Positions 1 through 29,063 of a stretch of 29,063 nucleotides of DNA are shown in pieces. The notes under the pieces were generated by a model. That model was not told the origin of the DNA, made no database searches, and saw nothing but the letters and a program-made list of their open reading frames with translations. Position numbers and translations under genes: made by a program. Within the stretch, counting starts at the first letter, position 1, and each line of letters begins with the position of its first letter. This stretch comes from Verrucomicrobiota bacterium (GTDB taxonomy: Bacteria; Verrucomicrobiota; Verrucomicrobiia; Limisphaerales; CANJXF01), in contig JBBQRQ010000063.1 of the NCBI GenBank assembly GCA_038214755.1, forward strand, positions 1 to 29,063. The letters are read 5' to 3'.

Positions 1-238
1 CGACACAGCGGGCGACGTCTTGGAGCCAATTTAAGATGGGAAGTGGATTGATTTGAGAATGAAGTTCCGTTTTCACTCGAAGAATAACTTCCCGATATTC
101 CGCGAAAATTGCGGAAGAACCCGCCAGAAAAAATCTTCTCATTGCGAGCGCTTGGAAAAACCGCCGCCCCTCCGAGCGCCAGAAGATTCCATTCACCACG
201 ACGTTGGTATCAAGAATGGCCGTTATTTTTCTTTCCAC
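1..238 (-). CDS. PIN-domain toxin (VapC/PIN_3-like), partial; runs off the window start
   Basis: Manual translation from GTG at 238: MERKITAILDTNVVVNGIFWRSEGRRFFQALAMRRFFLAGSSAIFAEYREVILRV... N-terminal ILDTNV motif plus a downstream EY; overlaps the end of the upstream antitoxin; not in the ORF track. Confidence 0.75.
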   Translation of the reverse strand, partial: MERKITAILDTNVVVNGIFWRSEGRRFFQALAMRRFFLAGSSAIFAEYREVILRVKTELHSQINPLPILNWLQDVARCV

Positions 239-491
239 GAACTTCCTTGATGATCCGATTTACCATGTCCTCATCCTTTTTCGTGAATCTCTTTTTTGGT
301 TCTCCGCCAGCGAGTTCGATCGCGCGCTGAAACGCAGCTTCGCTTTCCTCAACGGATTGGAAAGGGATTGCGGAAATAATTTTAGCGACAGGCTTGTTGC
401 CCTTGGTGAGCACGACTTCGTTGCCGGCTTGAACGAGCTTCACCAGTTCAGCCAACCCGGTGAATTGTTTGACTTCAGCGGTTTTGGTCAT
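210..491 (-). CDS. Phd/YefM-like type II antitoxin
   Basis: LAELVKLVQAGNEVVLTKGNKPVAKI matches the Phd/YefM N-terminal pattern; directly upstream of the PIN gene; start chosen at ATG 491. Confidence 0.75.
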   Translation of the reverse strand: MTKTAEVKQFTGLAELVKLVQAGNEVVLTKGNKPVAKIISAIPFQSVEESEAAFQRAIELAGGEPKKRFTKKDEDMVNRIIKEVRGKKNNGHS

Positions 492-685
492 GGGAAAAAG
501 ATAGGCGCGTTGGGCGATTGAGTCGAGCAACGTTTCGGTTCAAACCCACGTGAGCGTTGCGACCGTCGATGGTTACGACTTAATCAATGCCGACAATCCT
601 GCTCTAAAAATACTGCGAAGAAAAAGTGGTCAACGAAGGGAAAAGGCAAAACGGAAACGGCGGAATAATGAAGCTCAGTGCCTTG

Positions 686-1039
686 CTAGCCCTCATCAAT
701 GCCTACATCCTTAGCGACTGCTTTCAATAGAATGGCATATCTGAATGCCTGCCGAGCCAAGAAAGTAAACATCATGAAACTAACTGTAATCGACAATGAC
801 GTGACCAGGACCACCTCTTTGATTAACTGGCTGTCCAACACAGGCTCGATTCTCGTGCCGCGCTTGAAGAGTACCTCCAGATCCGGAATCTTGCTCTTGA
901 AATACGCGACCAAAACAATCTGAACCGCGACACCGACTACCACGATAAGGACTGGAAGTAGGAAAGGCCAATATGCCCAGACTGATTTCGGCGTCTCGCG
1001 AATGGCCGCTTGAATCTGCGTTCTCTGCTCAGCAGTCAT
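686..1039 (-). CDS. Hypothetical membrane protein (2 predicted TM helices)
   Basis: 117-aa ATG-started ORF with two hydrophobic stretches; no recognised motif. Confidence 0.55.
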   Translation of the reverse strand: MTAEQRTQIQAAIRETPKSVWAYWPFLLPVLIVVVGVAVQIVLVAYFKSKIPDLEVLFKRGTRIEPVLDSQLIKEVVLVTSLSITVSFMMFTFLARQAFRYAILLKAVAKDVGIDEG

Positions 1040-1220
1040 ACGGGTTTCAAGGGCTAACTATCAATATGCGACTGATTTTCGGATTCACTGGGGACAACCT
1101 AAATCCTTTCCCGCTTTTCCGCCCAGCCTTTTCCTTTCCCCCAATTCACAAGTGGTTTCGCGCCTGTCGCGAGACATTTTCCTCCTTCCTTGCCCGGATG
1201 TTTCCAGCTATTTCGCTTTC

Positions 1221-1871
1221 GTGCACTGCATAGTCACAGCCGGGCCGACTTTTGAACCGCTCGATGAAGTGCGGCGGCTAACGAATTTTTCAAGTGGCAA
1301 ACTCGGCTCGCAACTGGCGGATTTTCTCGTCGCGCATGGTCATCAGGTCACGTTGCTCTACGGACATTACTCGACGTATCGCGAAAAACAATTCGCGCAA
1401 AAAATTGTGCCGTTCGAGACGACGAATGATTTGTCGGACAAATTAAAATTGCTCGCGCAAGAAAAAGTGGATGCGGTCTTCCACGCGGCGGCGGTGAGCG
1501 ATTTTGGTTTTGGAAAAGTTTTTGCGCGCGACGCGAAAGGCGAGTTGCGCGAGGTGACTTCGGGGAAAATTTCCACGCGCGACGGGACGTTGCTGGCGGA
1601 ACTGGTTCCGACGCCGAAAATTATTTCCAACTTGCGTCAATTTTTTCCGGCGAGCCGCATCATTGGTTGGAAATATGAAGTGGAGGGAGATCGCGAAAGA
1701 GTGATTGCCAAAGCGGAACAGCAAATTCGCGAAAACAAAACCGACGCGTGTGTGGCGAATGGAAAGGCTTACGGATTCGGATTCGGTTTGGTTTCGGCTG
1801 ATGGAGGGCAAAAACACTTTTCGGATACAAGGGATTTGTTTGCGGCGCTGGAACACCTGGCAATAAGGTGA
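1221..1871 (+). CDS. coaB: Phosphopantothenate-cysteine ligase (CoaB / DFP C-terminal domain), standalone
   Basis: IVTAGPTFEPLDEVRRLTNFSSGKLG, HAAAVSDF, KISTR and CVAN motifs; start taken at GTG 1221. Confidence 0.8.
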   Translation: MHCIVTAGPTFEPLDEVRRLTNFSSGKLGSQLADFLVAHGHQVTLLYGHYSTYREKQFAQKIVPFETTNDLSDKLKLLAQEKVDAVFHAAAVSDFGFGKVFARDAKGELREVTSGKISTRDGTLLAELVPTPKIISNLRQFFPASRIIGWKYEVEGDRERVIAKAEQQIRENKTDACVANGKAYGFGFGLVSADGGQKHFSDTRDLFAALEHLAIR

Positions 1872-1898
1872 ATCGGGAAGGTCGGACTGGGAATCCCG

Positions 1899-1987
1899 GA
1901 ACATCCAAACGTTCGACCTCGATCTAAAAACGGAACGTTCCAAACTAAATTCGATGTTTAGCGTTCAGTGTTCGATGTTCTATGTTT
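1899..1987. repeat. Degenerate inverted 7-mer array (AACATCG-like ... CGATGTT-like)
   Basis: gaacatccaaacgttcga...gaacgttc on the left; ttcgatgtttagcgttcagtgttcgatgttctatgtt on the right; between convergent genes. Confidence 0.5.
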
Positions 1988-2002
1988 TCACAATTTAAAA
2001 CC

Positions 2003-3739
2003 TTACATTTCAAACTTCGTCACACGTCGCTGTCCCATCTGAAACGGAACCCATCCGATCAACCACGAGAAGAGCGCGAACCCGCACCAAATCAGGAGTG
2101 AGAACTTGCTCGAGGGCGGACGGTGCCAGCCCCACGGCGAGCCGATGGCGAGCATGGTGATGGAGCCGACGATGTAAACGAAGCTCAACACCAGACAAAA
2201 AGTTCCGCCGAAGCCGCTGACGATTTTGCTGGGATTGTCTTCTTTAAAATTCGGGTAAAGCGCTCCCAAGCCAATGGCCAAACCAGTCAAGGCGAAAGTC
2301 ATCACCGCGATTATACCCGTTAGATAGATTGTTCGTTGCCACGGCAATTTCAGCATGTAACACGAGAGCAACATCAAGCCAACGGTGATGACCAACGAGC
2401 CGAGACTGGCCAGCCAAAATTTTATTCTCACGATTTTTACCAGGCCAAGCGGGGCCATGCCCACGATCCAAAGACGTTTTCCTTCGAGTGAAAATTGCGG
2501 GAAAACAAAACGTGTCGTCAACGTGGCGAGGTTCAAAGAGCAGGCCCCGAGGTTCAAATAGGAAACCAGGTGAATCCAAAATGGGTTGGTTAATTGCTGG
2601 GAAAAATGGCGGAGGTTGATGATATACATGCCGAGCAAACCGAAGAGAACGAGAGTCTGTCCCCATTGCGTGGTGTCGCGCCAGAACATGCGCGCGTCTT
2701 TGACGAGCAGGGCGCGAACGTCGGGAGAAACATCTCCGAACAATTTGAAAAAATTTTCAGCCGCGCCTTCTTCGTAGGCAAAGATCTTTTTCCCTTCCTG
2801 ACGCCTGCGCAGAAATTTCCATTGGCCGAAAATGGTGGCGCGGCTTTGCACCGTGGAAAAAGCTTCGTAAAAAATTCTGCCGCTAAAATTCAACGACAAA
2901 TAACCGAAGAACAAAACGTGGCTCAAAAGAACGAGCATGAAAAAACCCGCAGCGGTTATTACTCCTTCCGACCATTGCAAGACGCTATTAGAGAGCCAAA
3001 AACTAGGGAGCCATTGGTATTGGGAAAATTGAGTGCGCAAGAGCAGGCGGTCCATCAAAGCCAGTGTGTGCGTTTCGACGGAATCATCGGAAAGAGGTTC
3101 CGGTTTGAACCAAAGCGCCACGGAAACAAGGGCGGCGCCGGCGACAAAAAAACTAATCATTTGAAAAGCGCGGCGGTCCAAATAACGAGCGAGGTTGATC
3201 GCAGCCCAGGCTCCGCCCACGCCCGGCAGCACGATGAACAGCGCGATGAGAATCACAGTCACAAAATAAAAATGCCACGGCGCGTGATGGTTGAGGCCGT
3301 AGGCGGCGAGAAGCGGCGCGATCAAAAAAACGAAAGCCCATGACGCGAGCAAAATGGACTCCAGAAATTTCCAGCGGAAAATGGTTTTGGCCGGAACGGG
3401 CAGCGAGATGAGAAAGTTCGTTTCGCGATTTCGGAAAAAGTTGGTGTAACTGATGACCAGATTGCTGAAGAGCAGGAGCAAAAATAAAAATGCGAACATC
3501 AGAAAAAGGAGCCGCTCGATCAACAGCGTTCCGACGGCTGGAAACGCAGTCAAAAATCCCAAGCCGAGGCGAAACAGCCAAAAAGCAATCGCGAGATAAC
3601 CGAAAATAAAAAAGCCGATGAGAGAGGAAAGCAGGCGCGATTGCCCGCGGATGGATTTTAATTTGCGCCACGATTGCAGCAAGTTGACGCGGAGCAGCAG
3701 CATTAGTGGCGCTGGGATTTTTTCGGTCGCGGCGGGCAC
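2003..3739 (-). CDS. Polytopic membrane protein, putative ABC-2-type exporter permease
   Basis: 578 aa with about 12 hydrophobic segments in two similar halves; LISLPV..IFRWKF and SLEGKRLWIVGMAPL..IVRIKF patterns. Confidence 0.7.
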   Translation of the reverse strand: MPAATEKIPAPLMLLLRVNLLQSWRKLKSIRGQSRLLSSLIGFFIFGYLAIAFWLFRLGLGFLTAFPAVGTLLIERLLFLMFAFLFLLLLFSNLVISYTNFFRNRETNFLISLPVPAKTIFRWKFLESILLASWAFVFLIAPLLAAYGLNHHAPWHFYFVTVILIALFIVLPGVGGAWAAINLARYLDRRAFQMISFFVAGAALVSVALWFKPEPLSDDSVETHTLALMDRLLLRTQFSQYQWLPSFWLSNSVLQWSEGVITAAGFFMLVLLSHVLFFGYLSLNFSGRIFYEAFSTVQSRATIFGQWKFLRRRQEGKKIFAYEEGAAENFFKLFGDVSPDVRALLVKDARMFWRDTTQWGQTLVLFGLLGMYIINLRHFSQQLTNPFWIHLVSYLNLGACSLNLATLTTRFVFPQFSLEGKRLWIVGMAPLGLVKIVRIKFWLASLGSLVITVGLMLLSCYMLKLPWQRTIYLTGIIAVMTFALTGLAIGLGALYPNFKEDNPSKIVSGFGGTFCLVLSFVYIVGSITMLAIGSPWGWHRPPSSKFSLLIWCGFALFSWLIGWVPFQMGQRRVTKFEM

Positions 3740-3784
3740 GGGGAGAGTCTTAAGCAGGACGGGACGTTCGCAAGGGGAAAAGTT

Positions 3785-3935
3785 GTAGGGCAGGCTTTCG
3801 AGCCTGCCGGTTCCCGAAACTTTCCAGTTTCGAGAAAACGGCTTTCCAGTTTCGGGAAAGCGGCGCGGGATGGTTCACACGGTGGCGAGGGACTGGAAAG
3901 TCCCCCGAACCGGCAGGCTCGAAAGCCTGCCCTAC
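3785..3935. repeat. REPIN-like element, GTAGGGCAGGC family
   Basis: gtagggcaggctttcgagcctgccggttc ... gaaccggcaggctcgaaagcctgccctac (perfect 29-bp terminal IR) with inner hairpins carrying TTTCCA/TGGAAA loops. Confidence 0.9.
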
Positions 3936-3984
3936 GCGCCGCTACAAGGAATCAGGACTTGAGTCAATTCGCAGGCGTCGCAAA

Positions 3985-4956
3985 ATGAAATCAATGTCAC
4001 CTCACATCCTGGTCACGGGCGGCGCGGGGTTTATCGGATCGCATTTGGTGGAACGCCTTTTGAGCGACGGAAAAAGCGTGGTGGTGATCGACGATTGTTC
4101 AACGGGCACTCTGGAAAATCTGCAAGGCGTTCGAGACAATCCTCGGCTGCAAATTTTTCAGAGCAAAGTTTCTCAATGCGCGGAGTTGCCGTCGTTGTCG
4201 CGAAATGCCGAATCCATTTATCATCTCGCCGCGGCGGTCGGAGTGGAACTGGTTTTGCAATCCAACGTCGCAACGATCAAAACCAATTTGCGGGAGACGG
4301 AAACGATTCTGGAAATGGCGGGCGAATTGGGCGTGCCATTTTTGCTGGCATCGACTTCGGAAGTTTATGGAAAAAGCGCCAGGTCGGCTTTTTCCGAAGA
4401 GGATGATTTGTTGATTGGCCCGCCGCACTTGAGCCGATGGAGTTATGCCTGCTCAAAGTTGATGGACGAATTTCTGGCGCTGGCTTACGCGAAGGAAAAA
4501 AAATTGCCCGTCGTCATCGCCCGCCTTTTCAACACGGTTGGCCCGCGACAAACCGGGAGATACGGAATGGTGTTGCCTCGTTTTATTTCGGCGGCGAAAC
4601 GCGGGGAGCCGCTCAGAGTTTTTGGCGATGGGAAACAGACGCGCTGTTTTTGTTACGTGCAGGACACCGTCGAGGCGCTCGTGCGGTTGCAGAATTGCCC
4701 CGAGGCGCGCGGAGAAGTTTTCAATGTCGGAGGTTCGGAAGAAATCAGCATCGGCGCGCTGGCAAAATTGGTGGTGGAAATATTGGGTTCGCCTTCACCG
4801 ATCGAATTTGTGGAGTATGATCGCGCCTACCCTCCCGGTTTTGAAGACATGCTGCGGCGCAAACCGATTCTCGATAAATTAAAGCAGCGAACTGGATTCT
4901 CTCCGGCCACGTCGCTGCGAAAAATTATTGAGTTGACGGCGACTAGCGCAAAATAA
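3985..4956 (+). CDS. NAD-dependent nucleotide-sugar epimerase/dehydratase (extended SDR)
   Basis: TGGAGFIG Rossmann motif, STSEVYG, YACSK catalytic motif, RLFNTVGPRQ. True start may be ATG 3994. Confidence 0.9.
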   Translation: MKSMSPHILVTGGAGFIGSHLVERLLSDGKSVVVIDDCSTGTLENLQGVRDNPRLQIFQSKVSQCAELPSLSRNAESIYHLAAAVGVELVLQSNVATIKTNLRETETILEMAGELGVPFLLASTSEVYGKSARSAFSEEDDLLIGPPHLSRWSYACSKLMDEFLALAYAKEKKLPVVIARLFNTVGPRQTGRYGMVLPRFISAAKRGEPLRVFGDGKQTRCFCYVQDTVEALVRLQNCPEARGEVFNVGGSEEISIGALAKLVVEILGSPSPIEFVEYDRAYPPGFEDMLRRKPILDKLKQRTGFSPATSLRKIIELTATSAK

Positions 4957-4980
4957 AAAAGGCACCCTCACGGGTGCCTT
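4955..4980 (-). terminator. Rho-independent terminator of the prepilin-like gene
   Basis: On the minus strand, aaggcacccgtgagggtgcc hairpin followed by tttttt, about 20 nt after the stop at 5001. Confidence 0.75.
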
Positions 4981-5000
4981 CTGAAAGAGATCGAAATAAC

Positions 5001-5747
5001 TTAGGGAAAAAGCAGGCGGATGCCCGTTCCAGTTACTTGCCCCGCATCCACGTTCTTGACTATTTCGCTGCGGAAACGCGCGGAACTGACTTGTTGAACG
5101 CTTCCGTCACCCAAGGCGACGTTACCCTGTTTGAGATGCATTTTATCGGTGAACTGGGTCACTGCTCCTGCCCCGGTGGTTACGTTGGTCGCGAGATTGA
5201 TGTCGGCGCCAGTGGTACTTGTAGGACTGACGCCATAATCGGTAGGTGTTGCCACAGTTCCGATGTTACGATCTCCACTGAGGAGTGACTGCGGAAGATT
5301 TTCGTTCGCGGCGTAACCGATAAAGTACGAGGTTTGTAAGTTATTCGTGTATCCATACCCTGTCGTGGTATTCGTAACGAGATTTAACCCCGGCGTGCGG
5401 TCGTCGCTCGGACACACAATCACTTTCGGCGTTCCTAATTCATTCGGCATACAACCTGTCACGTGCCAGGTGTTAGCACCGGAATTCGGGGGACTCACAT
5501 ATTCCGAAGCGCCGCCTTCAGCATTTGCCACCTGCATCGGATAGCGATCCCCGTTATCCCCGGCCCAAATACGGAAGGACAACCCGACCTGTTTGAGATT
5601 ATTGACGCAAGTGATGCGTTGGGCTTTTTGTTTGGCTTTGGCGAGCGCGGGCAGGAGCAGCCCGGCGAGAATTGCGATGATGGCGATCACGACTAACAAC
5701 TCAATGAGCGTGAAAGCCAGGAGTTTTTTTGAACGAATTTTTTTCAT
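5001..5747 (-). CDS. Prepilin-type N-terminal cleavage/methylation protein with C-terminal H-X9-DG motif
   Basis: [35 protein letters not shown] and [12 protein letters not shown] (H-X9-DG). Confidence 0.92.
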
Positions 5748-5839
5748 AAGACTTAATTGTTTAATTTTTTTTGGCGCAATGAAGTGCGAACATTATTCCA
5801 AGATTTTTTGGTGTCAACTCTCCATTTAAGAAAATGTTT

Positions 5840-5856
5840 AGCAGGGTCAATGCCAA
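5840..5856 (-). promoter_or_regulatory. Candidate sigma54 (-24/-12) promoter
   Basis: Minus strand TTGGCATTGACCCTGCT has GG-N10-GC spacing, about 90 nt upstream of the pilin-like gene. Confidence 0.5.
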
Positions 5857-6026
5857 AGGTATTTTCCCAATGAAACCGTGCTTCGTGGGGGCGTCAGGCG
5901 CTCTTCGCGTGATTATTTTCACGCATTTTGCGTGAGGCTCGCGCACTTCCTGGGAACAGGAGGGAATCGAGAAAGCAAAGAGTGCTGCCAGTCAATCCCG
6001 TTGGGATTCGCAAAGAAGTTTTAGCC

Positions 6027-6053
6027 AAAGCGTCGTCATGCCGCCGCAGTCCA
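6027..6053. repeat. Solo arm of the TGGA(C/G)TGCG family repeat
   Basis: aaagcgtcgtcatgccgccgcagtcca closely matches the arm at about 14477-14502 (aaagcggcgtcctgccgccgcagtcca). Confidence 0.7.
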
Positions 6054-6163
6054 TGGAACGTCGCAACCAACCGTGTTGATCTGTGTCCAACGGTGGTTTC
6101 TCTACTGAATACTTCCGGCTCCGTTCTCTCCATTTCCTCACGTAGAAAATTGCAGCGAAAGGC

Positions 6164-6922
6164 TTAAATATTTTGCGCGAACGAAACCATCCCGCGATAT
6201 TCCTTCAGAATAGTTTTCAGCGCGGCGTTCAGAGCCGCCACTTGCAAATCCATCGGGGCGAGTTGCGGCGTTTCCAAAATAATTTCGAAAGGCAACGGTT
6301 CCACTTCGACCGGCGCCGCCAAAACGCCCTCGTAAACTTCGTAAACCATTCCGTCCCGCGCCGCGAATCCATCGATCAACGCATTGTTGTTTCTGGGCAG
6401 AATTCTTCCCGCTTCATGCAAGGCTGGCCGGAGCAGATTCGCCGTCAGCGTCGCGCCCCGCACGAAACCGTAAATCCCCTCGCTCGTGTCGTCGGCGTGC
6501 AACTGGATCAGCCCCCGAAAATGTTGCGTGCGCAATTCGTTTTCCAAAATTTGCACTTCGGGCGACGGCGAGAGTTTCCAGAATTCGCGATTCAAATCGC
6601 GCCCCTCGCGAGAGCAACGTGTGTTGTCCTCGAAGCCGGTCGGATTGCAAACCGGGTAGCCGTGGATTTCGAAATTTTCCCCCAGTTCAGGTTGTGCCAT
6701 CAGGTCGGTCAGCAAGCGGGAGATCGCGTGCGCGCCCGCCGGTTCATCCCCGTGGATCGCGCCAAAAATCCCGATGCGAATCGGCTCATCGGCTTTCCGA
6801 TCGCGAAAGGTGAATCGCGGCAGAAAATATTTCCGGCCATTCACCTCGAAGGGTCCGAGAAGTTTTGACTGCAAACCGCGGATGGCCTGGAGAGGCGCGA
6901 TCAATTCATCGAGCGAGCGCAT
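6164..6922 (-). CDS. M14 family zinc carboxypeptidase / succinylglutamate desuccinylase-aspartoacylase-like
   Basis: IHGDE, NPTGF, DLNREF, LH zinc ligand and terminal LETP glutamate. Confidence 0.85.
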   Translation of the reverse strand: MRSLDELIAPLQAIRGLQSKLLGPFEVNGRKYFLPRFTFRDRKADEPIRIGIFGAIHGDEPAGAHAISRLLTDLMAQPELGENFEIHGYPVCNPTGFEDNTRCSREGRDLNREFWKLSPSPEVQILENELRTQHFRGLIQLHADDTSEGIYGFVRGATLTANLLRPALHEAGRILPRNNNALIDGFAARDGMVYEVYEGVLAAPVEVEPLPFEIILETPQLAPMDLQVAALNAALKTILKEYRGMVSFAQNI

Positions 6923-7105
6923 GGCGGTTTTGTTTCAAATCCTCTGGGGCGTCGAGTTTTCTTTGATGAGTGAAGCACTCCAGTTTTTCAAATCAAATTC
7001 ATTTCTGCCGTTTCCATTCCCGAGGGACGTGCTTGTCTTCCCGCCAATTGGCGAAATTTTTCCTGAAAAAATCTCCCGGAACCGACCGAAAAAATTTAGG
7101 ACAAC

Positions 7106-7129
7106 CTTTTGTTGCATATGCAACAAAAG
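7106..7129. promoter_or_regulatory. Perfect 24-bp palindrome, candidate transcription-factor operator
   Basis: cttttgttgcat|atgcaacaaaag with no spacer, in the divergent intergenic region. Confidence 0.55.
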
Positions 7130-7222
7130 CTCGTGCGAGTCGATGGATGTCAGAGAGAAAAATTATTTCATTTCCAGGCGAGAGGGGCGACAGTCTCCGC
7201 TCGATAACTCTCCGCACCATTT

Positions 7223-8335
7223 ATGAAAAATATTTTTTCCTTCTGTCTCTCAGCGGTTTTCGTCTTTTGTGGCATTCCAGAAAAAGGGTCTGCCGAGACC
7301 AAGCCCGTTGCCAAAAACGACGCCACCAACAGCGCGGCCGGCGACGTCGCCTGGAAAGAACTGCAAAAAGCGCTGCGACCCCCTGTCCCGCCGGCGGAGT
7401 GGCGGGACAAAAAACCCGCGGAAGAAGAGATCGAAAAGTTCCGGGAGAGTCAGCGCAGCCTGGCTGGCGCGGCCGCAGAGAAGGCGGCGGATTTCTACAC
7501 GCGCTTCCCGCACCATGCCAAAGCAGGCGAGGCGCGAGACAAGGAGAGGCAGATGCTCGACGTTGCGGCCCAACTGGGCGACGCCGCCAAGGCCGCACGC
7601 CTCGACGCGCTGAACGAGGAGCGGGTGAACGATCCCAGCTTGAGTGAGGACGAGCGCTTCGAACTTCGCGTGAAAGCGGTGCAGCGCGCCGCGATGAAAA
7701 AGCAAGCCCAAGGCACCGGCGCGGTGATGGCAGAGTTGGAAAAAGGCGCTCGTTCGTTGCAAAAGGATTTTCCGAAACGCGAAGCGGTCTATGAGTTGTT
7801 GATGATGGCCGCTTCGAACAGCGAGGAGAAAAAAGCTCGCGCCATCGCCGAGGAAATTATTCAGAGTCCCGCGTCGGCCGAGACAAAAGCAGCCGCCAAA
7901 GGACTCTTAAAAAAAATGGATGCGGTGGGCAAACCATTGCCCATCGAGTTCGTGGCGTTGGACGGACGCAAAGTGAATCTTGCTCTCATGCCGGGCAAAG
8001 TTGTTTTGGTCGATTTCTGGGCGACGTGGTGCGGGCCTTGCGTGGCCGAACTGCCCAACGTGACAGCGGCTTATGAGAGATGGCATTCCAAAGGATTCGA
8101 AATCGTCGGCATCAGTTTCGATCAGGACAAGGAGGCGTTGGAAAGTTTCGTCGCCGATAAAAAAATGTCGTGGCCGCAATATTTTGACGGCAAGGGTTGG
8201 AATAATAAATTCGGCCAGGAATTTGGGATCAGCAGCATCCCGACGATGTGGCTCGTCGATAAAAAAGGAATTTTGCGCGACGTCAATGGACGCACCGACC
8301 TCGAGAAAAAAGTGGAGAAACTTTTGGCGGATTAA
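7223..8335 (+). CDS. Exported TlpA/ResA-family thioredoxin-like protein with helical N-terminal domain
   Basis: Signal-peptide-like N terminus; GKVVLVDFWATWCGPC; cis-Pro motif ISSIPT. Confidence 0.9.
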   Translation: MKNIFSFCLSAVFVFCGIPEKGSAETKPVAKNDATNSAAGDVAWKELQKALRPPVPPAEWRDKKPAEEEIEKFRESQRSLAGAAAEKAADFYTRFPHHAKAGEARDKERQMLDVAAQLGDAAKAARLDALNEERVNDPSLSEDERFELRVKAVQRAAMKKQAQGTGAVMAELEKGARSLQKDFPKREAVYELLMMAASNSEEKKARAIAEEIIQSPASAETKAAAKGLLKKMDAVGKPLPIEFVALDGRKVNLALMPGKVVLVDFWATWCGPCVAELPNVTAAYERWHSKGFEIVGISFDQDKEALESFVADKKMSWPQYFDGKGWNNKFGQEFGISSIPTMWLVDKKGILRDVNGRTDLEKKVEKLLAD

Positions 8336-8358
8336 AACCTGAATTTTGTATTCCAGTC

Positions 8359-8467
8359 ATAGCGCAGGTTTTGAACCTGCCGTATCGCGGGTTTGCAACC
8401 CGCTGGACATCGCGAGCGCAGAGCCGGTTGCAAACCGGCGATACGGCAGCTTGCAAAGCTGAGCTAC
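8359..8467. repeat. REPIN-like element, (G/A)TAGCGCAG family
   Basis: atagcgcaggttttgaacctgccgtatcgcgggtttgcaacccgc ... gccggttgcaaaccggcgatacggcagcttgcaaagctgagctac; four hairpins; related to 9742-9832 and 27220-27331. Confidence 0.85.
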
Positions 8468-8529
8468 GTCCAATTTCCAAATCCGACTTCCTGCTTTCCG
8501 TGGATTGATTCCTGGAATATTTTTCGCTT

Positions 8530-8943
8530 ATGGATTGGGTTGAGAATTTAATTTGGCACGGCGGAAAATTTTTAGGGATTGAATGGAGTTTTTGGAAAGT
8601 GATTGGCTGGACCGGCAACGTGGTTTTCTTTTCCCGTTTTTTTGTCCAGTGGTACGCGACCGAAAAACAGAAAAAAGTCGTGGTTCCATCGAGTTTCTGG
8701 TGGTTGAGTTTGTGCGGCTCGCTCATTCTGCTGGCCTATGGGATTCGTCAGCGCGATTCGGTTTTCATTTTTGCCTATGCCTTCACCTGGATTCCCTACA
8801 TTCGCAATTTGATCATCGCGCATCGCCACGCCAAAGCGCATCAAACCTGTGTGGACTGCGGTAGTGAAGCTCCGCCGGCGGCAGTGTTCTGTGCGGAATG
8901 CGGGATGAAGTTGAAGGGAGAACCCCACCGGGCGCGGGGCTGA
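8530..8943 (+). CDS. Lipid-A-disaccharide synthase N-terminal (LAB_N) domain protein with C-terminal zinc ribbon
   Basis: IGWTGNVVFFSRFFVQWYATEKQKKVVVPSSFWWLSLCGS..LLAY..QRDSVFI; C-terminal CVDC-x10-CAEC. Confidence 0.8.
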   Translation: MDWVENLIWHGGKFLGIEWSFWKVIGWTGNVVFFSRFFVQWYATEKQKKVVVPSSFWWLSLCGSLILLAYGIRQRDSVFIFAYAFTWIPYIRNLIIAHRHAKAHQTCVDCGSEAPPAAVFCAECGMKLKGEPHRARG

Positions 8944-9336
8944 TTATTTTTTCTTTTGCGGCTCCATCGGGACGGCGGACGGAATGGGGACGGGTGGAGG
9001 TCCCGGCGTTATTTTGTATTTCACGAGAATGGGATTGAAATCCGGATGCGTGCGGCCAAAGCCGATAAGGGAGTTGACGAAATTTTTAATCTGCGGGTCC
9101 TCGATCTTTTGATAATTCTCCACCAATTGATTCACCTGCGGGCGCACCGCGTCCAAATCTTTGCGCATCGTAACCACTTGGCGAAGCAACAGAATATTCA
9201 AACTGCCCGCCAGGATCAACACGGCGAAAAGCGACGCCGCAAAAATTTTGCGCAACTGTTCGTATCGTTCCCACAAATTCCCGTTTCTGGAAGCGGGAAC
9301 AAAATCCGACGGCGCTTTCGACTCGGGTTCATTCAT
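8944..9336 (-). CDS. Hypothetical single-TM protein, 130 aa
   Basis: ATG at 9336 lies just after the upstream stop; TM helix, coiled segment, Pro-rich tail. Confidence 0.7.
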   Translation of the reverse strand: MNEPESKAPSDFVPASRNGNLWERYEQLRKIFAASLFAVLILAGSLNILLLRQVVTMRKDLDAVRPQVNQLVENYQKIEDPQIKNFVNSLIGFGRTHPDFNPILVKYKITPGPPPVPIPSAVPMEPQKKK

Positions 9337-9337
9337 A

Positions 9338-9622
9338 TTATTTGGTAGCTTTAGGGCTGGCCGGCGCGGCGGGCGCGGCCTTGAGTCCGAACGATTGCAA
9401 CAGAGGATCAATGGCCGGATTTTTCTTTCCATACTCCATTGCTTCGGCGGCCAGCGAGCGCACGAGCGTGCGATTATTTTCGATGGAAGCCGCTTTTCCT
9501 TGAAGGGCGCGCAACTCACCAGTTCCTCTGACGTACGTCACGACGCAAATGGCGGAGAGGATTGCGCTGACAAAAAGAAGCCCTGTTAAAATCAAAAGCA
9601 AAAGATTTTTTCCCGAAGACAT
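9338..9622 (-). CDS. Hypothetical single-TM protein, 94 aa (likely paralog of 8944-9336)
   Basis: N-terminal TM; YGKKNPAIDPLL resembles FGRTHPDFNPIL of the neighbour. Confidence 0.7.
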   Translation of the reverse strand: MSSGKNLLLLILTGLLFVSAILSAICVVTYVRGTGELRALQGKAASIENNRTLVRSLAAEAMEYGKKNPAIDPLLQSFGLKAAPAAPASPKATK

Positions 9623-9697
9623 GTTGGAAAATTTAGCGGCCTAATCGTGGTTGTCCACTGGAATCTACGATAGCGCATCTGGCTTTTCGCTTTCAAT

Positions 9698-9855
9698 GGG
9701 CGCTTCTGGACGCGACCGCCAACACCCAAAGCGCGGTCTGGATAGCGCAGTTTGCCAACCTGCTGTATCACGGATTTCTAATCCGCAGACGCAGGAAGGT
9801 TTCAAGCGCTGCCGGTTGGAAACTTGCGCTACGTCCGCCGGGTCGAGATGCGCGC
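9698..9855. repeat. Composite repeat: outer GGGCGCATCTCGA-type IR enclosing a TAGCGCAG REPIN (9742-9832)
   Basis: gggcgcttctgga ... tcgagatgcgcgc outer ends; inner atagcgcag...ttgcgctac; same layout in reverse at 27197-27370. Confidence 0.7.
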
Positions 9856-9924
9856 CTTTTCAATCGATCCGAAAGTCTGCGCTTGCCTGCCCCTTTTTTT
9901 ATTTCATATTCACCGGCGATGGAG

Positions 9925-10000
9925 GGGGTCTTAGCTCAGTTGGTAGAGCGTCTCGTTCGCAATGAGAAGGTCAGGGGTTCGAATCCCCTAGGCTCCACCA
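9925..10000 (+). tRNA. tRNA-Ala (anticodon CGC)
   Basis: 76-nt cloverleaf: acceptor GGGGTCT/AGGCTCC with G3:U70, D arm GCTC..GAGC, anticodon loop TT-CGC-AA, T loop TTCGAAT, encoded CCA. Confidence 0.95.
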
Positions 10001-10082
10001 CTTTTAATTTCCAAGGGCGGTTTCTATTTCGCAGCCAGCAGCTCGTGCCGTTTGATCGACAATGACTCCGTGCTGTAGCCGT

Positions 10083-10131
10083 TTTCGGTATTCGGATTTC
10101 TGATTTCTTTCGGATTTCTGTTTTCGGATTC
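10083..10131. repeat. Degenerate TTCGGAT 7-mer tandem array
   Basis: tttcggtattcggatttctgatttctttcggatttctgttttcggattc, immediately beyond the stop of 10137-13505. Confidence 0.6.
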
Positions 10132-10136
10132 CCACC

Positions 10137-13100
10137 TTATTTCTGTTGCGCCAAAAATTCCACGAGATCGCGCAAATCCCGTTTCGACAAAATCTGCCCC
10201 AGACCTTCCACCATTCCCGAATTACCGCGAGTGCGCGTCTTGATATTTTCCTTGTCGATTTTTGTGATGCCATCCTCCGGCGAATTGATCACCAATTCTT
10301 TTTCATTTTCGCTTTTGAAAATGCCGGCGTAACTCGCCCCATTTTTCATCGAGACCAACACCGTTTCAAATCCCGGCGCGATTTGCGCATTCGGTTGCAC
10401 CATCGACTCCAGCAAATATTCCCGCGATTTGCGCGAACCGATGCCCGTCAACACCGGCCCGATATCACCGCCTTCGTTGTTCACTTTGTGGCAGCGCACG
10501 CAGGAAGCGTCCGGTCGCTCAAAGAAGATTTTTTTTCCGGCGTCCGCATTGCCACCAAAAAGCGTCTGGCCGAAACCTGCGAGCACGTTGGAATTTTTCG
10601 ATTCATACTGTTTAACTTTTTCTTTCAATTCGCCTGACGTTCTCTTGGCCACCGCCTCGACCAATTCCAATTCCGTTTCTCGCGGCAATTGACCCACCAG
10701 AAGCTGGTCGAGCAACTCAGACAAAACTTTATCAGCATCCGCGCCCGGAATGGAGGCCAGCGAAGTGATCGCGCCCTGCTTTTCCTGCGCGGAACCATTT
10801 TGCAGCACCGACCGAATCTGGGAAATCGCGGAGTCGGGGTTGAGTTGCATGGCGAGACGGTTGCCTTCTTTGCGAATCAGTTCGCTCGCGTCGGCCTGCG
10901 CGAGTTTCACTGCTTCCACGAGTGAAGATCCGTGCAATTCTCCGAGCGCTTTCAATGCTTCCAGACGAACGGCCTCGGAATCTTTTTGCGCGCGGAAAAG
11001 TTGGCCCAGCGCTTCGGTCGCGTTGGTGAAACACAATTTTCTGATCGCGTCAATCGCCGCGAGTTTCACCGGCTCTGCTCTCGGCGCGGAAATAATTTTG
11101 TCGATCACCGGCGCAAGAGCGCGCATTGCCGCTTGACCGTCGCGGCCCGCGCCGAACGGGCGATGGACTCCAACGATGCGGTCCCGCGTGCCCGGTTCTG
11201 CCCAGTTGGCTAAATCGTGCAACGCTTCGGCGGCGGCAAAACCGGGAGCACTTTCTCGCGCGGCAAACACTGCTAGCGCCGTTGCGTTCTCCGCCGCGCC
11301 CAGTCGGGATTGAGCGTTCACCACCCGCAACTGCAACGCTTGAAATTGTTTCTCGAATTTTTGCGGAAAAATTTTCTCGCTGGAAATTAGCGCGGCCAAT
11401 TTCGGCATCGCTTCGCTGATGGGAACATCGTTGATCGCCCGCGCCGCTTCGACCACGAGCAGCTCGTCGCGATCATTCAGAAACTCCGAAATTTCCGGAC
11501 GCTGCAAATGGCGCATCGCCAGCAGCGCCGCCATTCGCACGGCGGCGGATTCGTCTTTTGCCGCCGAACTGAGTTGCGAAATAGTGGCGCATCCGCTCAA
11601 CCCAAAAACCCCGGCGTGGCGCAGATACATATCACCGTCGTTATTCTCGCGCAGCATCGCCAGGAGATATGGGACCGCGTTCTCTCGTTTTAATTTTCCC
11701 AAACTTTGCGCTGCGAAAAATTTCACGCGCGCGCTCGGATCGCGAAGCAAAGAAATCAACCCATCGAAAGATTGGCCCACTTGAATGTCACCCAAAACTT
11801 TTGCGACTTGCGCGCGAACTTCCGCGACCGCGTCGGACAACAATGGGACCAGGGCATTCACGGCGTTCACCTCGACGCGCCCGATTTGTCCGAGCGCCCA
11901 GATGGCGTGGCGTCTTGCTCTGGGATTGGCAGAACTTGTGGCGGCAAGTTTTGTTAAATCGGCGACGCTGCTTTTTCCGCGTTCGGCCAAAGCGTATTGC
12001 GCTTCGAGCCGGACCCGCATGTTCGGGTGCGACAAAAGTTTGAGCAAATCCGGCAGCGACGTTTTTTCAAAACCGTTGGCCAAAAGTTTTTTGGTTTGCT
12101 CGACAATGGGCGCGTTAATCGAATTGGTTTCACAAACGCGATAGATTCGCCCTTTGCGATTTCGCGCCCAGCCTTCGCCCCAATCGGAAAAATAAATGCA
12201 ACTGTCCGGGCCAAAATCAACATCGGTGGCTTCCACGTTCCAAACGAATGGTTCGGAATTGACCAACTCAAAACTTGCGCCACTCGGTTTCACCGAAAAA
12301 GTTTCAATCCCACTTTTCGCCGTGCTGCCTTTAAATTGGCAGAGGAAAAAATGTCCGTCCCACTTCGCGGACAAGCCGGTGCCGGGATAATAAGTCAGAC
12401 CCGACGGGCCATCATCGATGTTGGCAATCGGCGGGACGATGTAGGCGGCTTGCCCATCGAAATGCGGTTGCCAAAGTTGTTCCGCCATCCACGGAACAAG
12501 GTCGTAGCCGAGCGGCGGATGTTGGTAGCCGACGCGCCAGCCGCTGTCGGCGCCTTCGACGACATAGACCCAACGCTCATGATCGCCGTGATCGAAATCA
12601 TTGTCGCCCGTGAACAGATTTCCGAATTCGTCGAAGGCCAGTTCCTGCGGATTGCGCAAACCGTGATGGACCATTTCCAATTTGCTGCCATCCGGCTCGC
12701 ATCGGAAAACAGCGCCTTCGTCGGGGAAAAAAAGCGTGCTGCCTTCTTTCGTTTTTACGTTCGCGCCACGGTCCCCAATACTGAAATAGAGTTTTCCATC
12801 GGGACCAAAAATCAATCCATGCAAATCGTGGCCGGTGTAACTGAATCGCACTCCATAACCGTGACTGAGAATTTTACGCGAGGTGGCGTGACCTTCTTTA
12901 TCCAGGCCGTCAAGTTGCCAAAGGTTGGGAATATTTGCGAACCAAATTTTTCCGCGCCGCGCCAAAACGCCGGAGGCAATTCCATCCAGCGCGCTGTTGA
13001 AACCCTCCGCGTAAACGGATGAAAAATCGGCGACGCCATCGTGATCGCGATCTTCGATGAGGCGGATGACTTCCGATTCCACCGCCAATTGTTTTGCTTC

Positions 13101-13505
13101 CGCGCCAAAAAACTTTTCCGTCATGCGCAACCGATCTTCCACGGTACGACAGGCGAGGTCCGCGTCCAGCATCGGCATGTAGCGACGAATATCCAGCACG
13201 CTCGTGTTGAAACGATGCGTTTCGGAAACAAAAACGCGGCCTTGTTCGTCGAGACAAAACGCGACGGGATTGGCGAGCATCGGTTCAGCAGCGAAAACGC
13301 TGGCGCGAAAACCGGAAGGCAATTGAAATTTTTTCAACGCGATTTGCGCCTCGTCGGAAGCCGGGAGCGGCTGGGTTGGCTCGGGCTTGTCCATGTTCAG
13401 GTGAAGCGGAAGTTTCAACTCGTCTTCCGCTGCGAAAACGGTTGGCGCGAAAAAACCGCAGCTAAAAATAAAAACGGCAAACGGGACAAATCTGGAATTG
13501 AACAT
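10137..13505 (-). CDS. PVC-type membrane-bound dehydrogenase-like protein: beta-propeller + HEAT repeats + c-type cytochrome
   Basis: Signal peptide; FQLPSGFRASVFAAEPMLANPVAF, HGLIFGPDGKLYF, GLRNPQELAFD; HEAT repeats; CVRCH heme motif with GP.LTGIG; distal Met. Confidence 0.9.
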   Translation of the reverse strand: MFNSRFVPFAVFIFSCGFFAPTVFAAEDELKLPLHLNMDKPEPTQPLPASDEAQIALKKFQLPSGFRASVFAAEPMLANPVAFCLDEQGRVFVSETHRFNTSVLDIRRYMPMLDADLACRTVEDRLRMTEKFFGAEAKQLAVESEVIRLIEDRDHDGVADFSSVYAEGFNSALDGIASGVLARRGKIWFANIPNLWQLDGLDKEGHATSRKILSHGYGVRFSYTGHDLHGLIFGPDGKLYFSIGDRGANVKTKEGSTLFFPDEGAVFRCEPDGSKLEMVHHGLRNPQELAFDEFGNLFTGDNDFDHGDHERWVYVVEGADSGWRVGYQHPPLGYDLVPWMAEQLWQPHFDGQAAYIVPPIANIDDGPSGLTYYPGTGLSAKWDGHFFLCQFKGSTAKSGIETFSVKPSGASFELVNSEPFVWNVEATDVDFGPDSCIYFSDWGEGWARNRKGRIYRVCETNSINAPIVEQTKKLLANGFEKTSLPDLLKLLSHPNMRVRLEAQYALAERGKSSVADLTKLAATSSANPRARRHAIWALGQIGRVEVNAVNALVPLLSDAVAEVRAQVAKVLGDIQVGQSFDGLISLLRDPSARVKFFAAQSLGKLKRENAVPYLLAMLRENNDGDMYLRHAGVFGLSGCATISQLSSAAKDESAAVRMAALLAMRHLQRPEISEFLNDRDELLVVEAARAINDVPISEAMPKLAALISSEKIFPQKFEKQFQALQLRVVNAQSRLGAAENATALAVFAARESAPGFAAAEALHDLANWAEPGTRDRIVGVHRPFGAGRDGQAAMRALAPVIDKIISAPRAEPVKLAAIDAIRKLCFTNATEALGQLFRAQKDSEAVRLEALKALGELHGSSLVEAVKLAQADASELIRKEGNRLAMQLNPDSAISQIRSVLQNGSAQEKQGAITSLASIPGADADKVLSELLDQLLVGQLPRETELELVEAVAKRTSGELKEKVKQYESKNSNVLAGFGQTLFGGNADAGKKIFFERPDASCVRCHKVNNEGGDIGPVLTGIGSRKSREYLLESMVQPNAQIAPGFETVLVSMKNGASYAGIFKSENEKELVINSPEDGITKIDKENIKTRTRGNSGMVEGLGQILSKRDLRDLVEFLAQQK

Positions 13506-13562
13506 CCGTCGATGCTATTGAGGCGGCGATTGGAATCAAACTTTTCCAACTGATGCCAACGA

Positions 13563-13681
13563 GGAGCGCGGACGTTCTCGTCCGCGAGTGCGAATCATTT
13601 ATTCGCGTCGAACGATTTAAATTTTTAAAAGCAGCTTAGTCCCCCGTTCTTCGCCGCGCGGACGAAGAACGTCCGCGCTCC
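13563..13681. repeat. REPIN-like element, GGAGCGCGGAC family
   Basis: ggagcgcggacgttctcgtccgcg ... cgcggacgaagaacgtccgcgctcc. Confidence 0.9.
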
Positions 13682-13694
13682 GATGGTTAAGCTT

Positions 13695-14306
13695 TCAAAT
13701 TCTTTTCGATCCGCCCGGATTAAATCCCCGATTGCCTTGCGCATGAGCCAAGGCGAGCGCCAACGCATCAGCGGCATCGGGCGACGGCAGTTCAGTCAAA
13801 TGCAACATGCGCTGCACCATTTTCGCCACGGCAAATTTCTGGGCCGCGCCGTAACCGACGATGGCTTGCTTGACTTTGCGCGGCGAGATTTCAAAAATTT
13901 CCACCCCCGCTTCGCCCACCGCCACCAACGCCGCGCCGCGCGCCGCCCCCATCGTCAACGCCGTCTGCAAATTTTGCGCAAAGAAAAGACCTTCGATGGC
14001 GCAAACGGTCGCGGAATGTTTTTGCAAAACGTCGCGCAACGTCTGAAAAATTTTGACGAGACAACGCGAGTGTTCCCAGGTCACAGGGCACGAAATAGTC
14101 CCGTGCGCCAGAGTTTGTGGAAAAGGTTTGCCGAGTCGAATCACACCGTAACCGGTGCCGCGCAAAGAAGGATCGATGCCAATAATAATTTCATGCGAAC
14201 GCACTGAAAAATTATTTCCAAAAATGGGCGTGGGCAATTTGGCCGGATGCGATTTTCCGGCGACGCGATTTTTCATCTGCTCGAATTGCTGCGGAGTCAC
14301 GCCCAT
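13695..14306 (-). CDS. ruvC: Crossover junction endodeoxyribonuclease RuvC
   Basis: IGIDPSLRGTGYGVI, AIEGLFFAQN, ARGAAL, VKQAIVGYGAAQK, DAADALALA; start at ATG 14306. Confidence 0.93.
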   Translation of the reverse strand: MGVTPQQFEQMKNRVAGKSHPAKLPTPIFGNNFSVRSHEIIIGIDPSLRGTGYGVIRLGKPFPQTLAHGTISCPVTWEHSRCLVKIFQTLRDVLQKHSATVCAIEGLFFAQNLQTALTMGAARGAALVAVGEAGVEIFEISPRKVKQAIVGYGAAQKFAVAKMVQRMLHLTELPSPDAADALALALAHAQGNRGFNPGGSKRI

Positions 14307-14376
14307 GCGCCGAGTTTGGCAAAGCGAACAGTGGCGCAAAAGAAGAATTCGCGGCACCTCGGAACGCACGACGTAT

Positions 14377-14503
14377 TTGGAGTGCGGGGACATGTCCCCG
14401 CTTTGACTGCACGGTAAAAAAAGAGAGCGGCTCAGCAGGTCCGAGAGTTTCCTCTCTCAGGCGAGGCGCGCGGGAAAAGCGGCGTCCTGCCGCCGCAGTC
14501 CAA
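14377..14503. repeat. MITE/REPIN-like element, TTGGA(G/C)TGCG family
   Basis: ttggagtgcggggacatgtccccgcttt ... aaagcggcgtcctgccgccgcagtccaa; full-length relative in reverse at 26152-26277. Confidence 0.88.
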
Positions 14504-14521
14504 GGAACTTCGCGGGCAGGG

Positions 14522-14893
14522 TTACGGCGAAGTTTTGTCGGGCTTGCTGACGGGAGCAGGGGCGGGTTTGGTGCTTGAATCGGGTTTCGCGGTTGAATCT
14601 GTTTTGGCCGGTTTGCTTTCACTCGGCGTGGCTGCTGGTTTTATTTCGCCGGCACCCGATTCTTTTTTTGCGGCCGCTTTATATTTGTCACTGCGATAGT
14701 CGGTGATGTAAAAGCCGCTTCCTTTAAAAATCAAACCCGCGCCCGCGCCGATCAATTTTTTGACTTTGCCTTTGCCCCATTTTTTTTGACCGCAAAGCTC
14801 TTTCGGGCAAACGCTCAACGGCTCTTCGGACATGGAGTGATGTTTTTCAAACTGATGACCGCATTTGGAACAGAGATATTCGTAGGTTGGCAT
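14522..14893 (-). CDS. FmdB-family zinc-ribbon protein
   Basis: MPTYEYLCSKCGHQFE...CP..C...FKGSGFYITDY with a low-complexity tail. Confidence 0.88.
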   Translation of the reverse strand: MPTYEYLCSKCGHQFEKHHSMSEEPLSVCPKELCGQKKWGKGKVKKLIGAGAGLIFKGSGFYITDYRSDKYKAAAKKESGAGEIKPAATPSESKPAKTDSTAKPDSSTKPAPAPVSKPDKTSP

Positions 14894-14954
14894 AGATCGA
14901 TTTTTAAAAATTTCTCAGAGTGTATCGAACTGGTTTCATAAGTCCCGTGACTCC

Positions 14955-15025
14955 GTAGCCGCCGACGTGAGGAGGCGGATTCCTGGTCTTTCCATCGGAA
15001 TCCGCCTCCTCACGCCGGCGGCTAC
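14955..15025. repeat. REPIN-like element, GTAGCCGCCG family
   Basis: gtagccgccgacgtgaggaggcggattcc ... gaatccgcctcctcacgccggcggctac; 3 nt past the moaA stop. Confidence 0.92.
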
Positions 15026-15028
15026 GAC

Positions 15029-16282
15029 TCACCCGCCGATGCAACTCATGCTGCGTTGCGGCTGGACGAACTCAGGCTCGCCGATGTGATGACGATCTTC
15101 CTTTTTCCACACCACATTTCGCAATTCATTTTGGATCGCTTCGTCGTCGGAACCGTCGCGCAGCAGCGAGCGGAAATCATGTTCGCCCGCGCTGAAGAGA
15201 CAGGTGCGAATTTTTCCATCGGCCATCAGTCGGATACGATTGCAATTCCCGCAAAATGGCTCGCTCACCGGCGCGATGATGCCGATTTCTCCTCGGCCAT
15301 CGGCGAACGTCCAGCGTTTGGCCGTTTCGGATTTGTTTTGAGATTTTATCCGAAGGAGCGCGGACAGCTTGTCTGCGTTTTGAAATGGATCACGCGAACT
15401 CGCGGACAGGCTGTCCGCGCTCCTAGAAAAATGCGTTTCCAATCGCTGTAAAATTTCCTTCGCCGAAACCACCAGTTCTTTTTGCCAGGCGCGCCCGGAA
15501 TCCAAGGGCATGAACTCGATAAATCTCAGCCCAAGATTTTTTTCGCGCGCAAATTCCGCCAGCGTTTCAATTTCGTGATCGTTGATTCCCCGGATAATGA
15601 CCGCGTTCACTTTGACCGGATTCAGTCCGAGTTGTTGCGCCAGTTCGATGCTTTGTAAAACTTCATTCAGTCCATCGCGCCCCGTAATTTTTTTGAAATT
15701 TTCACGGTCGAGCGAATCCATGCTGAAACTGATTCGCTTCAGTCCCGCGTCGCGCAACGCCTTGGCTTTTTTTGGAAAAAGAAATCCATTGGTCGTCATG
15801 GCCAGATCGGTGATGCCGGGAATACGCGCAATTTTTCCGACGAGGATTTCGATCTGCTGACGGAGAAGCGGTTCACCTCCGGTCAAACGAATTTTTTGAA
15901 TTCCCAAATCCGCGGCGATGCGCACCAGTCGTTCGATTTCTTCAAACGACAAAATTTTTTCGTGCGAAGTCCATTGTCGCGCGATGGGCGTGGGGTTGGG
16001 AAGATTGGCCCAACGGCCGCGATAAAAATTCAGAGCGGCCTCGGTTTCGGGCAGGCAATACAGGCAGCGAAAATTGCAGCGGTCGGTCACGCTCACCCGC
16101 AGGTCTCGCATGACGCGGCCATACGAATCCGTGAGGAGAGAATTCGTGGAAAGAAAATTTGGCGCGTTGAACCCTTGAACCGTAGCCGCCGCCGTGAGAA
16201 GGCGGACCTGATCTGCCAAGGGAGTTTCCGCCTCCTCACGTCGGCGGCTACGCGCTGGTTCATGGGGAGGAGATTGAATCAT
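15029..16282 (-). CDS. moaA: GTP 3',8-cyclase MoaA (radical SAM), with two repeat-derived in-frame insertions
   Basis: DSYGR..DLRVSVTDRCNFRCLYC, RLTGGEPL, RFIEFMP, FCGNCNRIRL..DG.IRTCL, C-terminal MSCIGG; start ATG overlaps the upstream TGA (ATGA). Confidence 0.95.
   Translation of the reverse strand: MIQSPPHEPARSRRREEAETPLADQVRLLTAAATVQGFNAPNFLSTNSLLTDSYGRVMRDLRVSVTDRCNFRCLYCLPETEAALNFYRGRWANLPNPTPIARQWTSHEKILSFEEIERLVRIAADLGIQKIRLTGGEPLLRQQIEILVGKIARIPGITDLAMTTNGFLFPKKAKALRDAGLKRISFSMDSLDRENFKKITGRDGLNEVLQSIELAQQLGLNPVKVNAVIIRGINDHEIETLAEFAREKNLGLRFIEFMPLDSGRAWQKELVVSAKEILQRLETHFSRSADSLSASSRDPFQNADKLSALLRIKSQNKSETAKRWTFADGRGEIGIIAPVSEPFCGNCNRIRLMADGKIRTCLFSAGEHDFRSLLRDGSDDEAIQNELRNVVWKKEDRHHIGEPEFVQPQRSMSCIGG
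15354..15424. repeat. GGAGCGCGGAC-family REPIN inside the moaA coding sequence
   Basis: aggagcgcggacagcttgtctgcg ... cgcggacaggctgtccgcgctcct; same ends as 13563-13681 and 27389-27485. Confidence 0.88.
16182..16251. repeat. GTAGCCGCCG-family REPIN in the 5' part of the moaA ORF
   Basis: gtagccgccgccgtgagaaggcgga ... tccgcctcctcacgtcggcggctac, flanked by ccttgaacc / ggttcatgg. Confidence 0.9.
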
Positions 16283-17064
16283 TTCGGCGGGGCGTTGGTC
16301 GCGGGGGGCGCGTTGGTGGCGGACTGAATTTTCACACCGCCGCTTTGCTGCAACTCCACATTCAAATTCACATTGGTGCGCGGCAGGACAGCGGGCTGCG
16401 CTGGCCTAGTCAAGGCTTCGGCGCCTTTTTGCGTGGCGGTTCCGTAAATTCCGCGACGAATCCATTCGAGTCTTCGCGCGATGGAGAGTTCATCTTTCAA
16501 CCTGTTGACTTGCTCGCGCAAGACCACGAGATCGTTGAATTGTTTTTCCAAGACAGCTTTCTCGCTCTGCAACCGCTTCAATTCACGAAGCAGAAATTCG
16601 CGATCACCTTCCGAGGTCGCCAACTTTTTTTCGGTCGCAGCGATTTGTTTTTCCAAAGTGCCGAGCGACGAATTTAATTCGAGCATCCGTTTGGTCATCT
16701 CGTCATTTTGCCCCTGCAACTCGGCAATCTTCGCGTCGCGTTTGGCCATCTCGGCGGCGGCGGCTTCGGCGGCGGCTTTGGCATCGGCCTGAGTTTTGGC
16801 GAGCGTGGCGGAAACGCTGCGGAAATTATTGGAAACACTTTCCAGTTCGTGAGTGCGACCGACCAAATTGGTTTCCAGAGTCTGATTGACGGTGTTGAGT
16901 TCGTTTACTTTGGACTGAGTTTGCACAACGTCGTTGGAAAGCTTCGCGATGGCGGCCTGCGATTCCTTATTTTCGTGGACCGCCTGATTGTGGCGCACGA
17001 GCAGACCGATGCCCAGACCGACAGAAATTAAAATCAAAATGATGACGACAACTCTGACTTTCAT
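16279..17064 (-). CDS. Hypothetical membrane-anchored coiled-coil protein
   Basis: N-terminal hydrophobic anchor after MKVR, long heptad-rich region; start at ATG 17064. Confidence 0.8.
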   Translation of the reverse strand: MKVRVVVIILILISVGLGIGLLVRHNQAVHENKESQAAIAKLSNDVVQTQSKVNELNTVNQTLETNLVGRTHELESVSNNFRSVSATLAKTQADAKAAAEAAAAEMAKRDAKIAELQGQNDEMTKRMLELNSSLGTLEKQIAATEKKLATSEGDREFLLRELKRLQSEKAVLEKQFNDLVVLREQVNRLKDELSIARRLEWIRRGIYGTATQKGAEALTRPAQPAVLPRTNVNLNVELQQSGGVKIQSATNAPPATNAPPK

Positions 17065-17109
17065 AAGATTTAAAGATGCGGGAACAAACCTTTTTGGCAA
17101 GCCTCACTT

Positions 17110-17370
17110 GAACGCGGAACGCGGAATGCGGAACGCGGAAAGGGCCCCATCAAGCGACGAACAGCAACGTAGCGCCGTGCGTCTCGCCTGTGCCGCGGAA
17201 AAAGGAACAAGGCGAAGGCGAGACGCACTGCGCTACTTTGATCGACCGAACTCGCCCCGGGGAATCCGAAGTGGAACGCCGGTCTCCTGACCGGCTCGTG
17301 GAAATTTCCGACTCGATAAAATGCCGGTCAGGAGACCGGCGTTCCATTCCGCGTTCTGAGTTTCCGCGCT
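17110..17370. repeat. Composite: inverted GCGGAA(C/T) 7-mer arrays enclosing two REPINs (17169-17236 and 17271-17346)
   Basis: gaacgcggaacgcggaatgcggaacgcggaa ... attccgcgttctgagtttccgcg; inner gtagcgccgtgcgtctcgcc...ggcgagacgcactgcgctac and a perfect 24-bp IR tggaacgccggtctcctgaccggc. Confidence 0.8.
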
Positions 17371-17417
17371 GAAGAAGCGCATCTTGATAAATAGACGCCT
17401 CACTCTACACTGTGCTC

Positions 17418-18089
17418 ATGGATATTCCTCCCGAAGTGGCGGTGATGACGTTGCCCAATGCAACATTGTTTCCCCAAGCGCTTTTGCCGCTGCATATTTT
17501 CGAGCCGCGTTATCGCCGAATGCTCGCCGATGCGCTGGAATCGGATCGCATGTTTATCGTCGCGATGCAGAAACCGAATTGCTCGCGAGAAAGTCCTTCC
17601 TCGGTCGCGGGGCTTGGGCTGATTCGCGTGGCGGTGGATAATCCCGATGGGACGACGCATTTAATTTTGCAGGGAATGACGCGCGTCGAGCTGGCCGAGA
17701 CCGTTCGTTACAAGCCGTATCGCGTGCAGAAAATTCGCCCGTTGCAAGCCGCACCGAAAGACAACGTGAGAGTCGATGCGCTGCTTGCCAAAGTGCGCGA
17801 CCTCGTTTCGGAACGGATTGAACTAGGGTTTCCCTTTCCATTTCCGTTGAGCAGCAAATCCGGCAAGAAAAAAAGTTCGGGCGCGATGACCATCAAAGAG
17901 ATCGTCCGTTACCTCGACAAATTGCACGACGCGGACCAAGTGGCGGATTTGGTTTCGTGCGCGCTGCTGGCGGGAGCGGTCGAGCGGCAAACCATTTTGG
18001 AAACGGTCGATGTCGAACCGCGCTTGAAACATTTGATTCATTTTTTAATGGCGGAAATCAAACAACACAGAAAAGATAATCTCCCATGA
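17418..18089 (+). CDS. Lon protease substrate-binding (N-terminal) domain protein
   Basis: LPNATLFPQALLPLHIFEPRYRRML, DGTTHLILQGMTRV, ERQTILETVDVEPRL; no ATPase or protease domain. Confidence 0.88.
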   Translation: MDIPPEVAVMTLPNATLFPQALLPLHIFEPRYRRMLADALESDRMFIVAMQKPNCSRESPSSVAGLGLIRVAVDNPDGTTHLILQGMTRVELAETVRYKPYRVQKIRPLQAAPKDNVRVDALLAKVRDLVSERIELGFPFPFPLSSKSGKKKSSGAMTIKEIVRYLDKLHDADQVADLVSCALLAGAVERQTILETVDVEPRLKHLIHFLMAEIKQHRKDNLP

Positions 18090-18574
18090 GCACCAACGAA
18101 CCCACTGCCGATCCGATGGCCAACGCCAGTCGCGAAGAAATCACTTCCGCGCTGTTTGCCAATTTGATTATTCAACAAACCAATATGGCTTTCATGTTTC
18201 TTGGGCGCGTCCCGCATCCAGAGACCGGCGAAGTGGTGCAGGATTTTGAAAGCGCGAAATTTTTTATCGATCAATTGGAAATGATCGAAGTGAAAACCAA
18301 AGGCAACCTCGACAAACGCGAACAGGATTTGCTCAAGCAAAGTCTGACCGGTCTGCGCATGGCGTTCGTCGAGGCGATGGATGGAAAAAACGCACCGCAA
18401 AAAAAACCAATTATCACCTCGACGGGCGAGCCGGCTAAACCGGATGAATCCACCGCGCCGATTTCGCCCGCGCCCGAAACCAAAGTCGCGGCGGCTGAAA
18501 ACAAACCCGCGCCGCCTGAGAATAAACCGGCGCCGGAAGATGAATCGCGGAAAAAGTTTTCGAAGAAATATTGA
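18086..18574 (+). CDS. DUF1844-domain protein
   Basis: AFMFLGRVPHPETGE...AKFFIDQLEMIEVKTKGNLDKREQDLLKQSLTGLRMAFVE; ATGA overlap with the upstream gene. Confidence 0.8.
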   Translation: MSTNEPTADPMANASREEITSALFANLIIQQTNMAFMFLGRVPHPETGEVVQDFESAKFFIDQLEMIEVKTKGNLDKREQDLLKQSLTGLRMAFVEAMDGKNAPQKKPIITSTGEPAKPDESTAPISPAPETKVAAAENKPAPPENKPAPEDESRKKFSKKY

Positions 18575-18705
18575 CGGGTAGCATCTGCCTCCGGCGGGTG
18601 CGAAGACACTTCATTTCGTGTTTGTTCGATTTGAAACATCGAACATCGAAAACGAGATCGAATGATTTTTCCAGCCGCACCCGCCAGAGGCAGATGCTAC
18701 CCGTC
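18573..18705. repeat. REPIN-like element, GGTAGCATCTG family
   Basis: gacgggtagcatctgcctccggcgggtgcg ... cgcacccgccagaggcagatgctacccgtc (30-bp IR, 1 mismatch); overlaps the TGA at 18572-18574. Confidence 0.9.
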
Positions 18706-18739
18706 GCGGTCCAGCGTAAAATTTACGAAGGCAAAATGA

Positions 18740-18968
18740 ATTTACGATTTACGATTTACGCGCGGCCTCTGTAGTGGGGCAGGCTTCCAGCCTGCCACTG
18801 CGGGCATCCTGCCCGCGAACTGCTGAAACGCGGGCTGGAAGCCCGCAGAGGCAGACAAGGATGTCTGCCCCACTAATTCTGCCTCACTGTATTGCCTGCA
18901 AGATTCCGATATTTCTAAACGCTAGGTTTTGTCTTTCGCTCGTAAATCGTAACTCTTAAATCGTAAAT
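18740..18968. repeat. Composite: inverted ATTTACG/CGTAAAT 7-mer arrays enclosing a GTGGGGCAG REPIN (18772-18875)
   Basis: (atttacg)x3 on the left; cgtaaat cgtaact cttaaat cgtaaat on the right; inner tagtggggcaggcttccagcctgcc...ggcagacaaggatgtctgccccacta. Confidence 0.82.
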
Positions 18969-18971
18969 CCC

Positions 18972-20054
18972 TCATTTCGCGGGAGGTTTTTCAAGCGGTA
19001 TCGGTAAAAGTTTTTTTTCTCTCTTTTCTTCGCCGATGATTTCCACCTTCGCTTCTTTCTTAATCTTCTCGAAATATTCCGGCACCAATTTCTGCGTTTC
19101 CTGTTGGGCCAAACCTTCCTTCAAATCCGGCAGGACTTTGGCAAACTCCACTTTTTCCGGCGGAATTTTTTGGAGCAACTTGATGACGTGAAAACCGAGT
19201 CGCGTCTCCACCACGTCGCTGACTTGATTCGTCTTGAGCGAAAAGGCGGCGGTCTCAAATTCCGGCACGCCCAACTCGCCTCGCGCAAAAGGAGGCAGTT
19301 CGCCATCTTTTGCTTTTGATCCCGGGTCTTCCGAAAATTCTTTCGCCAGCTTCCCGAAATCTTCGCCCTTCGCCGCGCGCTCCTTCAATCTTTTCGCCAG
19401 TTGCTCCTGCTCTTTTTTTTTCGCGGCGGGCAAAGGTTGTCCGCTGTTTTTTTCCACAGTGGAAATTAAAATGTGCGCCACGCGAACCGTTTCCGGTCGC
19501 TCGAAACGCGCCGGATTTTCGTCATAAAACTTTTTGGCCTGTTCCTCGGTGATGTTGACGTTGGCCTTTACCTCGCGCTGGATGACGACTTCGCAAAGGG
19601 TTTGCTCGTAAGCGCGGGTGCGAAACTGTTCGGGCGAGATGCCCGTGGCTTTTAACTGTTGAACGAACATCTCTTCGTTGGGAAATTCTTTTTTCGCGTT
19701 GGCGACCAGTTTATCAGTGCCCTCGCTGGCTTTCTTTTTGTCTTCCTCGGTCGCCCGGCCCATCAACACTTTCGTAATCACCAGCCGCTGCAAAAGGTTG
19801 GATTCGACGTTCGAGCGTTCTCCCTCGGTCACCGTGTTCCCACGCGACGCCATGTTGGCTTTATAATCGATGAAGGTGTTTTCAACTTCGCTCTGTCTAA
19901 TTTCAAAACCTGTGCCTTTGGCCACGACCGGGTCCGCAAAAAGAGCGTTTGGTTTGTTCGTCGCCGCCGGATTTGTCACAGCGACAACATTTGCGCCGGA
20001 GAGAAGCGTCAGGCCAAGAACACTCGCGTAGGTTAATTTCAAAATATTTTTCAT
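18972..20054 (-). CDS. Exported parvulin-type peptidyl-prolyl isomerase (PrsA/SurA-like foldase)
   Basis: Signal peptide; VRVAHILI, GEDFGKLAKEFSEDPGS..DGEL, PEFETAAF, VSDVVETRLGFHVIKL. Confidence 0.9.
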   Translation of the reverse strand: MKNILKLTYASVLGLTLLSGANVVAVTNPAATNKPNALFADPVVAKGTGFEIRQSEVENTFIDYKANMASRGNTVTEGERSNVESNLLQRLVITKVLMGRATEEDKKKASEGTDKLVANAKKEFPNEEMFVQQLKATGISPEQFRTRAYEQTLCEVVIQREVKANVNITEEQAKKFYDENPARFERPETVRVAHILISTVEKNSGQPLPAAKKKEQEQLAKRLKERAAKGEDFGKLAKEFSEDPGSKAKDGELPPFARGELGVPEFETAAFSLKTNQVSDVVETRLGFHVIKLLQKIPPEKVEFAKVLPDLKEGLAQQETQKLVPEYFEKIKKEAKVEIIGEEKREKKLLPIPLEKPPAK

Positions 20055-20063
20055 TTGGTTATT

Positions 20064-21659
20064 TTACAATTTGACGACACGAACGTTGCTGATGTCCGGG
20101 TCTTTCTTAATTTCATCCAACAAAGAGGACGGCGGAACGCTGTCGAGGTTCAAAACGGTCAGGGCCTCCCCGCCCGCCGCGTCGCGACTCAAGCTCATGC
20201 TCGCGATGTTGACGTTGTGTTTGGCCATCAGCGTCCCAATGTAACCGACGATGCCCGGACGATCTTTATTGTTCATCATAAAGACTACGCCGTTGGGGAA
20301 AAATTCCGTGGGCTGGCTGTAGAGTCGGACGATGCGCGGATTATTCGGCGAACCAAAAAACGTTCCGCCCGCCGAAACTTTTTCGTTGCCAGCATGAACG
20401 GAGACGTGCAGCCATTCGTTGAATGTGACGGGCTCGTCGGATTTTTTTTCCTCGATGGAAATTCCCGCTGCCGCCGCCGCCGCGCGAACGTTGACGTTGT
20501 TGACATCCTTGATCGCCGCCGTTTGTAAAAAACCGAGCAAAATGGCGCGAGTGATCGGATCAATGTTCGGCAACTCTCGAGCATGTCCGCCGTAAGTGAT
20601 GCGGATGCATTCAACATTGGGAGGAGAAAGTTGACTCAACAATTTGCCCAGTTTTTCGCCGAGCAAAAGATACGGCTGCACCTGCTCGAAAGTTTTCGCG
20701 TCGATGAACGGGAGATTGACTGCGTTCCGCACTTCGCCAGTGAGCAAATAGGCCGCGATAATTTCCGCCACTTCGATGCCGCATTTTTCCTGCGCTTCGG
20801 CCGTGCTCGCGCCCAGATGCGGTGTGAGCAAAATATTTGGCAATTTTCGAAACGGGTGATCGGCGGGAAGCGGCTCGACGGAAAAAACATCCAGCGCCAC
20901 GCCCCCGACTTTTTTTGTTTCGAGCGCGGCGATCAAATCTTTTTCCTCGATAATTTCGCCGCGCGCGCAATTGACGATGCGCACGCCCGGTTTCATTTTG
21001 GCAAAAGCGGCGGCGTTCAACATCCCGCGAGTCTGGTCCGTCACCGGCATGTGAACCGTGATGAAGTCTGCCGAACTATAAATGGCGTCGGCATCGGGAA
21101 CCAGTTCCACGCCGAGTTGGCGCGCGCGGGCTTCCGTCAAAAATGGATCGTAGGCGAGAACGCGCATGTTGAAGGCGAGCGCCCGCCGGGCGACTTCTCC
21201 TCCGATCCGGCCCATGCCGAGAACGCCCAAAGTTTTTCCGTTGAGTTCTGTGCCTTGAAAAAGTTTGCGGTCCCATTTTCCTGCGACCATTGATTCATGC
21301 GCCGGGCCGATGTGCCGGGCCAGCGAGCCGAGCATGAAAAAAGTTAATTCCGCTGTCGTGACCGTGTTGCCGCCCGGCGTGTTCATCACCACGACACCTC
21401 GTTGCGTCGCTGCTTCCACGTCCACATTGTCCACGCCGACTCCGGCGCGTCCCACCACGCGCAACTTCGGCGCGGCTTCGAGAATTTTTTTTGTGACCTT
21501 CGTTTCCGAACGAACGACCATGGCTTCGGCTTCGGCGACGAGCGGGAGAAGTTCAGCTTCAGACAAACGCTTCTCTAAAACAGTGACTTTGAATTCGGGC
21601 CGTTGGCGAAACAGAGCGATGCCTTTTGGAGAAATTGGGTCGCAAATCAACACGTTCAT
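20064..21659 (-). CDS. serA: D-3-phosphoglycerate dehydrogenase (long form with ASB and ACT domains)
   Basis: GRAGVGVDNVD, GVLGMGRIG, NCARGEI, TPHLGAST.EAQ, C-terminal NKDRPGIVG..NIASMSL. Confidence 0.95.
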   Translation of the reverse strand: MNVLICDPISPKGIALFRQRPEFKVTVLEKRLSEAELLPLVAEAEAMVVRSETKVTKKILEAAPKLRVVGRAGVGVDNVDVEAATQRGVVVMNTPGGNTVTTAELTFFMLGSLARHIGPAHESMVAGKWDRKLFQGTELNGKTLGVLGMGRIGGEVARRALAFNMRVLAYDPFLTEARARQLGVELVPDADAIYSSADFITVHMPVTDQTRGMLNAAAFAKMKPGVRIVNCARGEIIEEKDLIAALETKKVGGVALDVFSVEPLPADHPFRKLPNILLTPHLGASTAEAQEKCGIEVAEIIAAYLLTGEVRNAVNLPFIDAKTFEQVQPYLLLGEKLGKLLSQLSPPNVECIRITYGGHARELPNIDPITRAILLGFLQTAAIKDVNNVNVRAAAAAAGISIEEKKSDEPVTFNEWLHVSVHAGNEKVSAGGTFFGSPNNPRIVRLYSQPTEFFPNGVVFMMNNKDRPGIVGYIGTLMAKHNVNIASMSLSRDAAGGEALTVLNLDSVPPSSLLDEIKKDPDISNVRVVKL

Positions 21660-21673
21660 AAAAATGAAGGCGC

Positions 21674-21702
21674 AGTCTAGGTAAAGCGTTTTGGCGGGTC
21701 AA
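21674..21702 (-). promoter_or_regulatory. Candidate sigma70 promoter of serA
   Basis: Minus strand TTGACC-17-TAGACT, 14 nt upstream of the ATG. Confidence 0.5.
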
Positions 21703-21777
21703 ACAATCAAACGGATGGGGAATCATCGGCTACACGTTTGCTAAATCCTTCGTCGATGTGCTAACTACTTTCTACCG

Positions 21778-23646
21778 ATGACAACGCCGAACGCAGACTC
21801 AGAAAAAAATAAAACCACAGAGTCGGTGCAAGCCAACGCCAGCGCGAACATTCACCTGCAATCCGGCGCGTCGGATTTTATTCGTGACATCGTTGCGAAG
21901 GATTTGCAGTCGGGGAAATACCAAAAGATCGTCACGCGTTTTCCGCCGGAGCCAAATGGATATTTGCACATTGGCCACGCCAAATCCATTTGTCTGAATT
22001 TCGGAATCGCGCGCGAATTCAACGGAGTTTGCAATCTGCGGATGGATGATACAAATCCAGCGAAGGAAGATCTCGAATATGTTGATTCAATTCAGGAAGA
22101 CGTCCGCTGGTTAATCGGCGGTTGGGCGGAAGAGGTTCTTGGTTTAGTCAAGGTAGGGCAGGCGTCTCGCCTGCCTGGCGAGCGCGCAGACGCGAGCAGG
22201 GAGGCATCGCCTCTTGTTTCGCGGGAGATGGGCAGGCGAGACGGCTGCCCTACTTTAGAACCCTTTTACGCTTCAGATTATTTCGAGCAGATTTTTAATT
22301 ACGCCATCGAACTGATCAAAGCGGGCAAAGCCTACGTCTGCGATTTATCTCCGAAAGAAACTGACGAATATCGCGGCGCGCCGGATCGCCCTGGAAAAGA
22401 GAGTCCGTGGCGCAATCGTTCCATTGCAGAGAACCTCGATTTGTTTCAGCGAATGCGCGCGGGCGAATTTCCCGATGGCGCGAGAACGTTGCGCGCGAAA
22501 ATCGACATGGCCTCGCCGAATGTCTGGTTGCGCGACCCGTTGTTGTATCGCATTCGTCACACCGCGCATCATCACACCGGCGATGCCTGGTGCATCTATC
22601 CGATGTACGATTTCGCGCATTGCCTGAGCGACAGCATCGAAGGCGTGACCCATTCGATTTGCACTCTGGAATTTGAAGTGCATCGACCGCTTTACGATTG
22701 GATTTTGGAAAATTTGCCCGTGCCGCAACCGCGTCCGCACCAATACGAATTCGCGCGGCTCAATTTAACTTTCACCGTGATGAGCAAACGCAAGCTCATG
22801 CAACTCGTCACCGAAAAACTCGTCACCGGCTGGGACGATCCGCGAATGCCGACGATTTCTGGTTTGCGTCGTCGCGGTGTGACCGCCAGTGCGTTGCGCA
22901 ATTTTGCCTATCACATTGGCGTCACGAAATACAACGGCCTCACCGATGTGGCCGTGCTCGAACACGCCATTCGCGAAGACTTGAATAAAAATGCGCTGCG
23001 TCGGCTCGCCGTGTTGCGACCGATCAAAGTGGTCATCACGAATTTTCCTGAAAGTAAAATTGAGGAACTTGACGCGGCCAATAATCCCGAAGACGAGAAC
23101 GCGGGCAAACGCAAAATTCCTTTCAGCCGCGAAATTTTTATTGAGCAGGATGATTTCAAAGAAACGCCTCCGCCAAAATATTTTCGCCTGCGCCCCGGCG
23201 GCGAAGTGCGTTTGAAATACGCCTACATCATCAAGTGCGAGGAAGTGATTAAAGATGAGTCTGGCCACCTAATCGAACTTCGCTGCACCGCCGATCTCGA
23301 CAGCAAAACCGGCGGCGCAACGGCGGGCCGCAAAATTAAAGGAACGATTCATTGGGTCAGCGTCGCTCATGCGATTGATGCCGAAGTGCGCCTTTACGAC
23401 CGCCTCTTCACCGTGGCCGAACCGGATGCCGCCGGTGATTTCAAAGCGCACATCAATCCGAATTCCCTCGAAGTCGTGACCGCGAAACTTGAACCCAGTT
23501 TGAAAAATGCAAAACCCGAAGAGCGTTACCAATTCGAGCGCCTCGCCTATTTCGCTTTGGATAAAGACAGCGCGTCTGGCCATTTGGTCTTTAACCGCAC
23601 GATCACGTTGAAAGACGCCTGGGCGAAGGAAGCGCAGAAGATTTAG
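21778..23646 (+). CDS. glnS: Glutamine-tRNA ligase with a repeat-derived in-frame insertion
   Basis: [58 protein letters not shown]-like YQFERLAYF. Confidence 0.96.
22153..22253. repeat. GTAGGGCAGGC-family REPIN inside the glnS coding sequence
   Basis: gtagggcaggcgtctcgcctgcc ... ggcaggcgagacggctgccctac; same family as 3785-3935. Confidence 0.92.
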
Positions 23647-23679
23647 TGGTTCGGCTCGGAGAGGCGTCATCATGGTCAG

Positions 23680-23771
23680 GACGACAAAGTGTCAAAACGA
23701 ACTCTCTTTTTCTCGCGTTGCCCCGAAATCCGATCGGCAAGATTTTGAAAACGGCTTTGCGCAAAATGGCC
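23680..23771 (+). pseudogene. Possible relic of an acyl-CoA ligase (AMP-binding) C terminus
   Basis: DDKVSKRTLFF then, after a 1-nt frame slip, ALPRNPIGKILKTALRKMA; resembles YKVPK...LPRNxxGKILK. Confidence 0.45.
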
Positions 23772-23834
23772 AGAAACCCTTTTAGGCAAGTAGTCGCGCT
23801 TGACCCAAAGAGAAACGCTTGCAACTATTTTTCT

Positions 23835-24068
23835 ATGCCAAAGGCACTCGAAGAAGTCACCAAAGAAGCGATGGATCTTTCGCCACGTCAGAGGATCGCA
23901 CTCGCAGGATTCCTGCTGGAGAGCGCCGATGCAGCGGGTGAGCCCGGGGCTGAGACTGCATGGGATTCGGAGATTCGTGACCGCATCCGCGCCATAGACG
24001 AAGGCCGCGTGGTCGGCATCGCCTACGAGGGCGTCATGCGAGAGGCAGAGAGGCGATTGGCTCCGTGA
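23835..24068 (+). CDS. Putative addiction-module antitoxin
   Basis: AMDLSPRQRIALAGFLLES...AWDSEIRDRIRAIDEGRVVGI pattern; GTGA overlap with the toxin; start at ATG 23835. Confidence 0.82.
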   Translation: MPKALEEVTKEAMDLSPRQRIALAGFLLESADAAGEPGAETAWDSEIRDRIRAIDEGRVVGIAYEGVMREAERRLAP

Positions 24069-24367
24069 CGATCCGTTTCGTCGATGAGGTTCAGCGTGAG
24101 TTTCTTGATGCGATCTCAGAATACGAGGAGGCTCGCGGTGGACTCGGAGAACGCTTCAAGGATGAGGTGGATCGATGCGTCTTGTGGATTGCGGACCATC
24201 CGGAGCTATACCCCCTGCGACCCGGATCATACCGTCGCATCAACCTGCGCGTATTTCCTTATTACATACCTTACATCGTCAGAGAGCAGACTCTTTGGAT
24301 TTTAGCCATAGCTCATGCCAGCCGCAGACCGCTGTATTGGATTTCCCGGCGCAACGAAATCACCTAA
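24065..24367 (+). CDS. RelE/ParE-family toxin
   Basis: EFLDAISEYEE..GLGERFKDEV..IADHP..YRRINLRVFPYYIPY..ILAIAHASRRPLYW. Confidence 0.87.
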   Translation: MTIRFVDEVQREFLDAISEYEEARGGLGERFKDEVDRCVLWIADHPELYPLRPGSYRRINLRVFPYYIPYIVREQTLWILAIAHASRRPLYWISRRNEIT

Positions 24368-24426
24368 CCCTGTGTGAGTTGGAGAACGAGGTTGGATCAG
24401 CACGGGAAAAGGGTTGTTGCTACTCC

Positions 24427-24648
24427 ATTTAACCCGAACTCCGAAGGAGCGGCGGCGATGGCAAAGGTAGAACAGGCCACTGGCCTGTGCCGAGCGGCGA
24501 CTCGCCGCTCGGAACGGAAAAACCACGTGAACTTTTCAGTGCGCTTGTTTCCAATCGCGACGTCCTTTCCATTCCGTCCGGCCAGTGGCCGGAGGGTACG
24601 GGCGAGTTGCCCGTGCTACCCATTCCAACTTCGGAGTTTTGGTTAAAT
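24427..24648. repeat. Composite: outer ATTTAACCCGAACTCCGAAG IR enclosing a GGTAG REPIN (24466-24620)
   Basis: atttaacccgaactccgaag ... cttcggagttttggttaaat; inner ggtagaacaggccactggcctgtgcc...ggtacgggcgagttgcccgtgctacc. Confidence 0.82.
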
Positions 24649-24761
24649 TCTTTAAATCGCTCCCTTTTCCCGCCGCCTTTTCCCCCCTTGACGCTCTGGA
24701 TAAGCCCCTCGTAATCTAGGCGCACCCGCAAGGCGCATGAGGCGATTTGCGGAAAAATTTT

Positions 24762-24935
24762 ATGCCTGAAGGATATTGTGTTAAGTGCAAAGCAAAAAAG
24801 GAAATTACCGACGCCGTCGAGGAAACGATGAAAAATGGGCGTAAAGCGATCAAAGGACGCTGCCCGACCTGCGGCACCGTCATGTTTAAAATCCTCGGAG
24901 GCAAAGCCGCTCCCAAACCCACTCCGACGAGTTGA
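24762..24935 (+). CDS. Small zinc-ribbon protein (DUF5679-like)
   Basis: YCVKCK...MKNGRKAIKGRCPTCGTVMFKI; ATG at 24762. Confidence 0.82.
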   Translation: MPEGYCVKCKAKKEITDAVEETMKNGRKAIKGRCPTCGTVMFKILGGKAAPKPTPTS

Positions 24936-24938
24936 TTT

Positions 24939-26111
24939 ATGTCACAACAACTCGCCTACGTCATCATCACGCCGTATTCGTTGCATAAATCGCGGACGGG
25001 TGGAATTTTCGCGCGCTTGATCACCCGCACTGGCTTGGAATTGGTCGGCGCGCGGCTGTTCGGACCGAGCGCGGAATTAGTTCAGCAATATTCTGAGGTG
25101 ATCGTTTCCGCGGCCGACTCGCAAGACCGGCAAATCCAGGAACTCATTCGCGATTACATTTTAAAAAATCTTTCGCCCGACCCAAAAACCGGGAAACGCC
25201 GCCGCGTCATGATGCTGCTTTTCAAAGGCGAAGACGCGGTGCGCAAAGTCCGTTCGGTCATCGGCAACATCAACGCAAATCGAACGGGTGGCGAAACCAT
25301 TCGGGACACGTTTGGCGATTTGATCCTCGGAGAAAATGGGCAGGTGCGTTATTTCGAGCCGGCGGTGCTGGCCGCGCCGAATTTGGAAGAGGCGGAAGTT
25401 AAATTAAAACTTTGGGCGCGTTACTCGGATAACGACGGAGGCGTGTTGGAAAACTTGATCGATTACGCTCCCGGCGAAAAACCGCAACGCACCTTAGTTT
25501 TGATCAAGCCGGACAATTTCCGTTTCGCCACTGGCCGGCCCGGCAATGTCATCGATTTTTTTTCGCGCACGGGTCTTTACATCGTAGGAATCAAGGTTCA
25601 CCGCATGAGTGTGGCGGAGGCGGCGGAATTTTACGGGCCGGTTCGGGAAGTTTTGCGGACCAAACTCAAGGACATGGTGGCCTCGAAAGCCCGCGCCGCC
25701 ATCGAGAAGGAACTTGGCTTCAAAGTCCCTGCCGAAGAAGAAAAACAGTTGGGCGAAATTCTCGGACCACTTTTTGGTGACAATCAATTCGATAACATCG
25801 TGCGGTTCATGGCGGGCCGTTCGCCCAGCGAATGTGACGCGGCGACGATAAAGGAGCCAGGCACGGAAAAATGTATCGCGCTGGTTTATGAAGGCGTGGA
25901 AGCCGTGCGGAAAATCCGGGATGTCCTCGGCCCGACTGATCCCTCCAAAGCGCCGCCTGGATCCATTCGCCGTGAGTTCGGCCAAACCATCATGGTCAAC
26001 GCCGCGCACGCCAGCGACTCCGAAGAAAATGCGCAACGCGAAATGAAAATCGTCAACGTGGGCGAGAATAATTTCCGGCACGAGATCGAAGAGTTTTACG
26101 GAAAATTGTAA
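24939..26111 (+). CDS. ndk: Nucleoside-diphosphate kinase, tandem two-domain form
   Basis: Second domain RTLVLIKPD ... LGPTDPSKAPPGSIRREFG..NAAHASDS; first domain is NDK-like (YVIITPY..AVRKVRSVIG..TIRDTFG). Confidence 0.82.
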   Translation: MSQQLAYVIITPYSLHKSRTGGIFARLITRTGLELVGARLFGPSAELVQQYSEVIVSAADSQDRQIQELIRDYILKNLSPDPKTGKRRRVMMLLFKGEDAVRKVRSVIGNINANRTGGETIRDTFGDLILGENGQVRYFEPAVLAAPNLEEAEVKLKLWARYSDNDGGVLENLIDYAPGEKPQRTLVLIKPDNFRFATGRPGNVIDFFSRTGLYIVGIKVHRMSVAEAAEFYGPVREVLRTKLKDMVASKARAAIEKELGFKVPAEEEKQLGEILGPLFGDNQFDNIVRFMAGRSPSECDAATIKEPGTEKCIALVYEGVEAVRKIRDVLGPTDPSKAPPGSIRREFGQTIMVNAAHASDSEENAQREMKIVNVGENNFRHEIEEFYGKL

Positions 26112-26151
26112 CCGGAAATTTCCACTGAGAAATCGTTGGAAGGAACGTAAC

Positions 26152-26277
26152 TTGGACTGCGCCGGCACGACGCCGCTTTTCCTGCACGCGCTGCCGACAG
26201 GTAAAGCTAATCGAAACTTGCTGAGCCTCTCTTTTTCCACCGCGCAGCGAAAGCGGGGACATATCCCCGCACGCCAA
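26152..26277. repeat. MITE/REPIN-like element, TTGGA(G/C)TGCG family (second copy)
   Basis: ttggactgcgccggcacgacgccgcttttcc ... aaagcggggacatatccccgcacgccaa; interior alignable to 14377-14503 in reverse. Confidence 0.88.
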
Positions 26278-26347
26278 AAACGCCGAGCGTTCCGCCACGC
26301 ATTGATTGCCGCTTGGCCTCTTTGTCTCCTTGGGTAACTTCTCTCCA

Positions 26348-27172
26348 ATGAAGTTCGCCATCTGCAATGAAATTTTTAAGGATTGGAAACTCGACGAGGC
26401 GATGGCTTTCGCCAGGAGCGCGGGTTACGATGCGATTGAAATCGCGCCATTTACGATTGCGAATTACGTGACGGAAATTTCTGCGGAGAAACGAAAAGAG
26501 ATTCGTCGGACGGCGGAAAAAATCGGGATCGAGATTTCGGGAATTCATTGGGTGCTCGTCCAGACGGAAGGACTGCATCTCACGCATCCCGACGCCGCCG
26601 TCCGGGAACGCACTTCAAAATATTTTTCTGACCTCGTCGATTTCTGCGCGGACCTAGGCGGCAAATATATCATCGTCGGTTCGCCCAAGCAGCGCAGTTT
26701 GCTGCCCGGGGTTTCTCAAGAACAAGCATGGGAGTGGGCGACCGAAGTTTTTCGAGAACCGGTGATGAAAGCCGAGCAACGCGCCGTGACGATCTGTTTC
26801 GAGCCGCTTGCGCCAACGGAAACGGATTTCATCAACACCGCCGCAGAGGCAATTCGTTTCACGCAACAACTCAACACGCCTCATTTCAAAATCATTCTCG
26901 ATGTCAAAGCGATGTGCTCGGAAGCCGGTGGCCGTGCGCTAGCACTTCCGCAAATCATTCGCGAGTCTTGGCCGCACTTCGCTTACTTCCATGCGAACGA
27001 TAAAAATTTAAAAGGCCCGGGATTTGGCGACATCGATTTCAAGCCGATTGCGGCGGCGTTGAAAGAAGTGGGTTACAACGGCTACATCTCAGTAGAAGTT
27101 TTCAAATTTGAAGAAGGCGCGAAAGCCATCGCGACGCAGAGCATTGAGTATTTGAAAAAAATCTTCAGGTAG
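26348..27172 (+). CDS. Sugar phosphate isomerase/epimerase (xylose-isomerase-like TIM barrel)
   Basis: GYDAIEI, ICFEPL, ILDVKAM, FHANDKN..GPGFGDIDF, GYNGYISVEVF; ATG at 26348. Confidence 0.88.
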   Translation: MKFAICNEIFKDWKLDEAMAFARSAGYDAIEIAPFTIANYVTEISAEKRKEIRRTAEKIGIEISGIHWVLVQTEGLHLTHPDAAVRERTSKYFSDLVDFCADLGGKYIIVGSPKQRSLLPGVSQEQAWEWATEVFREPVMKAEQRAVTICFEPLAPTETDFINTAAEAIRFTQQLNTPHFKIILDVKAMCSEAGGRALALPQIIRESWPHFAYFHANDKNLKGPGFGDIDFKPIAAALKEVGYNGYISVEVFKFEEGAKAIATQSIEYLKKIFR

Positions 27173-27196
27173 CATCCCCTTCGGACAGTTCGGATT

Positions 27197-27521
27197 GGGC
27201 GCATCTCGCCACCGCTACCGTAGCGCGGGTTTCCAACCTTGTATCGCCGGTTTCTACCCGGCAGCACTCGAATCATTCCAGCGGCTGCAGATTGGAAATC
27301 CGCGCTACGGCAGAGTGGAAATCTGCGCCACCCAATCCTTGCGCTGCGTTTGGGTGTTTGTGTCAAGGGCGTGTCGCTCAAATGGAAAGGAGCGCGGACG
27401 CTCTCGTCCGCGCGAATCGAAAGGACGAAAAACGCTGAGAGTTTTTGTCCGTTTTCAAACGCGCGGACTAAAAGGTCTGCGCTCCTAATCGGTTTGGGCA
27501 CCACGCGGTCGAGATGCGTCC
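27197..27521. repeat. Composite cluster: GGGCGCATCTCG-type outer IR enclosing a GTAGCGC REPIN (27220-27331) and a GGAGCGCGGAC REPIN (27389-27485)
   Basis: gggcgcatctcg ... cgagatgcgtcc outer ends; inner elements match families seen elsewhere in the window. Confidence 0.8.
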
Positions 27522-27539
27522 TTGGCTGACTCCCCCAGT

Positions 27540-29000
27540 TCACAAAAGCCGCGTTTGCATTTCCTCTTTCACCAGCGCGTCGCTCAATCCTTCGACGCGC
27601 GAACGGCGTCGCTCCATGATGTGTTTATCGGCGAGCGGGTCGTAGGGCACGGGATAATTTCCGTCGTAACAGGCCATGCAAAAACTTTCCTTCGGCAATC
27701 CAGTGGCGCGCACCATCCCGTCTTGAGAGAGATAATGCAGAGAATCTGCGCTGAGATAATTTCGGATTTCATCGAGTGAATAATTCGCCGCCATCAATTT
27801 ATTTCGATCCGGAAAATCGATTCCATAGACACACGGGTTCATGTGCGGCGGACAACTCACCAGCACGTGAACTTCCGTCGCCCCCGCTTCTTTCAAATTA
27901 TTGACACGCGCTTTGCAGGTCGTGCCGCGCACAATGGAATCATCGACGATGATGACGCGCTTTCCTTTGACCAACTCCGAGATCAAATTGAGTTTCACGC
28001 GCACATTGAAATCGCGGATCAATTGCGACGGCTGAAGAAAACTGCGACCGACGTAATGATTCCTTACGAACGCCATTTCGTAGGGAATGCCCGATTCGAG
28101 CGAGTAGCCGAGCGCCGCGCAATTGCCGCTGTCGGGGACCGGAATGACGATGTCGGCTTTGATCGGAACTTCGCGGGCGAGTTCCCGTCCCATTTCGACG
28201 CGCACTTTGTAAACGTTCCGATGGTTGATGTTGCTGTCGGGCCGCGCGAAATAAACATATTCAAAAATGCAGAAGGCGCGCCGCTCGTGTTCGGGAAAAG
28301 CCTGGATACTGCGCAACCCACTTTTGTTGATAATGACAATTTCGCCCGGCTCGACGTCGCGAACAAATTTCGCGTGAATCAAATCCAGCGCGCAGGTCTC
28401 ACTCGCCAGCACCCAGGCGTCGTCCACTTTTCCGAGGCAGAGCGGGCGAAAACCATGGGGGTCGCGCACACCGATCAACTCTTGTTCGGTCATGATCACA
28501 AGCGAATAGGCGCCTTCAATCCGGCGCACGGTTTGCACAAGATTATTTTCGTTCCCTCCGAGAGTCGGTTGCGCCATGAGATGCAAAATGATTTCGCTAT
28601 CAACGCCGGTTTGAAAAATAGAGCCGTTGGCTTCGAGCGCTTCCCGCAACGCGGCGGCATTGGTCAAATTTCCGTTGTGCGCAATGGCGATTTGCCCGCG
28701 CGCGCAATCGACGGTCAGCGGTTGAGCATTGCGCAGATGAGACGAGCCAGTCGTGGAGTAGCGCGTGTGACCGATGGCAACTTTGCCGTGCAAATTATTT
28801 AAAACTTCGCCGTCGAAAACTTGGGAGACGAGACCCATGCCTTTGTGTAGGCAAAATTGCGCGCCATCGAAACTCACGATGCCGGCGCTTTCCTGTCCGC
28901 GATGTTGCAGCGCATAAAGCCCGTAATAGGTCAACTGCGCGGCATTCGCGTGGCCGTAAATGCCGAACACCCCGCAATAATGTTTTGGATAGTGTTGCAT
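27540..29000 (-). CDS. purF: Amidophosphoribosyltransferase (propeptide / Fe-S type)
   Basis: Short propeptide then CGVFG, LQHRGQESAG, GHTRYSTTG, CIFEYVYFARPDS, VDDSIVRGTT, CMAC. Confidence 0.97.
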   Translation of the reverse strand: MQHYPKHYCGVFGIYGHANAAQLTYYGLYALQHRGQESAGIVSFDGAQFCLHKGMGLVSQVFDGEVLNNLHGKVAIGHTRYSTTGSSHLRNAQPLTVDCARGQIAIAHNGNLTNAAALREALEANGSIFQTGVDSEIILHLMAQPTLGGNENNLVQTVRRIEGAYSLVIMTEQELIGVRDPHGFRPLCLGKVDDAWVLASETCALDLIHAKFVRDVEPGEIVIINKSGLRSIQAFPEHERRAFCIFEYVYFARPDSNINHRNVYKVRVEMGRELAREVPIKADIVIPVPDSGNCAALGYSLESGIPYEMAFVRNHYVGRSFLQPSQLIRDFNVRVKLNLISELVKGKRVIIVDDSIVRGTTCKARVNNLKEAGATEVHVLVSCPPHMNPCVYGIDFPDRNKLMAANYSLDEIRNYLSADSLHYLSQDGMVRATGLPKESFCMACYDGNYPVPYDPLADKHIMERRRSRVEGLSDALVKEEMQTRLL

Positions 29001-29008
29001 TAAAAACT

Positions 29009-29063
29009 GTAGCGGCGCGTCTGCGACCGCCGCTGATTAAACTAATTGCGGCGGTCGCAGACG
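29009..29063. repeat. REPIN-like element, GTAGCGGCG family, cut by the window end
   Basis: gtagcggcgcgtctgcgaccgccgc-14 nt-gcggcggtcgcagacg. Confidence 0.8.

Follow-up and report, generated by a model that had tools for sequence, protein, structure and literature searches.

How does a glutaminyl-tRNA synthetase come to carry a palindromic repeat in its reading frame, and what is found at the same place in its relatives? The window analyzed here is a 29,063-nucleotide stretch of a Verrucomicrobiota genome; the names of homologs point to this phylum and probably to Limisphaerales. Its gene at 21778–23646 on the + strand was identified as glnS, encoding glutaminyl-tRNA synthetase (GlnRS) of 622 residues, by TIGR00440, Pfam and Foldseek. 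The product scored 712 bits against TIGR00440, whose cut-off is 426, and contains PF00749, PF03950 and PF20974. When its model was compared by Foldseek with the GlnRS structures 5bnz (P. aeruginosa) and 4jxx (E. coli), the TM-scores by target length were 0.94–0.96. The HIGH motif (residues 64–67; 21967–21978, +) and the MSKRK motif, the KMSKS equivalent (residues 335–339; 22780–22794, +), are intact, as the first-pass annotation of this DNA had stated. The equivalog model, the HIGH and KMSKS-type motifs and the class Ib fold with beta-barrel anticodon domains all place the product in GlnRS. It is the sole GlnRS among the 3 PF00749 matches in the genome; the other two are a GluRS that is incomplete at the end of its contig and a shorter paralog.

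Compared with three genus mates, glnS outside the variable loop described below has dN/dS values of 0.06, 0.08 and 0.13. Its terminal branch is not long, and the dN/dS on it (0.11) is similar to that of its sisters. To judge from these ratios, glnS is under purifying selection. The gene looks active, and the range of 0.06–0.13 gives indirect support for tRNA-Gln charging.

The insert in glnS is a REPIN, an inverted doublet of GTAG REPs, at 22153–22253 (+). The 101-bp element begins in phase 0 of the ORF at 21778–23646 and codes for residues V126–T159, so the earlier claim of a REPIN read in frame was borne out. The left REP arm (22153–22175, +) is an exact match to the commonest arm of a repeat family designated here as family A. 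The inverted right arm (22231–22253, -) has one mismatch to the family arm. The variable spacer between them (22176–22230, +) contains two small hairpins and is partly similar to the genome copies C30 and C53. With three more bases at each end, the arms (22150–22175 and 22231–22256) are 92% complementary. The RNA fold of the REPIN has an energy of -75.2 kcal/mol (z -8.7), and 0 of 200 shuffled sequences were as stable.

Both 23-nt arms have the features of a GTAG-type REP, namely a stem-loop, the GTAG tetranucleotide at one end and dispersed copies. Two inverted REPs, a variable spacer, a length of about 100 bp and a long hairpin likewise fit a REPIN. The left arm has 25 matches in the genome at ≤2 mismatches, 7 of them exact, compared with 0 for a reversed control, and 38 at ≤3. 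About 3 bases past each GTAG end are also conserved: of the 38 arms, 32 have an A at -2 and 34 have one at -3. By these flanks the REPIN probably extends to 22150–22256. In a check for a target-site duplication of the MITE type, the flanks 22150–22152 and 22254–22256 were inverted and not direct repeats, there being no close empty allele for comparison. A contig of sequencing run X1 spans 21930–22603 with 0 differences from the insert region; this support is not independent because X1 may be the source sample. Run X2 does not cover the insert.

Two further doublets of the window had been assigned to the same family, at 3785 and 18774. The intergenic doublets at 3785–3935 and 18771–18874 (end approximate), neither given a strand, do share the head and stem of the glnS element. 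However, their REP loops differ and they fall in other clusters, so that each represents a related but different subfamily.

The arms of the glnS element have 0 and 1 mismatch while dS to the nearest relatives is about 1. By this comparison the arms are young relative to the splits from those relatives, and the element would be either much younger than those splits or refreshed.

The first-pass annotation regarded the insert as a recent loop on a canonical segment of about 10 residues. This length is correct for distant GlnRS, in which the inter-motif segment has 8–10 residues in 59 of 67 readable sequences from 150 returned. The bacterial enzymes of E. coli (1gtr/4jxx) and P. aeruginosa (5bnz) share the fold, the HIGH and MSK motifs and 53–55% identity in structural alignment with our GlnRS, but their loop has about 9 residues and ours 51. 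It is nevertheless the wrong baseline here. The insert lies in a lineage-specific variable loop (residues 113–163; 22114–22266, +), and relatives already have mostly 34–52 residues in it. Among the 120 best homologs, 118 were readable, and all of these have a loop of 34–81 residues, mostly 46–47. The loops of the genus mates have 18, 18, 34, 34 and 45 residues and contain no doublet. In L021, L023, L025, L133 and L170 the loop is only 18 residues long. Three relatives (L028–L030) have the canonical 9 residues; L028 is from a genome marked unpublished (G009). The motif that closes the long loop was found in 233 of 401 sampled genomes of the order. Five distant GlnRS of different lineages have 15–24 residues in the loop, which indicates a generally permissive site. 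We take the loop to link the first half of the Rossmann fold to the acceptor-binding domain.

Thus, the description of a recent repeat-derived insert holds, as the sequence is REP-derived and its arms are young, but no loop of 34 residues was gained on a base of 10. By these lengths, the repeat would have taken the place of about 17 residues in a loop that was already there, making it about 17 residues longer than the 34-residue form.

An AlphaFold model of the GlnRS, resting on an alignment of 84 diverse sequences, has a pLDDT of 90 and a pTM of 0.86. Values of pLDDT below 50 occur only at residues 1–29, 131–158 and 619–622. The core is therefore predicted to be intact and the insert to be disordered. 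An earlier model from 45 close homologs was poor (pLDDT 62.7) and was not used.

The GlnRS of relatives was compared for empty sites and other repeats, as had been proposed, and loops without a tail, several REP families and heptamers were all seen. In these comparisons the tail of the loop is a slot with REP doublets of at least four families or 7-base tandem repeats. A junction pattern matched 11 of the 401 genomes, and 9 of the matches are true REP doublets just before a conserved Glu-Pro-Phe, in 8 GTDB families. The other two, L112 and L116, are not REPs and were dropped. Since the pattern fixes the end and the phase of the element, 9 of 233 is a lower bound. A stricter pattern applied to all species genomes found 10 loci, comprising 8 doublets and 2 single REPs.

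Other samples were not selected on the slot except for their centre genome. In one genus, doublets of families A, B, C and D occupy 4 of 26 loci, one of them the chosen centre. Four of 16 loci of one family of genomes have doublets, and in another genus one of 10 loci does, together with probable remnants. Tandem repeats of 7 bases occur in 15 of 96 slots compared with 0 of 1014 downstream windows of the same genes, a count that includes a few genomes two times and three without the long loop. A conserved non-repeat form of the loop with 52 residues is found in L127, L128, L138, L142, L145, L147, L152, L186 and L187. It is scattered over branches of two GTDB families and may be a fixed functional tail or the result of glnS recombination. 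L049 and L054 are titled Bifidobacteriaceae and Candidatus Acidoferrum, but by glnS they group within the Verrucomicrobiota clade that has the long loop, which points to mislabelling, misbinning or transfer.

A protein tree was built without the loop from 87 rows (100 minus 10 duplicate and 3 short). The 21 REP carriers on it, which were over-sampled by design, need 15 changes compared with 19.1 ± 1.3 when shuffled, and 1 of 300 shuffles was as low. On this tree the carriers appear scattered, with some inheritance. In a 26-row subset, an origin in a single clade was rejected for the REP carriers (p-AU 2.3e-5) and for family A (p-AU 0.002), p values that are optimistic because the rows were picked after the first tree was seen. 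Sisters at dS 0.4–0.6 differ in what fills the slot: a heptamer in L161 and family B in L162, family C in L052 and a heptamer in L139, family B in L050 and family D in L148 (a weakly supported pair), and family A in L113 with a different state in L008.

In five genomes, the arm of the filler was counted in its own host and gave 25, 166, 32, 21 and 1 copies. The filler is thus a resident repeat family in four of the five; the exception is family C, whose one match in its host G429 is the glnS copy itself. Family D, with 21 copies in its host, is absent (0 copies) from the other four genomes. Family B is common to all five, with 62 copies in the genome studied here (G000) and 32 in its host G253, which holds 47 of another family. 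As B is commoner in G000 and G253 is richer in another family, the family found in the slot need not be the dominant one of its genome.

These data are best explained by a fresh, tolerated and near-neutral insertion with recurrent turnover of the slot, which we consider probable. A non-autonomous REPIN of a resident family would have been mobilized, most likely by a RAYT (Y1/HUH) transposase of the genome, and would have inserted into a surface loop that GlnRS has in this lineage, in the disposable tail, displacing about 17 native residues. Landing would be filtered by reading frame and protein tolerance, and erosion would proceed by in-frame deletion. The insert could survive because its phase is free of stops (GTAG gives TAG in one of three) and the loop is outside the folded core. 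If translated, the peptide would be a disordered, near-neutral passenger; the precedent is a guanylate kinase bearing an RPE, which was expressed and active according to the accessible part of PMC2229807. Across the order, the slot would be filled, eroded and refilled independently by each genome's own repeats, and we infer that the gains were independent and not older inserts that had been converted. The heptamer tracts would have another source, probably slippage or recombination.

The proposed transposase has candidates. The genome has 17 matches to Y1_Tnp (RAYT-type), some of them flanked by doublets. RAYTs bind GTAG-tagged hairpins and cut and rejoin single-stranded DNA (Corneloup et al. 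2021, PMC8266576, available portion). No exact cognate of family A was found among the RAYTs of this genome, the nearest RAYT-flanking arms differing from the family A arm at 3–4 of 23 bases. These nearest arms flank a RAYT embedded in a DinG/YoaA helicase (L043), and a DinG-RAYT protein of another genome (P0135) contains the family A peptide twice.

Three Y1/RAYT domains lie within long host ORFs with in-frame REPs around them: a fucokinase-like gene (C33:13409-17728), the DinG/YoaA helicase (C64:9580-12468) and a 998-aa gene (C88, ~19561-19815). The idea that gene-fused RAYTs steer REPs into genes was weakened by the last of these, whose RAYT is flanked by a family with only 2 of 106 copies internal.

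An older history is less likely, in which one REPIN formed or entered the slot in the long-loop ancestor, decayed in most descendants and in others had its arms refreshed with the current family by RAYT-driven or recombinational replacement. The site would then have housed REPINs for a long time and would not record repeated fresh hits. Much of what supports it concerns the junctions. The element nearly always ends 1–7 bases before the conserved Glu-Pro-Phe, and random landing alone does not explain so nearly fixed an end. Many element-free slots also resemble phase-0 REPINs in starting with Val-Gly, and they finish with Thr/Ser-Leu before Glu-Pro-Phe. By eye, L117, L122 and L123 resemble eroded elements beside a fresh one in L121. 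The partial clustering of carriers would fit as well, since the tree cannot separate gain from loss, and for different RPEs at shared sites a common origin is preferred in the part of PMC3767692 available. However, two reading phases occur among the fillers, some of which are 7-base tandem repeats with no relation to REPs. The left junctions differ, with G000 and P0086 having lost most of the native loop that others kept, and the spacers differ between families. We retain recurrent near-neutral insertion as the better account.

The glnS insert is not the only one in the window. Another GTAG family forms a REP doublet in frame right after the start codon of moaA (16176–16252, -). The start position is as in relatives, which begin at the same methionine without the insert. 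A doublet of a third family lies in frame inside moaA (15353–15425, -), where the loop has 41 aa compared with 19 aa in L197, the one relative that could be read by the pattern. Three coding insertions from three families in 29 kb had been proposed, and all three are present.

The first-pass annotation further suggested that repeats donate peptides on the scale of the genome. A doublet scan of the genome found 473 elements, of which 68 are well inside 59 genes, 19 are near gene ends, 58 are over a gene edge and 328 are intergenic. Genes were called by a crude hexamer model (4002 genes, 81% cover). The scan misses non-GTAG families, including the internal moaA insert, and has false positives such as C16:2232 and some purine-rich repeats, so that a handful of the 68 internal elements are false. 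Coding insertion is thus genome-wide, and the frame test that had been called for gave internal doublets in phases 35/32/1, as expected because GTAG gives a stop in the third phase. Donation as a useful function is another matter: nothing supports it, and the genome-scale pattern has already been published for Opitutus terrae (PMC3733652).

Genes contain far fewer doublets than their share of the genome would give: 14% are internal, compared with a gene cover of 81%. Nine genes were hit twice, compared with 1.1 expected and a maximum of 6 in 5000 simulations. Depletion and clustering fit purifying selection with a few tolerant loops. The host genes are long (median 794 aa compared with 480 aa). 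Of the 59 hosts, 40 were scanned and 31 matched NCBIfam models; many of these matches are interrupted or extended where the element lies. Named hosts include SMC, two UvrA, GatB, RF3, IspG, HemL, RecG, ValRS, AlaRS, AroA, CysJ, CopA and DnaE2. When all frequent repeats were counted, 189 segments lie inside 150 of the 4002 genes.

The family of the glnS element behaves differently. Family A has 18 of 25 elements internal to genes (72%), 4 terminal and 3 intergenic, compared with 50 of 448 internal for the others (Fisher p 2e-11), a test with loose clusters on a family picked by the finding itself. Near-neutral insertion does not account for this bias; family A may be old and have shed its copies between genes. 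A 40-residue query from P0086 found the same peptide in 33 other proteins. Carriers include LigA, PurL, Mfd, a U32 protease, HrpB, IleRS, UvrC and DinG-RAYT fusions. In other genomes, LigA, PurL, the U32 protease and Mfd each have the peptide at a fixed site.

We can only speculate that Limisphaerales-like Verrucomicrobiota have REPIN families with protein-coding loops as their main habitat, which keep fixed housekeeping addresses (GlnRS, LigA, PurL, Mfd, UvrA) by overwriting earlier inserts again and again, possibly via gene-embedded RAYTs. If this doubtful idea were true, some protein loops would be maintained by repeat turnover.

It is quite improbable that the inserts are there because they are selected, with a hairpin or cruciform, or a disordered linker, tuning glnS expression, pausing at the domain border, or the binding of gyrase or RAYT. 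The great stability of the mRNA hairpin and the intragenic bias of family A could be read in this way. So could the recurrence of its peptide at fixed sites elsewhere and the same gene classes here and in O. terrae (UvrA, DnaE2, RF3, Hrp helicases); pure chance is itself doubted for repair genes in the accessible text of PMC3733652. However, such recurrence is equally expected from a few tolerant loops in long genes, and doublets are strongly depleted from genes overall. About 96% of the sampled genomes lack a doublet at the slot by the pattern used, some relatives lack the whole loop, and the heptamer fillers form no such hairpin.

Could GlnRS be dispensable here? The genome contains gatB. 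Only two PF00152 loci were found in it; we take these to be AspRS and LysRS, and on that assumption GatCAB is probably needed for Asn. The available portion of PMC3927822 gives GlnRS with gatCAB as the state of 4/4 Verrucomicrobia. It also indicates that the two together leave GluRS discrimination unsettled, although three tested species did discriminate. As gatB is present and the specificity of such a class is not predictable (PMC3927822), the essentiality of glnS is uncertain. It is nevertheless very improbable that the insert is an assembly artefact, or that glnS is inactive with Gln-tRNA made by GluRS and GatCAB: the presence of gatB, the support of the insert by contigs of a possible source run only and the depth of the spanning contig (17.6 compared with 22–34 for its neighbors) are outweighed by elements at the same site in many independent assemblies, by the low dN/dS and intact motifs, and by the probable need of GatCAB for Asn and its company with GlnRS in the phylum.

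In-frame repeats are also found in GatB (C15:60220-61716) and in the short GluRS paralog (C4:22511-22626), so that both possible routes to Gln-tRNA are repeat-decorated. ValRS (C56:8071-12252) has two inserts and AlaRS (C77:18509-21592) has one or more. A LysRS-like gene (C126:5908-6164; L063, L064) has an insert of ~85–105 residues that is AT-richer than the genome and has no obvious palindrome. ARAGORN found one tRNA-Gln (CTG), no TTG isoacceptor and no tRNA-Ile, probably owing to an incomplete assembly.

The closest known system is O. terrae, the richest genome for intragenic GTAG REPs with ~70 cases (Di Nocera et al. 2013, PMC3733652, in the part available). It is of the same phylum and has GTAG REPs and in-frame dimers coding for 20–30 or more residues, in the same gene classes (UvrA, DnaE2, RF3, HrpA, PurL, DNA ligase). 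The same portion describes intragenic REPs in tRNA synthetases of X. oryzae, E. litoralis and S. alaskensis. It also notes that recB of two Xanthomonas species has different REPs at nearly one position. In comparison with that set, the REP families here are different, and the part covered has no series of a single site across species on this scale. A text search for "glutamin" gave 0 matches to a glutaminyl-tRNA synthetase entry in the accessible supplements of that paper, and heptamer repeats are not treated in the parts covered.

Inverted REPs, a variable spacer, a length of about 100 bp, the GTAG tag and REP-flanked RAYT genes are shared with the REPIN/RAYT systems. REPINs are described in the accessible text of Bertels and Rainey (bioRxiv 10.1101/2021.07.10.451892) as "almost exclusively in extragenic space". 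In contrast, 14% of doublets and 72% of family A are inside genes here, and several RAYTs, unlike those described, are embedded in genes.

Palindromes in frame, in conserved proteins and in solvent-exposed loops are also known from the Rickettsia RPE and Wolbachia WPE (PMC3767692, PMC2229807, in the portions available, which cite the earlier RPE work of Ogata 2000 and Abergel 2006). Orthologs, PheRS beta among them, can have different RPE groups at shared or neighboring sites, and the available part of PMC3767692 leaves hotspot and common origin undecided. RPEs belong to other sequence families, have no GTAG tag and reside in a reduced intracellular genome, whereas the genome here has 5.1 Mb and many RAYTs. 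RPE-4 and RPE-6 are of the CGTC type according to the accessible part of PMC3733652. The glnS insert appears to work like an RPE. We do not class it with the Rickettsia-specific families RPE-1 to RPE-7, given its Verrucomicrobiota host and its GTAG tag.

A literature search found no paper that treats this loop of GlnRS or the REPs of this order, and neither the GlnRS slot series nor a 72% intragenic REP family; subscription papers, bioRxiv supplements and later parts of the Di Nocera tables may hold more. The available part of a paper on PVC indels (PMC3000692) does not mention repeats or palindromes.

In-frame palindromes in essential proteins are already known, and for this phylum the single glnS insert is nothing unusual. 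What deserves to be followed is the refilled slot and the coding-biased family, and the value is comparative. Natural variants of one enzyme loop, often found in sister species, have no tail, a native tail, one of several heptamer tails or one of at least four REPIN tails. The GlnRS slot is thus a natural series for how repeats enter and leave proteins. With it, the neutrality of inserts and the Rickettsia question of whether such sites are hotspots or share an origin (PMC3767692) both become testable in an easily assayed enzyme. A mostly intragenic REP family would qualify the claim that REPINs live almost only between genes. The inserts also give unrelated proteins shared 30-residue peptides, and in this group they can lead searches for homologs and the calling of start codons astray.

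Some minor observations were made on other repeats and neighboring genes. Frequent short repeats make up about 2.9% of the genome, and families of 7-base tandem repeats are among the commonest 16-mers, often in frame in genes. The RF3 insert (C31:8798-10558) covers residues 318–343 of 586, and the O. terrae listing gives 304–318 of 583. The second of two adjacent UvrA (C9:59823-62717) has its insert at 569–596, compared with 1601–1623 of 1995 aa in O. terrae. Compared by coordinates only, the RF3 and UvrA positions may match those of O. terrae. Directly 3′ of glnS is a pair of an antitoxin (PF09720) and a ParE toxin (PF05016) at 23646–24367 (+).
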